From a virus, in IMG/VR virus record IMGVR_UViG_3300021091_000012: DNA of 64,000 bases; one strand, given 5' to 3'. Shown one piece after another: positions 1 to 64,000 of this stretch. A program made the translations under genes and the position numbers. Positions within the stretch are counted from its first letter, which is position 1; every line of letters starts with the position of its first letter. The notes under the pieces are model-generated. The model did not search any database. It had not been told where the DNA came from and was given only the letters and a program-made list of their open reading frames with translations.

Positions 1-2784
1 TACAGCTTTGCTAATTAACTGGTATGGAATACCATCTTTGTACATTGCTTTGCAATATACATCGTATGCGTCTTGCTCCTCCAGCAACTCTTTCATGCGT
101 GCTATTGTCTTGTTGCAGTCAGTAATAGTTTGAATAGCGACTTGAACCTTGCCATGGTAGTCTTTTACGGTGTTATTAAGCTTGGATTGATTAACCGCTT
201 TAACATTCTTCTCTTTGTTGAGCTTACTAATCTCGTCTTGGATTGCTTTGTTGTTATCCAAGATTGCAACACTTTCGTGGTATAGTTTAACGTCAGCTTG
301 AATCTCTTTGATATATGTTTTAAGCTTATCACGATGAGCTTTTGCTCTTTCCAAGCCAACGCTGGCTGTTGTACGGTTGAGGTCTAGTGCTTCTCTCTCT
401 TTTAGCATTGCTTCGAGTTCTTTGGCTTCTTGATCAATAAACGCGTTTTGTTCGAGAAAATCAACACACTCTTTGCGTTTTTGAAGAAACTCCGCTACAG
501 TTTGCTTATCCTCTTCTAACTCTTTTTTTGTCTGCATAGCATCTTGGACAAAAACATTAGAGACACAATATTGACAATTTGGATCGTACTGATGCTCGTT
601 GAGTTTTGACAGCTTTTCTAGCTTATTTTTAGTTGTAAGCTTTAGTGTGTCAAGCTCCTTATCTAACATCACTTTGGCTGCTAACTCGCTTTGATAGTCG
701 TTGTACAAGTTGGTGTTAAATACCTTCTTTTTGTTCTCAATCTCATAACATTTTAGTGAGTGATCTCGTTCAAACTCTTGATAGGTTTGCTTACTTGTTT
801 TACACTTATCTTCCCACTCTACTAACGATTGTTGGGATTGATGCAAGTCAGCTTCTAAATTTTCTAAATTTAGACCGTCACCCTTGCATGGTTGAAGTTC
901 TTTGTTTAGTTCTAATAGTTTATCGTTAATTTGCTGTATCTCTTCGTTGACTACCTCTAACTCGCTATGAGCCATTTCATACTTGTCTTCATATAGCTCT
1001 TTAGCTCTCTCCGCATCTCCTAATTTTGTTTCAAAATCTTGCTTTTGGTACTCTTCTAATGTTATAGTTGCCTTACGATTGTTTTTATTTGCTAACTCAT
1101 ATAGCGAGTCAAAAATAGTAACATCCAAAAAGTTTGCTAGTAAATCCTTTCGCTCACTCTGTGTCTTATCTATAAAGTTAGAGTTATTCTGTTGAAGTGA
1201 TAGTGCTGTTAAAATAAAGTCATCAAACGTACCAACATACGACTGAATGATTTTATCTGTATCTCGCCTCTGTTCACCGTTAAGTGATACTTTTTCACCA
1301 TCCTCGTTTATGTACCAAAAGTCAATCTCTACTCGCAGTCTCCCCTTCAAAGCACCATGCTTATACTTAAATGCACGTTTTTGTATAAAATAATCAACAC
1401 CCTCAAGTTCAAAATTAAATTGGCAATCAAAGTTCTCACATCTTCTGTTTAGTACCTGGTCGGCTGATTTTGCTCTGAAGGATTGATCAAATAAACAAAA
1501 GCACAAAGCATCTAGTATTGCTGACTTTCCAGCATGGTTTGGTGCAAATAAGCCACATGTTCCAACTTTTGTACCAAAGTCTACTGTGTTATTTAATCCG
1601 TAACTAAACATATTACTAAAAACAAACTTCTTAGGTTTCCACACTACGTTGCGAGCTATCTCTGGAAGCTGTAATTCTTGATTTAGTTTTTTGTTAATCT
1701 CTAAAACCTTTGTAATAGTTTCTTCGTCAGTATTTGTATTTGTAAGGTATTCTTGTAGTAATGCATTTTGATATTGTACACTTCGTACATCGCCTTGATT
1801 AAGGCTTGCATCCGTCAAATCAGAACCCAAACCACCAATACTCTTATCTAATCTAATAACAACTGCGTCTTTATTCTTATATTGCCTGCGAATTGTTGCT
1901 AAGACTCTTTTTATCTGTGCAGAGTCTGTATTGCGTGTTCGTATTCTTAAATTTGTTTTTGCTGTGATTGGTAGGTTGTCGGGCAAAACTCCATCTGTAA
2001 TTTCTAGGGTATAGTATCCGTATTCGTTTGGTATGTCATGGAAAGTGCACGCAACACCTTTGTCTGGTGTTAAATTAATTAGTGCATATCCATGTCCTTC
2101 ATATACTTCTCCAAAGTTTTGTTGTACGAGAGATCCTGGATAGAATATGGCTGGCTCGTTTTCGTTGAGTACTTGTCGCTTATGTATATCACCAAGTGGA
2201 GCTACATCAAATCCTGCAAACAAATCCCAACTTAATCCACGTTCTAATACTAATCCACTATCAACGCTACTATTAGCAATAGTTCCGTGATATAGTGCAA
2301 CTAACTTTCTATATTTTTCTGGTTGTTTGATTTGATCGTAAGTAATGTACTTATCAGGTTCATCTAGCAGTGAGAATAAACTGATACCAATATCTCCTAT
2401 CTCATAAAAACCTGAGTTGCGTAGATAAAACAAGTTAGGGTGATTGTTGCTTTCTACAATTGGTGTAAGTGCGTCGAGTCTGTGTGGATTGTTTAGGTTA
2501 GCATCATGGTTTCCTGTGATAACAATAGTTGGACGTCTATCAGCTAATCCGTTAAACAAATACGTTACCATAGCAATGAGCTCTGGACTCATATCTGTCT
2601 TAGCGTGAACAATATCGCCACCTACAGTAACAATGCTGTTTGGCGGTAAACTATCAACTGCTGCGAATAGTTTATTAAAAATTTCTTTAAACTCCTTATG
2701 TCGTTTCCAGTTGCGCAGATGGACGTCTGCTATGTGCAATATGTGATCTACCCTGTTTAACTTACATTTGATCTTGTTTATCAT
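1..2784 (-). CDS. Fused Mre11/SbcD nuclease - Rad50/SbcC ATPase (3' end runs off the window)
   Basis: Absent from the ORF track, consistent with no stop in the window. ATG at 2784 overlaps the primase TGA. Translation gives HIADVH, GGDIVH, ITGNHD, LGDIHK and YPGSLVQQNFGE (Mre11/SbcD), then in the same frame FSNMFSYG and Walker A APNHAGKS (~1525-1550), coiled coil, and zinc hook CQYC (~565-576). Confidence 0.9.
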   Translation of the reverse strand, partial: MINKIKCKLNRVDHILHIADVHLRNWKRHKEFKEIFNKLFAAVDSLPPNSIVTVGGDIVHAKTDMSPELIAMVTYLFNGLADRRPTIVITGNHDANLNNPHRLDALTPIVESNNHPNLFYLRNSGFYEIGDIGISLFSLLDEPDKYITYDQIKQPEKYRKLVALYHGTIANSSVDSGLVLERGLSWDLFAGFDVAPLGDIHKRQVLNENEPAIFYPGSLVQQNFGEVYEGHGYALINLTPDKGVACTFHDIPNEYGYYTLEITDGVLPDNLPITAKTNLRIRTRNTDSAQIKRVLATIRRQYKNKDAVVIRLDKSIGGLGSDLTDASLNQGDVRSVQYQNALLQEYLTNTNTDEETITKVLEINKKLNQELQLPEIARNVVWKPKKFVFSNMFSYGLNNTVDFGTKVGTCGLFAPNHAGKSAILDALCFCLFDQSFRAKSADQVLNRRCENFDCQFNFELEGVDYFIQKRAFKYKHGALKGRLRVEIDFWYINEDGEKVSLNGEQRRDTDKIIQSYVGTFDDFILTALSLQQNNSNFIDKTQSERKDLLANFLDVTIFDSLYELANKNNRKATITLEEYQKQDFETKLGDAERAKELYEDKYEMAHSELEVVNEEIQQINDKLLELNKELQPCKGDGLNLENLEADLHQSQQSLVEWEDKCKTSKQTYQEFERDHSLKCYEIENKKKVFNTNLYNDYQSELAAKVMLDKELDTLKLTTKNKLEKLSKLNEHQYDPNCQYCVSNVFVQDAMQTKKELEEDKQTVAEFLQKRKECVDFLEQNAFIDQEAKELEAMLKEREALDLNRTTASVGLERAKAHRDKLKTYIKEIQADVKLYHESVAILDNNKAIQDEISKLNKEKNVKAVNQSKLNNTVKDYHGKVQVAIQTITDCNKTIARMKELLEEQDAYDVYCKAMYKDGIPYQLISKAV

Positions 2785-3722
2785 AGTTGCATTTTTAATT
2801 TAATCAAGTCGAAAAAATCTACCGGTTTTGAACCGGTTATCACTTCAATCATACCCTCATAGCCAACTTCGCTTGGATCCTTTCCTGGTAGGGTTATCAT
2901 GCTAACTTGTATTCCGTGATTAATAAAGTATTCTATTTCTTGTACGCTAGTTTTGAATGCATCCTGGTCTAGTGCTAAGTAAATTTGCTTGACTTTTTCT
3001 TTTATTATTTTTGATCTTAGATTGTTTAAGATTCTCTTACCAAACAATGGAATGGCATTGCGTTTAACTGCTATTGCATCAAACGCTCCTTCCACTATTG
3101 TAATAGGCTCTCGCCAATTTATCTGATTCTCAAAACCTACAATATCTTTAGATACGGGTGGATTTTTGTGTGGAATTGTAGCTTGTGAATAATAACTTCT
3201 ACCAACATAGTAATTAAGGGAGTTGTCTTCATTGTAGCTTGGTATTATTACCATACCAGCATACGGTCCTTTTTCACAGTAACCTACTTGATATCTTAGT
3301 ATATCTATTGCTGTTAATTTTCTTATATTCAACGCATAGTGTAATGCGTTTCTATAGTCTGGAGTTCCTGCATTGACGTGTAGTGGTTTGTATCCTTCTG
3401 GTAGTGATACCAACTGACGTGATACATCTTGCATCTTGGTTGATGCTCTACCACTATCTCCATACAAGTCTCGCGCTTTTTTTACTATTTCAAAGGGTGC
3501 ATTGCTCTTTTTAAGCAATGAAGATATTGTCTGTCCTTTTGCATCACAAACCCAACAATGCCACTTTTGTGTCACTAAGTTGACTTGAAGTTTCTTCTTG
3601 TAATGGTTACAGAAGGGACAATGGTAACTAACCTCTCCAGTCTTTCTATGATTGGTTGGTGATCCTAAAAACGGATCCAATATGTTTCTTGCTTGAGATA
3701 CACTTAACGTCATATTAAACAA
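2781..3722 (-). CDS. DNA primase (Zn-finger + TOPRIM)
   Basis: CPFC...HCWVC zinc-binding domain; TOPRIM motifs VEGAFDA and LALDQD; GKDPSE. Confidence 0.9.
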   Translation of the reverse strand: MFNMTLSVSQARNILDPFLGSPTNHRKTGEVSYHCPFCNHYKKKLQVNLVTQKWHCWVCDAKGQTISSLLKKSNAPFEIVKKARDLYGDSGRASTKMQDVSRQLVSLPEGYKPLHVNAGTPDYRNALHYALNIRKLTAIDILRYQVGYCEKGPYAGMVIIPSYNEDNSLNYYVGRSYYSQATIPHKNPPVSKDIVGFENQINWREPITIVEGAFDAIAVKRNAIPLFGKRILNNLRSKIIKEKVKQIYLALDQDAFKTSVQEIEYFINHGIQVSMITLPGKDPSEVGYEGMIEVITGSKPVDFFDLIKLKMQL

Positions 3723-3750
3723 CTATACAAAGTTTTTTGCAATTAGCAAA

Positions 3751-4152
3751 CTAATCTAACCATTTGGTTGGAATTTCTTTGTCTGCATAAACAAACCCAT
3801 GTTTGTTACACCAATCTGCATATGTTGTTTTTGATCCTTTTCGTATTTTAGCTTTTGAATTTTGAAACACAAAACGGATATCTAAATCAGGATGTTGTTG
3901 CTTTATTAGTATGTGTTTTTTTCTATCTTGCAACACAAATCTACCTTTTGTTTCTATAAAAATTCCATTAGGTAACCTGAAATCCGGAGTGTATTCGTGA
4001 TAAGTTACCGGTTTAGTGTACAATACTTTATGCTGTTCATATTCCCCATCAATACTTTGCTGTTTGAGTGCATTGTCGATGTCCTCCTCTAAACCACTTC
4101 TGTAGCCATGTTTGACAGCTGCCTGCCTTTTTGTAAACCTTTTTTTTGCCAT
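3751..4152 (-). CDS. T7 endonuclease I-like Holliday junction resolvase
   Basis: GYRSGLEE, YTPDF-LPNGIFIETKGRF, DRKKH, HPDLDIRFVF. Start placed at ATG 4152 (MAKKRF). Confidence 0.9.
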   Translation of the reverse strand: MAKKRFTKRQAAVKHGYRSGLEEDIDNALKQQSIDGEYEQHKVLYTKPVTYHEYTPDFRLPNGIFIETKGRFVLQDRKKHILIKQQHPDLDIRFVFQNSKAKIRKGSKTTYADWCNKHGFVYADKEIPTKWLD

Positions 4153-4153
4153 A

Positions 4154-6928
4154 TTATCTATCAAATCTTACTATGATTGTTGTATCGGTGTTGTCTGGTA
4201 GTTGGATTGGTGTGTTAAGCTTTGCAATTGCCACCAAACAATGGTAGTTGTCATATAAGCCAACAGTGGTAACATACGGCTTAAAGCTTGAACCAGTCAC
4301 AAATGGTCTAAATATGTATTGATTGTATTCTGGGCTGTATACCTGCATTGTTGGATTGTTGCTTCTAGTAAACTCTCCGGGATTAATTGTGCATGATATC
4401 TCAGTCTCCCATATTGTATGGGTTCCTCTTGCTTGAATATCTATAACATCCATATATCTTGCTGGGATAGAGGTTAGAGTTATCATTCCGTGGTTGTGGA
4501 ATACGTTGCCAACAAATCCATTACCTACATTGAGGGTTTCTTTTAGTAATGTAATTTCTGAATTGGCAAGTGTTCCGTTGTACACTTTGATATTATCAAT
4601 TACTCCATCAAAAGCTCGTTGCTTTTTCCAGTCATTGCCAATATAAATATTTGCTTTATTGCTACAAAAAGATGGAATAGGAACGTCAGATTCTGACGAA
4701 ATTAGCGCTCCATCAATGTACAATTGTATCATTGATCCACTTTTAATTGCAGCAACGTGGTATAGTTGGTTTAATGTAAGAATACTACTACTCACAGCAG
4801 CAACTTCTATGTTTGTATCTCTTTCAAACTTGATACGAAGGTCGGGCGTTAGGGACAATCTATAAGGTGAGCGTTGGTTTGCTGGAATTGTATACACATT
4901 TGCATTCTCATCAGTACGCAAGTCTATAGCTGGTCCTTCTTTTGTTATGAGAATGCTGCCAGATATGTTTGGTGTTCCTTGTGGACACACCATCATGGTA
5001 ATTGCAAAATTGCCATTCTCAAAGTTGTACATATAATCATACTCAGCAACTTCGGTTGATGAAACTATTAAACTCGAACTTTGCGCTGATGAAAACTTAG
5101 GTACAATTCCTAGAAGATCTTTGGGTGCAGCCGCTGGAGCTGATGATCCAGTTAATTTTACAAACTCAACGTTACTATAAGCGGTTTGCATACTCCAAGT
5201 ACCTCTATTAAAACTAGAGGTTATAGATATTGGTCCTTTTTGATAATATCGATATAAGTTATCGAAAGGCCACATACCAACTGGAGTTGCGTCTACAGAT
5301 CCTGAGATAACATTGCCGTAACTCGAAGTATAGGCGCCTGATATGTGTAAGTTTCCATATAAATCATCTACTAATAAGAAGTTTTGAGTTCCTTGGCTAT
5401 CGTAGTAAGTGACCTCTAATTTAACTGATTCCGGTAAAAGTGATTCTCCAAACTTAGACTGTGGTAGACTTATGATTTGAGCTTGATCTTCCAAAAACCT
5501 AAACTGCGTATTTATGTTTCCTGATCCGAAGGTAGCTCTTGTGTTTGTATAAAACTTATCGTAAAATAAATTATCTAATGAGCGATGAACTACTCTCTGA
5601 TACTTTCCGTTAGATGTTAGTGGTTCTGTATACTGATAATGCCGATTACCTTGATCAAATAAAACTTCTAGAGGGTTTGTTCTTGCATGATTAGATGTTG
5701 GTTCATAATCTGCCTTGTATACTGAATACACCGGGGTATATTCACAATCTAAATCAATAAGATTTACACTTCCAGTCTGAGACAAACCAATAAAGGTTGT
5801 TAAATTATCGCCCTCAATAAAAAGATCGTTAATTGCTCCGAAATGCTTAGGATCACCAATTTCTCCCGTGTAAGGATCTACCGTGTAAAACACAGTATCA
5901 ATCAAGCTGCTTGTGTTGTATCCTACAATTCCAATCCGACCAGTACTATTTTTATTAATACTTGCCTGCAAAGTCCTTCCTAAGCTAATCCATCTTCGAG
6001 TATCTATTGGCTCTCCCATTACAATTCCACCAGTAGTTGTTGTTGTAAAGTTTGGATAGATTTCACCACTAACACATATTACATGTAAATTTCTAGTATT
6101 GTCAACTGAGACTGATCCGGTGCTAAAGGTGTTTTTATCTTCTAGAATATCAGCCACTCCATCTAAAACCAACACCAATCCGCCCGTAGTTGGATCAAAC
6201 CTATATAATTCATTATTTTCAAACAATACGTAATAGTAAGACGATACACCATAAACTATTTTTTTGCATGGTGCGTTTACGCTAACTTGTGTATCATTTC
6301 CAGCATATGGAAGGTCTATAAGATAGGCTCCATTACTTCCAGTATGAAAGGTTACACCACTTGTACAAACACTCACCCCTTCCATGTTTATATGGGTATA
6401 GTTTTCTGAGTAACCTGGAGCTGTTAGTCCTAATTCTGAACCAAGAACTCCTGATGCCATATGAATTTGACCAACCCCTCCGTTTCCGCAATAGTACAAT
6501 TGACTGTTTGCTATGTCTGCTGATAGATCGTTTACTGTAAGGCAGTGGACTACAAACGCACTAGAAACAACATTAAGATTTTGGTCAAGCACTCTTGTGA
6601 GCGTTGTACTATCGGCCGATACTATATATTCGTGATTAAGGTCTAATGAGGTTTTTATTGCGGTAATTGGGTCTCCGGTGTCAGTATCGAGTACTGTATA
6701 ATCATCTCTAATATCCAACTTAGCTATTGTTCCGTTGGGTCGGTCGACGGTGTAGATATATTGCGGGTTATCTGTAAGGGTGACTACTTGCTGTGGTATA
6801 GATAAGGCGTTGTTTGCCAATTGATAACTATAATCGCAATAGTTAAGGTGATCTGCCCACAACTTGTAGGTTCTAAATGGAGTGACTCTTACATCACTCT
6901 GATCGAGACTTTTGAAAATTCCTGCCAT
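4154..6928 (-). CDS. Virion structural protein with LamG/ConA-like domain and C-terminal tail-collar-like segment
   Basis: LamG motif (YHVAAIKSGS-IQLYIDG ... IGN...FDGVIDNIKVYN-L). C-terminus VTTVGLYD...VAIAKL..P resembles the neighbour's. Late motif immediately upstream. Confidence 0.65.
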   Translation of the reverse strand: MAGIFKSLDQSDVRVTPFRTYKLWADHLNYCDYSYQLANNALSIPQQVVTLTDNPQYIYTVDRPNGTIAKLDIRDDYTVLDTDTGDPITAIKTSLDLNHEYIVSADSTTLTRVLDQNLNVVSSAFVVHCLTVNDLSADIANSQLYYCGNGGVGQIHMASGVLGSELGLTAPGYSENYTHINMEGVSVCTSGVTFHTGSNGAYLIDLPYAGNDTQVSVNAPCKKIVYGVSSYYYVLFENNELYRFDPTTGGLVLVLDGVADILEDKNTFSTGSVSVDNTRNLHVICVSGEIYPNFTTTTTGGIVMGEPIDTRRWISLGRTLQASINKNSTGRIGIVGYNTSSLIDTVFYTVDPYTGEIGDPKHFGAINDLFIEGDNLTTFIGLSQTGSVNLIDLDCEYTPVYSVYKADYEPTSNHARTNPLEVLFDQGNRHYQYTEPLTSNGKYQRVVHRSLDNLFYDKFYTNTRATFGSGNINTQFRFLEDQAQIISLPQSKFGESLLPESVKLEVTYYDSQGTQNFLLVDDLYGNLHISGAYTSSYGNVISGSVDATPVGMWPFDNLYRYYQKGPISITSSFNRGTWSMQTAYSNVEFVKLTGSSAPAAAPKDLLGIVPKFSSAQSSSLIVSSTEVAEYDYMYNFENGNFAITMMVCPQGTPNISGSILITKEGPAIDLRTDENANVYTIPANQRSPYRLSLTPDLRIKFERDTNIEVAAVSSSILTLNQLYHVAAIKSGSMIQLYIDGALISSESDVPIPSFCSNKANIYIGNDWKKQRAFDGVIDNIKVYNGTLANSEITLLKETLNVGNGFVGNVFHNHGMITLTSIPARYMDVIDIQARGTHTIWETEISCTINPGEFTRSNNPTMQVYSPEYNQYIFRPFVTGSSFKPYVTTVGLYDNYHCLVAIAKLNTPIQLPDNTDTTIIVRFDR

Positions 6929-6946
6929 TTAGTATAAATATGACTA

Positions 6947-6980
6947 AAAAACAAACCCTTTACTTTTGGTAAAGGGTCTG
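6947..6980 (-). terminator. Intrinsic terminator
   Basis: Minus strand ACCCTTTAC-CAAAA-GTAAAGGGT followed by TTGTTTTTT, just after the stop of the 358-aa gene. Confidence 0.75.
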
Positions 6981-6997
6981 CTAATTGACATACAATA

Positions 6998-8074
6998 TTA
7001 GTAATCTAATTTTACTTTTACAAGTGCTTCTCGGTTAAAGCTCTTCAATAGTGGCCGACTTAGTTTTGCTACTGCTACCAGTCTGTTTAGTGTATCGTAC
7101 ATTCCAATTGTGGTAATGTAAACGCTTGGATTTCTAATCATACTAGCATGTAAAAATTGTCCGCTAGACCCTGTTACGAATGTTGGATTGTTAGAAAAGT
7201 TAAACTGCCTGTTTGTAATTCTACAAAAGTAATGCGTTGAAGTTACCTTCTCTTCGCTTCTAGCCAAGAAGTTAGATGATCCAGAAACCCGCGCGTATAA
7301 TAGTAAGTGGTTCCTTGGTTGTAATGGGGGAACGAGAGAGTCTAATGTATTTGGATTACGCTTATCAACTGCAAGTCCTAAACTTGAGCTTAATCGAGTA
7401 GCATTAAAAACAAATACACCTTGGTCTGGATAAAATAATCCAAATTGAACTGCAGACTGCGTGACACCTCCCGATCCACTATATATACCAAATACTCGAC
7501 CTGCTTCGTTTATGGTAGGTGAATCACCTTGACCGCTTGCATCTATGAATGTTGAGAATACTGTACCCCAGTTTGCTGCTGTCGATCCACTTCCTAATCT
7601 AAGCTCCCAGTTTCCCGGATCTACTTTTTGACGAAAACGTGAACGTGCTACATTAATAACAAAAATGTCAGCAGGATTATCGGTACCACCCGAACCATTA
7701 CTAAAAGTAAATGTTCTATCTGTTGGTGGTAGTAACATGTTTCTATACTGAGCATAGATTGCTCTGGTTGGTGTGTCGTTTATATTCTGGCCAGTTGTAT
7801 TAGGATCACCAAAAGAACCACTTCCATCCTTGTGACCATATGCAATAGCAAATTGAATTGCAGCGTTTGGTGAAGATTGTGGATTACGATGAAATATATT
7901 CATGTAGTAATCTCCAGACTGCGACATTTGTGCAGACGAAGTAAAGAAGCCAATACCCTCAGCGTAGCTTCGGGAGTATGGGTTCATATTCTCTGACCAA
8001 ATTGGTTGTGAGATTGTCTGAATATCTCCTGCTACTATGTCGTCTTCTGTAAAAAATTTATAAATTTCAGCCAT
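6998..8074 (-). CDS. Virion structural (baseplate/tail-collar-like) protein
   Basis: C-terminal YITTIGMYD-LNRLVAVAKLSRP...VKLDY is paralogous to the C-terminus of 4154-6928; lies in the tail module. Confidence 0.55.
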   Translation of the reverse strand: MAEIYKFFTEDDIVAGDIQTISQPIWSENMNPYSRSYAEGIGFFTSSAQMSQSGDYYMNIFHRNPQSSPNAAIQFAIAYGHKDGSGSFGDPNTTGQNINDTPTRAIYAQYRNMLLPPTDRTFTFSNGSGGTDNPADIFVINVARSRFRQKVDPGNWELRLGSGSTAANWGTVFSTFIDASGQGDSPTINEAGRVFGIYSGSGGVTQSAVQFGLFYPDQGVFVFNATRLSSSLGLAVDKRNPNTLDSLVPPLQPRNHLLLYARVSGSSNFLARSEEKVTSTHYFCRITNRQFNFSNNPTFVTGSSGQFLHASMIRNPSVYITTIGMYDTLNRLVAVAKLSRPLLKSFNREALVKVKLDY

Positions 8075-8084
8075 GTTTTATTTT

Positions 8085-8846
8085 TTATTTCAATGGTGTT
8101 GCGCTTTGAATATCAAGTTGTAAGAATTGTGAAGGATCAACCGTAATAGATACTGTTTTGAATCCACCAGTCTCATTACCAACAAGGGTAAGTAGAGCAC
8201 GTTTTGTTGTAATGCTTCCAAATGCGTTAGTGTTTTCTTGTGGTTTAGCTTTGATAATGAATTTAGTACCAGTTTTTGTGATAGTTTTTCCAGCTGTTGT
8301 AGCTCCAGTTACCTCATCATCTAAGAAGCTTGTTACTGCCATTGCTCCTTGCGTATTATATTGATTGATTCTAGTATCAGTACCTGCAGGGCTTGATCCA
8401 GCAATTGTGCCATCTGGAGCCACTTCTAAGGAAGCGACCGTGTCATCACTCAAAATAGCTGTATATCCTGCTGAGTCGTTTCCACCTGCCAAATTGAGTG
8501 TACTTGGTGTTACAGTTACTGCTTGCTTTAATGATGTAAGTGTTATGCTTGATGGTTGAACACTAATAACTGGAATACCAATTACATCTTTTGGTAGTGT
8601 GATTAGCTTGTATCTTAGCATTTGTGTTTCGTCTGGTAGTGCTTCTAATACAGGCATGTTTTCAATTACAGCTCCATAGTAGTTTGTACCCAAAGTGTGT
8701 GCGGGATTGTACAAGTCATAATCAATCTCGTCATCTGAGAGAGCAAATTTTACAATGTTTAGTTTTCCGCCTGATGCTAAAATTTGACGTCCTTTGTTGG
8801 TAAGAATAGCGTCTACTGTTACCGTTGTATTATCTAAATACCCCAT
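8085..8846 (-). CDS. Virion structural protein, tail-collar/fibre-anchor-like N-terminus
   Basis: AILTNKGRQILA...IVKFALSD resembles tail-collar fibre N-termini; late motif at 8863-8870. Confidence 0.55.
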   Translation of the reverse strand: MGYLDNTTVTVDAILTNKGRQILASGGKLNIVKFALSDDEIDYDLYNPAHTLGTNYYGAVIENMPVLEALPDETQMLRYKLITLPKDVIGIPVISVQPSSITLTSLKQAVTVTPSTLNLAGGNDSAGYTAILSDDTVASLEVAPDGTIAGSSPAGTDTRINQYNTQGAMAVTSFLDDEVTGATTAGKTITKTGTKFIIKAKPQENTNAFGSITTKRALLTLVGNETGGFKTVSITVDPSQFLQLDIQSATPLK

Positions 8847-8888
8847 ATTGTGTTTTGTTTATTATAAATATGTTCTAATTCTAAAAAC

Positions 8889-11800
8889 TTATCTGATTTC
8901 AAAATTACCTCTATTTGTTGGTTTTGATGAATACTCCACTCCAGTTCCTACTGTTACTTCAATTACCGGTCCACCATCTATTGTGTCTGGACTATCTATA
9001 TTATAGTCTGGGGAAGTCATTTTACATCCGTTATAGCGAGCGTTTACCATACCATAACTATCTTGTAAATGAAAATCTTGAACTTGAGCTCTGTAATTTA
9101 AAGCTCGAACAGACACATTTTCAATTGCAATATATTGGGTGGAGAAAAAATTATGTGACCGTGCAACAATACCTAACCATGGACCGTCCGCCTTAGTTAT
9201 ATATGTATATGATGTTGAAGTTGTTGATGTCACTATTGATGCAGAATATGCTGATGTGAAACTTCCAAAATACAAATCAACCCTTTGTCCTACTGTAGCA
9301 AATTCTTTCACTCTTACCTGGACCTCATACAAATATTCCTGTGAATATCTATCAGTCGATTTGTAAAAGAAAGCATCTAACAATGCAGATCCCGTGACAT
9401 TAGCTAGTTGCAAAAAGGCAGTAGTGAATGAATTAGTAAAAACTAATCCAAGTGTAGGATCAATTTTCCAATGATAGATTGAGTTGAATGATGAAGTTGG
9501 TGTTGATCCTGTATAGCTGCTTTGTATTCTTAATCCGTATTGCGATGTCCACAAACTTTGTGCTTCTCCTAGTGACGATGACAAACTAACAGATTGTGTA
9601 AATGCCAATGGACCAGAAAAAGCCCTTCTTCCATATATATCTTCATTGTAAATGCTATCTGAATTGTTAGCAATTTCACTATATGCACTATCTAAGATTG
9701 TTGGATTAATTGCTTCGTGGTAGTCATATCTACTAGATGTAATCATATATGGTGCTGATACACCTGATCCTGTACCATAACGCTGCCAAGTCTTAAACTC
9801 ATATTGAGATCCTTCAACTCTTGTATCTCGACCATATTGTGATATTCCAAGATCTATAGTTGTATTTGTACTGCCGCTGGTGCTTGGATTATTAGCAACT
9901 CCGAGTCTGTTATACTCGTTTGCAAAACTTTCATCAAAGGTCGGACAAACTGACACATCTGTTCCATCAACTACAACATAATCATACTCTATTTCGTCAA
10001 GTACGGGACACAGCTTGACTCCGTGCCTTATAGATTCAAAATCGTAAGTTGGATATTGTATAAGGTCGTTGTACTCCGATACTTTATGTTGTTCTCCGCT
10101 TAATGTTATGTAGTCGCTTTCATCTCCGCCTATAGTGCCCTCATTAACATAACCATTATTTGCCCAATAAGGCTGATTTCTAAAAGGCTCTCCATCACCA
10201 TCCTGTATAGCACCTCCTGGTGTCCATAAAGCTTCTGGACCTACTTGTAATTCTGTGTCGTAGTGTAATTCTTCTCTCGTTGGTACAGTAGTTCGTACTT
10301 TTGCTCGTTCAATAATTGTAGGCTCAATAACCAAACCAACTTGTGTATTTGCTCTGTATGGTACGAATTTTTTTATCAACTGGAATAATGAGGAATCGTA
10401 GTATCGAATTAATCTTATATAATTTTGTGTGTTGTTTCTTCCAAAAATAAACTTTCTACTCCACTCCCACTTTAATTCTTGTAAGTCTGGATATTCATCT
10501 AATGATAAATGACTAGGATTTCCAATATAGTCATCGATGCTTATTCCACCAAAATGTTCAGCAATGTCTTGATTTAATTCATTTTGTGGAGAAAGATAAA
10601 TTCCTAATCGTGAACTATCTGGTGGTTGACTGTCTGCTAAACTTCTTTGAACGCTATTATCTCTATACAACTGTCGATTACCCCCTATTATATTGCTTCC
10701 AGCTGTGAAAGTATCTTCGATTCTAATTTTTGTACCTACGCTTCGGTTACCTCCTAAGTCAGGCCACTCTAAGGAATGACGTTCTACAATTGGTGAATAT
10801 AGTGGTGGTATAAAATGAAAAAATGAAGCCTCCTTGGTACTAGAATCAGCAAAAGCTGTATTAAACTGATTAGGATGTTGAGATGCAAAGCTTGTAGTTA
10901 AATTATAATTAATACGCTTATTGTCTGAGCCAAGACATAACCTAAAAGCAAGATCATAGTAACTAGATGTACTTCCTGTTGAAACATCATTTGTGTTTCC
11001 TTGAAAGCTTGTTGGCGCTAGAGCATGGTTATCTAGTATTGCATCTTGAAGTGTATCAGTCCAATATCTAAACTCTTGTATGCTACCAGTTAGTAAAGTC
11101 ATAGATGCCGACTGAGCATATGTGTATGATCCAGAACCTGGTACCCATAAGTCTCCTGAAGTGACAAAAGAGGTGTTGTATGAGCTACTAGTATTTCCGT
11201 CAATATACAAACTAGCAGTATGAGTACATGTTATTTTATCGTGATTTATACGCTTGGCAATGAGCGTGTATGTTTGATTGTCTGTAATGGTATCGGTCTT
11301 GTTTTCTCTCCGCAAAGTTAAGCTCCAAAATGCTCCATCGTATATTGAAGAGCTAACACTCGCTGTTGCCCATCCAGCACTACCGCTTAGATAAAAGCCT
11401 AAATATTCACTACTTCCATTTTTGTGTGCTTTGATTTGCCACTTGTCTGGAACTTCCATGATTCGCTGTTCCAAAGTCTGGTTTTTAGCCATTCTAAACC
11501 TTAGCTGAGTACTCATAGGCATGAGGTTATTCTCAGATAAAGTTTTCCATGGAATGCGAATAAGCTCGCTAGGATTGCTTGTATAGTAAGATGCGGAACC
11601 ATAAAGACTATATCCGTAATAACCAAAAGAAGAACTACTTAAACCATGATAGCCTACATTAAGAGCATAATTAAACCGCTCATATTGCAAGTCTGTTTTT
11701 GTATTAAAATCTGGTTCAGCGCCACCGTACTCTCGAATCCTTAATATTGTTTGAGGAATACCATAACAGTTAATTAACGCTCGAATACTTCTCTCTGTTC

Positions 11801-13580
11801 CTTTTGTTTTGAGTAGGAATGGAAGGTTATTAACTATACGCTTCCATATTTCTCTAGTTCTATCCTCACTAGTTGTATCCCACTGAGGTTGTGTTGATCC
11901 TGAGATGTCTGTGCCTAGTGTGTATGCCCACAACTCTTCTAGGGAGTTACCATTGTCAAAATCAATTCCTAATGTTTGTGCAACATTATATATTAGATCA
12001 CGGCTAAATCCTTCGTAAATAGATTCCTGTCTATCGTAGGTCGAGGTTATCTGCTTAACATAAAGCATCAGTATATCGAAGTAGTGTCCTATCATGTTAG
12101 TGAATAGGACATACTCATCATTTGATACATCCTCTAATATATGTGCAGGAATAAGTCTATATAACGCCTTATCGTTGTTGTTGTCGTATAAACTTGCTGA
12201 GCTTATAATCCCTTCATACCATGCTTCAGCTTCAGACGAAGTAACAGAATAATTTACATATGGCTTTGTTGAATTTTGTTTTGGCCATGTTGAAGGATAA
12301 AACTCACCATAACTACTTGACTCGTAGCTTGCTGACTGGTAGTACAAATATTTTTCGTAAGAATCAAAACTACCAAGTAAGGCTGCTCTTTTTGTTTTTG
12401 TATTGATTACGTTTGTTTGAAAGGCTAAACTACTAGATACACTACTACTAGGTAGTCCATTGAGGTTTGTTGTAAGTTCGGCAATTCTACCATCGTAACT
12501 TTCAACTAGAGTCATTTTGTATTTAAAATTCTCTAATCGCTCTGCTGCTGATCCAAATGTTATGTGGTTGTCAAAAGATCTATAATCGACATTTAGTTTT
12601 ACACCTTCTACAAAAGAGCTACTAAGTAGCTGATTTATGATTCCTTCTGTTGTTAAGCTGTTTGCTGATAAAACATCATCCCAATCTCTGTAGGCTGTTG
12701 ATATTGTCGTTTGTTGCTTACTGAGCACATCCCAATTTGGTCCACTAATTTTTGTTTGTCTTCTTGTTGAAGCAGGTGGTACTAGTGTAATACTATCTCC
12801 AATAGGATCGCCTACTTGTTGCGAGATCCATACGGCATCACCCAATACAACACTAGTAGGTAGCGGAGCAGTTAATTTTAATACAATGCTATGTGGAAAC
12901 TGACTGAATGTAAATTTGTCTTGAACGTAGTCAAAAATTTTGTATGCTTCAGTTCCTAGTTCGGTTTGCTTTAATAAAAATAGATTGGTTAGTGTTTGTG
13001 ATTTTGGTATTTGCCAAAATCCCTCCGCAAAGAAATTGAGCCATGCTACGTTATCGTAGACGTCGCTTCTAGTAGGAGTAACTCGTATCTCAAGTCCATC
13101 TGAACTAATTTCATGGATTTCGAGCTTATGACCGTCTGCTGAACCTAGATAATTTCTATGAAATTTATATAAGATCTTGTACTTGCCTGAAATATATCCA
13201 AGTTGTTTTAGATCACTTTCAACATCCATTGTAAACTCTAAACCATTTTTGGTATAGGTTTTTACTCTGAAATTAGATTCTAAATAAGTTCCAATTGCAT
13301 TGTTTACGTCTACAATTAAAGCATCGTTTGGATAGTTGGCAATGCTGTCTGATTTAATTCCAAACGGATCCACAATAGGCTTATCGGCTGGTTTAGGTGG
13401 TGGTGGTGGAGTGGCTGATGCAGGTGTTTTAGGAAAAAAATCGGGATTGTTTAGTAATCCTTGCGAAAGTGGTTCTAGTCTACCTTTTGGTCCTGTTAGC
13501 GACTCACCTGCTCGTATAGGTTCATACTTTGAACCTTCTAGCTTGATTGTGTTTACTGGTGTTGATGGTTTTTTAGCCAC
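8889..13580 (-). CDS. Large baseplate wedge protein (P2 gpI/T4 gp7-like core plus LamG-like region)
   Basis: LLKTKGTERSIRALINCYG motif typical of gpI-like wedge proteins; GSIQEFRYW LamG-like strand; GTG start with late motif at 13591-13598. Confidence 0.6.
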   Translation of the reverse strand: MAKKPSTPVNTIKLEGSKYEPIRAGESLTGPKGRLEPLSQGLLNNPDFFPKTPASATPPPPPKPADKPIVDPFGIKSDSIANYPNDALIVDVNNAIGTYLESNFRVKTYTKNGLEFTMDVESDLKQLGYISGKYKILYKFHRNYLGSADGHKLEIHEISSDGLEIRVTPTRSDVYDNVAWLNFFAEGFWQIPKSQTLTNLFLLKQTELGTEAYKIFDYVQDKFTFSQFPHSIVLKLTAPLPTSVVLGDAVWISQQVGDPIGDSITLVPPASTRRQTKISGPNWDVLSKQQTTISTAYRDWDDVLSANSLTTEGIINQLLSSSFVEGVKLNVDYRSFDNHITFGSAAERLENFKYKMTLVESYDGRIAELTTNLNGLPSSSVSSSLAFQTNVINTKTKRAALLGSFDSYEKYLYYQSASYESSSYGEFYPSTWPKQNSTKPYVNYSVTSSEAEAWYEGIISSASLYDNNNDKALYRLIPAHILEDVSNDEYVLFTNMIGHYFDILMLYVKQITSTYDRQESIYEGFSRDLIYNVAQTLGIDFDNGNSLEELWAYTLGTDISGSTQPQWDTTSEDRTREIWKRIVNNLPFLLKTKGTERSIRALINCYGIPQTILRIREYGGAEPDFNTKTDLQYERFNYALNVGYHGLSSSSFGYYGYSLYGSASYYTSNPSELIRIPWKTLSENNLMPMSTQLRFRMAKNQTLEQRIMEVPDKWQIKAHKNGSSEYLGFYLSGSAGWATASVSSSIYDGAFWSLTLRRENKTDTITDNQTYTLIAKRINHDKITCTHTASLYIDGNTSSSYNTSFVTSGDLWVPGSGSYTYAQSASMTLLTGSIQEFRYWTDTLQDAILDNHALAPTSFQGNTNDVSTGSTSSYYDLAFRLCLGSDNKRINYNLTTSFASQHPNQFNTAFADSSTKEASFFHFIPPLYSPIVERHSLEWPDLGGNRSVGTKIRIEDTFTAGSNIIGGNRQLYRDNSVQRSLADSQPPDSSRLGIYLSPQNELNQDIAEHFGGISIDDYIGNPSHLSLDEYPDLQELKWEWSRKFIFGRNNTQNYIRLIRYYDSSLFQLIKKFVPYRANTQVGLVIEPTIIERAKVRTTVPTREELHYDTELQVGPEALWTPGGAIQDGDGEPFRNQPYWANNGYVNEGTIGGDESDYITLSGEQHKVSEYNDLIQYPTYDFESIRHGVKLCPVLDEIEYDYVVVDGTDVSVCPTFDESFANEYNRLGVANNPSTSGSTNTTIDLGISQYGRDTRVEGSQYEFKTWQRYGTGSGVSAPYMITSSRYDYHEAINPTILDSAYSEIANNSDSIYNEDIYGRRAFSGPLAFTQSVSLSSSLGEAQSLWTSQYGLRIQSSYTGSTPTSSFNSIYHWKIDPTLGLVFTNSFTTAFLQLANVTGSALLDAFFYKSTDRYSQEYLYEVQVRVKEFATVGQRVDLYFGSFTSAYSASIVTSTTSTSYTYITKADGPWLGIVARSHNFFSTQYIAIENVSVRALNYRAQVQDFHLQDSYGMVNARYNGCKMTSPDYNIDSPDTIDGGPVIEVTVGTGVEYSSKPTNRGNFEIR

Positions 13581-13614
13581 TTAATTTTAATATAAATAGG
13601 GAAGAGTAAATTTA

Positions 13615-16530
13615 TTAAGGAATAAGGTTGTCGGTGTTTAAGTTTGGTTTTACACCAACTTCTTGCTCTAATCCCGATAAACCTTCCTCTTCGTTTTGTA
13701 TTACACTATCATTCTCTATGCGATCCGTACTGGCATCTTCTCGTATCTCAACTCCTTGCTGGAATTGCTCTAACTCAGTTTCGTCCCATCCCGGGTTAAG
13801 TTTAGAAGCTTCATATCCTCTACCTTTTTCGTAGGTTTCGTAAGCCTTACCAAGCTCATAAATGTCAACTGGATTGAAAATCCCAGGATTTTCTGGCATA
13901 ACGAAGTGATATATAAAATCACCTGGTTTAGAAGTATCAGTAAAAGATTCGTCGTATATCATTCTTTTTTGCAATCCCCATACTTGATTGCCTTGTGATG
14001 GTATATAGTAGCTTGTATAATTGCTTTCTGGAGTAGCGTCTTGTGGTAGTAATAAAAACTTAGCCATCGTTATACCACAGCGTGGATATCCATATTCTCT
14101 GAATCTAGTAGCATTGGCTGCACGGTCTCCAAATTCATTACAATACATAAAATCACTCATCCAACCCTTCAATTCTGGTTGCCCGTCACTAAATGCTGGA
14201 GATGTATTGGTAAAGGTTATTGTTATTTCTATTGTTGTTGTTTTTTCTGGAATACGAAAATTACCTCCTATACCAAACATAGCAGCAGCACCCTGCTCTT
14301 GCATAGCTTTATAGGTTCTTTTGCTACTAACTGCCGTTCTCTTGTATGGATCCCATTCTGCAGCCTCTGTTGGTATAAAACGACCACCCTCTTTAAAAGG
14401 AAAGTTATTCAAATAAAATGCCGCATTCCTATCCATTCCGGATGTATTGCATTCGTAAATAGGAGTTGATTCGTTGTTTACATTAACAACCTGATATACT
14501 GGTGTTTCGACTACCTTAACTTTTATTCTTTTTTTCTTATCTTGTGCCATTATAATATCGGCAACATTTTTGTAAATAGATCTTTGTCTTTCTATATCAT
14601 ATTCTTTAGATCCTTTTGGATGACCATTTGGCGAGTTGTATTTATAAAACTCACCCTTAGTTTTACGATCATCTATTAAATCCTCAATAGTCCATTTTTT
14701 TATTGTTGCCCTTAATAGTAGGCTTTCTACATCCTTTCGATTTTCCAATCTTAATGATCCTTTAGTTTGAATCTGTGTTCGCTGTGATTGGCTCATATTA
14801 TTTTTATCTATATATCCCCCCATAAAGCTTCCTTTGAGGACTGCTCCCATGTAATCTAGAATCAAATCCTTTACTTTGTTTCTGCCAATAATACCTATGT
14901 TTTTTGCTGGTTTTGAATATAAATCGTTTATCTCAAGCTCAAATATCACATCTACAATTTCTTTCTCAGGAATTGCTGGATTGGGTGACATTAAGGGTTG
15001 GAGTGCCTTTGTAGTTGAGTATGTTTTTCCAAATATCTTTATTGGATTATTGTTTGTTACAAGTAAATCAAATATAGGATACCATGTGAGTGGAAAGTAT
15101 GACTTTTCTTTTATTGCAAATACGTCTGTAGCGTCTGGACCTTCAAACTTTACTTGCGAAAGTGACGATAGTTGTGAATCCCTCATTGTGATCGTAACTG
15201 TAGTCTGATCTTCTACGAGTGGAATTATTTCTATGACAGAACCCTCTTGAATAGCAATTCTATTATCAGTACTGGTTTTTAGTCTTTCAAAGAATTCACT
15301 CGGATCTAGGATATACCAGTTAAACTCCTCTTCACCAGCTTCAGTAGTCACTTTAATCTTGTATCCTGTGATTCCTGCTCCTACGTATGAAAAAAATTGA
15401 CCAAATATAGGTGGAACACCTAGTACAGTATTGTCTATTAGTGCCGATGCACTCTCTACATCTATAATTTGAGATAGCGATGCTACAGATCTTCCTCCTG
15501 CTCTCTCAAATTTTAATTTATCTCGTGTGAAATAGTTTAAAGCTCGATCGACACATTCACCATCTAAACCTATTAGAGATGGATTGTTGTTATTGTTATA
15601 CAAGTCCATCCACTTTATTCCGGGAAAAAAACCTGCACGCTCTGTGGAGCCTAAGGAAATGTCTTCATTGGCTACTATATTAGGTGGCATACTTCTCAAT
15701 GTCCAGGCCATCCAGTCGGGTAGTGAATCATTTATATTGCTTTTTGATCCTTGCTTAAATGCATTTGGATTTTTAATTAACAGATTCTTAAATGCCGGCC
15801 ACAAAAGAGCACTAGCTCCAGATTGGCTAAACCTAAAATCGTGCGGGATTGTTGCTGGTGCTGTCTTTTCTAAATCGTCGTCATAATATCCAAATGGTGG
15901 TAAGCTTCCGTGATGGTAGGTTACAAATACTTCATCTAAAAACGCTCGAGAAATAATACCATCATCTACTACCCAACCATCCGTTCCGCCATTTGCTGAT
16001 CCGTTTGTTATTAGGTTTTTGTACATGAGTGGGTGGCGACGAGGGTCTACCACACTTATGAATACAGAAGTCGTTGTGGTTGTTCCGTATGCATTTGATA
16101 TTTCACAATAATACTCTCCTGAGGACTCAAGCGTAACTTCCTCTGCCGGTAATCTTACACCTCGAAAACCCCTTCCGTTACGCAATGAGTTAGCAGGTAC
16201 GAGTGGGGCTCCATCCTTAAACCACTGATAGATTAAGTTGCTTTCGTTACCTGCATAGTTTAAATCAATAAGTGATGGATCTTGTGCAACAATAATCATC
16301 TCCAACTCCGTACCTGCAGTTATGGAATAAGTACTATTGCGTAGAACCATATCCTCGTAGATTGGTGTACCATCTACAAACTCCTTAATAAACGTTTTTT
16401 GTGTTACGTTGTTTGGAAGATCGGATGCAATTGCAGGTGGGAACGGGGCTTCGGGCATTAAAAAGAAATTGCCTACACGCAATGCTACATCTTGTTGATA
16501 GGTAGTGAGTTTTGTCGTTAGTTTTTTCAT
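13615..16530 (-). CDS. Ig-domain virion protein with putative carbohydrate-binding module
   Basis: Ig I-set signature YQWFKDG ... SGEYYCEISNAYG, then NLITNGSANGGTDGW; paralog of the next gene. Confidence 0.6.
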   Translation of the reverse strand: MKKLTTKLTTYQQDVALRVGNFFLMPEAPFPPAIASDLPNNVTQKTFIKEFVDGTPIYEDMVLRNSTYSITAGTELEMIIVAQDPSLIDLNYAGNESNLIYQWFKDGAPLVPANSLRNGRGFRGVRLPAEEVTLESSGEYYCEISNAYGTTTTTSVFISVVDPRRHPLMYKNLITNGSANGGTDGWVVDDGIISRAFLDEVFVTYHHGSLPPFGYYDDDLEKTAPATIPHDFRFSQSGASALLWPAFKNLLIKNPNAFKQGSKSNINDSLPDWMAWTLRSMPPNIVANEDISLGSTERAGFFPGIKWMDLYNNNNNPSLIGLDGECVDRALNYFTRDKLKFERAGGRSVASLSQIIDVESASALIDNTVLGVPPIFGQFFSYVGAGITGYKIKVTTEAGEEEFNWYILDPSEFFERLKTSTDNRIAIQEGSVIEIIPLVEDQTTVTITMRDSQLSSLSQVKFEGPDATDVFAIKEKSYFPLTWYPIFDLLVTNNNPIKIFGKTYSTTKALQPLMSPNPAIPEKEIVDVIFELEINDLYSKPAKNIGIIGRNKVKDLILDYMGAVLKGSFMGGYIDKNNMSQSQRTQIQTKGSLRLENRKDVESLLLRATIKKWTIEDLIDDRKTKGEFYKYNSPNGHPKGSKEYDIERQRSIYKNVADIIMAQDKKKRIKVKVVETPVYQVVNVNNESTPIYECNTSGMDRNAAFYLNNFPFKEGGRFIPTEAAEWDPYKRTAVSSKRTYKAMQEQGAAAMFGIGGNFRIPEKTTTIEITITFTNTSPAFSDGQPELKGWMSDFMYCNEFGDRAANATRFREYGYPRCGITMAKFLLLPQDATPESNYTSYYIPSQGNQVWGLQKRMIYDESFTDTSKPGDFIYHFVMPENPGIFNPVDIYELGKAYETYEKGRGYEASKLNPGWDETELEQFQQGVEIREDASTDRIENDSVIQNEEEGLSGLEQEVGVKPNLNTDNLIP

Positions 16531-16533
16531 AGA

Positions 16534-19500
16534 TTAGTCGGTTGATTTAATCAACTGCAGTTGATTTGTTAAACCATCATTAATGTAATCATATGTCACT
16601 GTGTATTGCTCTCCGTTTAATCCAAACCCAAATACAGGTGATCCGGTGAGGATTGTCCCTAATTGTGGTGCTGTTCGAACTGCATATAATGACACTGTCC
16701 AATTTGGATCTGCCATTTCTTGCTCTATTTTAATCTGCACGTCTGGTATTTTTGGAAAGCCCCACTCAACGCTCAACGCGTTTATTGTTTTTTTATCTTC
16801 AAAGTAATCTTTTATAGCGTCATCGAATAAACGCTTTGCAGCTAATTTTTCGTTAGCTTCTTGTAAATTTTCAAGTCCAGCATCGTTGAAACTAGAAGCT
16901 CCTAAGGTAGGTGCATCTGGCGACTGAGATTTCCACCATTCTTCAAAAATAATATTGACTGTTGCTGTTGTTGTGTTAGTTTTTTTGAGTTTTTTTACAA
17001 TATCCAAAGCTTCTGCTGGTGTTACTTTTATTATTTGGATTGGTTTTTTGGGAACACCCAAGCCACCTTGCTCAACTGGTCGGGTTATTAACTCTATTGG
17101 TAATTCAATGGTCATTGTTCCGTCTAAGTTAATTTGATAATCCTTTATATTAAAAGCAACTTCCCCTGCTCCGCTTGGTAGATTTTCATCACGATAAATC
17201 AATACTGGTGTTTCAGATTCTGGATCTACTTTTAAATAATAGCTGTTTGTTGTGGATTTTTGTTTTCCTGTCTCTTCATTGGATGGTATTGCTGTATAAT
17301 ACAAAATAAATCTAAATACATTATTCCAATCTGCTTTCCTTCTTTTAAGCTTGTCTGGAACAAAATTTGTTATAGATGTAAACGTTGGTTTTATGTCTTT
17401 GATTGTTTGTATAAGATTCTTTCTTTTGCTAGATCCTAAATCTATTATTGGACGGGTACTGATCACTTTTGCAAACTCACGTAGGCTGGCTGGAGTGTTT
17501 TCCATGTTTGAGGTAAACTCAAGAAGATTTTCAGCGTAGGCATATGCTGGTGATCCTTTGATAAAAGGAAATACCGAATCTGACGTGTTTGATATTTTTT
17601 GAAGTGGGCCGGTTGTATCGAGTTTTCTATCTTTGAGAATTATTGTTAGTGTACGATCTACCGTAAGTACTCCATCGACTATCTTAGGTGTGGATTGTTT
17701 GTTTTTAAACTTAACAACTAATAAACGTTTCAGCAATCCAAACGGATCAAATTTTATATTTGGTAGCAGTGAGGATGGCACATTTGTCTTAGGTTTGTTG
17801 TTGATTGATAATGCTGATCTTGTATATGTCTCTGTTGATACCATATTTGTTTGCTCTAATGGAATCAAAGATAAAGTTATTCCAGTTACTGCTGTTCGGG
17901 GTGACGGACATAGTCCCCACTTTTCTGTATATTCTTTGTCTTTGTATTTAGGATCGTTATCAATTATGGATCTTATGAAGTCAACCTCTGAAGAGCTTCC
18001 AATTTTATCAAAACTGTTTTTTATATAATTTTTTTCCCATCCTATTAATTCGAATATGCGCGTACTATTAGTAAGCTCGTAATCAAGATGCTCAAACATT
18101 TTCCAATCATTAGTCCAAAAATTAAGTGCTATTCTTATTTTATTTGTTTTTGGATTAAGTCTCTCAACCACTACTCTATTAAATTCCATGTATTGACCAT
18201 GAGTTGGTCTTTCGCTCTTGTCTGGATAAAGTTCATCTGCAGCCCACAAAACTGCGTCAACCCAATTTCCTTTTGAGGTTGTGTTAAGATTGTAAATATC
18301 TTGTGTGTAATACTTTTTCTGTAAATTATTTGCCATTGCCTTTGTCCATGGATCTTTGAGAGTTATGGATTTAGGTAGAGTTGATTTAGTTCCATTTGAA
18401 TTTAAAATAGTAGACGTTAATCGTGCCTCCATATCGTACTCTTCTAAAGTAACATATACCTCGTCCATAGGTTTGCCTGGACCTGCTGTCAAAAAGTTCT
18501 CTAAACTGATTCGAGGTGCACCTAAAAAGTAATTTTCAGGATTTATTTTTGTGTCAGGTAGTACTAATTCTCTTGTAGGAGTCCAGTTTAAAATTGCATT
18601 ACCAATATAGCAACTAAATATAGCACGAACTCCATTGATACCATAGATGCTACCTCTAATAAAATCTTGGATTTCTGTAACGTCTATGTCTTGATAAGCT
18701 TTTACGTAAAACGAACCTCCTGCCTTTTCAAACTTATACACATCTCGGGAAAAGTATCCTCCTCTGATTTGGCTATCCGGACTATAAAAAGCTTTCTCGT
18801 ATCCTATATTTTTTAATATACCCGTTTCTATTTGATAAGGTCTTGGATGCATCATATCCATGTTGTATCCAAATAAATCCACACGATTTGGTTTTTTTAA
18901 ATCTGTGGTTTTGATATTTGTAAAATCACGATTTACAAACTCGCTATTATTTGATGTCCAGTTTTCTATCCCATTTGTAGCACTTCCATTCTGAACTAGA
19001 TTTCGATAAAAGTAAGCGTCTAAATCTGGATTATAAACTTCAATTGTGACTGGCTCTGAAAAAACAGAACCTATGTCGTTGGATATTTCACAAACCCATG
19101 TGCCAGCTGATTCTGGTTGAATTCTTTCAAATCGTATACTACTGCCGCTTACCAGTACTTTACTCTGTAAAGACGGTGTTTCGTAAGTGCGAATAATTCT
19201 ATCATCCTGACGCCAGAGATAGTACATATCTTGATTAGGAGCTTTGATTGTTGGAATACCATTTTCTACATTATAGGTATCTGGTTGAATTGCACCTACA
19301 TTCAGAGTAAAGGTTGATCCGATGTAAACCTTAATAACACCATCTTCAAACTTGTACAAGTTGTTTCCGGTTGCATTAGCTGTATTTGCTGATACTATCT
19401 GCGGTCGGGAAGCTTCCCAAACCGGTATGGTAATAATAGGCGGTCTATTGACTACGACGGGCAATAAATCATACTCAGTTAAATTTTCGTTGATGCTGCT

Positions 19501-19587
19501 AGTTTGTACAAACGTAACGCTTCCCGATGTTTTTGCGGAAAGGTTATCGTTTAAGTTGCCATCTAGTGTACCATCTAAATTTCTCAT
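16534..19587 (-). CDS. Ig-domain virion protein with putative carbohydrate-binding module (paralog)
   Basis: YLWRQDD ... SAGTWVCEISNDIG Ig signature, then RNLVQNGSATNGIENW and YQDIDV. Confidence 0.6.
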   Translation of the reverse strand: MRNLDGTLDGNLNDNLSAKTSGSVTFVQTSSINENLTEYDLLPVVVNRPPIITIPVWEASRPQIVSANTANATGNNLYKFEDGVIKVYIGSTFTLNVGAIQPDTYNVENGIPTIKAPNQDMYYLWRQDDRIIRTYETPSLQSKVLVSGSSIRFERIQPESAGTWVCEISNDIGSVFSEPVTIEVYNPDLDAYFYRNLVQNGSATNGIENWTSNNSEFVNRDFTNIKTTDLKKPNRVDLFGYNMDMMHPRPYQIETGILKNIGYEKAFYSPDSQIRGGYFSRDVYKFEKAGGSFYVKAYQDIDVTEIQDFIRGSIYGINGVRAIFSCYIGNAILNWTPTRELVLPDTKINPENYFLGAPRISLENFLTAGPGKPMDEVYVTLEEYDMEARLTSTILNSNGTKSTLPKSITLKDPWTKAMANNLQKKYYTQDIYNLNTTSKGNWVDAVLWAADELYPDKSERPTHGQYMEFNRVVVERLNPKTNKIRIALNFWTNDWKMFEHLDYELTNSTRIFELIGWEKNYIKNSFDKIGSSSEVDFIRSIIDNDPKYKDKEYTEKWGLCPSPRTAVTGITLSLIPLEQTNMVSTETYTRSALSINNKPKTNVPSSLLPNIKFDPFGLLKRLLVVKFKNKQSTPKIVDGVLTVDRTLTIILKDRKLDTTGPLQKISNTSDSVFPFIKGSPAYAYAENLLEFTSNMENTPASLREFAKVISTRPIIDLGSSKRKNLIQTIKDIKPTFTSITNFVPDKLKRRKADWNNVFRFILYYTAIPSNEETGKQKSTTNSYYLKVDPESETPVLIYRDENLPSGAGEVAFNIKDYQINLDGTMTIELPIELITRPVEQGGLGVPKKPIQIIKVTPAEALDIVKKLKKTNTTTATVNIIFEEWWKSQSPDAPTLGASSFNDAGLENLQEANEKLAAKRLFDDAIKDYFEDKKTINALSVEWGFPKIPDVQIKIEQEMADPNWTVSLYAVRTAPQLGTILTGSPVFGFGLNGEQYTVTYDYINDGLTNQLQLIKSTD

Positions 19588-20678
19588 TGATTACGTGAAA
19601 CTTTGAATATCCAGGAATTATCATAAATTTGATAACCCGAACATTCTGTATTGGGAACTCTAATTAAAAATCTATAATATCTTTCTGGTTGAAATGATTG
19701 GAATGGTAAAACAAAATAGTTACCACTCTCAGTTGCACTTATTTTTGTGTAGTCGCTAAAATTGATTATTGCATCGTCTGTATGTGCACTATATACTGCA
19801 TATTGAGATCCTGAAGGTAAGACATGATTATTTAATATTCCGGAAGCTGTGACAAACGTTGGTGTTACATAATTAGAATATGCAGATACATTAAATCGAA
19901 TTACAGATGATTCGGAGTATTTTTCTTGCAAGTTTGTAATTGCAATAGTAAATGGATTGTGTACGTCTAGTTGTGGAATAGATGTCTGATATGACGAATC
20001 GTCAATGCTAACTTCAAGTATTGGTGCATATACTGTATGGGTATCTTTGCTAAAAAATTTAATACTCTTAAACGTAGAAGCAGATGCTTCGTCTGCTGCT
20101 GTCTTCTTCAGTAAGAATCCATAAAAATCTATTGATCCAGAAAAAGCTTTATCAACTATGCTAGATACGTTTATGTTAAGGTCGCCAACTTTGTAGTCAA
20201 ACGATTGTGTTGCTGATGCTGAGGTGTACCATGTTCCACCTCCTGCTGTAGTTATGTATGATCCAGTAGAGTTTGCAGCAAACGAGGATGTAGTCCACTT
20301 GGTTGTCGTATCTGTTAGTGCGTTTCTATATCGCCAACTAACACCCTCAGTTGTTTCTGGTATGTTTCCATATCGTCCAATACCCATATTCCAACTCTGC
20401 GAAACAGCATAACACTCTATGTTGTATTCTAACGGTACCTCTTCTTCCTCTGTCACAAACAGCTTTAAATTCCAATTACATTGTGCCAAGGTATGTCCCA
20501 TGTTAGTTATTTCATCTGAGATATTGTTTAGATCAAAATCAACTAACACTCTAGAATTATATGGTGTTGATCCATCTAAAGTTTTAGAAATATCTAATAC
20601 AGCATCTAACCCTGTATTTTTATTTGGGTAGCGTTCATATATTGTAGCGTCTTTTTTAGGATAAAATCGTAGTATCAT
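19584..20678 (-). CDS. DNRLRE/CBM96-like domain virion protein
   Basis: KDATIYERYPNKNTG ... SRVLVDFDL ... LKLFV ... SQSWN-G ... VSWRYR pattern. Confidence 0.6.
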   Translation of the reverse strand: MILRFYPKKDATIYERYPNKNTGLDAVLDISKTLDGSTPYNSRVLVDFDLNNISDEITNMGHTLAQCNWNLKLFVTEEEEVPLEYNIECYAVSQSWNMGIGRYGNIPETTEGVSWRYRNALTDTTTKWTTSSFAANSTGSYITTAGGGTWYTSASATQSFDYKVGDLNINVSSIVDKAFSGSIDFYGFLLKKTAADEASASTFKSIKFFSKDTHTVYAPILEVSIDDSSYQTSIPQLDVHNPFTIAITNLQEKYSESSVIRFNVSAYSNYVTPTFVTASGILNNHVLPSGSQYAVYSAHTDDAIINFSDYTKISATESGNYFVLPFQSFQPERYYRFLIRVPNTECSGYQIYDNSWIFKVSRNQ

Positions 20679-20679
20679 A

Positions 20680-22599
20680 TTAGAATGTTGCTATGCGTCC
20701 TTTAATATCATTGTTAGGATATCTTACTTCAAAAATTGCTGGATCTAAGCTTGGATAAATTATTCCATTTTTAGTAGCAGTTTCAATATCATAATAAACA
20801 TCACTATATCCTGACAGCTCGTTGTTGAGGTTTTTGATTCTAACAGCTGTGACTGTTTGTACTCCTTTTGCTTTCAGTAGTATATTGTAGATGTCGCCAA
20901 TTAAAATTGGTTGATTTATTTGCCACTTATCTATATTAAAAAAATCTTTTATTAAAGTAATGCAGTTAAGAATAACTTCATTTGAATTAAATCCAGAAAT
21001 AGGAATGACGTCAAAATCAATTCCAATATTTACAATATATGCGTCTCGTATGTTAATGCTGTCGGTTAACATTCTATATTGAGATAGATAAGTTTTTAGG
21101 TTTTCCTTTACTGCTCTATTAACTATCGTACACTGCTTGTTTTCATTGTATCCTAGTATGTACATATTAAGTGCAAGCGGATTTGCAACTGTGTTGTTTA
21201 CATCTATCGTATTGATATTATTTTGTTCGTCTGGTGTGATAAATACTTTAGCAACACTACCATAGACGTTTGGCATTGCGTATGCTCTAAGGATATAATC
21301 CTCCTTAGTTACAGCTCTATTCTGTGAGTTAAATTGAGCTAAAGTGTTTTGCCTAACCTCATCCAAAGTTTCTTCATCTCGACCACCTACTGCAGGGGTA
21401 GGATTGTTTACAGCTATAGAGTTTATAATATTTGCGTTAAGATCTGCAGTACTGGTTGGTAGTCCATCAGTACTCACCTCTGTTGCAGTAATTTGCGTAA
21501 TAGTATTGCTTGATACATTAGAGCTAACTCCACCTCCTACGAGATAGGTAACTGTTAGGGTTGTGTTTGATGGTGCAATTCCATAAGCGCCAGTAAAGAT
21601 TGGCGATTGTGGATCAATAGATCCATCAATATCATCCTTTCCTGTTGGCAACTTTAAGCCAATATTTTCCGGAGTTGCTAATAGTTCTTCATCTGGTGAC
21701 GAACTAATACCTGATCCAAATTGTACTTCAATACCATTATCGTTTACTCTTGTAATATATCGACGTGGAGTCTTTTTAAGCTTCAAAAGACAAGGAGTGT
21801 CTTCGCTATATACTGCAGCATCGGGATCATTAAATGCTGTGTTTTCTACTTTTTCAAAGATAGTGTCCTGAGCTAAGTAAGGTACCTCATACCAATCATT
21901 ACCATCTGCATCTATAATACTTTCAATAGCAATTAGATCCGGATCTTGTATTTGAAATTTAAAAAACTTTTTTACTTCGTCAACTACTATTTGTGCGGTT
22001 TTTGGTGTAGCGGATATTGCTTTTACGGTCTTTTTTGCTAAAAAATAATTAGCTGCTCCATTGTTGTCAATAGTATATACGGTATATTCTGTTGGAGAGT
22101 ATATGTTGTTTACTGAAAAGTCGACATCTTCTTGAATTAAGAACTCAACTTGCTGTGGTGTTCCAGTGTATGTTGCAACGGTGGTTGTACTTCGTACTCT
22201 CATTCCTGATGGAATACGTAATAGGTATGCTGGGTTTGGAGCAGTATCTTCAAAACTTCCAGAAGCAGGTACTAGTTGGTATACGTCTATGTCGACTTGC
22301 GATGGTATTTTTAGTTTTGGTTTATATCCCATTGCAGCTGCAATAGCCATTACATTGCGCTTTTCCGTAGCGTGTAATAGTAGTGATTCTTTGAATTGAG
22401 AATCAATATAGTAGTTTAGCACATCACCCACATATGCCGCCATCTCAACAAACATCATACCAGGTGATGCTTCATTGAAATCGCTATAAGTATTTGGATA
22501 GTAGGTCTTTGTAAATTCAATAAGGCCTTTCTTTAGGGAATCAAAATCCCGTCCTAAATACTTAATATCTTTTGATGTTGTTTTTGATATGTTAGCCAT
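20680..22599 (-). CDS. Baseplate wedge subunit (T4 gp6 / baseplate J-like)
   Basis: DFDSLK..LI, SDFNEASPG, AYVGDVLNYY, VQFGSG, GGRDEETLDEVR, QNRAVTKEDY. Confidence 0.9.
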   Translation of the reverse strand: MANISKTTSKDIKYLGRDFDSLKKGLIEFTKTYYPNTYSDFNEASPGMMFVEMAAYVGDVLNYYIDSQFKESLLLHATEKRNVMAIAAAMGYKPKLKIPSQVDIDVYQLVPASGSFEDTAPNPAYLLRIPSGMRVRSTTTVATYTGTPQQVEFLIQEDVDFSVNNIYSPTEYTVYTIDNNGAANYFLAKKTVKAISATPKTAQIVVDEVKKFFKFQIQDPDLIAIESIIDADGNDWYEVPYLAQDTIFEKVENTAFNDPDAAVYSEDTPCLLKLKKTPRRYITRVNDNGIEVQFGSGISSSPDEELLATPENIGLKLPTGKDDIDGSIDPQSPIFTGAYGIAPSNTTLTVTYLVGGGVSSNVSSNTITQITATEVSTDGLPTSTADLNANIINSIAVNNPTPAVGGRDEETLDEVRQNTLAQFNSQNRAVTKEDYILRAYAMPNVYGSVAKVFITPDEQNNINTIDVNNTVANPLALNMYILGYNENKQCTIVNRAVKENLKTYLSQYRMLTDSINIRDAYIVNIGIDFDVIPISGFNSNEVILNCITLIKDFFNIDKWQINQPILIGDIYNILLKAKGVQTVTAVRIKNLNNELSGYSDVYYDIETATKNGIIYPSLDPAIFEVRYPNNDIKGRIATF

Positions 22600-22600
22600 T

Positions 22601-23017
22601 TTAATCTAAGTTTACTTCTAATTGCACTGATCTTGTATCAAATTTATTGCCATCCAAGCTGATTGATAATTTAATGCCTAACTTGTTATAATCGTAATTG
22701 GGTGTTAGTATTAGCTCGTTTATAAATATGTAAGGAAGCCAATACCCAAAAGCTTCTCTTATTCTATCATCTAAAGTTTCTATAGTTTCCTCTGTGAGGT
22801 TGTCAAATAAAGTTTTACGAATGTCACAACCAAAAAGAGGTTGCATTACTCGTTCTCTAGTATTTGTGAGTAATAAGTTTTTGGCATTAGCAATTGCTTG
22901 ATCGAGTGTCAGATAGTTTAATTTGAATCGATTATCAGATCCAAACAAAGGCAATCCAATCCCAATTGCAACATTAGGTTCAAAATCAAGTGGATGTATT
23001 TTTACTTGGTATGCCAT
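22601..23017 (-). CDS. Baseplate protein gp25/gpW-like
   Basis: KNLLLT--RERVMQPLFGCDIRKTLFD ... WLPYI motif; adjacent to the gp6-like gene. Confidence 0.9.
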   Translation of the reverse strand: MAYQVKIHPLDFEPNVAIGIGLPLFGSDNRFKLNYLTLDQAIANAKNLLLTNTRERVMQPLFGCDIRKTLFDNLTEETIETLDDRIREAFGYWLPYIFINELILTPNYDYNKLGIKLSISLDGNKFDTRSVQLEVNLD

Positions 23018-23490
23018 TATAATTTACCTTGATGTTGATCCGCTGCTTTCATTACACCGGAATAGTCTTTTATAAATTGTGACGTTGGGTCACCATAACC
23101 TCCACCCATTTCTGGCAATGGAGAGTCATCGCTCATTAGCGAATTTAAACTCATTCCATCTCCCCCTTGCATTCCTGCAAACATTTGACTTGTCATTAGT
23201 TGGCCACCATTCATATCTGGCCATTCCTCCTCTTCGTGTGGTTGTGCTATCATAGATTCGTACGTTTCGTTAAGTAACCCACCAAGAGGTCCCTCAAACA
23301 TTACTGGAGGTATGGTTCTTTTTTGTAGTGGTTTTTGTTTTACTTGTGTTATTGCTGCTGGTTGTGTTTGCGTCTTTGTTGACTCTCGAATCACTGGCTT
23401 TCTAATATCTTTTAATTCTTCTTTAATAATAGTTCGCACTTCTTCGCGTATAACCTTTCGCATTAAATTAATAAATTCAGATGCTTTCAT
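23017..23490 (-). CDS. Hypothetical virion protein with IREEV-type leader
   Basis: Start re-placed at ATG 23490 (MKASEF...KVIREEVRTIIKEEL), 12 nt after the late motif at 23503-23510. Confidence 0.6.
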   Translation of the reverse strand: MKASEFINLMRKVIREEVRTIIKEELKDIRKPVIRESTKTQTQPAAITQVKQKPLQKRTIPPVMFEGPLGGLLNETYESMIAQPHEEEEWPDMNGGQLMTSQMFAGMQGGDGMSLNSLMSDDSPLPEMGGGYGDPTSQFIKDYSGVMKAADQHQGKL

Positions 23491-23521
23491 AGTGTATTTT
23501 AATATAAATAGTTGGGGAAAA

Positions 23522-26500
23522 TTATTTGTATCCAGTAAACGGAATTGGTGCAATTCCGGTATTTGGTGGTGGGATTACTAGGCCTTGTGTTAATTTTAGT
23601 TGTGCCTCAAATCCTTTAGCCATCTCTCTTACAAAGCCAGAGGCACCATCCTTAGTTAACGCTTTCATTGGAGTAAACTGACCTATATTAAAAACCACAT
23701 GCTGTGTTCCGGTAGGTCCAGCCCATCTTGCTCCAGTCCAAAAAGCTCTTGCTGCAAGACCAAATGTGATGCTTATTATTTTTGCATCCAAATTAATAGC
23801 TTTTTCTTTAATCTTTTCCAGATCAACTTCGTGACGCTCTTTTAATTCTTTTAGTTTTTTGCTAACATACTCCTTAACATCATCAATTACTTTATTTACT
23901 TCCTTTGCAATAAAGTTAACGAGCTTTTTAAAATAAACCTCTAGTTTTTCCAAAAGGAACTTTACAAAAGACTTTTTTGCGTTTAACACTTTGCTCATAT
24001 CTTCTATGAATTCAAACGCACCCTTAGTGGACACTTTTAGTTCTTGATTTTCTACAGCCTCTTTTAGACGCGTACTCGTTAGTGATTTTAAAAGCTCACG
24101 CACTCGGCCGAGATGCTTTGCTTCTAGTTGAATTAAACCATCTATAACCTCTACATTAGTTAAGAGCTGAAATAAGTTTGACGCATTCGTAGTATCTTGC
24201 ACCAAGCTGATGATTTGTTCAGGATCTTTTGGTGGGTCTTTAAAAACTGCTGTTAATGATTCGAGTGCTGGTAATAAGGATGTGTTTTCTATGCTTGCTA
24301 CAAAACGGTTCCAATCTTCTATGTATTCCTTACCGTTTGTAATAGCTTTAAAAAACTCAATCAACCCATACACTGTCATCTCTATAACAGTGATATCAGC
24401 CATTTGTGCTAAAAACTCTTTTTTTTCTTTTTCTAATGTTTCACACTTTGCTGGGTCATTATTTACTCTTAACTTTTTATAATCACAAATACCCTCTGCA
24501 ATGTTCTTTATATGAGTTTCATTTGCTGCTAAACTATATTGGTTTTCTTTAAATATGTTTTTTTGTAGATCAGCTCCCCCTCGAGCTGCTTTACCTATTG
24601 CTTGACTAAGTTTTGAGTAATACTTTATTTTATTCTTATAATCCTGTATCTTTCGCTTTTTAGCTTCAATTTCAATTTGTTTTGTTTCAAAGTCTTTCTT
24701 ATCACTTCCTAGCGGTACTAGTTTTAATAAATACCATTCGATTTCTTTTTGAAACTTTACAGATTTTTCCTCTATAAATTCTTTTGCTTTTTTGTATTGT
24801 TTTCTTAGAAATGATAGCGCCTTATCAATTAACGGTTTAACTTCTGTTGCTAAGTCCATAAAAAGTTTCTTTAAGGAAACTGCCTGCTTTTCTAACCATT
24901 TACCGGCATTTTGAACCATTGATTTTTCCTTACTGTCTGGTTTTTTTGTTTCTTGGGCCTTTTTTCTTCCTTCTCGAATCTCTTGTATAATATCAAATAG
25001 ATTATCAATATCATCTATCAATGATGATATCTGTTCAATATATATTTTGTATTTTTCTAATCGTCTTTCGAATAGTATTTTAAAGGTCTCAAATGTTGTT
25101 TTAGATTGTGCAACAATATTTTGCACTATTTGTGAATATTCACCCAATCCTAAATCGTCCATATATGCAAATACGGCATCGGCACTGGTGGGCTCTTCTA
25201 ATAAGTCAGTTTTTAACTTGTTTCTTAACGCTCTAGTTTGCTCCAAATCTCCAGGTCCACTAATTTTTCTTTCTACGTCTTTTAAATAATCTTGCTTAAT
25301 CTGTAGGTTGGTAAGTAGTGGTGGATTGTTTGGATCTCTAAAATTAGGTTGATATTGTTCTAGCGTTGGTACAAATGGTATTTTTGGTTTTGATGCTAGT
25401 GCTTTTTTTAAATCATCTTTAACATCTTTAAACTTTTCTAGATAGGTTCCATTTTTTATATTTTCGCGAATCAAAATTAATTCGCTCTTAATAATATCAA
25501 ACTCAATCTCTAAAGACTTTTTTAGTGTTTTGACTTTTTCAATAATTAAGTTTAGCTGCTTTAGGGCTTTTTCAATTTGTTTGATTTCTTTTTGAGTTCT
25601 TTCAATCTTTTTAGCATGGGTTTTCTTAAACTCATCTACTCGCTTTTTTGTCTTGGTATACAAATTACTCTTCAAACCGTCCTTGCGCTTACTAAAAAGC
25701 TCTTTTACTTTTTCCTCTGCCTTTTTTTTAATAAAATCAATCTTTGGTTGAATATACTCCTTGATTTCTTTTATTTTTTCATCTTTTTGTATTTCAAGCT
25801 TTTTTAGCTCTGGCTTAATGTATCGCTCAACTGCATCTAGTTTACTAAGAGCGTTATACAATCTGTTGAATTTTGGTGACTTTGAACGTACTCTATTAAG
25901 GTAGGCTAAGTACTGTGCTGGATCAACAGCTATGTTTGCAATCTGCTCAAATGAAGTTAAAAACTCGCTTATTCTAGAATACAGATACACTTTTATATCA
26001 AAAGTTGTGTTTGTTGGATTTTCATCAAAAAAGATACCTCTATTAGCTGATCCTACTGCGTTACCACTAGTCTTTTTAAAGACTTCAATTTTACGCTTAA
26101 TCTTATTAATAAGAGTAAGTGTCGACTTTAGATCTTCAAAGCTTTGAATTTTAAAATCACGCAGCGTGTTAATTAAGTCAATCTCTTCTTTAAAAATTCT
26201 ATTAAAATCTTCTACGTCAATCTGTTCAGCTATTTCGTCTCTCAAATTATCAACCAAATTTAATAAATCCTTAATTCTTTTTTTATCCTCTTCAATAACA
26301 TCCTTAATAGCAGCAATAACTTCTTTAATGTACTCAGGTAACATACCAACCTCTTTGGTTAGTGTCTTAATTTTTTCAATTAATTCTAATACTTCTTGAC
26401 GTTTTACCTTTGCCTTATTAACCAACTGTTCAACCGTATTAATTAAACCACGAACAGCTGCTTTGTCGTTTGTAATTTCTTTTGCCAAAAAATAAGCTTT

Positions 26501-26755
26501 GATGATTTCTTTCATCATTGTTTCGTTTGGATTATTTGAAATCCCACTAACGCCGATTGAGTATGGTGGTGGAGCAGTTGGGTTCAATCCCGGAGCTGGT
26601 AGTGATGGGGGTGTTCCTTGAGGTAGTCCTGCTTTTACTGTATTTGAGTAATATTCAACTATCAACCTAGACCAATCCTCTGCTCCAGTAACTGCTCCTG
26701 CGTCAATATCAGCTAATAGTGGCTGAACAAACATTGTTTCAAAATCGTAAGGCAT
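23522..26755 (-). CDS. Large K/E-rich coiled-coil protein in the tail module, function unknown
   Basis: 1077-aa ORF; about 900 aa of helical K/E/I/L-rich sequence between Pro/Gly-rich termini. Confidence 0.55.
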   Translation of the reverse strand: MPYDFETMFVQPLLADIDAGAVTGAEDWSRLIVEYYSNTVKAGLPQGTPPSLPAPGLNPTAPPPYSIGVSGISNNPNETMMKEIIKAYFLAKEITNDKAAVRGLINTVEQLVNKAKVKRQEVLELIEKIKTLTKEVGMLPEYIKEVIAAIKDVIEEDKKRIKDLLNLVDNLRDEIAEQIDVEDFNRIFKEEIDLINTLRDFKIQSFEDLKSTLTLINKIKRKIEVFKKTSGNAVGSANRGIFFDENPTNTTFDIKVYLYSRISEFLTSFEQIANIAVDPAQYLAYLNRVRSKSPKFNRLYNALSKLDAVERYIKPELKKLEIQKDEKIKEIKEYIQPKIDFIKKKAEEKVKELFSKRKDGLKSNLYTKTKKRVDEFKKTHAKKIERTQKEIKQIEKALKQLNLIIEKVKTLKKSLEIEFDIIKSELILIRENIKNGTYLEKFKDVKDDLKKALASKPKIPFVPTLEQYQPNFRDPNNPPLLTNLQIKQDYLKDVERKISGPGDLEQTRALRNKLKTDLLEEPTSADAVFAYMDDLGLGEYSQIVQNIVAQSKTTFETFKILFERRLEKYKIYIEQISSLIDDIDNLFDIIQEIREGRKKAQETKKPDSKEKSMVQNAGKWLEKQAVSLKKLFMDLATEVKPLIDKALSFLRKQYKKAKEFIEEKSVKFQKEIEWYLLKLVPLGSDKKDFETKQIEIEAKKRKIQDYKNKIKYYSKLSQAIGKAARGGADLQKNIFKENQYSLAANETHIKNIAEGICDYKKLRVNNDPAKCETLEKEKKEFLAQMADITVIEMTVYGLIEFFKAITNGKEYIEDWNRFVASIENTSLLPALESLTAVFKDPPKDPEQIISLVQDTTNASNLFQLLTNVEVIDGLIQLEAKHLGRVRELLKSLTSTRLKEAVENQELKVSTKGAFEFIEDMSKVLNAKKSFVKFLLEKLEVYFKKLVNFIAKEVNKVIDDVKEYVSKKLKELKERHEVDLEKIKEKAINLDAKIISITFGLAARAFWTGARWAGPTGTQHVVFNIGQFTPMKALTKDGASGFVREMAKGFEAQLKLTQGLVIPPPNTGIAPIPFTGYK

Positions 26756-26757
26756 GG

Positions 26758-28431
26758 TTATGGATTTTCTTCCGTATTTGTTTCTTCTGTATCTTCGAAA
26801 AATTCACCAAGACCCACCTGATTTAAAGGCACCGGCTGTTCATTTGATGCGTCATTAGCACCAATATCCACTCCTTCTATTCCATCTGACTCTCCTATTT
26901 CGTCTACGACTACTGGTGGTGTTTGAGTACCTCCATTGCCAGCTGGTGCTGGTGCTGCTTGAATTGTACCTGCAAAGCCTCCTTGCTTTTGCCAGTCCAC
27001 GTTTCCGTAGGGTCCCCAGGTTGAGTGCCCTTTTGGAACTATTGCGTATGGTCCATCTTTTGAACTCACGGGATTTTTACTTGGGTAAGGTTTATTTGGC
27101 GGATAATACTCCCAGTGCCATGCCTCTGAAGATACTGATCTTAAAAATCCAAATCGATGTGCATTAAAAGTTAACCATTGCATTATCTTTCCTCCTTGAT
27201 TAAATGGATTTCCTGGATATGATGGATATCCTCCTGTGTTTAAGTCTAGCGCAATACCGTTACCGTGATTAGACTTTCCTGGAGGTGCTACCTGCGGGCT
27301 GTATGCTGAGGATGGTGCTCCAAGCCAATGTGACTCTCCTTTGCTTGGGGCTCGACTTTTCCTTATAGAATATTGCGAAGTTACTGATAGTTCTTTTCCA
27401 GACTTAGTTTTAATTTTTGAAAATTCACCAAAAGCAGGACGAAATCCTGATCCTAGTTGTATATTAACACCATCGGCCATGGCCGCTTTTTTCATAGCTG
27501 CATAAGCAAACGCTGCGTCTGCTCGAACGGTTTGCGTACCATCACCTGGGATAAAGTATAGCTTTATTTGTTTCTTTGCGTTGTTTTGTATCATTTCCGG
27601 TCCTCCCAGATTTGTCCCTATAACTTCATCTAAGTTGCCTGGATCCGCAAATTCAACGCCTCCTGGTGGATCCAAACTATGCGTAAGCACTTTATCAACC
27701 GTAATCGTTATGATATCTTTTGGTAGGGTTGCTTGTAAAAACGACGATACTATGTTGCTAACATTGTTAGCAGTTTTTACAAGTTCTTTTAGTTTTTCCT
27801 TTCCCACATAATAAAACGCTTTTGGTTCGGGAGAACCATATGGCAAAAATCCATATAGCAAGCTGTTATTATATATCCAGGTCAATAAATCTTTATTCTT
27901 TAAGGTTTCTGGATCTACTACAAATAACTTTCCAGTACGCCTTGGATCTTCATTTAAGTTTCCAGGGAATGGTGTAACATTGAAGGTTTGCGTTGGGCTT
28001 TTTTGCTTGATACTTAACGGTGGTTCGTAGTCTGCTGGAGTTAGTTGTTTAATATAAGTTTCCAACTTCTCATAAGACCCTGATGGAAAGGCAGGGGCAG
28101 GGGTTATTGATCCTGTTACTGCAGATCCTGTTACTGCAGATCCTGATGCAGAACCTGATACTTTTGGTTTTACACCAAGTATATCTTCAATTTTAGCTTT
28201 TGGATCAAGTAAAGCTGCTAGCTCTGGCTTTGCTGATGGTGCCTTATCTTTTGCTATCTTTCGTAGTTGATCTACAATGTCAAATTTTGACAAGTAGCCT
28301 TGTACTGCTTTTAATTCCAGAGCTTTTTCTTTTTTTAAATCTTCTACCATTCTTACCCAAAGAGGATAAGCTTCCGAAAACACTACAGCTCCGGTTGGTA
28401 TTTGTCCAATTTTTCCTTTTAAATCTGCCAT
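26758..28431 (-). CDS. Virion-associated M15B (VanY-like) peptidase
   Basis: AMKKAAMADGVNI-LGSGFR, APPGKSNHGNGIALD (SxHxxGxAxD), WL--NAHRFGF, EAWHWEY. Confidence 0.88.
   Translation of the reverse strand: MADLKGKIGQIPTGAVVFSEAYPLWVRMVEDLKKEKALELKAVQGYLSKFDIVDQLRKIAKDKAPSAKPELAALLDPKAKIEDILGVKPKVSGSASGSAVTGSAVTGSITPAPAFPSGSYEKLETYIKQLTPADYEPPLSIKQKSPTQTFNVTPFPGNLNEDPRRTGKLFVVDPETLKNKDLLTWIYNNSLLYGFLPYGSPEPKAFYYVGKEKLKELVKTANNVSNIVSSFLQATLPKDIITITVDKVLTHSLDPPGGVEFADPGNLDEVIGTNLGGPEMIQNNAKKQIKLYFIPGDGTQTVRADAAFAYAAMKKAAMADGVNIQLGSGFRPAFGEFSKIKTKSGKELSVTSQYSIRKSRAPSKGESHWLGAPSSAYSPQVAPPGKSNHGNGIALDLNTGGYPSYPGNPFNQGGKIMQWLTFNAHRFGFLRSVSSEAWHWEYYPPNKPYPSKNPVSSKDGPYAIVPKGHSTWGPYGNVDWQKQGGFAGTIQAAPAPAGNGGTQTPPVVVDEIGESDGIEGVDIGANDASNEQPVPLNQVGLGEFFEDTEETNTEENP
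28108..28159 (-). repeat. Short in-frame tandem repeat (GSAVT/GSAS linker)
   Basis: gatcctgttactgca occurs twice plus degenerate units; encodes SGSASGSAVTGSAVTGS. Confidence 0.7.
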
Positions 28432-28435
28432 AACA

Positions 28436-29395
28436 TTAGAATGTAAATAGGTTATCTAAACTTTCAAAAAATCCTGGTACCTCAGCTAGTGGTGATGTAA
28501 TCGGACCAGTAGCTGGTTGATTGTTTGATGTGTTTGTGTTTGTTGTTCCACCAATGGCTGTAATAGTACCTACCAATTTAGTTGGATATGGTGTTAATTT
28601 TTCTGGTGCTTTTGGTGGTGGGTCTGGTTCATTGTGACTATATCCATCAACATAAGCAAAGGTACTTAACATTTCTGGAATGCGAGCTTGTAAGCTGGCC
28701 AACTCAAATTGCGTATCCTCTCTAAAATAAGCTTGACCAATTGGTGATATGATGTTTGCATTTTTTACTATCAACAAAAAGTCTTCTAATATATTTGCTA
28801 ACTTGATACCCAACACAAGAGGTTCATAAGGAAAGTCCTTTGTTGCGTCTCCCTTTGATTTAGGTGCAGGTCTTTCTTTTGGAATGTTAAGTGGATCTTT
28901 GTTTGGAACACCTAAAAACAATCCCTTATCTCCAAAAAGAGTCACAGAGTTTTCTGAATCAACGTTTACTGGACCTGGCGAAGCAATTGCTACTCCTGCT
29001 TTACCGAGCATCATCAAATAATCGTTTGAGGCATTCATTATAAGCCTATTACTATTGATGATTACTTGACCGCTTCCTTTCTTATAGTCGTTAACTTTTC
29101 TTCCATTACCATCTTTTATACTCAAAAGAGGGTTTACACCATCTTTTCTAAGGTTAGAAGTGACACCCGATTGATACTGAAAATCTTCCATTGGGAAGTC
29201 TATCGTAGGTAGCTGCTGAACTTCTATCTCAATAGTCTTACCTACAAGACTTTGTATATCAAAACCACCACCTTCTCCAGAGAGACCTTCACCTCCAAAA
29301 CCACTACCGGCACCAGAAGCTCCTTTAAGTGCAGCTTCAATACCACCCTCTTTCTTAACCCTTTCTAGTATCTCGGCATACGTAATTGATGGCAT
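28436..29395 (-). CDS. Baseplate spike (gp5-like), C-terminal portion
   Basis: GQVIINSNRLIMNA-ND, short beta-strand repeats (VAIAS, VNVDS, VTLFG, LFLG) and EPLVLG, typical of spike C-termini. Confidence 0.55.
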   Translation of the reverse strand: MPSITYAEILERVKKEGGIEAALKGASGAGSGFGGEGLSGEGGGFDIQSLVGKTIEIEVQQLPTIDFPMEDFQYQSGVTSNLRKDGVNPLLSIKDGNGRKVNDYKKGSGQVIINSNRLIMNASNDYLMMLGKAGVAIASPGPVNVDSENSVTLFGDKGLFLGVPNKDPLNIPKERPAPKSKGDATKDFPYEPLVLGIKLANILEDFLLIVKNANIISPIGQAYFREDTQFELASLQARIPEMLSTFAYVDGYSHNEPDPPPKAPEKLTPYPTKLVGTITAIGGTTNTNTSNNQPATGPITSPLAEVPGFFESLDNLFTF

Positions 29396-29396
29396 C

Positions 29397-30410
29397 TTAT
29401 CCTCCTGTTGGGTAGTTTATAGTTAGTGATTCATAAATCTTAGCTTTTGCATTTAAGAAGTTCATTTCTTGTTGATCAAACTTGAACATGCTTAAACCAT
29501 TTTTATTAAAAACCTCATTTATAATGATAGCCATTTTTAGGTCTGACGTTGGCCAGTTGATAAGGCGATTAAACCAACCTTTTCTAAATACATTATTTTT
29601 TCCTGATGCACTAATTCGATCGTAAAAGCCAACCTGAGATGCAAAACATGCTGCGGCAAATTCTGGTGCTTTTGCTGGATCTAGAGTATTGCAACACCAT
29701 TTAGCCCAACCATTAGCTCCCATCCCTGAGCGCCCAAACCTTCTAGCAACTCCATCAAACGAGGCTTTTCCAGCTCCAAACACAGAACCTGGACCACCAC
29801 CCCAACACATTTCAAACTGAATATAACCTAGCCATGCATCTGCTGACATCACCACAATAGGATATCCCGAAGAAGGACTACACAAGCCTCCCCAGATAAA
29901 TAAAGAAGCTACTTTGTGGCTAGAGTTGAAGTGATATAAAGCAGCCTTAACGTGCTCGTTTCTTCCACCTCCACCCACTACTCCTGGATAGTCTTTTGCT
30001 AGTTGTTCAGCTAAATTAGCTGTAGCTGTTAGGCCAGCCAACCGCGGCCACTCGATAAAAAGCTGTTTATAGTATCCTTGGAAGGTAATTGAAATTACAC
30101 CACGCATTGTTGGACCTCCGGAGTCGTTAGGGTGATCACCCCAAGCTCCCTCAAACTTCTGAACTTGTGGGATTAAAAATCTCTCACACACATCAGCCAA
30201 AGTGCCCGTTCGAATGTTTGGTGTTACTCCAGCACCCGTTATTGCACGGTTAATGCCTGTTGTAACTATTTTTTGGTAATCAGCATCTAACTTCTCTCGA
30301 ACTTCAATACACCTTTTTTCAAATGCTGGAGCACACGTTGGTGGGCAATATATTGGATTGCTTCTACGTTTATCTTCTGCTGCTTTTTCTGCTGGTGATA
30401 ATCCTGGCAT
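29397..30410 (-). CDS. Glycoside hydrolase family 108 lysozyme with C-terminal PG-binding segment
   Basis: EGAWGDHPNDSGGPTMRGV (GH108 EGGY-DHP-D-GG-T--GI pattern) and VFRKGWFNRL (PG_binding_3-like). Confidence 0.85.
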   Translation of the reverse strand: MPGLSPAEKAAEDKRRSNPIYCPPTCAPAFEKRCIEVREKLDADYQKIVTTGINRAITGAGVTPNIRTGTLADVCERFLIPQVQKFEGAWGDHPNDSGGPTMRGVISITFQGYYKQLFIEWPRLAGLTATANLAEQLAKDYPGVVGGGGRNEHVKAALYHFNSSHKVASLFIWGGLCSPSSGYPIVVMSADAWLGYIQFEMCWGGGPGSVFGAGKASFDGVARRFGRSGMGANGWAKWCCNTLDPAKAPEFAAACFASQVGFYDRISASGKNNVFRKGWFNRLINWPTSDLKMAIIINEVFNKNGLSMFKFDQQEMNFLNAKAKIYESLTINYPTGG

Positions 30411-30427
30411 ATATATTATATCTTATG

Positions 30428-31423
30428 TTATGTATTATTAGTTGCTGGGTTTGGACCTTGTGGGTTTCCAGGCGTTGTAGGTGTGTACTCAGAAGCTATC
30501 GGTTTTGCCATATCAACAATCTTAGCATAACGCTCATCTTTTTCAAACAATTTACTAGTGCTTTCAATTCTATTTAGTCTATTTCCTTCACCTGCAGTAA
30601 TATCGTAGGTGGCTAACCAAGTCTTCATTGCTTTAGTACATTGCAAGTTTAGTTCTACGTTTTGAGAAGAACATAAATAAATTGAACCTTCATCTTTATT
30701 TATGTCTTCAAAAGTATACTGGTCTTCAGGATCAGTTGTGTTATCAGAACTTACTCTTATTACTGTTATAGGATCTCCAGTCGAACCGTGACTCTTCCAT
30801 GGTGCCTTGTCCTTTTCTGCTGATTTACCTGTAGCGCTTAGTCTGAATGTGTTTCCGTTTCGACCTTGCAAAATAAAATCACCTTCATATGGAGTAAGCT
30901 GCTTGTATATTTTTGTATCATCTCCTTCTACAAACTTTGCCCTATCAGTTAGCTGTTTTTGAAAGCGCTTTTCAGCTATACTAAAAGGAACTCGAGTTCC
31001 TTTTTCAATTGTAAGCTGACTAGCCATGACAAAAGGTTGCTGGTTGTATGTTGGATTGTGGGTCGCACTGATAGCTGTAGAATAAAAATGCAACTTTTGC
31101 ACTACGTTAGCAAATGGTAATTTTATATCACCAAACGCCTCGTATATTATAACTTGCTCACCTGGCAATGGGTATTGATTCATACCTCTACTAAGTGGCC
31201 ATGCAACTGTTACAATTGTAGATTCTGCTTTTGGTGTAAAGAAAAATGCATTACCGACATCTTTAAATCTAATCTTTCCAACATCAGCTGAGGTTTCCCA
31301 TAACTTCGAACTATCATTAAGACAAACCTCTAACACTACAGCAGGGAATACTCGCTGCTTGGATCCTTGACTAGGAAATGCAGGTGTTGGAGTAGGTTCG
31401 AGAAATAAATCAAAAATACCCAT
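30428..31423 (-). CDS. Baseplate spike/hub (gp5-like), N-terminal OB-fold portion
   Basis: AVVLEV ... GKIRF ... AWPL ... YPLPGEQV OB-fold pattern, then PYEGD-ILQGRNGN-FRLS and GDPI-VIR. Confidence 0.6.
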   Translation of the reverse strand: MGIFDLFLEPTPTPAFPSQGSKQRVFPAVVLEVCLNDSSKLWETSADVGKIRFKDVGNAFFFTPKAESTIVTVAWPLSRGMNQYPLPGEQVIIYEAFGDIKLPFANVVQKLHFYSTAISATHNPTYNQQPFVMASQLTIEKGTRVPFSIAEKRFQKQLTDRAKFVEGDDTKIYKQLTPYEGDFILQGRNGNTFRLSATGKSAEKDKAPWKSHGSTGDPITVIRVSSDNTTDPEDQYTFEDINKDEGSIYLCSSQNVELNLQCTKAMKTWLATYDITAGEGNRLNRIESTSKLFEKDERYAKIVDMAKPIASEYTPTTPGNPQGPNPATNNT

Positions 31424-31770
31424 TATCTAGAACTTTTATCTAAAATTTCTTGAGCTTCCGACATTAGTTGAGCTCTTTCGGCGTCAGTTAAGCCTAACTC
31501 ACCTTCAGAAGTTGTTTTTGCATTAGTAACCAGTAAGCGCTGTATGATGGCTGTTAATCTTACTAAGTTATCATCATTCTTTACAGAAACCTCAAGATAC
31601 TCTTTTACTAGCGGCACCATAACAGATGCATCTGTCATACTCTTGATCATAGGTTTAAGTTGGTCAATTAATCCATTGATCTGACTCTCCTTCTTTTTTG
31701 TATTAAAATACACATCTCGAAGTAGATCAGAGAAAGATTTATTGTCAAATAAAATACTATCCTTATCCAT
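31423..31770 (-). CDS. Hypothetical helical protein
   Basis: 115-aa ORF; late-motif variant at 31784-31791; coupled to the spike gene. Confidence 0.6.
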   Translation of the reverse strand: MDKDSILFDNKSFSDLLRDVYFNTKKKESQINGLIDQLKPMIKSMTDASVMVPLVKEYLEVSVKNDDNLVRLTAIIQRLLVTNAKTTSEGELGLTDAERAQLMSEAQEILDKSSR

Positions 31771-31809
31771 AAGATTGTTTATTAATAAATAGCAACAAAT
31801 TATAAATTG

Positions 31810-32058
31810 CTAAGATATACGCAAAGTCTCTGCGCTTTGTACTTGCTTGATGTATTGTTGTAATTTAGCTACTTGTACTCCTGCCACCCATGCATCTCTA
31901 TTCTCATAGTAACCCAAACTTCTTAATTCTTCGGGTGATATTTTTTTTGGATTAAACTCAAAAGCCGAAAAGTTAGGACCTCCAGCTATTGATTCCCAAC
32001 TCTTCAAATCTCTTTGAAGAAACTCTAGTAATTCTTCTCTGTTTATTATCACTAACAT
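31810..32058 (-). CDS. Hypothetical protein
   Basis: 82-aa ORF; TAATG overlap with the sigma-factor gene. Confidence 0.55.
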   Translation of the reverse strand: MLVIINREELLEFLQRDLKSWESIAGGPNFSAFEFNPKKISPEELRSLGYYENRDAWVAGVQVAKLQQYIKQVQSAETLRIS

Positions 32059-32786
32059 TAGTATACCTTATTGGTCGGCATATATCCTATAGTTAAGTAA
32101 TCATTGTACATTATCTTGTATTTCTCTTTCATATACTTCACCATCTTTGTAATCTGTTGAGTATTGGCATCCGACATTTCTCTGATATAGATATATAAAG
32201 CTTTTTTGTTAAACAAATCAATTGAATCTCTTTTTCGAAAAAGCTCAATAATAGCATATGCTATTCTTTGATCGCTCTTTTTTGTAAAAATGACGTCAAT
32301 GTGTTGATCCCAATATTCTACAAACTTAGATATAAAATTACTTAATTGGTTTTCATACTCTTCAGTGTCTACAACGTGATCGACTAACTCCGAAGACGAA
32401 TCAATTCTATCGTAGCTGGTTAGTTTTTTATAGTTACTTTTGTTTTTTAAAATGCAGTAATTTTTAGCTACAATACTAAAATAACTAAAAGCCTTTCCAT
32501 TATTCTGCTTAAACTTGGGCAGCTTTTCAACTAAAAAGCTTACTACTTCATGTTGAACTTGTTGCAGACTTTGGTCGTCTGTATAGTAAAACTTAAACGT
32601 GTGAATAATATTTTCAACTAGTTTTTCAAATGCAGGTTGTATTCCTTGCTGATATATTCGACTTCTTTCAAAATCATCAATAGTTTCGTTGTATTTAATT
32701 ATTTCTAAATCGACCTCAGGTCCAAAGTACATTCTTTTAGTCTTTGGCTTTCGTGTTTTTTTCATCTTGGGTGTCTGTGTTAACAT
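32058..32786 (-). CDS. Late-transcription sigma factor (T4 gp55-like)
   Basis: KLVENIIHTFKFYY ... EVVSFLVEKLPKF ... KAFSYFSIVAKNY resembles gp55 region 2 (NPFAYFTQI). Confidence 0.75.
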   Translation of the reverse strand: MLTQTPKMKKTRKPKTKRMYFGPEVDLEIIKYNETIDDFERSRIYQQGIQPAFEKLVENIIHTFKFYYTDDQSLQQVQHEVVSFLVEKLPKFKQNNGKAFSYFSIVAKNYCILKNKSNYKKLTSYDRIDSSSELVDHVVDTEEYENQLSNFISKFVEYWDQHIDVIFTKKSDQRIAYAIIELFRKRDSIDLFNKKALYIYIREMSDANTQQITKMVKYMKEKYKIMYNDYLTIGYMPTNKVY

Positions 32787-33054
32787 ATCGCGTTATGAAT
32801 GTATATAAATCATCTACTGACTGATCTATCTCTTTGAAAATAAAACCTACCTCATCATCTGCTTGGAAAGAACCTAATCGATCCACATCTTTAATGTGAT
32901 CTCGAGTTGCTGTAAATCGGAAGAATAGGGTAGATATAAATTGTACGTAGCTTTCGCAGTATCGAGTAGCTTGTTCTGCTTTTTTATAGTTTACGTAAAC
33001 TAAGTAGGATAGTATTACGCATAATATTGAAAGTAATATAACAGTGATTAGCAT
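32737..33054 (-). CDS. Membrane-anchored hypothetical protein
   Basis: N-terminal hydrophobic helix; packed against its neighbours. Confidence 0.6.
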   Translation of the reverse strand: MLITVILLSILCVILSYLVYVNYKKAEQATRYCESYVQFISTLFFRFTATRDHIKDVDRLGSFQADDEVGFIFKEIDQSVDDLYTFITRYVNTDTQDEKNTKAKD

Positions 33055-33055
33055 A

Positions 33056-33811
33056 TTAGAATAGTTTACTAAAAAGTTGTGCTAGATCTTCCTTTTCAGC
33101 TTCTGTAGCACTGCTAGGAATTTGTGCACCTCGTTTTGTTCCCTTTGGCGTTGGAGTTGATTGTGTTTGAGTAGGCTTATTGGTCTTTACTTTTTCGATC
33201 CGGGATGCTAGCATATCTGCGTGATGCAACAGGTATGGTAAATTAGTTCTTAGAGCGCTATCCGGATTATAGTTAACAAAATAAGCTTTATTAGCTTCTT
33301 CATACATACCATCATGCAACTTAATACCAAACCACTCGTTATCAGTTACCACAATACCTCTATCTGCTAAAAGTTTTAAACTCCTATCCGGTACAGTCAT
33401 AAATGAGTTTGCTGGGTTATTAGTGTAAATCTTTCCCTGATTCTTTCTATGCCACTCAGAAGGATTAGGAATATATTGCTCTGCTTGCTCAGTACCCATC
33501 TTTCCTAGATCGTGATTGATTGCCGCAAACACTAATTCCTCTACAGTAAAGTCAATTTGAGCACCTAGAGTAGTCCAGATATTTAACAACTCCAATGCAC
33601 ACTTAACTACACGGTTGATATGATCTATATACCCTCCAGGAAAGCAGTTATGATAATTAATATTTCCACTAGCTGGCATTAGCATTAATCTTTCTTGGTG
33701 ATCTTTATACATCTTGATTAATTTTTCCTTTCTAGGATTGGAGATGTGTTGTTCTATAATTCCAATTAACTCGTCAAAGTTTTGTTGCAACTGTTCTGCA
33801 GATAAATTCAT
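33056..33811 (-). CDS. HD-domain phosphohydrolase
   Basis: PAS---YHNCFPGGYIDH, AAINHDLGKMG, IKLHDG, LHHADMLAS. Confidence 0.88.
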   Translation of the reverse strand: MNLSAEQLQQNFDELIGIIEQHISNPRKEKLIKMYKDHQERLMLMPASGNINYHNCFPGGYIDHINRVVKCALELLNIWTTLGAQIDFTVEELVFAAINHDLGKMGTEQAEQYIPNPSEWHRKNQGKIYTNNPANSFMTVPDRSLKLLADRGIVVTDNEWFGIKLHDGMYEEANKAYFVNYNPDSALRTNLPYLLHHADMLASRIEKVKTNKPTQTQSTPTPKGTKRGAQIPSSATEAEKEDLAQLFSKLF

Positions 33812-33812
33812 A

Positions 33813-34268
33813 TTAAATTTGTTTTTGTAACTTTTTAATTTGTGTTTCTAGTTTTCTACGATAGGTAGCTCGAATCTCTTTTTGTAGTTCTTTTTTGAGT
33901 TTACCTAATTTAGCTAATGCTTCTTGTTTTTCCTGAGCCTTTTGTGCTTTGCTCTTTTTAACTCTAGGTTCTTTAATAGTAAGTGGAGTAGGTTGTAATG
34001 TACCTTTTAGTTCTGGCTGCTCTGCACCTTTGATGTATACTGTACCATCTTCGTGTACAAATTGATTCATAAACTTCCAGCCTTTTGGATATCCAATAGA
34101 TTTTTTTTTAGGTGCATCTTCTGGAGACCAGTATTGCTCAATAACACACTGCCAACAAGTATATCCAGTTACATTAATTGGAGCTTGTTTTTCTAAACCA
34201 CAAAACTTACATTCAATAGTATGGTACTCTTGTGATCTTTTTGTTGTTGTTTTTGCTTTAGTACTCAT
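33813..34268 (-). CDS. Hypothetical protein with CxxC...CxxC zinc ribbon and basic tail
   Basis: CKFC and CWQC; Lys-rich C-terminal helix; promoter-like GTTG-N20-TATAGTT upstream. Confidence 0.6.
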   Translation of the reverse strand: MSTKAKTTTKRSQEYHTIECKFCGLEKQAPINVTGYTCWQCVIEQYWSPEDAPKKKSIGYPKGWKFMNQFVHEDGTVYIKGAEQPELKGTLQPTPLTIKEPRVKKSKAQKAQEKQEALAKLGKLKKELQKEIRATYRRKLETQIKKLQKQI

Positions 34269-34306
34269 ATAAAGTAACTATATGCAAAATAAATTAATAA
34301 AACAAC

Positions 34307-34726
34307 CTAATTAGGTGAAGATGGTTGAAAGTGAATGCGAACATCAATAAGCGCTGTAAAAATGATTTGGTTATTAATTTTATGTCGTCCTCTATAAAAA
34401 GGAATATCACCATTCACATTATAGCTATAAGTGATTGCTTCATCAATAAGTTTTTTAGTTTTGCTGTAGATAAATAGTATATGATCTTCTTGCGTATAAT
34501 AAATTGTATCTTTACTTAAATCAATATCTGTCTGTTCAATTCCACACAAAAATGCGTAATCTTCTATATAGAAGTTGTAGATATCCTTGACCTCTTGTTT
34601 GTTAAACAATAGCGTAGGTTCAAAAAAAAGAGCTTCTTCTGCCTTTAATGTGCGTTGGGCAGCTAGAAGCTCTTTTTTAGCGTTTGCTAAAAAACTAGAA
34701 TTAACTAATCTTTCAAAGCATTTCAT
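34307..34726 (-). CDS. Hypothetical protein
   Basis: 139-aa ORF coupled (TAATG) to the upstream gene. Confidence 0.5.
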   Translation of the reverse strand: MKCFERLVNSSFLANAKKELLAAQRTLKAEEALFFEPTLLFNKQEVKDIYNFYIEDYAFLCGIEQTDIDLSKDTIYYTQEDHILFIYSKTKKLIDEAITYSYNVNGDIPFYRGRHKINNQIIFTALIDVRIHFQPSSPN

Positions 34727-35034
34727 TAATCTTTATTGTTATTTTGTTTTTTCTTACGTCTTGTTTTTCTTGGTTTTTTAAGAACAGCAACGGCTTCCAA
34801 GTTTTCAGTAGTTTCAGCTGTCTTTTCAGACTTAGTCCACCCAACTACTGTTTTTAATGGCTTTGATGTTTTAGTTTTAGTTAAAGCTGTCTTAACAGTA
34901 CCATCGGCATAATCCGATAACACTTTTACTTTAACTTCCAACTCCTTCACATTAGCATTACTCTTCTTTAATTTAAAACTTAAAATAACATTTAAAGCAA
35001 AACTAATAACAAATAAAATACTGATTAAAATCAT
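34726..35034 (-). CDS. Membrane-anchored basic hypothetical protein
   Basis: N-terminal TM helix; Lys/Arg-rich C-terminus. Confidence 0.55.
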   Translation of the reverse strand: MILISILFVISFALNVILSFKLKKSNANVKELEVKVKVLSDYADGTVKTALTKTKTSKPLKTVVGWTKSEKTAETTENLEAVAVLKKPRKTRRKKKQNNNKD

Positions 35035-35134
35035 AATTTAAAATTTAACGTTAATATATTTTTAATATCACGAAAAAAAACCAGAAAGTCAACAGTTTGA
35101 TAAAAATAATTTAATATTTTTTTACTTATATAGT

Positions 35135-35154
35135 TTGCATATAATTATATGCAG
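35135..35154. repeat. Palindrome TTGCATATAA|TTATATGCAG matching both outer arms of the cassette att site
   Basis: 18-bp perfect palindrome (35136-35153). Left 10-mer equals 45610-45619; right 10-mer equals 44894-44903. Confidence 0.6.
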
Positions 35155-35173
35155 ATATAAAAATCCTATCACA

Positions 35174-35570
35174 TGGTGGAGTCGGAGGGATTCGAACCCT
35201 CGTCCATAACGACTAATACTAAGGACTCATTCACAAGCTTATTTAGTTTTCTAACTAACAACTAGTTGGTTGGTTTTTCATCATCGTCAACCTACAACCA
35301 ATGATTCCCGACTCGGATTTTAAGAGCCAGCCGGCGTGCTCGAGCATGCACATTTGTTTATTCTGAGTAAGTGCGACTCAGCGGTTAAGCTGCTACTAGC
35401 AGTTCAGCCTCTTCAGCCACGCGAGTGATTGAAGTTGGGATACTCATCATATCCTCAGAGTTGTATTTGTTTGCGTTTATCGCTTGATAGGTAATTAAGG
35501 ATTTCCAATCTAACCCTGCTTGCATCATCTCAAAGAACTACGGTCATCTGTCAAATCCAGCGTCGACCCC
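35174..35570 (-). ncRNA. ssrA: tmRNA (phage-encoded)
   Basis: 5' GGGGUCGACGCUGGAUUUGAC and 3' GAGGGUUCGAAUCCCUCCGACUCCACCA. Acceptor stem GGGGUCG/CGACUCC with G3-U wobble, discriminator A and encoded CCA; T-arm; 397 nt; internal tag ORF ending LVAA-stop. Confidence 0.95.
35385..35474 (-). other. tmRNA tag reading frame ANKYNSEDMMSIPTSITRVAEEAELLVAA
   Basis: Resume codon GCA after AUAAAC; 29 codons to TAA; C-terminal AA degron. Confidence 0.8.
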
Positions 35571-35603
35571 ATATAATATAAGTATAGCCCTTTTTTGGAT
35601 AAA

Positions 35604-35798
35604 TCAAAACAATTGTATTAATTCTAGATCGATAAGTTCATTAAAGGAGAAGAAGTCAATCGTGACAAGTAGTGTTGTAGGTGACGATGGTGTATTTGAG
35701 TAATATAAGGTGGGGTTTTCTTCCTCTTCATCGTAGTTTTCTAAATAAGAATTGAGTTGATAGAGGTCATTCGCCTCCATATAAAAAGAAATTGTCAT
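35604..35798 (-). CDS. Small acidic hypothetical protein
   Basis: 64-aa ORF with ATGA overlap. Confidence 0.45.
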   Translation of the reverse strand: MTISFYMEANDLYQLNSYLENYDEEEENPTLYYSNTPSSPTTLLVTIDFFSFNELIDLELIQLF

Positions 35799-36151
35799 AG
35801 TATTTGTATTAAGATAATTATAAAAGTTAACAATAAACTAATGATAGTTTTCCAGGTTAGAGATTCTCCTAAAAACCAATTAGTACATAGTATGAAAACA
35901 ATAATACCAACAGCAAAAGTGAGTAATCGTGCTGGCCATGTTTGGCCATAAAAACCATCATAAAGGTAGCTAGTACCATACATAAAAGCTAATCCAATAG
36001 GAACGCCTAATAGCGATAGTAGTATAGGATGTGACTTACACCACTCCGACATAAACTGCCCATTGATCTGAAACCAAGCTAAGGATTGCCCTATAACAAA
36101 TAAACTTAATCCAAGAACAATTAACATAGATGGTGTTTTATTTTTTCTCAC
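35795..36151 (-). CDS. Small 4-TM membrane protein (DMT/SMR-like topology)
   Basis: Four hydrophobic segments; WFLGESLTWKTIISL resembles DMT-family C-termini. Confidence 0.55.
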   Translation of the reverse strand: MRKNKTPSMLIVLGLSLFVIGQSLAWFQINGQFMSEWCKSHPILLSLLGVPIGLAFMYGTSYLYDGFYGQTWPARLLTFAVGIIVFILCTNWFLGESLTWKTIISLLLTFIIILIQIL

Positions 36152-36695
36152 CCATTAATATATTAGAGGTGCGGCCACGACCATTTGGTGCATCCATACC
36201 ATATCCCCACACCCACATTTCATCTTCTAGTGGATATCCATATATGTCTACTGGATATTGACATGATTGTTTTTTTAATAAAACACAAGCCTTGACTTCT
36301 TTTGCTCCAAAAGATAGTAAAGTTGTTTTTAGAAACTTTAGAGTTTTACCACTATCTGCAATATCATCAAACAACCAGACTGTTTTTCCTTTTACTAGAT
36401 TAGCATCAGGCATTTTATATACGAGAAACTCTTTTTGTTGTTTTCCTTGATAAGAAGAAACTCCAATATAATCCACATAAGGTTCTATGAGTAGATACTT
36501 ACATATCTCTGCAAAGAATGGAACAGCACCTTGGAGGATAGGACAAAAAACAATATCTTGTTCTATCTCAAGATCTTCATATAGGTTGTTTATTGCTTGA
36601 GCCGTGTTATAGGCAATATCATCCAACTGATCTGGTTGAAGGATTATCTGTACTTTGTTTTCAACTTCCATTTGTAACTTTTTAGTATAACTCAA
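36138..36695 (-). CDS. hpt: Hypoxanthine/purine phosphoribosyltransferase
   Basis: ILQGAVPF, VSSY, PRPP-binding WLFDDIADSGKTL, VWGYGMD. Confidence 0.85.
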   Translation of the reverse strand: MSYTKKLQMEVENKVQIILQPDQLDDIAYNTAQAINNLYEDLEIEQDIVFCPILQGAVPFFAEICKYLLIEPYVDYIGVSSYQGKQQKEFLVYKMPDANLVKGKTVWLFDDIADSGKTLKFLKTTLLSFGAKEVKACVLLKKQSCQYPVDIYGYPLEDEMWVWGYGMDAPNGRGRTSNILMGEKK

Positions 36696-36726
36696 TATAC
36701 TGCTTTTTTACGAAGAAAGCAACTTA

Positions 36727-37728
36727 TTATTTTCTGACAGTAAGAATGGTATTTGTAACCCAATTCGTTGCATTTCCATCTATAGTGGGCTCTAATCTGA
36801 TAGCTAATCGTTGACCTTTTGTAGCTTGGGTATTTACAGCCACAGATCCAGAATCTAGATACGTATCCACATAGATATAACCTAACCCGACGGCATCGGC
36901 ACCATCAATAAGTAACCTAAGAAATACTTTTTCATCAATATCTCCAGGATTTTCGCAATAGCTACTAAAACTAGCAGATACTATCAATCCAGTAAAAGGC
37001 ATATGCAAACCAACTATAGCTTCACCAGAATTAACGGGAAGAATAGGATAACCTCCAATAGTATCAGCATTAGCCATTAGTAAGTCTGCTACTGGAAGAT
37101 GTATAAATGTAAGAGTTGCCTGATCATCTCCTCCCTTTTGTGCAATAGAAGAGCTGACGGCTCGAGAAGCTGTACCAAATAAGCTTCCAGTGAATTGAGT
37201 AGCTGTAATTCTACCTAAGGATGGGTTGATCGTTATTGTTGTCGATGTAGTAGATAAGCTAGCACTATTGAAAGTTGTCGGTGAGGTACTAGCTAATACT
37301 GGATAGAACGTTGAGTTCGCGGTTGATCTAATTACAATCGAAGATGAAGCTCTTGTAGCATGTGATGCGCTTATCGATGAGTTAATAGATCCTAATAAAA
37401 ATGAAGCTGTGTTGGCAAAGGAACTACTAACAGCGTGTAGTGCAATGGAAGCTGTGACAGCTGTGGTAGCAAAGGAGCTACTAACAGCAGAATTTGCACC
37501 AATAGCAGCTAATGCTGTTACTGTATGTGATGACGTTAAGGCATAAGAAGCGGATGTAATAACACCTACTAATGATCCTGAAAAAGAACCAACAAACGAA
37601 CCAGAAAAGGATCCGGTTGCTTTTATGGTGTCCGTGCTAACACCAGTTAATGCATCGATTGTTCTAGTAACGTGTTCTGCTTCAATTGTATTACCAGTAG
37701 TAATGCCGGTTTTATTTAGGATTGCCAT
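36727..37728 (-). CDS. Ser/Ala-rich fibre-like virion protein
   Basis: Repeats TGSFSGSF and SASYA/SSSFA/TASF; late-motif variant at 37739-37746. Confidence 0.55.
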   Translation of the reverse strand: MAILNKTGITTGNTIEAEHVTRTIDALTGVSTDTIKATGSFSGSFVGSFSGSLVGVITSASYALTSSHTVTALAAIGANSAVSSSFATTAVTASIALHAVSSSFANTASFLLGSINSSISASHATRASSSIVIRSTANSTFYPVLASTSPTTFNSASLSTTSTTITINPSLGRITATQFTGSLFGTASRAVSSSIAQKGGDDQATLTFIHLPVADLLMANADTIGGYPILPVNSGEAIVGLHMPFTGLIVSASFSSYCENPGDIDEKVFLRLLIDGADAVGLGYIYVDTYLDSGSVAVNTQATKGQRLAIRLEPTIDGNATNWVTNTILTVRK

Positions 37729-37746
37729 ACGATTTTATAATAAGTA

Positions 37747-38163
37747 TCACTGTGTACGATCTTTATTATCTATAGATCCACCAGTAACCCATGCTGTACA
37801 GCTTCGTGATCCTGCACATTTAAAATGCAAAAAGTTGCAGTAACCTAAATCGGCTTTTTCAATAGTAGCCATTGCATCGGCATTCTTTTCATTACCTAGA
37901 ATACCTTTTTCCATACAGGCCCACATTTTATCCGAAACATCAAAAGCAGCACAATTTGCACACTTCATAGTCTTAGCGGTTACTTCGGATATTCCCCATC
38001 TCTTAGCCGCATCTTTCCAATAATTTTCTGGATGTTCTGGATTGGCCGGTCCGTAGTGGTATTTATCAATAGCCTTTTGACGATTATCTAAATTAAGATT
38101 AATGTCCTGCGTTGCAGCAGGACATTTTGTTTCCACTTCTATCAAAAGGTGTTTTAGATTCAT
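37747..38163 (-). CDS. Cys-rich hypothetical protein with MxLKxLLxE leader
   Basis: Start at ATG 38163 (MNLKHLLIE), overlapping the holin TGA; CANCAAF ... GYCNFLHFKC ... SCTAW. Confidence 0.65.
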   Translation of the reverse strand: MNLKHLLIEVETKCPAATQDINLNLDNRQKAIDKYHYGPANPEHPENYWKDAAKRWGISEVTAKTMKCANCAAFDVSDKMWACMEKGILGNEKNADAMATIEKADLGYCNFLHFKCAGSRSCTAWVTGGSIDNKDRTQ

Positions 38164-38327
38164 GCTTTGTTTTTGGCAATAATAGACCAAATAGTACCAG
38201 CTAGAGCAATAACTCCACCAATAACTTCATTAGCAGTTGACTCATCAACAATACCTTTCATAATTAAGATACCACCGACAAACGTCAATACGTGACGAAC
38301 GATTCCTAATACTTTTTCTTTGTTCAT
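38160..38327 (-). CDS. Putative holin (55 aa, 2 TM)
   Basis: Below the ORF-track cutoff: MNKEKVLGIVRHVLTFVGGILIMKGIVDESTANEVIGGVIALAGTIWSIIAKNKA, directly after the amidase. Confidence 0.7.
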   Translation of the reverse strand: MNKEKVLGIVRHVLTFVGGILIMKGIVDESTANEVIGGVIALAGTIWSIIAKNKA

Positions 38328-38346
38328 GGTTTTTGTTTTTTATGGT

Positions 38347-39024
38347 TTATAAACTTTTTAACATTTGTATCATCTTAGGTTGAGGTGAAATATCCGATTT
38401 ATCTTTGCGATAAGAGTTGTGAGTATATAGTCCGTTTTCACCTTTAAGTGCTCTATCTGAAACTGACCACAAATCAGCTTCTCTATAGGTCAAATCAATT
38501 CCCCAAATACCTTTCCAATATAGTAACAGCTGCTTTACTGATTCAATTTGAGCATCCGTGTATGCGTGATAATAAATATATCCTTTGTAAGGAGCTGCTA
38601 ATGTGCATACTTGGTCTAGTGACACTTCACGGTCAACATAGTTATAAAATTTATCTCCCTTTTTAGTCAAAGGACCCCAGTTGCAGATTTCAATACCTAT
38701 TGCAATTTTATCCAATCTTTGATAAGCAATTCCTCGTGATTTAAAAACATCCGGCTTGATGCCAAGATGGTATCCCCAATACTTAGATGAGAATGCTTGA
38801 CAGATTTCACCATCAAACGTATCTTTAGAGAGCCCTTTACCCGATATAACTATACAAGTAGCAATACGACCTCTATCATCAGCATCCCACATCTTTATAG
38901 TTCCAGGAGCAGAAGAGTTGCCGGCTGTATGGTGTAGTACAATTTGCTTTTTTATTGTTTCTTCTTTTATAAACTGAGATTCTCGTAATGGAACCTGTTT
39001 AATTTTTGATAAATCTAAACTCAT
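38347..39024 (-). CDS. Endolysin, N-acetylmuramoyl-L-alanine amidase (Amidase_2)
   Basis: IVLHHTAG, WGYHLG, IGIEICNWG, YTDAQIES, YTH...KSD zinc-amidase motifs. Confidence 0.9.
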   Translation of the reverse strand: MSLDLSKIKQVPLRESQFIKEETIKKQIVLHHTAGNSSAPGTIKMWDADDRGRIATCIVISGKGLSKDTFDGEICQAFSSKYWGYHLGIKPDVFKSRGIAYQRLDKIAIGIEICNWGPLTKKGDKFYNYVDREVSLDQVCTLAAPYKGYIYYHAYTDAQIESVKQLLLYWKGIWGIDLTYREADLWSVSDRALKGENGLYTHNSYRKDKSDISPQPKMIQMLKSL

Positions 39025-39025
39025 A

Positions 39026-39235
39026 TTATTCTTCGGAGAAAAAGTTTGTCAAAAATTTACCAATAACGCCAGTAAATAATGCAGCAATTGCTACCCATTT
39101 TGACTCGTTATAAATGGCAAATCCAGTTATAGTGGTACTAACCCCTAAAAAAGCATCACCCAACTTTCTCCATTTTTTAGGTGTTGGGCTATAGTAATTT
39201 GTTTTCATTTTTAATAAAGATTTTTGCATGGCCAT
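39026..39235 (-). CDS. Putative holin (2 TM)
   Basis: Basic N-terminus and two hydrophobic helices, immediately upstream of the amidase; late motif at 39250-39257. Confidence 0.65.
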   Translation of the reverse strand: MAMQKSLLKMKTNYYSPTPKKWRKLGDAFLGVSTTITGFAIYNESKWVAIAALFTGVIGKFLTNFFSEE

Positions 39236-39266
39236 AACCTTTACTTTTATATAAGTATCACGGAGT

Positions 39267-40061
39267 TTATAGTTTCCGTATCGTTTTATAATTTATTACT
39301 CTAGTCGGTTTAATGATAAACTCATTCCACAACGATGTTGCACCACCAATATCTAGTGTATCTAATTTCATACACAAGTTACTCCTTTCTCCTGGATAAG
39401 CAAGTCTGTACATGTTTACTGCTCGATTACCTCTATCGGTTGCTAAAGATTTCACATCACTACGAAAAGCTGCTCGTAGATTCCCTTCTAGCAATACCAA
39501 CATATTACTCTCTTTTCTAAAGAATGGCTTCCATTGTTTAGTGAAAGTGCTTATCGCATATGTATGATTGCTATTGATTGAATCTTCAATATTCTTTAAC
39601 CCTTGCTCAGTCGTCCAATGCTTTGTTTCAACTTTGTAGGTAGTTGATCCGTATACAGACACAACAAAGTCATCATCCAAAAGCACATAAGGCTCTATAT
39701 CTCCTCGTGAAAAAAAGTAAGCAATCTTTACTTCATCTAAAAAACTACTATCAGCACTATCTTGGTAAAAATATGAACCAAACTCTCTACGCAATCCCCA
39801 CACTCTATGATTAACGAAATCTTCAATAAAATCTAATACGTTTTTTTGAGTAAGTTGATCAAATAGTTGGGTTTCAACAAACAACTGATGTCCAAACCAC
39901 CTCATTACTAGCTGAGCTAATTTTGGATCTGAATCTAAAATTCCACCTCTCGTATCAACTCCCCTTTTTTGCAACAAAAGAAAAAGTCGAGCAATATCCT
40001 CCCATTCTGAGATTGTAGCAAAACATGACTCTGGACGAATATATCCTCTTACTTTCATCAC
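39267..40061 (-). CDS. Hypothetical late protein
   Basis: 264-aa ORF with late motif at 40063-40070. Confidence 0.6.
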   Translation of the reverse strand: MMKVRGYIRPESCFATISEWEDIARLFLLLQKRGVDTRGGILDSDPKLAQLVMRWFGHQLFVETQLFDQLTQKNVLDFIEDFVNHRVWGLRREFGSYFYQDSADSSFLDEVKIAYFFSRGDIEPYVLLDDDFVVSVYGSTTYKVETKHWTTEQGLKNIEDSINSNHTYAISTFTKQWKPFFRKESNMLVLLEGNLRAAFRSDVKSLATDRGNRAVNMYRLAYPGERSNLCMKLDTLDIGGATSLWNEFIIKPTRVINYKTIRKL

Positions 40062-40079
40062 TTATAAATAGATGTTCTA

Positions 40080-40133
40080 AAAAGAAACTACCTCAGGTAG
40101 CCATATTTGAAGTGGTTATAATAGCTATAGCCA
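40080..40133 (-). repeat. Degenerate copy of the 3' multi-hairpin/terminator element at 46065-46136
   Basis: aaactacctcaggtagccatatttgaagtggttataatagctatagcca aligns with aaaccactccatgtagcgacacttgaagtggttaaaaatggccatagcca. Confidence 0.6.
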
Positions 40134-40146
40134 GTATATAGTTCAA

Positions 40147-40728
40147 TCATACTTTTGGAATACCAATCAACACCTTAGTCTTTACTGGACCATCGGTAAG
40201 CTTTCTACTGTAACTTCCATCAACATTCATCTTAATATCTTTATTGAGAACCTTGCGAATCAAAGCCTCATCCTTTATATAATCAACTCCCAACTTAGCA
40301 GCTAGATCGATATCAACCTCAGCATAAAAGCCTCGCTTTTTCATATAGTCGATCATTTTAATCATACCAACTTTCTTAGCCGCACTACTACCATCTTGAC
40401 CAAAAACAGTCATCTTAATACCAGCTGGAGTAGTCTTTCCACCAATTATGGCATCTATCTCAGGATCAACATCTATGTCATTTGCAATCCAGAAATCTAG
40501 TTCTGATTTTTTTATATCGTCAGCATTCTTAAACTCGAAGTTTCCTCCTTTGGCAGTATAAGCGCTAACAATAATATCAATGATTTCATCGGCGTAAGTC
40601 TTCACAACATCCTTAGGTAGTTGGATCCACTTATTCTTTTCGTAAGTATCAGCAAAGGCTTCTGGTAGTGGGAATTTTAATTGTGCCTGAGTTATGCTTC
40701 CAAATAGTATATCTTTAAGTTTAATCAT
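40147..40728 (-). CDS. Hypothetical protein with MIKLKDIL leader (putative internal virion protein)
   Basis: 193-aa ORF with the shared leader. Confidence 0.65.
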   Translation of the reverse strand: MIKLKDILFGSITQAQLKFPLPEAFADTYEKNKWIQLPKDVVKTYADEIIDIIVSAYTAKGGNFEFKNADDIKKSELDFWIANDIDVDPEIDAIIGGKTTPAGIKMTVFGQDGSSAAKKVGMIKMIDYMKKRGFYAEVDIDLAAKLGVDYIKDEALIRKVLNKDIKMNVDGSYSRKLTDGPVKTKVLIGIPKV

Positions 40729-40748
40729 AGCTGTATCACAAACTCTCC
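40714..40748. repeat. 35-bp direct repeat of a gene junction (second copy 47366-47400)
   Basis: 34/35 identical; encodes ...GEFVIQL-stop overlapping MIKLK. Confidence 0.85.
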
Positions 40749-40802
40749 TTTTCCATATATATCTCCTTTGTAAGATTCACAGCACCTTTGCAAAAATCTT
40801 AA

Positions 40803-41477
40803 TCATGCAAACTTTTTAAGTCTGTTTTTATTTACTAAAGCCCAATCCTTCCAGATTTTCTTTACTGTAGGCCAACTAGTTCCATACAAATCAAACGTAG
40901 CCTTATAGTCATTATAATAATCTTCAAGAGCTTGATCAAAGGTAATTTTGTTAACTTTAGCTCGTTTTAACAGACCCTTAACGTAGGCTGGAATCTCTGT
41001 ATTACTAATTAAATATAAGAAATGATTAGGTGCTTGTGGTGCATCCTCAGGATAAGCGAGTGGCTCATCGTATCTATTAGATACAATATACATATCTTCA
41101 AAATTCTGCTGGCCAACATGCTCAAACTCATGTTCGATAGTCTCTTTAATCTCAGTAACAAACGCAGCCATTGCTTGAGGAAATTGCTTGGGATTGTATT
41201 CTACATTTATCTCCAGGTAATCATTATCTCCCTTTCTGTTGGGACCAAACCCTGCAGCTATCGAAAAAGCAATATCTTGTTTAGGACGTTTGTAAAATTT
41301 AACATCAAGATTGACTTCTGCCTCTTCTCCTGCTCGTGACATAGTAAAGTAGTCAGTGTATTGTCTCTCTCCAGACTTAAAAGCATTAACAATATCACGA
41401 GAAACCGCCAACACAAACTGCTCGCGAGTAGTTTCCTCGCCTGTCAGCTCTTTTAATATACATCCAAGCTTAATCAT
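40803..41477 (-). CDS. HExxH-motif protein with MIKL leader (possible zinc metallopeptidase)
   Basis: MIKLGCILKE leader; ETIEHEFEHVGQ and downstream EIPAY; late motif at 41514-41521. Confidence 0.6.
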   Translation of the reverse strand: MIKLGCILKELTGEETTREQFVLAVSRDIVNAFKSGERQYTDYFTMSRAGEEAEVNLDVKFYKRPKQDIAFSIAAGFGPNRKGDNDYLEINVEYNPKQFPQAMAAFVTEIKETIEHEFEHVGQQNFEDMYIVSNRYDEPLAYPEDAPQAPNHFLYLISNTEIPAYVKGLLKRAKVNKITFDQALEDYYNDYKATFDLYGTSWPTVKKIWKDWALVNKNRLKKFA

Positions 41478-41535
41478 AAATAAAAGAAAAGCTCTTGATA
41501 TAAGAACCTTTACTATAAATAGTACCTAGTTGGGA

Positions 41536-41742
41536 TTACCGTTTGGAAGCTATTAACGCTACGACTCCAATTATTGCACATATAACCAACACAATACTTA
41601 AAGGAATCCAAAGTGGAGCAGTAACCCACCACCACGACCAATGTTGTACTGGACCCATCTCGGCAAGCTTGAGTGTTAAAAATATTAAGAACAATATAGT
41701 TCCTAATCCTAATCCGTTACTAGTGTTTTTATTCTCTCCCAT
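41536..41742 (-). CDS. Small membrane protein
   Basis: GLGTILFLIFLTLKL ... WSWWWVTAPLWIP; two TM helices. Confidence 0.65.
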   Translation of the reverse strand: MGENKNTSNGLGLGTILFLIFLTLKLAEMGPVQHWSWWWVTAPLWIPLSIVLVICAIIGVVALIASKR

Positions 41743-41887
41743 GTTATTTGTTTCTATTTTTAGAAAACTTGTCTAGGATTTCAAATCCCCATCTCATCAA
41801 AGCAATTGTACTAATCATAAAGTACAAATAAACCAACTTTCCGATCATTTCTTGTGACATATCTCTAATTTTTATTTATGCAACAGT

Positions 41888-42103
41888 TTAGCGAAATAAA
41901 GTTACTATTCCACCAAAATAATTATCAAATACTTGAATCAAGTTTTCATAGTCTCCGGCAGTCATTTCTTTCTGAACTTGAGCTGCATTTAAGCTATATC
42001 TAGCACTCAAACTTTTAGCAAGTCCTAACAAGTAAAACGCGTTTCCTTGAGGACCAGTAAGATCTACCTCAATTATTGATTTTATGGGTTTTGTTATTAT
42101 CAT
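41888..42103 (-). CDS. Phage hypothetical protein
   Basis: DLTGPQGNAFYLLG ... MTAGDYENLIQVFDNYFG; AGAGATATG start context like other early genes. Confidence 0.65.
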   Translation of the reverse strand: MIITKPIKSIIEVDLTGPQGNAFYLLGLAKSLSARYSLNAAQVQKEMTAGDYENLIQVFDNYFGGIVTLFR

Positions 42104-42108
42104 ATCTC

Positions 42109-42303
42109 TTATTTTAAAAACGTTAATTGCAAAGTGTTAACTAGGTCAACCACATCATTCTTGTTGATATTGGGTTTCTTAAACTCCTTCACTACCTCAA
42201 GTACAATATCTTGAGCTTCTTGGAAACTTTTACCTTCCTTAATCATCACCATTCTAATGGCAGCTTCGAAGGTTTTTTGAGCTTTGTTTGTGATTGTTTT
42301 CAT
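42109..42303 (-). CDS. Hypothetical early protein
   Basis: Preceded by the early promoter motif. Confidence 0.6.
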   Translation of the reverse strand: MKTITNKAQKTFEAAIRMVMIKEGKSFQEAQDIVLEVVKEFKKPNINKNDVVDLVNTLQLTFLK

Positions 42304-42317
42304 ATCTCTTTCTTTTA

Positions 42318-42353
42318 TACCTAAAGGTCAGGACTATATTTCAATTAGGCAAC
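42318..42353 (-). promoter_or_regulatory. Early promoter GTTG-N20-GACCTTTAG
   Basis: Repeated motif with the 20-nt spacing of Bacteroidota -33/-7 promoters. Confidence 0.65.
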
Positions 42354-43154
42354 AGTTTCGGTAGAAAATTTCATCTCATTTAACTGAGAAAGTAAATCTG
42401 TTGCATTGTGGCTTGGAAACTTGAGACTCATTCTCTCTAATCGACCATCAGCATAAACTCGATACTCTACTTGAACTCCGTTTTCAAGAACGACATCAAT
42501 CTTATCATACTCTTGATATCTACTAGAAGGACTACCGTAGTGATTAATTTTATAACCACGTCCGGAGTTGATCTTAGCGTTAGGGAATTGTTCCTTTAAG
42601 TTAGCAACAGCTGTTTCAATAGCACTCTTTTGTTTGTTGTTATACAACTCTTGAGCTTTTATAGATTCAATTGTCTCTTCGATCAACTCAACAACTTTCT
42701 TACCATTTTTGTAACCACGATTCGAAGTTTTGTAGTCAATACCAGGACCTGAGACATACATCTTATATCCACTACTAGATCCTCGGTAATTCCACTTACC
42801 ATACACTATGTGTTCGATCACTGAGATTTTGTATCCGTTTAAGGTTAAGTGGACATTAGTCTCGGTATAGTTAAAAACCTTAACCACTTCACCACCATAA
42901 GTAACATTGTACTTTTTCTTCTCTGTCTCGACTACAACCTTACAACCAGCAACGGTAGCAGCAAAATCACGAGCAGCTGCGTTTTGTTGAGCATCTCTTT
43001 TGACATAACCTTCAATCTGAGCTCGAGCACGTTTAATCTCATTCTCGATTGCAATTTGTTTTTGAGCAGCAGCTTTCTTAGCGGCTAACTCTTCTTGTTG
43101 ACGTTTCGCTTGGATCATTTCCAATTCTGCGGGGGTTAAATTAATTGTATTCAT
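42345..43154 (-). CDS. Hypothetical early protein
   Basis: 269-aa ORF preceded by the early promoter motif. Confidence 0.7.
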   Translation of the reverse strand: MNTINLTPAELEMIQAKRQQEELAAKKAAAQKQIAIENEIKRARAQIEGYVKRDAQQNAAARDFAATVAGCKVVVETEKKKYNVTYGGEVVKVFNYTETNVHLTLNGYKISVIEHIVYGKWNYRGSSSGYKMYVSGPGIDYKTSNRGYKNGKKVVELIEETIESIKAQELYNNKQKSAIETAVANLKEQFPNAKINSGRGYKINHYGSPSSRYQEYDKIDVVLENGVQVEYRVYADGRLERMSLKFPSHNATDLLSQLNEMKFSTETVA

Positions 43155-43169
43155 ATCTCTTTTTATTTA

Positions 43170-43205
43170 TACCTAAAGGTCAGAACTAATTTTTGTATTT
43201 GCAAC
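43170..43205 (-). promoter_or_regulatory. Early promoter GTTG-N20-GACCTTTAG
   Basis: Minus strand GTTGCAAATACAAAAATTAGTTCTGACCTTTAGGTA. Confidence 0.7.
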
Positions 43206-43232
43206 AGTTGTGCAAAACTTTTTTAAATTTTT

Positions 43233-44321
43233 TTACTCATAATTTCGGATAGCTGTTACTTTTGGAAAGCGTGGCTTACCGTCAGGAGTAATGTTAAAGT
43301 ACTTGATCGTAGCTTCTTGACCGATTAATGTATCTCTTTCACTCCACAGCTCCTTAAGGTGATCCCATCCACCATTAACTGAGGCTGTGAACTTATCTCC
43401 TTGTGTTGTTTGGAATATTAATGCTCCGATCATTCCAGCTAGATTTCCATTACCCTCTTCATACCCTACGATTGTGTACTCCTCATCAATGAATGACTTA
43501 TGCTTGAGTAATGACTTAGAGCGTTTGTTCTCATACATACTGTTTAGTCTTAGCATCTGACCTTCATATCCCTGACTTACATACTCACTGTAGAATGTAT
43601 TAACATTCTCAGCAGACTCTACATAGTTAGTCTCGACTAACACACAGCAAAGTGGTAACTTCATCTGTTGCAGTGCTGTGTATCTCTTTGTAAACACTTC
43701 ATCGCAACTAGGTAAATCATAAATGTGGTACTCAATAACCTTAGCACTATCTTCTAGGTCCTTAGTTGTTGGCTTTGATTTCTTCACTAGTGATACAATA
43801 GCATTAAAGTCGTTAGCATACTTGTCAGCATACAATTCCCCATCGAAGATAAGATCCTGATCTTGTTCAAATAGTGGCTTGAGTGCTTCGAAAATGTGTG
43901 GAGCTGAGATGATTGGTTTTCCAGTTCTAGTCCACATTCCATCGTTACGTACAATACATCTAATACCATCTAACTTAGGTTGAGAGTAGATAGGATACTG
44001 AATCTTGTCAGCATAATCTTCCCACTTATTAGCTAGCATGGGTTTGAACATTGTACCATTATCAATATCGGATACGTTGGCAAAGTAATTACGTTCTGTA
44101 CGCTTTTTCCACTCAGCATTAGCCTCAGCTAACGCCTGACCTTCCGGTGTTGTTTCGTTACTTCTTCCGATGTTTTTACCTTGGCAATATGTCCATTCGG
44201 TAGTTGTTTTGACTCCATCAACATAACCGGAAATCGTACGATAACTATTACCTTCGACTTCAATTGTATGCTCCAAAACCTTTCCATTGGTAGCACGCTT
44301 AAATAGTGTTTGTAACTTCAT
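43233..44321 (-). CDS. ATP-dependent DNA ligase
   Basis: PMLA, SQPKLDGIRC (KxDG), FDGELY, YHIYD, YEGQMLR, LLKHK, KPRFP. Confidence 0.95.
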   Translation of the reverse strand: MKLQTLFKRATNGKVLEHTIEVEGNSYRTISGYVDGVKTTTEWTYCQGKNIGRSNETTPEGQALAEANAEWKKRTERNYFANVSDIDNGTMFKPMLANKWEDYADKIQYPIYSQPKLDGIRCIVRNDGMWTRTGKPIISAPHIFEALKPLFEQDQDLIFDGELYADKYANDFNAIVSLVKKSKPTTKDLEDSAKVIEYHIYDLPSCDEVFTKRYTALQQMKLPLCCVLVETNYVESAENVNTFYSEYVSQGYEGQMLRLNSMYENKRSKSLLKHKSFIDEEYTIVGYEEGNGNLAGMIGALIFQTTQGDKFTASVNGGWDHLKELWSERDTLIGQEATIKYFNITPDGKPRFPKVTAIRNYE

Positions 44322-44336
44322 ATCTTTTATTATTTA

Positions 44337-44372
44337 TACATAAAGATCACGACAATTAGTCGAGTTTGCAAC
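44337..44372 (-). promoter_or_regulatory. Early promoter GTTG-N20-GATCTTTATG
   Basis: Same motif upstream of the ligase gene. Confidence 0.6.
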
Positions 44373-44422
44373 AAAAACGTGTTTTATTTTTTACTTTTTT
44401 GCATAAAGTTATGAACCGTTTT

Positions 44423-44812
44423 TTAACGTTCGATTCCTAGCTGAGCGAGTGTGACAGGAGTGTAGTTTACATGCTCACACGACACACAATAGTATCGACG
44501 ATCAACGCGTTTAAACCAGTTAAACCCTAAAAAAGTAAACCACTTTTCCACGAACTTTTCGTGAATATGACCGTGAATAATACGCTTGACACGGTGGTCT
44601 AATTCCATTGGATGAACGGGGCAGTGAGACATCCAAATGCCCTTATATCGCATCATTGCTCCTACTTGGTCAACATACTTTAGAAGCTCAGGAATATGCT
44701 TGGGCATATCGTGGTTTCCGAGCACAACTTTCTTACGACCGTTCAAGCGATCCAACAGTGGATACGGTTTAAAAGACTCCATTGTAACGTCTCCTAAAAT
44801 GTAGGTCATATC
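44423..44812 (-). pseudogene. Calcineurin-like metallophosphoesterase, 3' part (interrupted gene)
   Basis: D-MTYILGDV, VLGNHD, MSHCP, IHGHIH; motif I is missing here and lies at 45621-45752. Confidence 0.9.
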
Positions 44813-44983
44813 GATTGGGTGTATGAGAAGGTTTGCTTAAATGAACTTTCAAATTACCACCAAACTTTATAGCAAACTTTCTTATACACCTTGTTATATG
44901 CAGTGTGGATTTAAACAGAAAATGTTAATACGAAGAACCTAACCTTTTTGTTTTATTTTGTGGGAGGAAAATTAAAATTTGAA

Positions 44984-44991
44984 TATTTATA
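44984..44991 (+). promoter_or_regulatory. Late-type promoter motif TATTTATA on the cassette's coding strand
   Basis: Same octamer found upstream of minus-strand late genes; here 22 nt before ATG 45014. Confidence 0.6.
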
Positions 44992-45013
44992 TATAATAAA
45001 ACTATTTAATAAT

Positions 45014-45538
45014 ATGAAACTAAGAAAAATTATAGCAACTACTATACGTGAGTATTTGAATGAACAACAAGAAACTGAAACCAACTTAAATAATAACTTT
45101 AAGAAATGGTTTGGAAATAGTAAAGTTGTTTATAACGGAAAACCACTACCTGTTTATCACGGCTCACCAGAAGAGTTTGATAGTTTTATGGGTGATACAT
45201 ATTTTACACCAGATTATTTTAATGCTGATGGATATGCTGGTGATGGAACGGTTTATGAAGTTTATTTGAGTATTAAAAGACCATTAATTGTAGATGGTAA
45301 AGATAAAAAATGGGATGATATTGAAACAGAATACGGCACATCAACAAGAGAAGTAGTAGCAAATGTTGATAGAAGTAAATATGATGGTATTATCTTTATA
45401 AATATAAAAGATGCTTGGTTTGATGATGTGGATTATCAAGATTCTGATACTGTTTATGTAACATTTAAACCGAACCAAATAAAACACGTTGAAAATGATG
45501 GAACTTGGGATATTGCAGATGATAATATTTTTTCTTAA
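45014..45538 (+). CDS. ADP-ribosyltransferase-like (ART-PolyVal-type) protein, cassette cargo
   Basis: FKKWFGNSKVV--GKPLPVYHGS, YFT, VYEVYLSIKRPL, YDGII, YVTFKPNQIK; leader MKLRKIIATTIREYLNE. The only convincing plus-strand gene in the window. Confidence 0.75.
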   Translation: MKLRKIIATTIREYLNEQQETETNLNNNFKKWFGNSKVVYNGKPLPVYHGSPEEFDSFMGDTYFTPDYFNADGYAGDGTVYEVYLSIKRPLIVDGKDKKWDDIETEYGTSTREVVANVDRSKYDGIIFINIKDAWFDDVDYQDSDTVYVTFKPNQIKHVENDGTWDIADDNIFS

Positions 45539-45620
45539 ATTTGTGCGGTGGAAAAAATAAAACAAAAAGAATATAACCACAAAACTTAATACGAAGAGAT
45601 AACGTAGCATTGCATATAAC

Positions 45621-45752
45621 ACGTTTATGTACGACACTATTCCACATTTTTATGACGTGTTCATCGTGCTCTTCTGCACTAGAAAATCCACGTTTTTTGG
45701 CCATGTTTTCGTGACCTAAATGTAGATCAGCAATGAATCTTACTACGCTCAT
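45621..45752 (-). pseudogene. Calcineurin-like metallophosphoesterase, 5' part (interrupted gene)
   Basis: MSVVRFIADLHLGHEN...WNSVVHKR, exactly 44 codons before the insertion. Confidence 0.9.
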
Positions 45753-45757
45753 ATCTC

Positions 45758-46003
45758 TTATTTATTTACTATTTTATCTAACCTCTCAACTTCCTCAGCT
45801 ACAACATCTAGCGCAATTGCATATCTCCGATCCGCTTCCTCATTCGGAACGAATCTAAAATTGTAGTCTGAATTTGGATTAATCATGTAACGACCTCCTT
45901 TATCGCCTTGAATAACAAATAACTCTAAGTGCCTAAGGAACTCAACAATAGTACCAAATAAAACCTCTTTTTTGTTTAGCGGGTTTGTGAATTTTACTCT
46001 CAT
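45758..46003 (-). CDS. Hypothetical early protein
   Basis: Start re-placed at ATG 46003 (MRVKF), after the early promoter and AGAGATATG context. Confidence 0.6.
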   Translation of the reverse strand: MRVKFTNPLNKKEVLFGTIVEFLRHLELFVIQGDKGGRYMINPNSDYNFRFVPNEEADRRYAIALDVVAEEVERLDKIVNK

Positions 46004-46019
46004 ATCTCTCTTAATTTTA

Positions 46020-46055
46020 TACCTAAAGATCCCCACATAAATCCGATTTTGCAAC
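46020..46055 (-). promoter_or_regulatory. Early promoter GTTG-N20-GATCTTTAG
   Basis: Repeated motif. Confidence 0.65.
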
Positions 46056-46064
46056 AGTTTAGGC

Positions 46065-46136
46065 AAAAAAAAACCACTCCATGTAGCGACACTTGAAGTG
46101 GTTAAAAATGGCCATAGCCATACGGTCCTAAGCCGT
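46065..46136 (-). terminator. Three-hairpin 3' element ending in an intrinsic terminator
   Basis: Minus strand ACGG-CUUAGGA-CCGU, AUGGC-UAUG-GCCAU, AACCACUUCA-loop-UGGAGUGGUU, then a U-tract. Confidence 0.7.
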
Positions 46137-46140
46137 CTTT

Positions 46141-46512
46141 TTAGTCTTTATATTCGATCAATAATTCACCCAAAACTTCGATTTTTCCAACCAATTTTTG
46201 GAACTCATTTTGACTGATATTTAGTCCTTTTTCACTGGTTGCTTTAGCGAGTTGATCGACTAAAGTTTTGTACTCTTCACGGCCTTTTTCCGGGTCAAAT
46301 TCACCCTTACTAGCCTTCTCATAGTACGGTAATTTCACGTTGAAATGGTAGTAAGTTAGCATGGCGTCACCACCCTTTTCCTTGGCGTTTTCAGCAATTT
46401 TTTCCGCACCTCCTAAACGCGTTTTAGCGAAAGATTTTTCGTCTTTTTCTTCTTTTTTCTCGCCTGGAGTTTTAGCTTCTTCGGCCTCTTTAAGTAGTTG
46501 TTTTAACTTCAT
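46141..46512 (-). CDS. Hypothetical protein with MKLKQLLKE leader
   Basis: Late-motif variant at 46527-46534; shared leader. Confidence 0.7.
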   Translation of the reverse strand: MKLKQLLKEAEEAKTPGEKKEEKDEKSFAKTRLGGAEKIAENAKEKGGDAMLTYYHFNVKLPYYEKASKGEFDPEKGREEYKTLVDQLAKATSEKGLNISQNEFQKLVGKIEVLGELLIEYKD

Positions 46513-46536
46513 TTCTCTGTGTTTATTATAAGTATA

Positions 46537-46719
46537 TCAAGGATTGTCTATACGATCAACAATAAAGCTATCCGTGCCCGTTCTAATATTCCACTGACCA
46601 TCAAATCGTGGAAGTTGCTTTTGTATATAGGCTAAGTATAGCTTACCGCGTTGGGTACCTTCAGGACCTGAAGCTCGGCCATAATCAAATTCCGCTAATA
46701 TGTCTCGAAGTTTAATCAT
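46537..46719 (-). pseudogene. Probable deletion-derived chimera (leader joined to the C-terminal end of a paralog family)
   Basis: MIKLRDILAE joined to QRGKLYLAYIQKQLP, which matches KRTKLYMAYFKKQMP of 47377-47835. Confidence 0.5.
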
Positions 46720-46879
46720 TACCCCGCTCTATAACTCCAATGAAATCAGTCTTTGAATTAGCAAAATCAGAATCCCCATCATCAAACGACTTGATAGTGT
46801 AGCCTTCATTTGACTTACGAATTAAGCAGATCTTTAAGCTTTGTTAATTTCATAATGTATTCCATTTAATATAAATATG

Positions 46880-47380
46880 TTATTTAATTTTAATAACAAC
46901 GTTTGCATTATCATGATCGCGCATAACTTGTGCGCCCGGAAATGTGCGTGTAATGAACCGTCTATATAAGGTATCACGTTTGTTGTTACTACCGAACTCA
47001 CCGGTCTTTTTAGATGGTTCATATACGATGGCTTGTACATCAAATTCAAACCGATTTTCAATTGCATCCTTTACGATAAGCATAATAGTTGCCATGATAC
47101 GATATAGATCACCTTCATTGGTAACAATTTTAGTTGACCAGCCTTGATCACCCCGACGTTGAGCTAGGAAGTCTATGCTGATTGCAGGTAAGTCTTGCTT
47201 CTGATCACGCGGGTTCGGATATTCACTGAAATCAGCTATATTCACTTCATACTCAGTACCTTTATCTGTTATGAATCGCGCTACCTGATTATCATATGAT
47301 CCTTGAGACATCCATTTATATTCAAATGGTTTGGCAGACCCTTCACCAATCTCCGTCAGCATATGTTTAAGTTTAATCAT
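46880..47380 (-). CDS. Hypothetical protein, MIKLK..EIGEG family
   Basis: Paralog of the next gene (EIGEG; F-TD---EY-V; TN-GD-Y--M-T; KR--LY). Confidence 0.75.
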   Translation of the reverse strand: MIKLKHMLTEIGEGSAKPFEYKWMSQGSYDNQVARFITDKGTEYEVNIADFSEYPNPRDQKQDLPAISIDFLAQRRGDQGWSTKIVTNEGDLYRIMATIMLIVKDAIENRFEFDVQAIVYEPSKKTGEFGSNNKRDTLYRRFITRTFPGAQVMRDHDNANVVIKIK

Positions 47381-47835
47381 AGCTGTATTACAAACTCTCC
47401 CTGCTCTCCGGGATATATTTTACTAGTCGGCATTTGTTTTTTAAAGTACGCCATGTATAATTTTGTCCTTTTATCTTTCGTTGTAGAGTCGTCTCTTGTT
47501 TGCGCTGAATCAAATTTAAGTTGATATACCTCCTCATGATCGTTGGTGAAATCTTTAATAATATCAAACACCGTACTCATTACTTTGTACATATCTCCTT
47601 TATTTGTAATCACATCTGTGCTAAATCCACCACTGCTTGCTCCAATCTCTCTTGCTGCAAATGATACGTCCCACGTTTCGCCTTCACCAAAAGATTCAAA
47701 AGATACTTGATATTCTGAATTAGTATCTGTTTCAAATCCATACTGCACCTCATCATCGGATTCGTAATCTATACCCCACCTATATGGCCTAACACCTTCT
47801 CCAATCTCCACTAGTATATTTTTGAGTTTAATCAT
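47377..47835 (-). CDS. Hypothetical protein, MIKLK..EIGEG family
   Basis: Paralog of 46880-47380. Confidence 0.75.
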   Translation of the reverse strand: MIKLKNILVEIGEGVRPYRWGIDYESDDEVQYGFETDTNSEYQVSFESFGEGETWDVSFAAREIGASSGGFSTDVITNKGDMYKVMSTVFDIIKDFTNDHEEVYQLKFDSAQTRDDSTTKDKRTKLYMAYFKKQMPTSKIYPGEQGEFVIQL

Positions 47836-47838
47836 ACG

Positions 47839-48504
47839 TTATCCTTGTTTCCTCCAGCCACCACCTGCAGCTTTGTACTTCTTTGCTGCCCATGCGTTAG
47901 CATATGCAGATGGGTAAACATCAAACTTTTTCTTAGCTTGACCTTTATAGTAAGACCACTTTGCCGGATCTGTTGGCACGTTCTTTTCTAACAATAGATT
48001 AATATGCTCTATTATCTCATTTTTAGCTCTACCTCGCTTCATATTTAAGTTCCATTGTGCCATTCTACGTCTTTCACCAGTAGCTGATTTTGCAATCTTT
48101 GCTAACTGCGAAATGGACATTTTTTGACTAACTCCAACGCGTTTTGATAAACCCTTACGTCCAGGATTCTCACCGTCTTTGAAGTTTTCATTTACACCAG
48201 TTTTTACCTTAATGGGTTTTTGACCTTTTGATCTTTCACCACCTTTCTTACTATCACCAGCCTTGCCCTGAGCAGCACGTTTCCGCTTTACAAAAGCAGC
48301 TCTACCATCCTTACCCAACTTACGAGCCTTCTCCTTAGAAAGACACGCTGAGTACGGATCACCTTCTTTAGCATCACCACACTTACCAACACGATCACCA
48401 CTACTATTATAGCGATCCCATCCTCCTCCTCCAACACCACCTTTGCCACCCGATCCAAACCAGGCACGTAAGTCTTCATTAAGAATATTGAGAAGGCTGA
48501 TCAC
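47839..48504 (-). CDS. Basic Gly/Lys-rich multi-module protein with MISLLNILNE leader
   Basis: GTG start; modules separated by VNE/LLE; C-terminal KKFDVYPSAYANAWAAKKYKAAGGGW. Confidence 0.7.
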   Translation of the reverse strand: MISLLNILNEDLRAWFGSGGKGGVGGGGWDRYNSSGDRVGKCGDAKEGDPYSACLSKEKARKLGKDGRAAFVKRKRAAQGKAGDSKKGGERSKGQKPIKVKTGVNENFKDGENPGRKGLSKRVGVSQKMSISQLAKIAKSATGERRRMAQWNLNMKRGRAKNEIIEHINLLLEKNVPTDPAKWSYYKGQAKKKFDVYPSAYANAWAAKKYKAAGGGWRKQG

Positions 48505-48544
48505 TTTTAATAATTTGACGTAATTGTGACTTTTTCATTGTATG

Positions 48545-49420
48545 TTATTTCATTTTTTGTATTACATACTGCTTCGACCTTGGACTCTCTCCAGGAGAGT
48601 AAATTCGATAAGTTTTACCGTCAGAACCCTGGAATTTAAAGTCCATTCCTTGCTGCGAAGGAAAGAAGCTATCAACCTGATCTAGCTTAGGTTCAACACC
48701 AATCCACGCCTGGATCCTCGGTGCCCATTTTTTGATAAACTCAGGCTTTTGAAGCAGCGCATCACCCTTTCCTCCTAAAGGAAAAGACTTACTAGCAAAA
48801 CCTTCCACATTCGCATTTGAAGACGGTTTCCATGAAACTCCCTCTCTCATTGGAGCGTTGATTTGAAACTGCTTAATAAACCGATCTCTCAGGTTTTTCT
48901 CACCACCTACACTCCCTTTAGCACCGCTGATATAATCACGTACATCGTATACTAAAGTTGGGTTAGTTTGCTTGTTTTGTTGCACATAAGTAACAAGCTT
49001 CTTAGCGTCAATATTGTGCTCATCAAAGAAGTTTTGAGCGGCATCTTGACCACAATTTACCATAGTATGCAATTGTGTAGCTTCTGGAGTAACACCTTCA
49101 AAAAGGGCCTTTTTTGCTTTTAGGATTTTCAGCTCCTCTCTTACTAGGCGTTTTATTAGCCCTTCCGCTGCCAATCTCGGTCCTCCCAACGCACTACCCT
49201 TATCCATTACATCATCCCACATAGTCCGTAAAAAATCCTCTACTTCCGGAGAGTTCACATCGACACTTTTAAATTTAGGATCGGATTTGATCTTATTCAA
49301 AAAGTCTGCAAAATTGCGTGATTCATCCATGAGAATGTCGAGCTCAGACATAGCACCTTCCTTTCTTAACTTGACGTTAACAGCCTCTCTAATTAACCCT
49401 TTAAGTTGTGATTTTTTCAT
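48545..49420 (-). CDS. Multi-module protein with MKKSQL..IRE leader
   Basis: Leader repeated internally (LIKRLVREEL...LFE). Confidence 0.7.
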   Translation of the reverse strand: MKKSQLKGLIREAVNVKLRKEGAMSELDILMDESRNFADFLNKIKSDPKFKSVDVNSPEVEDFLRTMWDDVMDKGSALGGPRLAAEGLIKRLVREELKILKAKKALFEGVTPEATQLHTMVNCGQDAAQNFFDEHNIDAKKLVTYVQQNKQTNPTLVYDVRDYISGAKGSVGGEKNLRDRFIKQFQINAPMREGVSWKPSSNANVEGFASKSFPLGGKGDALLQKPEFIKKWAPRIQAWIGVEPKLDQVDSFFPSQQGMDFKFQGSDGKTYRIYSPGESPRSKQYVIQKMK

Positions 49421-49462
49421 TATATGCTTTTCATTTTTTGGCTCTCATCTGATCACTGTTAT

Positions 49463-49765
49463 TCATATTTCTTTACCATACTTATATCCTATCAACATGT
49501 TTGCAGCTTGTGTAGCCTTGTTTTTATTCTTATAAAGCCCATACACATCTTCCATTGCAAGTCCGCCTCTCACCTGATTTGCAAACCCGAACACGTCCGT
49601 TTCAAACATGATATCTGCTAATGTATCTTCGTCACTTAGCCTGTTAGTTACGATGTAGAATGTCCCGATTTCATCCGCTTTTATATTAGCGAATCTTTTG
49701 GTACGAAAGTCTACTTCTATAAGTGCTTTGCGTACTTTTTTTCGAATAAGTGCTTTAAGTTTCAT
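49463..49765 (-). CDS. Hypothetical protein with leader MKLKALIR..LIE
   Basis: Array member. Confidence 0.65.
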   Translation of the reverse strand: MKLKALIRKKVRKALIEVDFRTKRFANIKADEIGTFYIVTNRLSDEDTLADIMFETDVFGFANQVRGGLAMEDVYGLYKNKNKATQAANMLIGYKYGKEI

Positions 49766-49827
49766 TACGTTGGGTGTTTAGTGTGATTTTTTCATATTAA
49801 ATTGGTAATCTAGAAGTCGATAGAGCT

Positions 49828-50043
49828 TTAGTATGGTCTATAGTTTACGTCTTTTCCAAGCATTTGCTGACGCTTTAGTGATTCAAAAATAGCATAAAGA
49901 GCATCCTGTTCTCCATACTGATATTTGGTTGCTAGACCTTTAACAAAATTCTTAACTGTTCTATCCAACTCGGGATTTGCTGCCTCACTCAAAACTACTT
50001 TTACCTCTTCTCGAATGATTGATTGTAGTTGTGATTTTTTCAT
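49828..50043 (-). CDS. Hypothetical protein with leader MKKSQLQSIIREEV..LSE
   Basis: Array member. Confidence 0.65.
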   Translation of the reverse strand: MKKSQLQSIIREEVKVVLSEAANPELDRTVKNFVKGLATKYQYGEQDALYAIFESLKRQQMLGKDVNYRPY

Positions 50044-50279
50044 TATTCGTATTTTTTTACTTCGTTATACAGACTATCATACAACTTCTTAATCGCCATA
50101 TACTCAGCGTCATCGAGCATGTCAGCAAGCATCTCCATACCCTTCTTCAAGTCCGGATGAGCAAGCATACTTAACACCTCTGAGGCAGCGGCTGGAGCTC
50201 CCATCATTGCCTCGTTCTTGAATGGGTTATTGATAGCAGCCAACTCCATTAACCTCTGTTTTGTTACGTTATTTTTCAT
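50043..50279 (-). CDS. Hypothetical protein with TKQRLMELA leader
   Basis: Array member; start probably the second ATG (50279). Confidence 0.6.
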   Translation of the reverse strand: MKNNVTKQRLMELAAINNPFKNEAMMGAPAAASEVLSMLAHPDLKKGMEMLADMLDDAEYMAIKKLYDSLYNEVKKYE

Positions 50280-50385
50280 CTTCATATTGCTTTAAAAACA
50301 CTTCATTTCGCGCGAGAATTTTGGCCCTCTTAGCCAAGTTTCCTCTATTCCTTTTAGGCTTTCCTTCCTTTCTAGCTTTGGCCAT
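50269..50385 (-). CDS. Small basic protein (38 aa)
   Basis: MAKARKEGKPKRNRGNLAKRAKILARNEVFLKQYEDEK; fills the gap, with the same ACACAATG start context as neighbours. Confidence 0.5.
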   Translation of the reverse strand: MAKARKEGKPKRNRGNLAKRAKILARNEVFLKQYEDEK

Positions 50386-50389
50386 TGTG

Positions 50390-50662
50390 TTAAACTTTAC
50401 CTTGAATTACAAAATTATCAGCATCCACGATATACGCATGTAAAGCATCGACCGCTTGTTTAATATATTCAATATCTCCTTCAAATCGTCGATCCTCTTT
50501 TGCCATTTTTTGCAAATCTTTAAGCACTAATTCCATGTCACTTTTTGCCTTTTGAGTCTTGGTAATCATGGCTTTTGTAGCCGCTATTTGTTGTGGACTA
50601 TACGCGCCTTCATTAAGCCTAAGGCCCGCTAATTCTTGTAGTCTTTGTTTGTTTGTATTCAC
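50390..50662 (-). CDS. Hypothetical protein with KQRLQELAG..NE leader
   Basis: Array member, GTG start. Confidence 0.65.
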   Translation of the reverse strand: MNTNKQRLQELAGLRLNEGAYSPQQIAATKAMITKTQKAKSDMELVLKDLQKMAKEDRRFEGDIEYIKQAVDALHAYIVDADNFVIQGKV

Positions 50663-50673
50663 TGTGTTGGGTG

Positions 50674-51462
50674 TTAGATTAACGTGATTTTTACTTGTGT
50701 ATTTGGTGATAAACCACCAAGCATTTTAATGGCTTCACGTGCACTAAGGACGGTTTCTTTGGTCATGGATTTTGCTTTGGATCTAATAACAAACGGATCC
50801 GCTGCTCCTTTAGACATGGCTTTGGTGTTTTGAGTGAACTTTTGCACCCAACCACTTGAGCCGGCAAACTTGTCAATTGGGAACACATCCATGCCACTAA
50901 TAGGCGGACGTTTAGCTACCCAATCGTTCTTTAGAGCATCCCACTTTTCAATCTTTTGAATGCCGGGATATCCGTCTTTTGTTGCGTCTTCAACTCGTAA
51001 GATATCGCCTTTAGCAAACGTTACAGTCCACCCTCCGCCGGGCGTAATTTCAAATGCATTTATCACTTCAAAATAACCTATTGGCCATTGTGATTGTTCG
51101 TTAAGAGTTGGCTTTGCTGTTTCTTTCAACACACGTCCAACTGACTCAACATCTTCACTATTAAACGCGTTTAGTATGAATTGCATTTGTTGGTTGCTAG
51201 GCTTGCGAAACACGATGCCTACGTTGTCATAGTCGATTGGTTTTAGCCCTCTTGACTCAAGATCTTTATTGACTTGCATGATTTTCATTATCGCTTTTCT
51301 TGGTTCTTTGAAAGCAATCTTGAAATCATCTTTCATAGGCTTATTAGGATCCCCGTGGATGGTTGGTCCTAGTACAAAATTAATCTTTTCGTTCACCGAT
51401 TTCTGCTTAACAACAGCCGCCGTTTCCTCCTTGATAATTTGTTTAAGTTTACTCAGTTTCAT
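50674..51462 (-). CDS. Two-module protein with MKLSKLKQIIKEE leader
   Basis: Internal VLKE..TLNE junction. Confidence 0.7.
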   Translation of the reverse strand: MKLSKLKQIIKEETAAVVKQKSVNEKINFVLGPTIHGDPNKPMKDDFKIAFKEPRKAIMKIMQVNKDLESRGLKPIDYDNVGIVFRKPSNQQMQFILNAFNSEDVESVGRVLKETAKPTLNEQSQWPIGYFEVINAFEITPGGGWTVTFAKGDILRVEDATKDGYPGIQKIEKWDALKNDWVAKRPPISGMDVFPIDKFAGSSGWVQKFTQNTKAMSKGAADPFVIRSKAKSMTKETVLSAREAIKMLGGLSPNTQVKITLI

Positions 51463-51476
51463 CGTGTATTTTATGT

Positions 51477-51908
51477 TTAAAAGTCGTCATCCATATCCAT
51501 TCCGCCTTCGTAATTATCGACGAAATTTTGTAGTGTATCAAGCACATCTTGCACTTGTTGAGCGTCTAATGTAGTCATCCAATCTTGCATGTCTGCTTCG
51601 AGGTCTTGCACGTTTCTCCACGTGGTTTTTATGTTGGATTTTGCCTCTTTAAGTTTACCTTCTTTCAAGTAATCTCTATAAGCTCCATAAGCCTCAAGAT
51701 CCTCGAGATACTCATCTACACTTGGGTAGTTACTCTTAGACCCCATCCACTCTTTTTCAAGGGCATCAATAAGATTAGTAATCTTATCCTCAGGCTCATC
51801 CATTAAGTCATCTAGACCCCATACAAAGTGAGCAATCGCATCGCGATCCGCGGAGTTTTCTTTAACCACTCCCGCTAGTTCCATTAAACGTTTTTTTGTT
51901 GTTTTCAT
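51477..51908 (-). CDS. Acidic protein with MKTTKKRLMELAG leader
   Basis: First module paralogous to 53538-53816 (DR-AIA-F-WG-D ... YL--LE--G). Confidence 0.7.
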   Translation of the reverse strand: MKTTKKRLMELAGVVKENSADRDAIAHFVWGLDDLMDEPEDKITNLIDALEKEWMGSKSNYPSVDEYLEDLEAYGAYRDYLKEGKLKEAKSNIKTTWRNVQDLEADMQDWMTTLDAQQVQDVLDTLQNFVDNYEGGMDMDDDF

Positions 51909-51922
51909 CGTGTATATATTTG

Positions 51923-52189
51923 TTATATAGCATTCATATGTTTATCAGATACCAAGTAATACGTACCACCACCTGGAGTACCTATTTGCATTTTATTACT
52001 AAACTCTACATATTGTTTAGCATCCTCATAGCTCGCAAACACGCGTGGTTGGGTGTAATTAGATTCTTCACTTTTAACAAGACCTTTCCCTTGTCCACGA
52101 CCTTTATTGTATGTTACATAGTATGTGCCTTCGCGAAGCATATTGCGAACTTCCTCTCTAATGATACGCCTTAGTTCACTTGTTTTCAT
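51923..52189 (-). CDS. Hypothetical protein with MKTSELRRIIREEV leader
   Basis: Array member. Confidence 0.65.
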   Translation of the reverse strand: MKTSELRRIIREEVRNMLREGTYYVTYNKGRGQGKGLVKSEESNYTQPRVFASYEDAKQYVEFSNKMQIGTPGGGTYYLVSDKHMNAI

Positions 52190-52191
52190 TG

Positions 52192-52812
52192 TTAAAATCT
52201 TGGGTTGTAATATACAATAGTCTCAGGTCCAAACGCCTCTTCCGTACTCACAAAAAGCTTGTATTTCGACCCGAATTTTTCAGTCGCAATACGCTCAACT
52301 TCCCTCTTTGTAGTCTCGGGATCTTTGCTAGCTTCACGAAACAAATCCATGATGTCTGACGACGATCCTACTGGCTGTTTAAACTTTTTTACTAGGTCTC
52401 CTCTGTCGTATGTTACTCCACCACCTATATTGCCAAATTTTATTCCGTTGTGGTATGAGTCGTATGAAATTTTAAGGTTTCTATCGTTGTCAGCGCCGGC
52501 AATAAGGTCCACTAGTTTTTCGTAGTCTACGTCGTTTGGCCCTTCATTTAGTTTAGGCATATCGGTTAAAAATGCTTTGCCATTGCGTAGTTCAAAGTCA
52601 ACATCCATTCCACGATTTGCCATGATTGATGCCTTCATTTTATTAGCGTATGCTACTTGAGACGGATCTAAGTCAGGCGCTTGATCACCTCTAACATCCC
52701 CACTATCTGTCGTGTAGCTCACTTTCCACTTACCGTTCCAATAAGACAATGTACCCTCTAAACCTTCGTTTAAACCGGCACGTTGCATTAATGTTTTTCT
52801 TGTTAGATTCAT
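52192..52812 (-). CDS. Two-module protein with MNLTRKTLMQRAGLNE leader
   Basis: Internal KLNE junction. Confidence 0.7.
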   Translation of the reverse strand: MNLTRKTLMQRAGLNEGLEGTLSYWNGKWKVSYTTDSGDVRGDQAPDLDPSQVAYANKMKASIMANRGMDVDFELRNGKAFLTDMPKLNEGPNDVDYEKLVDLIAGADNDRNLKISYDSYHNGIKFGNIGGGVTYDRGDLVKKFKQPVGSSSDIMDLFREASKDPETTKREVERIATEKFGSKYKLFVSTEEAFGPETIVYYNPRF

Positions 52813-52828
52813 TGTGTTTTTATATGTT

Positions 52829-53188
52829 TTAGAATGCGGATTGTATCTTATCGTATTGATCGGTATTTTGGAATTTAGATGGTATGTAGAAGTTTCGAGT
52901 TTTTTGAAGATCCCTTCTAACTATTTTAAAGATTAGACCATTGTCACTACTATTGACTTGCAAATACTCGATAACGCTATCCCCACTAAGTATTGATATA
53001 TTATCACCAAATACATCTATAAGACCACTTACCATTCTACTAGCTCGATCACCTCCACGCGACCTGCCAGATATCATTCTTTCAACTTCACTTTCGCTCG
53101 ATAAAGGATAAGACATAGCACTGTTTTCCTCATGCAAGACCTTACGCACTTCCTCCTTTATAATAGCTCTTAATTCTTTTAGTCTCAT
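52829..53188 (-). CDS. Hypothetical protein with MRLKELRAIIKEEV leader
   Basis: Array member. Confidence 0.65.
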   Translation of the reverse strand: MRLKELRAIIKEEVRKVLHEENSAMSYPLSSESEVERMISGRSRGGDRASRMVSGLIDVFGDNISILSGDSVIEYLQVNSSDNGLIFKIVRRDLQKTRNFYIPSKFQNTDQYDKIQSAF

Positions 53189-53532
53189 TTGTCTTTTATC
53201 TTAATAGTATCACCTTCCATCTTAGGATGATATATCACTCCTTGTGCTTTTCCAGTACCACCGGTCCATGATTGTTGTACAAATAGTATCATGTTTTGCG
53301 GACGAGTGTCGTGGTTGAATTCACCACTAGCATTCTGAATTATACTGCCGTATCCAACCACTAGAAAATCACCACTAATACTACGGCCGTCCATTGTTTG
53401 ACCGCTGGTTATAGTCACCTCAAAACCCATCAATCTAGCAGCGTGAGATCCAACCATGATAGCGTATTGACCTGGTGCTTTTTCTTGCACTAGTCCCGCG
53501 TTTTCCATTAGACGTTTCTTGGTTAGTTTCAT
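53185..53532 (-). CDS. Hypothetical protein with MKLTKKRLMENAG leader
   Basis: Array member. Confidence 0.65.
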   Translation of the reverse strand: MKLTKKRLMENAGLVQEKAPGQYAIMVGSHAARLMGFEVTITSGQTMDGRSISGDFLVVGYGSIIQNASGEFNHDTRPQNMILFVQQSWTGGTGKAQGVIYHPKMEGDTIKIKDK

Positions 53533-53537
53533 TTGTG

Positions 53538-53816
53538 TTATTGGCCTTTATACTTATAACGCTTACCTTCGTTCATATAACCCTCTAAACCACCAGTATC
53601 CTCAAGCTCGTCTAGATAGTCCATTACATCTGAGTAGTTGCCTTTAACAGCCGTCCACTCCTCTTCAACATCATCAATAATCCTTTCAATCTCTTGTTCA
53701 GAATTATTCATAAACTGATCTCTACCCCATATAAAGCGTGCAATTGTTTCACGGTCCGTAGCGACTTCTTTAATCACTCCTGCCAGCTCCATTAAGCGTT
53801 TCTTGGTTAGTTTCAT
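53538..53816 (-). CDS. Acidic protein with MKLTKKRLMELAG leader
   Basis: Paralog of the N-terminal module of 51477-51908. Confidence 0.7.
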   Translation of the reverse strand: MKLTKKRLMELAGVIKEVATDRETIARFIWGRDQFMNNSEQEIERIIDDVEEEWTAVKGNYSDVMDYLDELEDTGGLEGYMNEGKRYKYKGQ

Positions 53817-53817
53817 G

Positions 53818-54165
53818 TTAATAGCCTTTTTGTTTTACGTGTGCAATTGCATCCTGAGTTATGATTTTCCACCCGTTTAACTTGCCGTTATACGATCCAA
53901 CTGTAAGGCGGATTTTACCACTTCCCATGCGCTTTCCTTTAGATTGCAAACCACCGATTTTAAACCCTTTTGTGTTGTCTAACATGATGTATTTAGGTGT
54001 CACTTCAATCACTTGACCACCACCTCTTGCACGGTTTTTATCGGTGTTGTAATACCCAACCCAATCGCCTACTTTTACGTCGATAGGTGACAGCTGAAAC
54101 TCTGGCTTACTACCTAGTAAATGTCTCTTTTTTGGTCCGCTTATAAGCGGTAAATACTGCATCAT
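53818..54165 (-). CDS. Hypothetical protein, first gene of the leader array
   Basis: 115-aa ORF downstream of the late motif at 54228-54235. Confidence 0.6.
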   Translation of the reverse strand: MMQYLPLISGPKKRHLLGSKPEFQLSPIDVKVGDWVGYYNTDKNRARGGGQVIEVTPKYIMLDNTKGFKIGGLQSKGKRMGSGKIRLTVGSYNGKLNGWKIITQDAIAHVKQKGY

Positions 54166-54227
54166 AGCAGGTGTGTTTTATGGGGTAAATTTACTAATTT
54201 TTTTATTTTTAACCACCGGTTATTTCA

Positions 54228-54235
54228 TATAAATA
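54228..54235 (-). promoter_or_regulatory. Late promoter motif TATTTATA heading the leader-protein array
   Basis: Same octamer at 6933, 8863, 13591, 23503, 40063, 41514 and 46870; TACTTATA variants at 35577, 39250 and 46527; each intergenic and upstream of a start. Confidence 0.7.
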
Positions 54236-54596
54236 TGCTCGGTTTTGGATTACCTTTTGTATAAGGGGTGCCACTTTATACTTTATGGCTCCCATCGGGG
54301 GAGGGGAGGTTAAATATAGACACTACACGCAGTGTAACTCGAGTGTCAAAGTCCTATAGGAAAAAAAATTATCATCGCAATGTGTACGCGTATAGTTTAC
54401 AAAAAATAGGGCGATGCCCACCCGGTTTTCACGTAATTATAGGGGGTGTTTTGCCCCGTTTTTGCACCGATTTTCGGGGGGATATCCCCTCGTTATGCAC
54501 CGGTTTTGCACAGGGGGCCCCCCTCAATATACACGGGCTTTACATAGGGGGATACCCCTCTAGTACTCAGTGTGCTATGATGGTACCCCCTACTCA

Positions 54597-56591
54597 TTAT
54601 TTACTCATTAACTGTTTGTTCATGTGGTCAGCTATCTGCATTGCATTCGATGCATCAGGTAAGCATTTGCTTTGCTTCTCTCCGTACATCTGTTTAAAGT
54701 TTCTATAGCTTCCGTAGTTCTCCTGTCCGAAGAAGTATCCTATGTGTTTGATCCCTAGCTCATTGTTTATCTTTCTTACCTGGTTAGCTGTGTGTCTTAT
54801 AGCAGCGTGTCCGTAGTAACCTTCGTGGCCTGGCTCCCCGTCGCAGATGTTGATTAAGTAACTATCTTTCTCACTCGTGGAAGGTATTAGTAACTTTTTG
54901 TTTATCATTGCTTCGAGACATAAACCCTCTGGTGTCATTGAGTTAGCACCCATTAGGCTTAGCACTGTGTTAAGGAAGTTTAACTTGTTAACTCGTGAGT
55001 CGTATACAATTGATACTACTGGGTTGTGACCTTCTGTGTCTCTTGTTGATATTTGAAGTTCCAACCCGTCAATCATGCTAACTGCTTTTCCTAATGCTGC
55101 TGCTAGTTTAACTGAGTTGTACCATTTCGATCCTGCCATACTTCCACTAGCATCTAGTGTAAGGTGGATGTTAGCTTGCTTGTACTTGTCTATGTGTATT
55201 TGATTGAACACTGTCTCTATTCCGTATCCTGCGTGAGCTATTCGTTTGCTGTCTATCTTACCACTTCGAAGACGGTTCTGCTCTAGTGACTTAGCTTCTC
55301 TACGTGTAAGTAACTTACGACCTAGGATCGCTCCTAGTTGTACCCCTTCGAGAATGTATTGATCTTGAGTCTTATGAGAACATTTGCTGAAGCATTTTGG
55401 CATCATGTTAGCTAACTCTTCATATCTATTTCTCTGATCTAGTGTTCTAGTACTCCATGTGAGGTTTGACAACTCTAAGTACTCACCAACTAATCCCTGT
55501 AATTTGTAAGTCTCGTTGATCAAGCAATCGTAACCTCTCTTACCGAACCCTTGTCCTACTGGAGTAAAATCGATTGGTGCGTCTTGTAAGTTTGCAATTT
55601 TGTTTTGTAGTGATCTGTTTGCTACCTTCTTGTCAACCTCACCATTGATAAGCTTTCTAGCTTCTCGTACAGCTTCCTCAGCTTTTCTTCTATCACTAGG
55701 AGACATCTCTGGCTCTTCTTCACCTTCTCCATCTTCTCCATCTTCTTCTCCCTCTCCCTCTTCACTCGATGAACCACCTTGCGATTTTCCATTAGGAGCG
55801 CTGTTGCCTTCTTCCTCTTCCTCAGACTCTTGAGGTGTTGAACTACCAGCTGGAAGGTTAGACATTATAATGTTGTAAATCTCCTCAGCGACTGTAAGTG
55901 CATCTTCTGTGGATTTCAGACGATCAATATTGTTAATGTCAACTGTCTTTGTAATCTGCATTAACCCTGGAAGTGCATTAGGTTTGAACTCTGGGTGAAG
56001 CATTCCGATCAAGTGAACCATGTAAGATTCGAACTCTACTGTGTTGTTAGCTTTAAGCGCTAATCCCATCTCCTCTGTACGGAAGTAGTGATCATACAAT
56101 TTGTGGTAGTAAGCTTTGTAACCTGGAGAAGACTTAAACACTAGGTTATCTATCCGTCTGTCTTCTACGTAGTTAAGGATCTCTTTAATTCGTTGACCCT
56201 TCTCACTATGCTCTCCGTGTAATGCACTAATGTGTTTGAGAGTATTGAAGTTAGTGTACTTTAAGTGACTAGCTTCGTGCAAAGCTAAACCAGCATACAC
56301 GTCAAAGTTCTTATCTGAAATGTCTGTTGCAATCGTAACGTGTTGATTATCAGTGTAAGAGTTAGTACCTTTAAATATCACTGGAACGTCTCTCTGAGAT
56401 AGAATCTTTACGAAGTTAGCAATAGCTCTCTGATACTTACGTAACTTCAGGGCTTTCACAGTATCGTTGTTCCTACCTGCATAAAAGTCACCTAAACTAG
56501 TAGCATTTTTGTCTAACCAGAATCCACTATAGACGTGGTTGTTAGAGGCTTTTGCCGTCTTGCCTTTCTTGTTGTTAAATATAATTGCCAT
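54597..56591 (-). CDS. vWA-domain protein with N-terminal HExxH metallopeptidase-like region (CobT-like AAA partner)
   Basis: LALHEASHL, NYVEDRRID, acidic linker, MIDAS LDASGSM, TPEG, ICDGEP. Confidence 0.85.
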   Translation of the reverse strand: MAIIFNNKKGKTAKASNNHVYSGFWLDKNATSLGDFYAGRNNDTVKALKLRKYQRAIANFVKILSQRDVPVIFKGTNSYTDNQHVTIATDISDKNFDVYAGLALHEASHLKYTNFNTLKHISALHGEHSEKGQRIKEILNYVEDRRIDNLVFKSSPGYKAYYHKLYDHYFRTEEMGLALKANNTVEFESYMVHLIGMLHPEFKPNALPGLMQITKTVDINNIDRLKSTEDALTVAEEIYNIIMSNLPAGSSTPQESEEEEEGNSAPNGKSQGGSSSEEGEGEEDGEDGEGEEEPEMSPSDRRKAEEAVREARKLINGEVDKKVANRSLQNKIANLQDAPIDFTPVGQGFGKRGYDCLINETYKLQGLVGEYLELSNLTWSTRTLDQRNRYEELANMMPKCFSKCSHKTQDQYILEGVQLGAILGRKLLTRREAKSLEQNRLRSGKIDSKRIAHAGYGIETVFNQIHIDKYKQANIHLTLDASGSMAGSKWYNSVKLAAALGKAVSMIDGLELQISTRDTEGHNPVVSIVYDSRVNKLNFLNTVLSLMGANSMTPEGLCLEAMINKKLLIPSTSEKDSYLINICDGEPGHEGYYGHAAIRHTANQVRKINNELGIKHIGYFFGQENYGSYRNFKQMYGEKQSKCLPDASNAMQIADHMNKQLMSK

Positions 56592-56605
56592 ATCTCTTAA
56601 TCTTA

Positions 56606-56641
56606 TATCTAAAGGTCCCCCTTATTTTCTTATAGTGCAAC
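56606..56641 (-). promoter_or_regulatory. Early promoter GTTG-N20-GACCTTTAG
   Basis: Repeated motif with exact 20-nt spacer. Confidence 0.7.
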
Positions 56642-56659
56642 AGTTTGGGGAAAAAAATT

Positions 56660-56938
56660 TCACTCTTTTGCCATTTTCTTATAGATCTTCTCATCCGAAA
56701 ACGCTGCGTTACTCTTACGTATCATGTTGCTAAACCATGCGGCATACTTTGCCTGATTCCATGCTTCTCTCACTGTTGATGCGGGAGGTAGCATTAGCTC
56801 TGTGCTGACAATACTATAACCATTACCATCAACTACAGCATACGATCCATTCGATCTCATTATAGTGTAGGCTCCAGGGAAACGCTTCTGTACGAAGCGC
56901 TTCACTTTTTGGAACTCCTTTTGCTCTAACGTTATCAT
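56660..56938 (-). CDS. Hypothetical protein
   Basis: 92-aa ORF coupled (TAATG) to the AAA gene. Confidence 0.65.
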   Translation of the reverse strand: MITLEQKEFQKVKRFVQKRFPGAYTIMRSNGSYAVVDGNGYSIVSTELMLPPASTVREAWNQAKYAAWFSNMIRKSNAAFSDEKIYKKMAKE

Positions 56939-58083
56939 TAGAATGCTGTGTTTTCTGTATTGACATCATCTACTAACTTCTCATCTGTACCATCCGGGAT
57001 GTGTTTCTGAACGATCTGTTTCACGAATGTTCTCTCTGACTGAAGACCTCCTTCTGCACTATACATCGGGTAGATACCTACACTAGCTACTTCTCCAAGC
57101 GAGAATCCATCAACCATTAACCCGGCCATCTCTATCACTGACCTCGTGGATATCATTGTACTTACTTGAGGCATATCACTTTGTAACTCTCGTCGTGTAG
57201 CTTCCGCAATCTCTGCAAGGGCTAGCGCATCTTTCATTAACAACTCAGGGTAGATCTTACCTAGTAAGTTAACCTCCTGACCAGCAGTTAAATATGGTAT
57301 CTCTGCAATCGTGAATCGGTCCATTAACGCTCGGTCCATTACTCTTACTGCAGTATATTCAGCACCTAAGTTCGCAGTAGCAATAAAGCTTACTCCCTCT
57401 GCTACCTTGACTGTTGGAGCTCCTACAGCCTCATCTAACCTCAAGTATCTTTGTCCTGGATCTAAGACTGTCATCAAAATGTTCCAAGCCTCAGGGTGTG
57501 CTCTCGATATCTCATCTAACAGTATCACTGTGTTTGGTGTCTTAATGGCTTGAACGAAAGCAGACTCATTAAAGAAAGTACCTACATCCTTGGAGAAGTG
57601 GGTGTTACCAATCAATGTACCTCGTGGATCCTGTGTGGCTCCTAAGTTGACATAAAACAACTCACGACCTAGGGCCTTTGCAACTGCAATGGCTGTCTGT
57701 GACTTACCAGTACCAGTGGGACCGGTCAACATCATGTTACGTCCACGATACACATTACGACAGATAAACTTCCAAGTCAAGTCCTCCATGAACAAGTCCT
57801 TAGGACGTTTCTCAGTACAAGTCTTTAAAAACATTGCAACCTCACTTTCTACTGTATTTGCGGGCTCTTCCGCAGTAAGAGTGGAGGTGTTCTCAACTTG
57901 TGTCCAAGAAGAATTCTCATTCTCTTTGTACAACCATTTACCATTCTTCATGGCGTTAGACAATGTTACATACACAATCTCTCTTGTGATGTCTTCACCG
58001 GTAGCAACGTTAAATGCTCTAGTGGTTTCTTTACCGCCTTTCCCAGGGGCTTTTGTTACTTGGGCTAAAACTGGATATTTCAT
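56938..58083 (-). CDS. MoxR/CbbQ/CobS-type AAA+ ATPase
   Basis: Walker A GPTGTGKS, Walker B LLDEISRA, IATAN, MDRALMDRF, ISTR. Confidence 0.92.
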   Translation of the reverse strand: MKYPVLAQVTKAPGKGGKETTRAFNVATGEDITREIVYVTLSNAMKNGKWLYKENENSSWTQVENTSTLTAEEPANTVESEVAMFLKTCTEKRPKDLFMEDLTWKFICRNVYRGRNMMLTGPTGTGKSQTAIAVAKALGRELFYVNLGATQDPRGTLIGNTHFSKDVGTFFNESAFVQAIKTPNTVILLDEISRAHPEAWNILMTVLDPGQRYLRLDEAVGAPTVKVAEGVSFIATANLGAEYTAVRVMDRALMDRFTIAEIPYLTAGQEVNLLGKIYPELLMKDALALAEIAEATRRELQSDMPQVSTMISTRSVIEMAGLMVDGFSLGEVASVGIYPMYSAEGGLQSERTFVKQIVQKHIPDGTDEKLVDDVNTENTAF

Positions 58084-58152
58084 ATCTTTCTTTTTTATAT
58101 TATAAATTTCACTACTTAATTTGTAATTTGCAACAGTTGTGCAAAACTTTTT

Positions 58153-58386
58153 TTACATACATCTGTAATGATCTGTCTGGGTCCAATACTCGTACCAAGC
58201 AGCTTCGTCAGCATAAATCTCAGTGAGGGGAACCTTCTTCTCGTAAACTTTACCACCCCAGATGGCACCTAAGTTACACCACTTACTGTTTAGTCTAGTG
58301 ATACGTGCCCATCCGGCTTCGTATCTTACTATTGTTCCTACTTCGAGCTCTACTCCGTTCTTGTCTGTGATTGCGTAATAATTCAT
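58153..58386 (-). CDS. Hypothetical early protein
   Basis: DKNGVELEVG N-terminus; early promoter upstream. Confidence 0.65.
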   Translation of the reverse strand: MNYYAITDKNGVELEVGTIVRYEAGWARITRLNSKWCNLGAIWGGKVYEKKVPLTEIYADEAAWYEYWTQTDHYRCM

Positions 58387-58408
58387 ATCTTTTATTTTTC
58401 AATTTTTA

Positions 58409-58444
58409 TACCTAAAGGTCGTCCAGGTTTTCCAAATATGCAAC
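58409..58444 (-). promoter_or_regulatory. Early promoter GTTG-N20-GACCTTTAG
   Basis: Repeated motif. Confidence 0.7.
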
Positions 58445-58770
58445 AGCTCACTAAAAATAAAATTCAAAAGTTATGAACCGATGTGTGTTACTGGGGGGGG
58501 GAGGGGGAAGGAGTTATGAAAAGATATGCACAAGTTATGAACCGGGGTGGGTGTATAACTTCTATAGAAAAAATTTGCAAATCGCGCGGCATGTGTGTAT
58601 ACCATCCACCCCCCATATATAATAAACAAACCCTTGTTATGTGTGGTAGTGTCTATCTTATCGTTTCGTGGGTAAACGGTACTATAAAATTGAATGTCTA
58701 TTACAATAGTGATGTTAACCGTGTATTATGGTTAAAGGTATAGACTGATGTGAGTAGCGTACTATGGGTA

Positions 58771-58804
58771 GTTGGGTGTAAACCTTCTCATACACCCAAT
58801 CGTT
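58771..58804 (-). repeat. Truncated second copy of the cassette att arm, forming a short hairpin
   Basis: 58780-58802 is the exact reverse complement of 44812-44834 (23 bp) and continues with the predicted GTT core. Confidence 0.8.
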
Positions 58805-58805
58805 T

Positions 58806-59030
58806 TTATCCTTTTAACATAAAATTATCAACTACTATTAATTGTTTCTCCAGGATTGTTATGAACTTAGACTTAGCTTGTAGTTCATCCTTTAGCAATG
58901 CAATCATCTCCTCCTGCAGCTTTATGATTTGCTGTTGGCTTTCAATCGTTGCTTGTTGCTCTCTCATGTTTAAGTTGGCATCGTTGACGATCATTGTCAT
59001 GTCGTCGATCTCTCTTTGTGTTAAACTCAT
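58806..59030 (-). CDS. Small coiled-coil protein
   Basis: 74-aa heptad-rich ORF whose stop is immediately followed by the att-arm copy. Confidence 0.55.
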   Translation of the reverse strand: MSLTQREIDDMTMIVNDANLNMREQQATIESQQQIIKLQEEMIALLKDELQAKSKFITILEKQLIVVDNFMLKG

Positions 59031-59137
59031 TTCGATAATATAAAAGTTGTTACTCGTATAGCAATAGCTACTATGTATAAGGCAATTACCCCTCCAGCAA
59101 CTGCTAATACTACTTTGTGAAATCTATCGTGATCCAT
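59027..59137 (-). CDS. Small membrane peptide (36 aa)
   Basis: MDHDRFHKVVLAVAGGVIALYIVAIAIRVTTFILSK; ATGA overlap with the next gene. Confidence 0.45.
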   Translation of the reverse strand: MDHDRFHKVVLAVAGGVIALYIVAIAIRVTTFILSK

Positions 59138-59544
59138 GTCTTTTTATTTATACTATTTGCAATTAGTTGTTTAAACTTTGTAGCTGACCATCCATGACTC
59201 CTATCCAAGTAATGAATTGGTATGTTTAGGTCATCCCCAGTAAACGATCTGTTTACGTAATCATCACCTAAGAAGCGAACACTAAAGTCACCATCTGCCA
59301 GTATGCGATATAAATCAGATTCCAGTCGATATGGTATGACATAGTCAATCTGTTTGAGCGATTGTACGATTTTGCATCTATCGTGGAAGTTTAGTATGGG
59401 TTTAAGCTTTTCTGGTCGTTCTTCGTTAGGATCCTGATGTAGACAAACAACTAAGTAGTCACAATGCTCTTTGCACGTGTTAAGCATATCAATGTAACCT
59501 GGATGTATTACATCAAACGCACCTGCTATAACTCCTTTCCTCAT
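59110..59544 (-). CDS. Cytidylyltransferase-family protein (TagD/RfaE-like)
   Basis: GAFDVIHPGY (HxGH-like), YLVVCL, KPI, IDYV, GDDY, RSHGWSAT; start at ATG 59544. Confidence 0.85.
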   Translation of the reverse strand: MRKGVIAGAFDVIHPGYIDMLNTCKEHCDYLVVCLHQDPNEERPEKLKPILNFHDRCKIVQSLKQIDYVIPYRLESDLYRILADGDFSVRFLGDDYVNRSFTGDDLNIPIHYLDRSHGWSATKFKQLIANSINKKTWITIDFTK

Positions 59545-59604
59545 GTGGCTAAACATTATACTTGAAGATACTACCTTTGTATTGATTTTGCAACAGTTGT
59601 GCAT

Positions 59605-59630
59605 AAAAAAAGGAGATTTTTCAATCTCCT
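59605..59630 (-). terminator. Intrinsic terminator
   Basis: Minus strand AGGAGATT-GAAA-AATCTCCT followed by a T-tract. Confidence 0.75.
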
Positions 59631-59644
59631 CTGTTTGTGGTGTT

Positions 59645-59788
59645 TTAATGCCCTTGTCCTATGTAAGGTTTGACCCAACTCTTGCTTTTCTTGCTTCTAC
59701 TAACTTTAGTCTTTGCATGCACTCCTGGTCTTTTCTTTCTTGGTTTGGCGATCCACACCTTTGCTGTTTGCGTTTTTGCTTTTGCCAT
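59645..59788 (-). CDS. Small, highly basic protein (47 aa)
   Basis: MAKAKTQTAKVWIAKPRKKRPGVHAKTKVSRSKKSKSWVKPYIGQGH; TATTTATA upstream at ~59849-59856 and a terminator downstream. Confidence 0.65.
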   Translation of the reverse strand: MAKAKTQTAKVWIAKPRKKRPGVHAKTKVSRSKKSKSWVKPYIGQGH

Positions 59789-59858
59789 GTTACAATGTTA
59801 CCGTGTACTATTAAACAATTCCCACATAACCCTGTAACCGCTTACAGCTATAAATAGT

Positions 59859-60443
59859 CTAATCCCACCATCTTTCTATGTGATCGCTCATAATTTTGAA
59901 TATCAACTCTCTACAACGATCTTGATTCAAGTGAGCAATCTCCATTGCTAGTCTATGTGTGTCAGTTGTATCTACAACATAACCTTCTTCTTTATGTCGA
60001 GTAAGATAACCCTCACCATTAAGCACTCTTTTGTATTGTCTAGGGTACTTAGCAAAGTATTCAGCGTGTCTTTCGGATAAAGTTTTACTCTTCCACTCAC
60101 TGCAACCTTCATGCTCTTCACAAGGTTCGAACCAATGTTCAATCTCTTCATAATCCATATACTCCATCCGATAGAACTCCTCCTGCTGCAGCTTGATCAG
60201 CTTAACTACCAATCTTATTCTCTCAGCATCTCGCTTAGCTTCTGTGTGGAAGTCTCTGTCGCCAATGTACTTTGCTTGAAACTCTAGTTTTTTAGCTAGT
60301 AAGTTGTAGATGAAGTCTTGATCCCAGTCTCGATCATTCCATATAGTTGGAAACCATCTCCACAAATTTCTTACTCCTCTAACAAACTCTTTATGCATGT
60401 AGCGTCCGTCAAACTTCCACCACAACCTTACTCTATCAAACAT
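59859..60443 (-). CDS. Hypothetical protein
   Basis: 194-aa ORF; WFPTIWNDRDWD ... WWD. Confidence 0.7.
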   Translation of the reverse strand: MFDRVRLWWKFDGRYMHKEFVRGVRNLWRWFPTIWNDRDWDQDFIYNLLAKKLEFQAKYIGDRDFHTEAKRDAERIRLVVKLIKLQQEEFYRMEYMDYEEIEHWFEPCEEHEGCSEWKSKTLSERHAEYFAKYPRQYKRVLNGEGYLTRHKEEGYVVDTTDTHRLAMEIAHLNQDRCRELIFKIMSDHIERWWD

Positions 60444-60457
60444 CTTTACTTTTAATT

Positions 60458-60856
60458 TTATATTGGATTACCTTGAGCTTCATCATATATGCTGATTGGG
60501 CCAAACAATTCGTAACTACTATTCTGTGTCTTGAACTTCAAATACTCTTCTTTCAGTTCGGCGATTTCAACAATAGGTGTAGTAAGCCAAGTGAAGCTAG
60601 CACCATACTGAGGATCTAGTAATACGCTGAGTCCTGCTTTAGGGAAGTCGTGTAGCTTCTTCCCGCGACTACCCAACTCTTCACTCTCCCATTCAACAAA
60701 TTTCATCTGACTAGCTCTATGTGTCTCACCGTTGCTCTTTATTAGAGTGTATGTGGAGTTAGTGGTATCACATTCATTACACACATCTACTGGTGATCTT
60801 AGTCCCTTTTGTCTGTGTGGAGTTACTTTCTCACAATTCTTACAATATCTTTTCAT
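60458..60856 (-). CDS. Hypothetical protein with zinc ribbon
   Basis: CKNC...H...CNEC; FTWLTTPI. Confidence 0.65.
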   Translation of the reverse strand: MKRYCKNCEKVTPHRQKGLRSPVDVCNECDTTNSTYTLIKSNGETHRASQMKFVEWESEELGSRGKKLHDFPKAGLSVLLDPQYGASFTWLTTPIVEIAELKEEYLKFKTQNSSYELFGPISIYDEAQGNPI

Positions 60857-60859
60857 ACA

Positions 60860-61297
60860 TTATATATGATAGTAGCTAGCAAAGTATTCATCTACAACCT
60901 TTTCAGCTTTGGTAATGGCAGTATCGATTTCGTCATCAAAATCACCATAGATTCTTAGCATACCAAATTTCTCTTTAATGTCGTAAATTCTATAACCTTT
61001 TGTAATCTTATTAAGTAGGTTATGCAGCGTTTGGTTACGCACTCTTACTAGTGAATTATCATTACCATATAAGTTAAGTAAATTCAATACAAATCGAGGG
61101 CACCACCATGGTTTGGCTTTGCTATCAACTAACTTGATTACATCCTCAATAACCTGATAAGGTTCTCCAGCTTCCTCTTTAAAGAGGTTGAACGTATAAC
61201 CCAGATAGTCGTATTTATAGTCTCTACGATTGGAAAAGCACCACTCGATCTCCTGCCAAGTAATCGGATCCCATTTAATTTTGTTAGCTCTACTCAT
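60860..61297 (-). CDS. Hypothetical protein
   Basis: IKEKFGMLRIY motif; start probably MSRANK at 61297. Confidence 0.6.
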   Translation of the reverse strand: MSRANKIKWDPITWQEIEWCFSNRRDYKYDYLGYTFNLFKEEAGEPYQVIEDVIKLVDSKAKPWWCPRFVLNLLNLYGNDNSLVRVRNQTLHNLLNKITKGYRIYDIKEKFGMLRIYGDFDDEIDTAITKAEKVVDEYFASYYHI

Positions 61298-61307
61298 ATT
61301 GTTAACA

Positions 61308-61736
61308 TTATTTAATGTAAAACTTACTTGCTGCAAACTCCTCCTTAGTCATTAATCTTGTACAATTCTGATTAGGATCATCTACATGAAACTTATAATC
61401 CGGCTCTGTCAAACTCTTAGCGTAGTTGCAATAATTATCATATTGATTATCGAGAGTGCGGTCAAATTTAAGTCCCCACATCAATCCCATCATAGACATT
61501 TCACGCTCAGCCATCTTAGCATACATTCTTAGCTTGTTTTGCAAATACTTCTTACCCCACTTCAACCATGCATGATATTGATCTTCAGTCATAGTCCAGT
61601 TATTAAACCAATCATCCTTACGACCCTTCACATCTTCATACGTGACATCATGTCCAGCTATCTTGAACATTTCGTTGATAACATCAATTACTGTCTGCTC
61701 TTCTCTTTCTTTTCTTGTTAGCCTTTTTGTTTTCAT
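61308..61736 (-). CDS. Hypothetical protein
   Basis: 142-aa ORF in operon. Confidence 0.65.
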   Translation of the reverse strand: MKTKRLTRKEREEQTVIDVINEMFKIAGHDVTYEDVKGRKDDWFNNWTMTEDQYHAWLKWGKKYLQNKLRMYAKMAEREMSMMGLMWGLKFDRTLDNQYDNYCNYAKSLTEPDYKFHVDDPNQNCTRLMTKEEFAASKFYIK

Positions 61737-62007
61737 ATATTAGTAAATTTGGGTTCTCTTCAATAGGAAAGTACATAAACAAAACGTCTCTGGTTGGTAG
61801 TGTGAAAGTCTCACCGACTACACAATCATAACCCTTTTCCCTCAAAGCTTCGTATGGAGTAGGTGATGTCTCAAATAAGCACAACTCTCTACTAGTTGCA
61901 ACTAACTTAGCTCGCATTGTAGCTGTAAGATTAGTTGAAGCAACGCACCCTACGTAATCTTCTATGTTCCCAGGTAAAGGTTCTCGTTTTGTAACTTTGT
62001 TTCTCAT
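61684..62007 (-). CDS. Hypothetical protein
   Basis: 107-aa ORF in operon. Confidence 0.55.
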   Translation of the reverse strand: MRNKVTKREPLPGNIEDYVGCVASTNLTATMRAKLVATSRELCLFETSPTPYEALREKGYDCVVGETFTLPTRDVLFMYFPIEENPNLLIYENKKANKKRKRRADSN

Positions 62008-62046
62008 GTTGATGAATATAGCTAATTTGTATCAACTATGCAACTG

Positions 62047-62760
62047 TTAGAAATGTTTAATCCAAGTAATTTCATTAGTAATCGGATCCCAGTCGAATGT
62101 AAATGGTTCATGCGCATACTCATATCTTTCGTTAAGCATAGAGGCATTAAAGAAGTGAGTGTGACCATTGTAGTAATGACCATATCCACCATGAATATGA
62201 CCACATACGTGAATCTTAGGTTTGATCAACTCGACACGTTCTTTAAGAAGTTCGCAACCTAGTAGTGGTGTATTGTAAGGAGCACCTGATGTGTCTAAGT
62301 AAGTTTGGGCTGGACCGTGTGTGATAAGTATGTCGATGTCGTTTGGAATATCGTTCCACTTTTGTTCAAGCTCCCAACCACCACGTGGTAAATTGTACGC
62401 CCAGTTGTAAAACTCAGGCTGCCAAGGTGAACCGTATATTGATATTTGATGATCTTGCTCTTCACTCAACCACAACTCCATACGCTCATCTTCTAGGTAG
62501 TCTATATACTTATAACCAGTTAATATGCCTTTAGCCTCTACAGACGCATCTTGCATCCAACGATCGTGATTACCAGCAATGAATACTTTTGTGTCGTAGC
62601 TATTGATCTCATCAAGCCACTTGAAAAACATCATCGCCTCCGTTGGATTGTAACCTGAGTTCATAAAATCACCTGCATGGATTAGTAAGTCTCCACCAGG
62701 AAGATCTTTACTCACTAGGTTGTGTTTAGTGTGAGTGTCTGAAATAAGTGTAACTCTCAT
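62047..62760 (-). CDS. Calcineurin-like metallophosphoesterase (MPPED-like)
   Basis: ISDTH, IHAGD, IAGNHD, LITHGP, CGHIH. Confidence 0.92.
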   Translation of the reverse strand: MRVTLISDTHTKHNLVSKDLPGGDLLIHAGDFMNSGYNPTEAMMFFKWLDEINSYDTKVFIAGNHDRWMQDASVEAKGILTGYKYIDYLEDERMELWLSEEQDHQISIYGSPWQPEFYNWAYNLPRGGWELEQKWNDIPNDIDILITHGPAQTYLDTSGAPYNTPLLGCELLKERVELIKPKIHVCGHIHGGYGHYYNGHTHFFNASMLNERYEYAHEPFTFDWDPITNEITWIKHF

Positions 62761-62900
62761 ATACTGTTTATGTACTGATTAACTAGTATCAATCTTGCCA
62801 TTCGAAATTCACGTGCAATATACAATCGTAAACCATGACGATCTGCGATTTCTGTTAACAGTGGTAACATTTTACTGAGTGGTTGTTTTCCTAATTTCAT
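62757..62900 (-). CDS. Small hypothetical protein (47 aa)
   Basis: MKLGKQPLSKMLPLLTEIADRHGLRLY...; ATGA overlap with the phosphoesterase gene. Confidence 0.45.
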   Translation of the reverse strand: MKLGKQPLSKMLPLLTEIADRHGLRLYIAREFRMARLILVNQYINSI

Positions 62901-62954
62901 AACTTATATTTTTTAATTTGATAATGGTGCTTTAATTATCGTTTCATGCTTTGC

Positions 62955-63563
62955 TTAGTTATTAATAAGTGTCACAGAGTCTGTAATTTGATCGTTTACT
63001 GTGGATGAAGAAGATTCAATGCCTAAGATTGTGATAACAAATTCCTTATTATCGGTATCACCGTTTCTTACTGCCGTCAACTTTAACCCCGATGAAGATA
63101 CCCACGTACAAGATTCACCTTCATATAAATAAAATCTATCTCCAACAAACGGAGATGGAATAACTGCTAAAACCGGATTGTCGTAAAATACTACATACGG
63201 CGTACCGATTTCCGGATTGTTGACAGTGACTAGTACTGGATCACAACCTGGCATATCAATTTCAGCAGACACATCTTTTAGCAAACCTTCTTGATATAAC
63301 AGTAGCCAAGCCAAATTTGAATTTGTCTTGAACGGATTGAAAACATCAAATGGACTTAATCCATACGTACCAGTAGCTTCTGCAATATCAGAATCTTTGC
63401 GTAATACTACAGACTGCTCAGTATATGGTTTGATTGTGAGCATGTTAATTGCTGAGTATGTGTGAACTCCTCCGTCGGGAAGATCGTGGTGGTTTTGTTT
63501 TACCACTAAATGGCTATCTTTGTAAAACCAATTTGCTACCTTTTTTAATAGTTCTTTTTTCAT
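62955..63563 (-). CDS. Hypothetical protein
   Basis: 202-aa ORF. Confidence 0.65.
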   Translation of the reverse strand: MKKELLKKVANWFYKDSHLVVKQNHHDLPDGGVHTYSAINMLTIKPYTEQSVVLRKDSDIAEATGTYGLSPFDVFNPFKTNSNLAWLLLYQEGLLKDVSAEIDMPGCDPVLVTVNNPEIGTPYVVFYDNPVLAVIPSPFVGDRFYLYEGESCTWVSSSGLKLTAVRNGDTDNKEFVITILGIESSSSTVNDQITDSVTLINN

Positions 63564-63588
63564 TAATAACGTATTTGTAATGATGCTT

Positions 63589-63918
63589 TCATTCTACAAT
63601 TTTTTCAACATAGGTACAAGTTTCTCCTGGATCAAAACCTTTTTCAATCAATAAAGGTAAACTTGCAGGTTTGCACCAGGCATACACCAAATAACCTTTA
63701 AACTTCTGTTGAACATAGTTCCATCGAGTATCCCATAACATTCTAAAAATACCTCTTCGACGATGATCTTCATGCACCCAAGCATCTAAAAATTTTATTC
63801 GCTGAGTTTCTTCTCGCTCCATATAGATATGTCCTACAATCTCACCGTTAATCATTGCGATCCACGTCTCTAGTCGTTGTGCATTACTCTTGAGGTGTAT
63901 TATTTTTATATCTTCCAT
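63589..63918 (-). CDS. GNAT-family acetyltransferase
   Basis: AWVHEDHRRRGIF acetyl-CoA motif A; ASLPLLIEKGF motif B. Confidence 0.85.
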   Translation of the reverse strand: MEDIKIIHLKSNAQRLETWIAMINGEIVGHIYMEREETQRIKFLDAWVHEDHRRRGIFRMLWDTRWNYVQQKFKGYLVYAWCKPASLPLLIEKGFDPGETCTYVEKIVE

Positions 63919-64000
63919 TTTAAACTTTTAACCATTTATTATCGTGATTGTACTTAAAACTTGCTATGTAGTTTTGTGTCCATCTATTTGACTCAATTAA

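What the first reader, a model, noticed from the sequence alone, without database searches (positions are those of the whole stretch)
44813..45620. Integron-cassette-like element inserted at a GAT site inside a phage phosphoesterase gene
Seen: an 808-bp segment splits a metallophosphoesterase exactly between codons (..WNSVVHKR | DMTYILGD..), and deleting it restores a complete 173-aa enzyme. It has no transposase, and only one C is shared at the junctions. Joining its ends gives CATTGCATATAAC-GATTG-GGTGTATGAGAAGGTTTGCT..AGCAAACTTTCTTATACACC-TT-GTTATATGCAGTG, a ~94-nt imperfect hairpin with paired AAC/GTT cores and asymmetric bulges. Established: this is attC architecture, and integron integrases cut in the AAC/GTT core and can insert cassettes at non-canonical GWT sites; the target here reads G|AT on the minus strand. 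Inference: this is a free circular cassette integrated by a tyrosine recombinase acting in trans. Relative to the cargo gene, the crossover lies in the AAC (R'') box rather than the usual GTT (R') box. Together these point to an integron-like cassette system operating in large phages, possibly also a reversible on/off switch for the target gene.
Basis: partly seen in the sequence, partly recalled or inferred. Interest (0 to 1): 0.92.

Follow-up and report, generated by a model that had tools for sequence, protein, structure and literature searches.

The report
Integron-like gene cassette splitting phage gene
An 808-base mobile gene cassette carrying an ADP-ribosyltransferase has landed precisely inside a phage phosphoesterase gene; it belongs to an apparently undescribed integron-like gene-swapping system that is common in large phages and is run by a short Xer-type recombinase instead of the classical integron integrase.

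Summary
Bases 44813-45620 split a metallophosphoesterase-like gene between two codons. Ten relatives carry the uninterrupted gene with exactly the predicted junction and no target duplication.

The insert is one unit of a cassette system:
- The same ends recur in about 100 IMG/VR phage contigs with other cargo.
- There they form same-strand arrays in which folded attC-like sites separate small genes.
- Each cassette's 5' GTTA box is complementary to its own 3' TAAC box, not to its neighbour's, so the ends must meet, as in a circle.
- The stems covary strongly, and G·T pairs occur almost only on the gene-sense strand.
- Arrays end about 50 nt upstream of a 268-aa Xer/IntI-like tyrosine recombinase, at a conserved junction TAAC|TATTATATATA.
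- Contigs with identical recombinase genes carry unrelated cassettes to the left of that point.

The recombinase lacks the IntI-specific insertion, and cassette genes point towards it, so this is integron-like and not a canonical integron. The 64-kb window has no recombinase, so action in trans is inferred. The target (GAT on the gene strand) matches a known preferred secondary site of IntI1.

This scan has noted the same kind of system before on other phage DNA. What is new here is a clean off-array insertion that pins the crossover to within one base.

The parts
45621..45752 (-). 5' part of the split metallophosphoesterase-like gene (44 codons, holds the DxH motif DLHLGH)
   Evidence: The intact relative L001:3869-4387 gives a weak Metallophos match (E 0.0016, 19.3 bits, below the cut-off of 21.5).
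44423..44812 (-). 3' part of the split gene (D + MTYILGD.., 129 codons and stop; holds the GD and GNHD motifs)
44813..45620 (+). The mobile cassette (808 bp), running from the G after the crossover to ..CATATAAC. 28.6% G+C against 37% for the window.
44813..44817 (+). Unpaired 5-nt spacer GATTG between the crossover and the stem (GGTTG in most copies). It faces a 2-nt spacer TT at 44891-44892.
   Evidence: Spacer classes are 5x2 and 5x1 in 111 of 128 sites.
44818..44837 (+). 5' arm (L'') of the hairpin
   Evidence: I2. Both mismatches are G·T on the + strand. Covariation.
44871..44890 (+). 3' arm (L') of the hairpin
44893..44905 (+). R' box GTTATATGCAGTG, complementary to the cassette's own 3' end
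45608..45620 (+). R'' box CATTGCATATAAC. The crossover is at AA|C or AAC|.
44920..44936 (+). Leader copy of the direct repeat ..TTAATACGAAGA. The second copy is at 45581-45597.
   Evidence: D10. Conserved in the trailers of 24 IMG/VR loci. Function unknown.
44944..44959 (+). Leader arm of a perfect 16-nt inverted repeat that brackets the ORF. Its partner is at 45554-45569.
   Evidence: I7. Conserved in this cassette family.
44984..44991 (+). TATTTATA, a possible late-type promoter 22 nt upstream of the cargo start codon
   Evidence: It is the only + strand copy with an ORF behind it. Weak evidence.
45014..45538 (+). Cargo gene: a 174-aa ART-PolyVal ADP-ribosyltransferase whose N-terminal leader MKLRKIIATTIREYLNE is shared by unrelated cargos
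   Evidence: (95% aa identity to L002/L003)
45581..45597 (+). Trailer copy of the direct repeat
45554..45569 (+). Trailer arm of the 16-nt inverted repeat
58780..58801 (-). Second partial copy in the window: ..AAAAC|GATTGGGTGTATGAGAAGGTTT, 22 nt identical to the cassette's 5' end, then closed off as a short hairpin
35135..35154 (.). 20-nt palindrome TTGCATATAA-TTATATGCAG, made of the cassette's R'' 10-mer joined to its R' 10-mer. It lies 20 nt from the 3' end of a tmRNA gene.
   Evidence: Meaning unknown.

Best explanation
The 808-bp segment is a complete gene cassette of a phage-borne, integron-like gene-capture system.

Home setting. In large, A+T-rich phages, including jumbo phages of 300 kb and more, such cassettes sit in same-strand arrays that end about 50 nt upstream of a 268-aa Xer/IntI-like tyrosine recombinase gene. 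Between cassettes lies a folded site. On the gene-sense strand it reads: R'' box (..nnnnTAAC), crossover, G plus a 4-nt spacer, a covarying stem of about 20 bp with a variable loop, a 1-2 nt spacer, R' box (GTTAnnnn..).

Proposed mechanism. The recombinase cuts at AA|C or AAC| of the R'' box on the folded gene-sense strand. This is the same geometry as the bottom strand of an integron attC site relative to intI. Recombination between two sites releases a circle in which the cassette's own R'' and R' boxes pair. The circle re-enters at the attI-like site next to the recombinase gene, or rarely at a secondary site.

This window. The cassette entered the secondary site CATAT-C|ACG (G|AT on the gene's strand) inside a dispensable phosphoesterase gene of a different phage with higher G+C. 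The enzyme was most likely supplied by a co-infecting phage or by a part of this genome outside the window. The insertion splits the gene's metal-binding motifs and so probably inactivates it. It also brings in an ADP-ribosyltransferase with its own promoter-like leader and an N-terminal L-x-E leader that suggests loading into the capsid.

Shown: the precise insertion; the identity of its ends with array unit boundaries; own-end complementarity; stem covariation; the strand bias; the recombinase adjacency; cassette turnover at TAAC|.

Inferred: catalysis by this recombinase; the single-stranded folded substrate; the circular intermediate; supply in trans; the cargo's role.
For: 1. Ten relatives have the empty site at the predicted base.

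2. The ends are the unit boundaries of arrays. Of 83 distinct copies of this hairpin family, 77 are preceded by TAAC and 3 by nAAC. The trailer followed by ..GCATATAAC recurs in 24 loci and is followed either by G plus a hairpin or by other DNA.

3. Own-end complementarity. The variable 8 nt of each R' pair with the R'' at the end of the same cassette at 6.97 of 8 positions. Against the R'' of the same site the figure is 5.0 of 8, and at random it is 4.77 of 8. Own exceeds neighbour in 33 of 36 cases.

4. Covariation. In 22 sites less than 85% alike, 96% of cells are paired and 17 of 25 pairs show compensatory changes. There are 129 double-change cells, against 38 +/- 5 in shuffles and 18-41 when the partners are slid.

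5. Strand bias. On the recombinase-sense strand the stems hold 153 G·T against 11 A·C non-Watson-Crick positions. Two G·T positions are invariant.

6. Recombinase association. Among 41 IMG/VR loci with the recombinase (54% identity or more), 113 sites lie upstream on the same strand (0.73/kb), 1 lies downstream and none is on the other strand. Control loci with distant recombinases have 0.005/kb.

7. Turnover at the junction. Every locus with upstream sequence has a variable R'' followed by TAAC|TAT(T/C/A)ATATATA about 50 nt before the start codon. L113, L111 and L110 are 100% identical over 850 nt to the right of TAAC| and unrelated to the left of it.

8. The contigs with the closest copy of this very cargo (L002/L003: 95% aa, 91% nt) carry the recombinase just beyond the array.

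9. The insert's G+C (28.6%) matches the recombinase-bearing loci (30.7% mean) and not its host phage lineage (37-39%).

10. A second independent hybrid junction, TATC|GGTTGGG, exists in L265.

11. For IntI1, GAT is reported to be preferred over GTT as a secondary integration site in the absence of attI1 (PMC2811028).

12. In cultured Polaribacter phages, Freya_10 differs from Freya_1 by a 4.9-kb block bounded by ..CAAC|GG.. and ..CTAAC|ACCCC, 67 nt before a related integrase gene (36% identity).
Against: - No recombinase of any tyrosine type lies in the 64-kb window. The relative L001's 53-kb contig has none either. The enzyme that made this insertion is therefore unidentified.
- The recombinase lacks the IntI-specific insertion that binds the extrahelical bases of folded attC sites: 33 aa face 81 aa of IntI4. 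Whether it can act on folded single strands is unknown.
- The G·T bias and the hairpins would equally fit an RNA structure on the transcribed strand.
- Some copies of this cassette family elsewhere are truncated or lack the hairpin (L064, L074, L084). L002 carries the same cargo and R' box behind a different stem. Homologous recombination in the conserved leader and trailer therefore also shuffles these modules.
- No activity has been shown experimentally, and no reads were available.
Confidence: 0.8

Rival explanations
1. The insertion needed no recombinase. A module flanked by repeated regulatory sequences (promoter and terminator hairpins, as in the PeSL cassettes of T4-type phages) was excised as a mini-circle and inserted by the phage's own homologous or microhomology-driven recombination. 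It used the resemblance between CATATC in the target and CATATAAC at the cassette end.
For: - PeSL-flanked modules are proposed to shuffle in this way in T4-type phages (PMC2839356, PMC4122927).
- This cassette family has long conserved leaders and trailers that would support homologous exchange.
- The same cargo is found behind a different stem in L002, and decayed copies exist.
- The target shares CATAT with the cassette end.
Against: - The junctions are not where microhomology would put them. The left junction keeps the target's TATC and the right junction keeps the cassette's TATAAC, so exchange happened at the C and not inside CATAT.
- The same point, TAAC|, is the unit boundary in 77 of 83 copies and at the junction beside the recombinase gene.
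- Own-end complementarity of boxes with unrelated sequences and stem covariation are not needed for homology-driven exchange.
- The sites are strictly tied to a tyrosine recombinase gene in position and strand.
Confidence: 0.1
2. The hairpins and end pairings are RNA structures, such as terminators, processing sites or mRNA end-pairing, on the transcribed strand. Their link to mobility is secondary. The insertion arose by some other, unidentified route.
For: - The structure is specific to the gene-sense strand, with conserved G·U-type pairs.
- Hairpins sit between genes, where terminators sit.
- attC sites of integrons are themselves thought to act as weak terminators (PMC9892861).
Against: - An RNA role does not explain why identity between near-identical phages breaks exactly at TAAC|.
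- It does not explain why the sites occur only upstream of a recombinase gene.
- It does not explain why the window's insert begins and ends at that point.
- Many loops hold the start of the next ORF, or a whole ORF, which is unlike terminators.
- An RNA role and a DNA role can coexist.
Confidence: 0.05
3. The insert is a self-splicing intron, or an IS200/IS605-type or other hairpin-guided transposable element that has lost its enzyme.
For: The insertion is precise, lies between codons, has no target duplication, and has structured ends that pair.
Against: - No Rfam family, including group I and group II introns, matches at E up to 10.
- The 5' exon ends in U, but the intron would then end in C. 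The one-base shift gives a G-ending exon and intron. Neither fits group I rules, and GUUAU is not a group II start.
- The G·T pairs are on the strand opposite to the interrupted gene.
- There is only one subterminal hairpin, no Y1 transposase anywhere in the arrays, and the elements sit head to tail beside a tyrosine recombinase.
Confidence: 0.03
4. The insertion is an assembly artefact: a chimeric join of two phages in a metagenome.
For: The insert's composition differs sharply from its surroundings, and reads could not be examined.
Against: A chimera would not place a complete unit, bounded to the base by the system's own crossover points, between two halves of a gene whose frame is restored on removal. 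Both flanks continue in the same phage.
Confidence: 0.02

Closest known systems
Integrons (IntI integrase, attI, attC-bounded cassettes; class 1 and sedentary chromosomal integrons)
   Same: - A tyrosine recombinase gene sits next to a fixed insertion point.
- A one-directional array of small cassettes is separated by imperfect palindromes with AAC/GTT cores.
- Structure is conserved while sequence is not.
- Cassette ends pair in the circular form.
- The fold is strand-specific.
- The cut strand has the same polarity relative to the recombinase gene as the attC bottom strand has to intI.
- Secondary-site insertion at GAT is known for IntI1 (PMC2811028).
   Different: - The recombinase is 268 aa and lacks the IntI-specific insertion.
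- Cassette genes lie on the folded strand and point towards the recombinase, not away from it.
- Nearly the whole folded site travels at the 5' end of the cassette.
- R boxes are 12 nt long with a conserved G·T, and the spacers are 5 x 2 nt; the extrahelical bases of attC sites were not looked for.
- Many cassettes carry their own promoter-like leader.
- The hosts are virulent-type large phages.
attC clusters (CALINs) reported in phage genomes by IntegronFinder (Qi et al. 2023, PMC9892861)
   Same: attC-type sites and cassettes in virulent phages, including a Polaribacter phage. Orphan DNA methyltransferases are among the cargo.
   Different: That study reports sites without an integrase in virulent phages and tests them with bacterial IntI1. 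It does not describe a phage-own Xer-type recombinase with an adjacent array and attI-like junction. Whether any of its CALINs belong to this system was not checked here.
Xer recombination at dif, and elements that exploit it (CTX phage integration from a folded single strand; pdif modules of Acinetobacter plasmids). Cited from general knowledge.
   Same: A short Xer-type enzyme. In CTX, a folded single-stranded phage DNA serves as substrate and one pair of strands is exchanged. In pdif modules, discrete modules are bounded by recombinase sites.
   Different: Those use the host's XerC/XerD and a 28-bp dif-like double-stranded core. Here the enzyme is phage-encoded, the sites are folded structures of 60-140 nt with variable stems, and there are arrays of tens of cassettes.
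PeSL mobile regulatory cassettes of T4-type phages (PMC2839356, PMC4122927)
   Same: Small accessory genes in hyperplastic regions of large myoviruses, flanked by repeated stem-loop motifs. Excision as mini-circles has been proposed.
   Different: PeSLs are promoter-terminator motifs thought to recombine by homology, with no dedicated recombinase. Here there is a fixed crossover base, covarying stems and an adjacent tyrosine recombinase.
T4 Alt and internal proteins (capsid-targeted, injected proteins with L/I-x-E protease sites). Cited from general knowledge.
   Same: The cargo is an ADP-ribosyltransferase. Its short N-terminal leader ends in L-N-E and is shared by unrelated cargos.
   Different: Packaging and cleavage are untested, and sequence similarity to Alt was not examined.

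Membership tests
Integron (sensu stricto) | Integrase of the IntI clade with the IntI-specific additional domain between patches II and III | tested here: not met
   Against IntI4 (2a3v), recombinase residues 180-212 (33 aa) face IntI4 residues 181-261 (81 aa). The TIGR02249 match is 156.7 bits in two stretches, below the cut-off of 265. The best model is XerA_Arch at 178.8 bits, below its cut-off of 220.
Integron (sensu stricto) | Fixed primary insertion site (attI) adjacent to the integrase gene | tested here: met
   A variable R'' followed by TAAC|TAT(T/C/A)ATATATA lies about 50 nt before the start codon in all loci with upstream sequence. In L110/L111/L113 identity breaks exactly there.
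Integron (sensu stricto) | attC sites: R''-L''...L'-R' imperfect inverted repeats with AAC/GTT cores, conserved in structure rather than sequence | tested here: met
   TAAC and GTTA are invariant and the stems covary: 17 of 25 pairs show compensatory changes and 96% of cells are paired.
Integron (sensu stricto) | Sites recognised by the curated attC covariance model (IntegronFinder) or by HattCI | not testable with these tools
   Rfam holds no attC model, and the region gave no Rfam match.
Integron (sensu stricto) | Crossover between G and TT of the R' box (AA|C on the folded bottom strand) | tested here: inconclusive
   The window junctions place the crossover at AA|C or AAC| on the + strand, a one-base ambiguity. 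Both positions fit the arrays. The cleaved bond itself cannot be read from sequence.
Integron (sensu stricto) | Recombination of a folded single strand, with one strand preferred | tested here: inconclusive
   The strand bias is strong, 153 G·T against 11 A·C, and the stems covary. This is what a folded strand predicts, but an RNA fold would give the same signal.
Integron (sensu stricto) | Cassette genes oriented away from intI and mostly promoterless, expressed from Pc | tested here: not met
   All cassette ORFs are co-directional with the recombinase gene and point towards it. This cassette family carries a conserved promoter-like leader.
Xer/dif systems | Recombinase scoring above the XerC, XerD or XerA family thresholds, and a 28-bp dif-type core site | tested here: not met
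   XerD scores 147.6 (cut-off 329.6), XerC 146.6 (cut-off 335) and XerA 178.8 (cut-off 220). The sites are long folded structures.
Group I / group II introns | Match to the intron covariance models; splice-site rules | tested here: not met
   No Rfam hit at E up to 10. The boundaries do not fit the rules.
ART-PolyVal ADP-ribosyltransferases (the cargo) | Match to PF18760 above the gathering score | tested here: met
   67 bits against a cut-off of 31.2, E 3.8e-18, covering profile positions 3-136 of 140.

The most novel reading that the evidence does not exclude
Large phages run their own analogue of the integron. A short Xer-type recombinase, without the domain thought to be required for attC recognition, recombines folded single strands and keeps a tradable stock of counter-defence and host-takeover genes: DNA methyltransferases, an anti-Thoeris protein, ADP-ribosyltransferases and capsid-targeted proteins. 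These cassettes also jump between co-infecting, unrelated phages into secondary GAT sites, as caught here. If so, the system may resemble an ancestral state of integrons or be a parallel invention.
Probability: 0.6. Interest if true: 0.92.

Novelty: new variant of a known kind. Interest (0 to 1): 0.88.

Why it matters
Integrons are textbook bacterial gene-capture devices defined by the IntI integrase. The literature searched here reports only stray attC clusters and integron fragments in phages.

A widespread phage-own system with the same logic but a simpler enzyme would matter in three ways:
1. It would explain how hyperplastic regions of large phages gain and lose accessory and counter-defence genes unit by unit.
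2. It would test directly whether the IntI-specific domain is really needed to recombine folded DNA.
3. It would give a natural catalogue of phage accessory genes delimited to the base.

This window adds a rare clean event outside an array. It fixes the crossover to within one base. It shows that cassettes reach phages of a different lineage and composition. It also shows the cost of such events, since a conserved gene is split. Cultured Polaribacter Freya phages differ by a block bounded at the same kind of core, so the system can be studied at the bench.

Tried and rejected
- Intron. The Rfam scan of 44000-46500 at E up to 10 gave only three chance-level hits and no intron family. The splice-site rules do not fit. 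Rejected.
- GenBank phages. A distant blastn of 44300-46100 found no match.
- Own genome. No genome is held for the window. An exact 40-mer of the window is not in IMG/VR. The rest of the phage could therefore not be searched for a recombinase.
- Sequencing runs.
- Metagenome scan with the left flank as a pattern: no match. The second scan, by protein, gave nine relatives.
- TTAATACGAAGA as a genome-wide promoter motif: only the two copies inside the cassette, so it is not a general motif of this phage.
- TATTTATA as a late promoter: 5 of 13 minus-strand copies and 1 of 6 plus-strand copies precede an ORF. This is too weak to rely on.
- Bacterial relatives of the recombinase (41-52% identity) are longer proteins without such arrays. 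No bacterial home for the system was found.
- Other apparent 'solo' copies (L064, L074, L084) turned out to be truncated or decayed. They were not usable as further clean insertion events.
- My first strand-neutral count of G·T against A·C was uninformative, because the TAAC..GTTA pattern is its own reverse complement. It was redone on loci oriented by the recombinase gene.
Full report
**1. The observation**

The minus-strand gene at 45752-44423 is split by 44813-45620. The 5' part ends ..WNSVVHKR and the 3' part begins DMTYILGD. An IMG/VR relative (L001, 91% aa identity) has the uninterrupted gene and reads cataaacgt|gatatgac at the predicted point. Nine metagenome relatives (L249-L257, 87-93% identity) are all uninterrupted at the same codon boundary.

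The insertion is therefore real, derived, precise and without target duplication. One C is shared by both junctions, so the crossover is ambiguous by one base. The intact protein gives only a weak Metallophos match (E 0.0016) but carries the DxH, GD and GNHD motifs. The insert separates DxH from the rest.

The insert has 28.6% G+C, lower than any other 808-nt window here (mean 37.0, sd 2.9).

**2. Anatomy of the insert (+ strand)**

- G plus a 4-nt spacer, then a 20-bp stem (44818-44837 with 44871-44890) and a 33-nt loop.
- TT, then the box GTTATATGCAGTG (44893-44905). This box pairs with the last 13 nt, CATTGCATATAAC (45608-45620).
- All three non-Watson-Crick positions are G·T on the + strand.
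- Inside these lie a direct repeat (..TTAATACGAAGA, twice) and a perfect 16-nt inverted repeat that brackets the single ORF.
- The ORF is an ART-PolyVal ADP-ribosyltransferase (PF18760, E 3.8e-18).
- The joined ends fold as DNA at -25.0 kcal/mol on the + strand (z -8.5) and -19.3 on the - strand.
- No Rfam family matches, so an intron is not supported.

**3. The ends recur elsewhere as unit boundaries**

BLAST of the element against loci fetched through the cargo protein showed the same leader, trailer and hairpin at several places per contig. L007 read as a head-to-tail array. A trailer pattern found 24 IMG/VR loci, and the hairpin's exact 23-mer found 85.

In these arrays the last bases of one unit (..nnnnTAAC) are followed directly by G, a spacer and the hairpin of the next. 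Of 83 distinct copies of this hairpin family:
- 77 are preceded by TAAC;
- 3 are preceded by nAAC;
- 2 are preceded by TATC (this window and L265);
- 1 is preceded by something else.

The window's insert thus begins and ends exactly where array units begin and end.

**4. Evidence that the ends meet**

The boxes have the form ATTGnnnnTAAC and GTTAnnnnCAGT, with a variable middle. In 36 consecutive site pairs, the R' box pairs with the R'' box at the far end of the same cassette at 6.97 of 8 variable positions. Against the R'' box of the same inter-cassette site the figure is 5.0, and for random pairs it is 4.77. Own exceeds neighbour in 33 of 36 cases. Short cassettes score 7-8 of 8 with one conserved G·T.

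Examples with unrelated sequences: GTTAGCGGTA/TACCGCTAAC, GTTAGCAAA/TTTGCTAAC, GTTATAAGCC/GGCTTATAAC. Complementarity between the two ends of a unit hundreds of bases apart is what a circular intermediate predicts. It mirrors the logic of integron cassettes.

**5. The fold is under selection and strand-specific**

An alignment of 22 sites less than 85% alike gives 25 consensus pairs:
- 96% of cells are paired.
- 17 pairs have compensatory changes.
- There are 129 double-change cells, against 38 +/- 5 in column shuffles and 18-41 when partners are slid by 1-3 columns.

On loci oriented by the recombinase gene, the stems hold 153 G·T and 11 A·C non-Watson-Crick positions on the sense strand. The mirror image holds on the other strand. 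One stem G·T, and the G·T formed by the G after TAAC, are invariant. The usual spacers are 5 nt on the 5' side and 2 nt (or 1) on the 3' side.

**6. The recombinase**

A Pfam Phage_integrase search of five contigs found one hit. It lies inside locus L070 of a complete 310-kb phage, directly after the last cassette. tblastn found the same protein right after the array in L079, L069, L077 and L082.

A scan of IMG/VR gave 41 loci with relatives at 54% identity or more, in contigs of up to 362 kb. Across these:
- 113 attC-like sites lie upstream on the same strand (0.73 per kb).
- One lies downstream and none is on the other strand.
- Loci with distant recombinases have 0.005 per kb.

Every locus with upstream sequence has the junction (variable R'')TAAC|TAT(T/C/A)ATATATA.. 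about 50 nt before the start codon. L113, L111 and L110/L112 are 100% identical over the 850 nt to the right of TAAC| and unrelated to the left of it. This is the signature of different cassettes captured at one fixed site.

The contigs holding the closest copy of the window's cargo (L002/L003: 95% aa, 91% nt) carry the recombinase just past the array.

**7. What the recombinase is**

It has 268 aa and keeps the catalytic motifs (..GLRVSE.., HTLRHS, GHS..IYTH).

| NCBIfam model | Score (bits) | Cut-off (bits) |
|---|---|---|
| XerA_Arch | 178.8 | 220 |
| Integron integrase TIGR02249 (two stretches) | 156.7 | 265 |
| XerD | 147.6 | 329.6 |
| XerC | 146.6 | 335 |

(All.) Against the IntI4 structure 2a3v, residues 180-212 face IntI4 residues 181-261. 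The IntI-specific insertion is therefore absent.

In one genome per bacterial and archaeal species, the nearest relatives are at 52% identity or less. Those examined are longer proteins without arrays. In GenBank phages the nearest are integrases of Polaribacter Freya and Cellulophaga Ingeline phages, at 36-37%.

**8. Geometry compared with integrons**

Read 5' to 3', the folded strand runs: TAA|C, hairpin, GTTA, cassette..., last cassette, attI-like site, recombinase gene (sense). In a classical integron, the recombinogenic bottom strand runs the same way towards intI (general knowledge of integron structure; PMC2727003 and PMC3458562 are listed). The polarity of the sites relative to the enzyme gene is therefore the same.

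What differs is that cassette genes lie on the folded strand and point towards the recombinase. Relative to the gene, the crossover falls in the AAC box, and almost the whole site travels at the cassette's 5' end.

**9. The target**

On the + strand the target reads CATATC|ACGTTTATGTACGA, and a canonical site reads CATATAAC|GATTGGGTGTATGA. Both have a CATA.. arm, the C at the crossover, and TGTA seven bases downstream. On the gene's strand the target is G|AT. For IntI1, GAT is reported to be preferred over GTT as a secondary site when attI1 is absent (PMC2811028).

The junctions keep TATC on the left and TATAAC on the right. Exchange therefore took place at the C and not within the shared CATAT, which argues against microhomology-driven insertion. 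L265 has a second, independent hybrid junction, TATC|GGTTGGG, inside the 3' arm of another site.

**10. Where the enzyme came from**

No tyrosine recombinase lies in the window, either by tblastn or by a profile built from 19 tyrosine recombinases (the control hit scored 4e-117). L001's contig has none. The insert's G+C (28.6%) matches the recombinase-bearing loci (mean 30.7%; L002 30.3%) and not this phage lineage (37-39%). I infer transfer from a recombinase-bearing phage, most simply during co-infection. A recombinase elsewhere in this genome cannot be excluded.

The window also holds two other traces of the system:
- A 22-nt copy of the cassette's 5' end after ..AAAAC| (58801-58780, minus strand).
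- A 20-nt palindrome made of the R'' and R' 10-mers next to a tmRNA gene (35135-35154).

**11. Cargo**

Of 74 array ORFs of 90 aa or more, about 60 match no Pfam family. The rest include:
- four or five DNA methyltransferases (N6_N4, MT-A70, D12, Eco57I-like);
- the Thoeris inhibitor Tad6;
- a thymidylate synthase;
- a PARP-like domain;
- a metallophosphoesterase.

Cargos of the window's cassette family (ART, a GNAT and others) share the N-terminus M(E/K)LRKFIxTTI(R/C)EYLNE. Many genes of the window's own phage begin with similar leaders that end in L-x-E (scan notes e1-5659756 and e1-5659725). By analogy with T4 internal proteins and Alt (general knowledge), this suggests a capsid-targeting leader cleaved by a prohead protease. 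That is inference only.

**12. Cultured relatives**

Polaribacter phage Freya_10 differs from Freya_1 by a 4.9-kb block. Its left edge reads ..ATTGTTTACAAC|GGATATGG.. and its right edge reads ..ATTGTTGCTAAC|ACCCCTATAAC.., 67 nt before the integrase start. Freya_1 reads ..ATTGTTTACAAC|ACCCCTATAAC... Related phage isolates thus differ by insertion at the same kind of core, next to a related enzyme.

**13. Literature and earlier notes**

Qi et al. 2023 (PMC9892861) report integron fragments and integrase-less attC clusters in phages and show that IntI1 can use some of them. They do not describe this phage-own recombinase with its arrays. Three further searches found nothing closer. PeSL cassettes (PMC2839356, PMC4122927) are the nearest phage concept, but they are homology-based.

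The scan's own notebook holds several earlier, unverified notes of integron-like arrays next to short Xer-type recombinases in other phages. I reached the same picture from this window's data and list those notes separately.

**14. Verdict**

The qualification is that the enzyme is not an IntI and has not been shown to act. The thing itself is one cassette of an integron-like system caught outside its array.

Noticed in passing
window 35135-35154: A perfect 20-nt palindrome, TTGCATATAA-TTATATGCAG, equals the cassette's R'' 10-mer joined to its R' 10-mer, including the asymmetric outer T/G. It lies 20 nt beyond the 3' end of a tmRNA gene (35174-35570, minus strand). It could be a minimal or collapsed recombination site, or a terminator.
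   Followed up: partly
window 58780-58801 (minus strand) and 58440-58780: The 22 nt are identical to the cassette's 5' end and follow ..GGATAAAAAC|, then close into a short hairpin (..ACACCCAAC). About 340 nt of apparently non-coding DNA follow, with C- and G-runs and repeated GGTTCATAAC motifs. This may be the remnant of an array or an attachment site.
   Followed up: partly
window 46141-47835 (minus strand) and elsewhere: Several unrelated small proteins begin MIKLKxxLxEI.. or MKLKQLLKE.., ending in L-x-E. The cassette cargo begins MKLRKIIATTIREYLNE. This looks like a shared capsid-targeting or protease-site leader, as in T4 internal proteins. Two of the proteins match DUF6934.
   Followed up: no
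L002:2790-2895 compared with window 44813-44905: The same cargo (95% aa) and the same R' box sit behind a different, internally compensated stem (GGCTGTATGG..../....CTATACAGC). Stems and cargos are therefore re-assorted, probably by homologous exchange in the conserved R' box and leader.
   Followed up: no
L082:8250-8010 (minus strand) and L082:8800-8690 (minus strand): In some cassettes the ORF, or its start, lies inside the hairpin loop. The R' and R'' boxes are then only about 11 nt apart. On a circle the two layouts are equivalent.
   Followed up: no
L265:2873-2910 and 4111-4155: A small 36-nt site is cut off at ..TTTATC| and joined to GGTTGGG.. of another cassette. A complete copy of the small site follows two cassettes later. 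This looks like recombination between a canonical site and a secondary ATC| point.
   Followed up: partly
L168, L338-L340 (Polaribacter phages Freya_1 and Freya_10): These cultured isolates are otherwise 99.7-100% identical in the compared flanks. They differ by a 4.9-kb block of small genes bounded by ..CAAC|GG and ..CTAAC|ACCCC, just upstream of an integrase that is 36% identical to the recombinase studied here. Records Freya_1 to Freya_10 differ stepwise in length at this place.
   Followed up: partly
L070:2538-3233: In the complete 310-kb phage, the gene directly after the recombinase looks like a SIR2-type NAD-dependent deacetylase (GAGIDKESG.. motif). It was read by eye and not scanned.
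   Followed up: no
window 44920-44936 and 45581-45597: The direct repeat (A/C)nnTTAATACGAAG(A) flanks the ORF in every cassette of this family and occurs nowhere else in the window. In the circular fold the two copies face each other across a 38 x 38 nt internal loop. Function unknown.
   Followed up: partly

Follow-up and report, generated by a model that had tools for sequence, protein, structure and literature searches.

An intact ART-PolyVal gene on a hairpin-bounded mobile phage cassette with a late-type promoter-like box and a putative capsid-targeting leader

The stretch of 64,000 nucleotides analysed here, the window, stems from the IMG/VR virus record IMGVR_UViG_3300021091_000012 and contains a single credible plus-strand gene (45014-45538); all other long ORFs of this strand are nested in minus-strand genes, apart from those in a non-coding stretch of GC-rich palindromes (54166-54596). 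The gene is antisense to all its neighbours and its insertion breaks a phage phosphoesterase gene. In the first-pass annotation it had been read as the cargo of a cassette, an ART-like effector that is pre-adapted to late expression and capsid loading, and this interpretation was partly supported: every part of it that is open to computation held up. The recipient is a large T4-like myovirus and its host probably a Flavobacterium-type bacterium. The window also encodes a full-length tmRNA (35174-35570, minus strand; 95 bits with Rfam) with an ARAGORN tag peptide ending in ..AELLVAA.

The boundaries of the cassette were determined by comparison with an empty site. The relative L006, a viral contig in which the genes follow in the same order and protein identity is 91%, encodes an uninterrupted metallophosphoesterase of 173 aa reading ...HKR|DMTYILGDV. 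Since the gene is intact in L006, the insert comprises the 808 bp from 44813 to 45620 (Table 1), and homology with other cassettes begins and ends at these coordinates. A target duplication is absent, the boundary has an ambiguity of 1 nt, and the target sequence on the plus strand is CATATC|ACG. The region is a self-contained mobile cassette which was inserted recently, and we are highly confident that it represents an intact ART-PolyVal gene on a mobile phage cassette. Locus L062 (11230-12361) provides a second, independent case of a coding sequence hit by such an element: a cassette of 1132 bp with a leader-bearing cargo of 281 aa lies antisense inside a repeat-protein gene; ..YYKSLNP.. repeats are present on both flanks, and the joined flanks are open over 133 codons.

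Table 1 Positions of the cassette, its parts and related motifs in the window
Feature	Position	Strand	Remarks
Interrupted metallophosphoesterase, C-terminal part	44423-44812	-	DMTYILGDV...GNHD...GHIH
Mobile cassette, 808 bp	44813-45620	+	inserted between codons R45 and D46 of the minus-strand metallophosphoesterase gene
Left-end hairpin module	44813-44905	+	inner stem 44818-44837 / 44871-44890; inverted repeats I2, I15
Left outer half-site GTTATATGCAGTG	44892-44905	+	
Direct-repeat box (..TTAATACGAAGA)	44920-44936	+	repeat D9; kept in other cassettes
Left arm of the 16/16 inverted repeat bracketing the gene	44944-44959	+	repeat I6; kept in other cassettes
Late-type promoter-like box TATTTATATATAA	44984-44996	+	octamer TATTTATA at 44984-44991
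ORF, 174 aa, ATG start	45014-45538	+	opens with MKLRKIIATTIREYLNE
Leader, residues 1-17 (MKLRKIIATTIREYLNE), ending L-N-E	45014-45064	+	proposed capsid-targeting propeptide
ART-PolyVal domain, approximately residues 27-162	45092-45499	+	H49, Y63, D124
3' module	45539-45620	+	right arm of the 16-nt inverted repeat 45554-45569; direct-repeat box 45581-45597
Terminal half-site CATTGCATATAAC	45608-45620	+	end of the 3' module
Interrupted metallophosphoesterase, N-terminal 44 codons	45621-45752	-	MSVVRFIADLHLGHEN...HKR
Sense TATTTATA boxes (start positions)	6940, 8870, 13598, 23510, 40070, 41521, 46877, 54235	-	
Second motif	42325, 43177, 44344, 46027, 56613, 58416	-	this or the related motif also in L131

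The ends of the cassette recur around other genes. The 5' module (44807-45069, 263 bp), comprising the hairpin, the repeat boxes, the promoter-like box and the leader codons, and the 3' module (45536-45620, 85 bp) were 85-91% identical to ends around unrelated cargo; in another phage contig, such ends enclosed a 190-aa protein, an HExxH protein and a DUF3990-type ART. In the right ends of six cassettes homology stopped exactly at ..GCATATAAC. When right and left end were joined, a near-perfect hairpin of ~105 nt was obtained (-49 kcal/mol, z -8.1; the other strand was weaker) with the outer half-sites ..ATAAC and GTTAT.., and the arrangement ..TAAC-GGTT-hairpin was kept in almost all of the 113 copies examined. 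The junction is an attC-like imperfect palindrome of the integron type with the half-sites GCATATAAC and GTTATATGC, and on the minus strand the crossover boundary could be placed at (G)|TTATAT with an uncertainty of 1 nt. In the window the target's own CATATC stands in place of the left ..ATAAC, indicating that the crossover adjoined that half-site, as in integron attC recombination at secondary sites.

Integron gene cassettes have an attC hairpin and are recombined by IntI with the crossover at G|TT. The phage cassettes resemble them in the imperfect hairpin at the circularised junction, its half-sites and crossover point, the use of a secondary target that mimics a half-site and the occurrence in arrays with unrelated cargo. 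They differ in that the gene is oriented away from the hairpin and preceded by a conserved promoter-like box of its own and in that the carriers are large phages of the virulent type. A further difference concerns the enzyme: an IntI with its specific extra domain was not found in the carriers, only short Xer-like tyrosine recombinases (268-298 aa), one each in 11 of the 25 large cassette-bearing records (including L133 1183-2079 and L134 1468-2274). Their best NCBIfam match was the XerA/integron-integrase model, just below its cut-off, and they reached 155-156 bits on TIGR02249, below the integron-integrase cut-off of 265. Within the 64-kb window, tblastn gave no match to them. These proteins are possibly the recombinases of the cassettes. 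An IS200/IS605-type hairpin transposon was considered as well and rejected, as a Y1 (HUH) transposase (PF01797) was encoded in none of five carrier records, two of which are near-complete. A 23-nt exact copy of the left end of the cassette (GATTGGGTGTATGAGAAGGTTT) is present at 58780-58802 on the minus strand, directly 3' of the stop codon of the gene 58806-59030 and in sense orientation to the resident genes; it comprises only a short hairpin without the remaining module and is perhaps a relic or a recombination site of the resident genome.

To whom the cassette belongs can be read from the distribution of its ends. The 20-mer of the left-end stem was found in 102 stretches of viral contigs (IMG/VR) and in only 18 stretches among 185,579 species genomes, all of the latter on MAG contigs with mutually inconsistent taxonomy. 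The carriers are diverse, their baseplate proteins being 88%, 50% or 32% identical to that of the window or giving no match; the neighbours of close ART-gene homologues are small genes and DNA methylases in arrays of phage type, and the nearest copy of the cassette (L001, 87% nucleotide identity) is located in a different context. Among cultured phages, the region found only one, marginal match at the nucleotide level. The near confinement of the 20-mer to viral contigs, together with the diverse carriers and phage-like contexts, indicates that the element circulates among phages and not among bacteria, as had been proposed from the window alone; bacterial integrons were not where these ends occurred. 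Genes for DNA methyltransferases (D12, C5, N6/N4) recur among the leader-bearing cassettes, themselves without a leader (L003/L004 207-929 and 8824-9777, L001 916-1701, L136 1-1813).

The cargo had been assigned to the ART-PolyVal-like proteins by the motifs VYHGS, YFT, YDGII and QIK, all of which are present in the 174-aa protein, and profile and structure searches corroborated the assignment. The protein matched Pfam ART-PolyVal (PF18760, Tox-ART-HYD2 clade) with an E value of 3.8e-18 and 67 bits (cut-off 31.2), residues 41-162 being aligned to positions 3-136 of the 140 positions of the profile. The family is defined by a His in strand 1, a Tyr in strand 2 and an Asp in strand 5 (PMC5512222). 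In the AlphaFold2 model (29 homologues, pLDDT 86.9) H49 is located in strand 1 (47-51), Y63 in strand 2 (62-65) and D124 at the start of the predicted fifth strand (125-132). H49 and D124 are invariant across the 29 homologues and position 63 is Tyr or Phe, with Phe in several close homologues. A Foldseek search of the PDB gave no match below an E value of 1e-3, but the top 50 matches were all catalytic (ART) domains of the PARP family (probability at most 0.97, E about 7e-3); a sequence search of the PDB with the family profile gave no match at E values up to 10. Realignment to PARP1 845-1001 (VIA) yielded a Z of 7.4 over 107 aligned residues with an rmsd of 4.2; since a Z of about 7, taken singly, is only moderate, it is the consistency of the matches which carries the fold assignment. 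Indeed, an unbiased comparison with 48,161 chains returned almost only ADP-ribosyltransferase folds, among them PARPs, diphtheria-type toxins, ParT, MbcT, Arr and the anti-CRISPR ART AcrIF11 (6kyf). Judged from profile and model, the protein is a predicted ADP-ribosyltransferase of the ART-PolyVal (H-Y-D) type. Compared with the L001 copy, dN/dS was 0.18 (dS 0.40), with 0.23 for the leader and 0.17 for the domain; thus, both leader and ART domain are under purifying selection. A region of chain B of PDB entry 9k3a, a pre-ejectosome protein of cyanophage A4, also aligned to the ART model (Z 5.3, 98 residues); an ADP-ribosyltransferase-like domain is not mentioned in the paper on this structure.

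Next to the ends, the cassette brings its own promoter-like box. The distance from the TATTTATA/TATTTATATATAA box to the ATG is 22 nt, and TATTTATA is also found in sense 4-62 nt 5' of eight minus-strand ORF starts, including those of large ORFs of the tail/baseplate module and of the first gene of the leader array. This confirmed that the only plus-strand gene shares its octamer with the phage's own genes. Overall, 13 sense copies were counted on the minus strand versus ~6 expected, as estimated by ourselves from the base composition, and 6 on the plus strand. A reading on the wrong strand, in which the octamer is merely the reverse complement of the T4 sequence TATAAATA, was rejected, as the census found TATTTATA in sense before minus-strand genes; TATAAATA itself belongs to a second class of motif before ligase-type genes. 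PHROGs gave almost no annotation for the window genes behind the box, so that their "late" status is deduced from the position in the tail module and from an annotated relative. Among cultured phages, the Flavobacterium phage vB_FspM_immuto has the most similar baseplate protein (44% identity); there, the box stands immediately before the genes annotated as tail tube, baseplate hub and tape measure. In the complete carrier genome G002 it precedes the prohead protease gene. By this association, which supports it well, the timing of the box is predicted to be late. Two stretches of ~400 nt (54166-54596 and 58390-58800) are non-coding and contain many GC-rich palindromes (e.g. GAGGGGTATCCCCC and GAGGGGGGCCCCC) in a genome that otherwise has 37% GC; one of them carries the TATTTATA box which heads the leader array.

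The box is a regular part of leader-bearing cassettes. A survey of genes behind the same hairpin across the viral contigs, as suggested by the first-pass annotation, revealed the exact box 12-26 nt upstream of 25 of the 27 type-A and all 15 type-B leader genes (40/42 in sum). Leaderless genes behind this hairpin have a TTG...TAnnTTTG promoter instead, which we take to be the Bacteroidota-type consensus. Some homologous ART genes have neither box nor hairpin (L136; L004 6001-6534). Six leaderless genes, among them those for the ligase and the phosphoesterase, are preceded by the second motif, GAyCTTTAGGTATAAA..AGAGAT-ATG, and a related motif (TTTAGGTAT / TTTAGGTATCAATAATTAAAAC) stands before ~20 small genes of the early region of immuto; the second motif probably represents the early/middle class of promoters in the lineage. 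Mobile regulatory cassettes reportedly occur in T4-type phages as PeSLs (promoter-early stem-loops; Arbiol et al. 2010). Like the PeSLs, the elements described here combine small accessory genes of T4-like phages with stem-loop and promoter repeats that mediate gene shuffling. Unlike them, they have a late-type box and not an early, host-type promoter, and they also encode a protein leader. Moreover, the insertion in the window took place at one exact position within an unrelated gene, for which homologous exchange between repeats offers no explanation.

The leader is likewise a conserved unit that is combined with different proteins. It was retained in more than 150 metagenomic homologues of 165-180 aa, close ones included, and in diverged paralogues leader and C-terminal tail were nearly identical with only ~40% identity in the middle. 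On unrelated cargo (six ART-PolyVal proteins, one DUF3990 protein, two anthrax-lethal-factor-like (ATLF-like) zincins, one GNAT protein and many proteins without a family) the tag ended in an invariant x-N-E. Among 24 distinct leader coding sequences the diversity at codon positions 1, 2 and 3 was 0.20, 0.13 and 0.40; the diversity at third positions, two to three times that at the others, indicates that the peptide and not only the DNA is under selection. AlphaFold2 placed the leader in a low-confidence helix (residues 2-22), with a pLDDT below 50 at residues 18-24; it lies outside the ART fold, structural matches to which begin near residue 25. A second leader class, MSEDIRKMIDKVKNFKQFVNE, was found behind the same hairpin and box on unrelated cargo (loci L023, L028, L034, L036, L079 and others). 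A full-text search of the literature for four leader strings found no paper describing such leaders.

These leaders are similar to the capsid-targeting sequence (CTS) of T4, MKTYQEFIAE, after which gp21 cuts at L/I-x-E (PMC9026906, PMC3012670); residues 4 and 7 of the CTS were mapped to targeting and residues 8 and 10 to processing (PMC9026906). The cassette leader (..A-T-T-I-R-E-Y-L-N-E17) has I, Y, L and E at these four positions, and the last nine residues of the MSEDIRKMIDKVKNFKQFVNE class closely resemble KTYQEFIAE of T4. Aligned in this way, ATTIREYLNE, VKNFKQFVNE of the second class and the resident MIKLKHMLTE agree: Glu occupies position 10, position 8 is aliphatic, and positions 4 and 7 are hydrophobic or aromatic. 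This similarity has to be read with the fact that [LIV]-x-E is short and common by chance in Lys/Glu-rich proteins. About 20 resident genes have leaders ending in L/I-x-E, e.g. MIKLKHMLTE or MKTSELRRIIREEVRNMLRE. The match that had been noted between the cassette leader and the array at 46-54 kb stands for this terminal pattern but does not extend to the leader class, since the class of the cassette (..TTIREYLNE) occurs nowhere else in the window. An S77 (gp21-type) prohead protease is encoded in 15 of the 25 carrier records and in four of the five with a completeness of 90% or more. Two relatives of the window phage, G004 (baseplate protein 50% identical) and immuto (44%), have it. Within the 64-kb window neither head genes nor the protease (by tblastn) were found, so the protease is assumed from the relatives.

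Two known systems suggest what such a tagged enzyme may do. With Alt and the internal proteins IPI-III of T4 the cassettes share a short N-terminal aliphatic-x-Glu tag on unrelated small proteins including an ADP-ribosyltransferase, hydrophobic or aromatic residues at the mapped targeting positions, a putative late-type promoter, an S77 protease in the lineage and variable gene arrays. They differ in the enzyme, since Alt, ModA and ModB have an R-S-E active site and the cassette ART belongs to the H-Y-D/PARP-like clade, and it would work like Alt only by analogy. The putative cassette tag is also longer (17-21 residues), has another sequence and travels together with its promoter as a discrete DNA cassette, in phages of a Bacteroidota-type host. 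ART-PolyVal domains are further known from the polyvalent proteins of phages and conjugative elements, which are predicted to be delivered with the invading DNA (Iyer et al. 2017, PMC5512222). Family (PF18760), H-Y-D pattern, co-occurring zincin peptidase and GNAT proteins and nearby DNA methylases are the same, but the cassette ART is a stand-alone protein of 174 aa with its own leader and not a module of a giant protein, and each cassette effector is a separate, swappable gene.

In one unit, the cassette combines a hairpin recombination end, the promoter-like box TATTTATATATAA and a protein in which a 17-residue leader ending in L-N-E is connected by a short flexible linker to an ART-PolyVal domain. 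We propose that the ART gene would be transcribed late, the leader would dock the protein into the prohead core like the CTS of T4, the S77 prohead protease would cut after Glu17, and the mature enzyme would be ejected with the DNA and ADP-ribosylate a host target at an early stage of the following infection. Packaging, cleavage at LNE and injection as a counter-defence or take-over factor are suggested by the analogy to Alt and the internal proteins of T4 and by the context, and we consider this full chain of events slightly more probable than its failure at any step. Whether the tagged enzyme leaves the cell in the virion is the point at which another reading departs: it could be a late, non-packaged intracellular effector like ModA and ModB, with the leader as docking or regulatory helix for another partner such as a chaperone, an inhibitor or a membrane or nucleoid site. 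The prediction of the leader as an amphipathic helix of low confidence only, its length of 17-21 residues compared with the ten of the T4 CTS and with the resident MIKLKxxLxE leaders, and the absence of the box from some ART homologues would agree with this. Against it speaks a tag with an invariant x-N-E end on unrelated cargo and a fit to the four functionally mapped CTS positions; this tag is tied to the promoter class of structural genes, occurs in phages with a T4-type prohead protease and heads the kinds of cargo for which delivery in the virion, as parts of polyvalent proteins, has been predicted. We regard this reading as unlikely.

The cassette could also be of no use to this particular phage. 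An antisense insertion that disrupts a phage gene may be a recent selfish arrival, with promoter and leader adapted to the donor lineage only and with a cargo that may be unexpressed or unrecognised by the packaging system of the recipient. A conserved phosphoesterase is indeed disrupted antisense to all neighbours, the nearest relative is free of the cassette, the leader class is unique in the window, and the nearest copy (87% at the nucleotide level) has a different context. On the other hand, ORF, box and both ends are intact, a dN/dS of 0.18 over a dS of 0.40 speaks for long-term constraint on the gene family, the same octamer serves the phage's own tail-module and leader-array genes, and the resident leaders have the same terminal pattern; such a useless insertion appears rather improbable. 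The cassette may be pre-adapted to this phage; its leader is of another class than the resident ones. That the insert is not a DNA element with a functional gene at all but a self-splicing intron or another element acting at the RNA level has hardly any probability left. Clean interruption of the coding sequence without target duplication, nested inverted repeats of long range on both sides of the ORF and a 5' exon that would end in U favour this reading; but an intron would have to end in C instead of G to keep the reading frame, the ORF is antisense to the interrupted gene and under purifying selection, and no group I or II model matched, neither at the Rfam gathering thresholds nor at E values up to 10. 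The lack of a match to any intron model and the presence of the same ends around other genes, in cassettes with other cargo in intergenic arrays, identify a DNA element, and with junction nucleotides that do not fit, the intron was rejected.

Taking late expression, capsid loading and injection as the preferred reading, a wider picture can be drawn, which we put forward tentatively and hold to be somewhat less than evenly probable. Large T4-like phages of Flavobacterium-type hosts may run an integron-like exchange of hairpin-bounded effector cassettes, each consisting of late promoter, capsid tag and enzyme and possibly moved by Xer-like recombinases; the window would then show a unit that has just jumped to a secondary site in a phage with different tag classes. 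The pair of filled and empty site gives the exact boundaries of the cassette and makes both the recombination reaction and the tag directly testable. If the tag loads capsids, the cassettes would be a natural, transferable kit that arms phages with injected enzymes, its cargo being ADP-ribosyltransferases, zincin peptidases, acetyltransferases and many unknowns. This would extend the principle of T4 Alt and the internal proteins to an uncultured, widespread group of phages and tie protein addressing to a unit of DNA mobility, and it would provide a catalogue of candidate counter-defence and take-over effectors, each flagged by a simple sequence signature.
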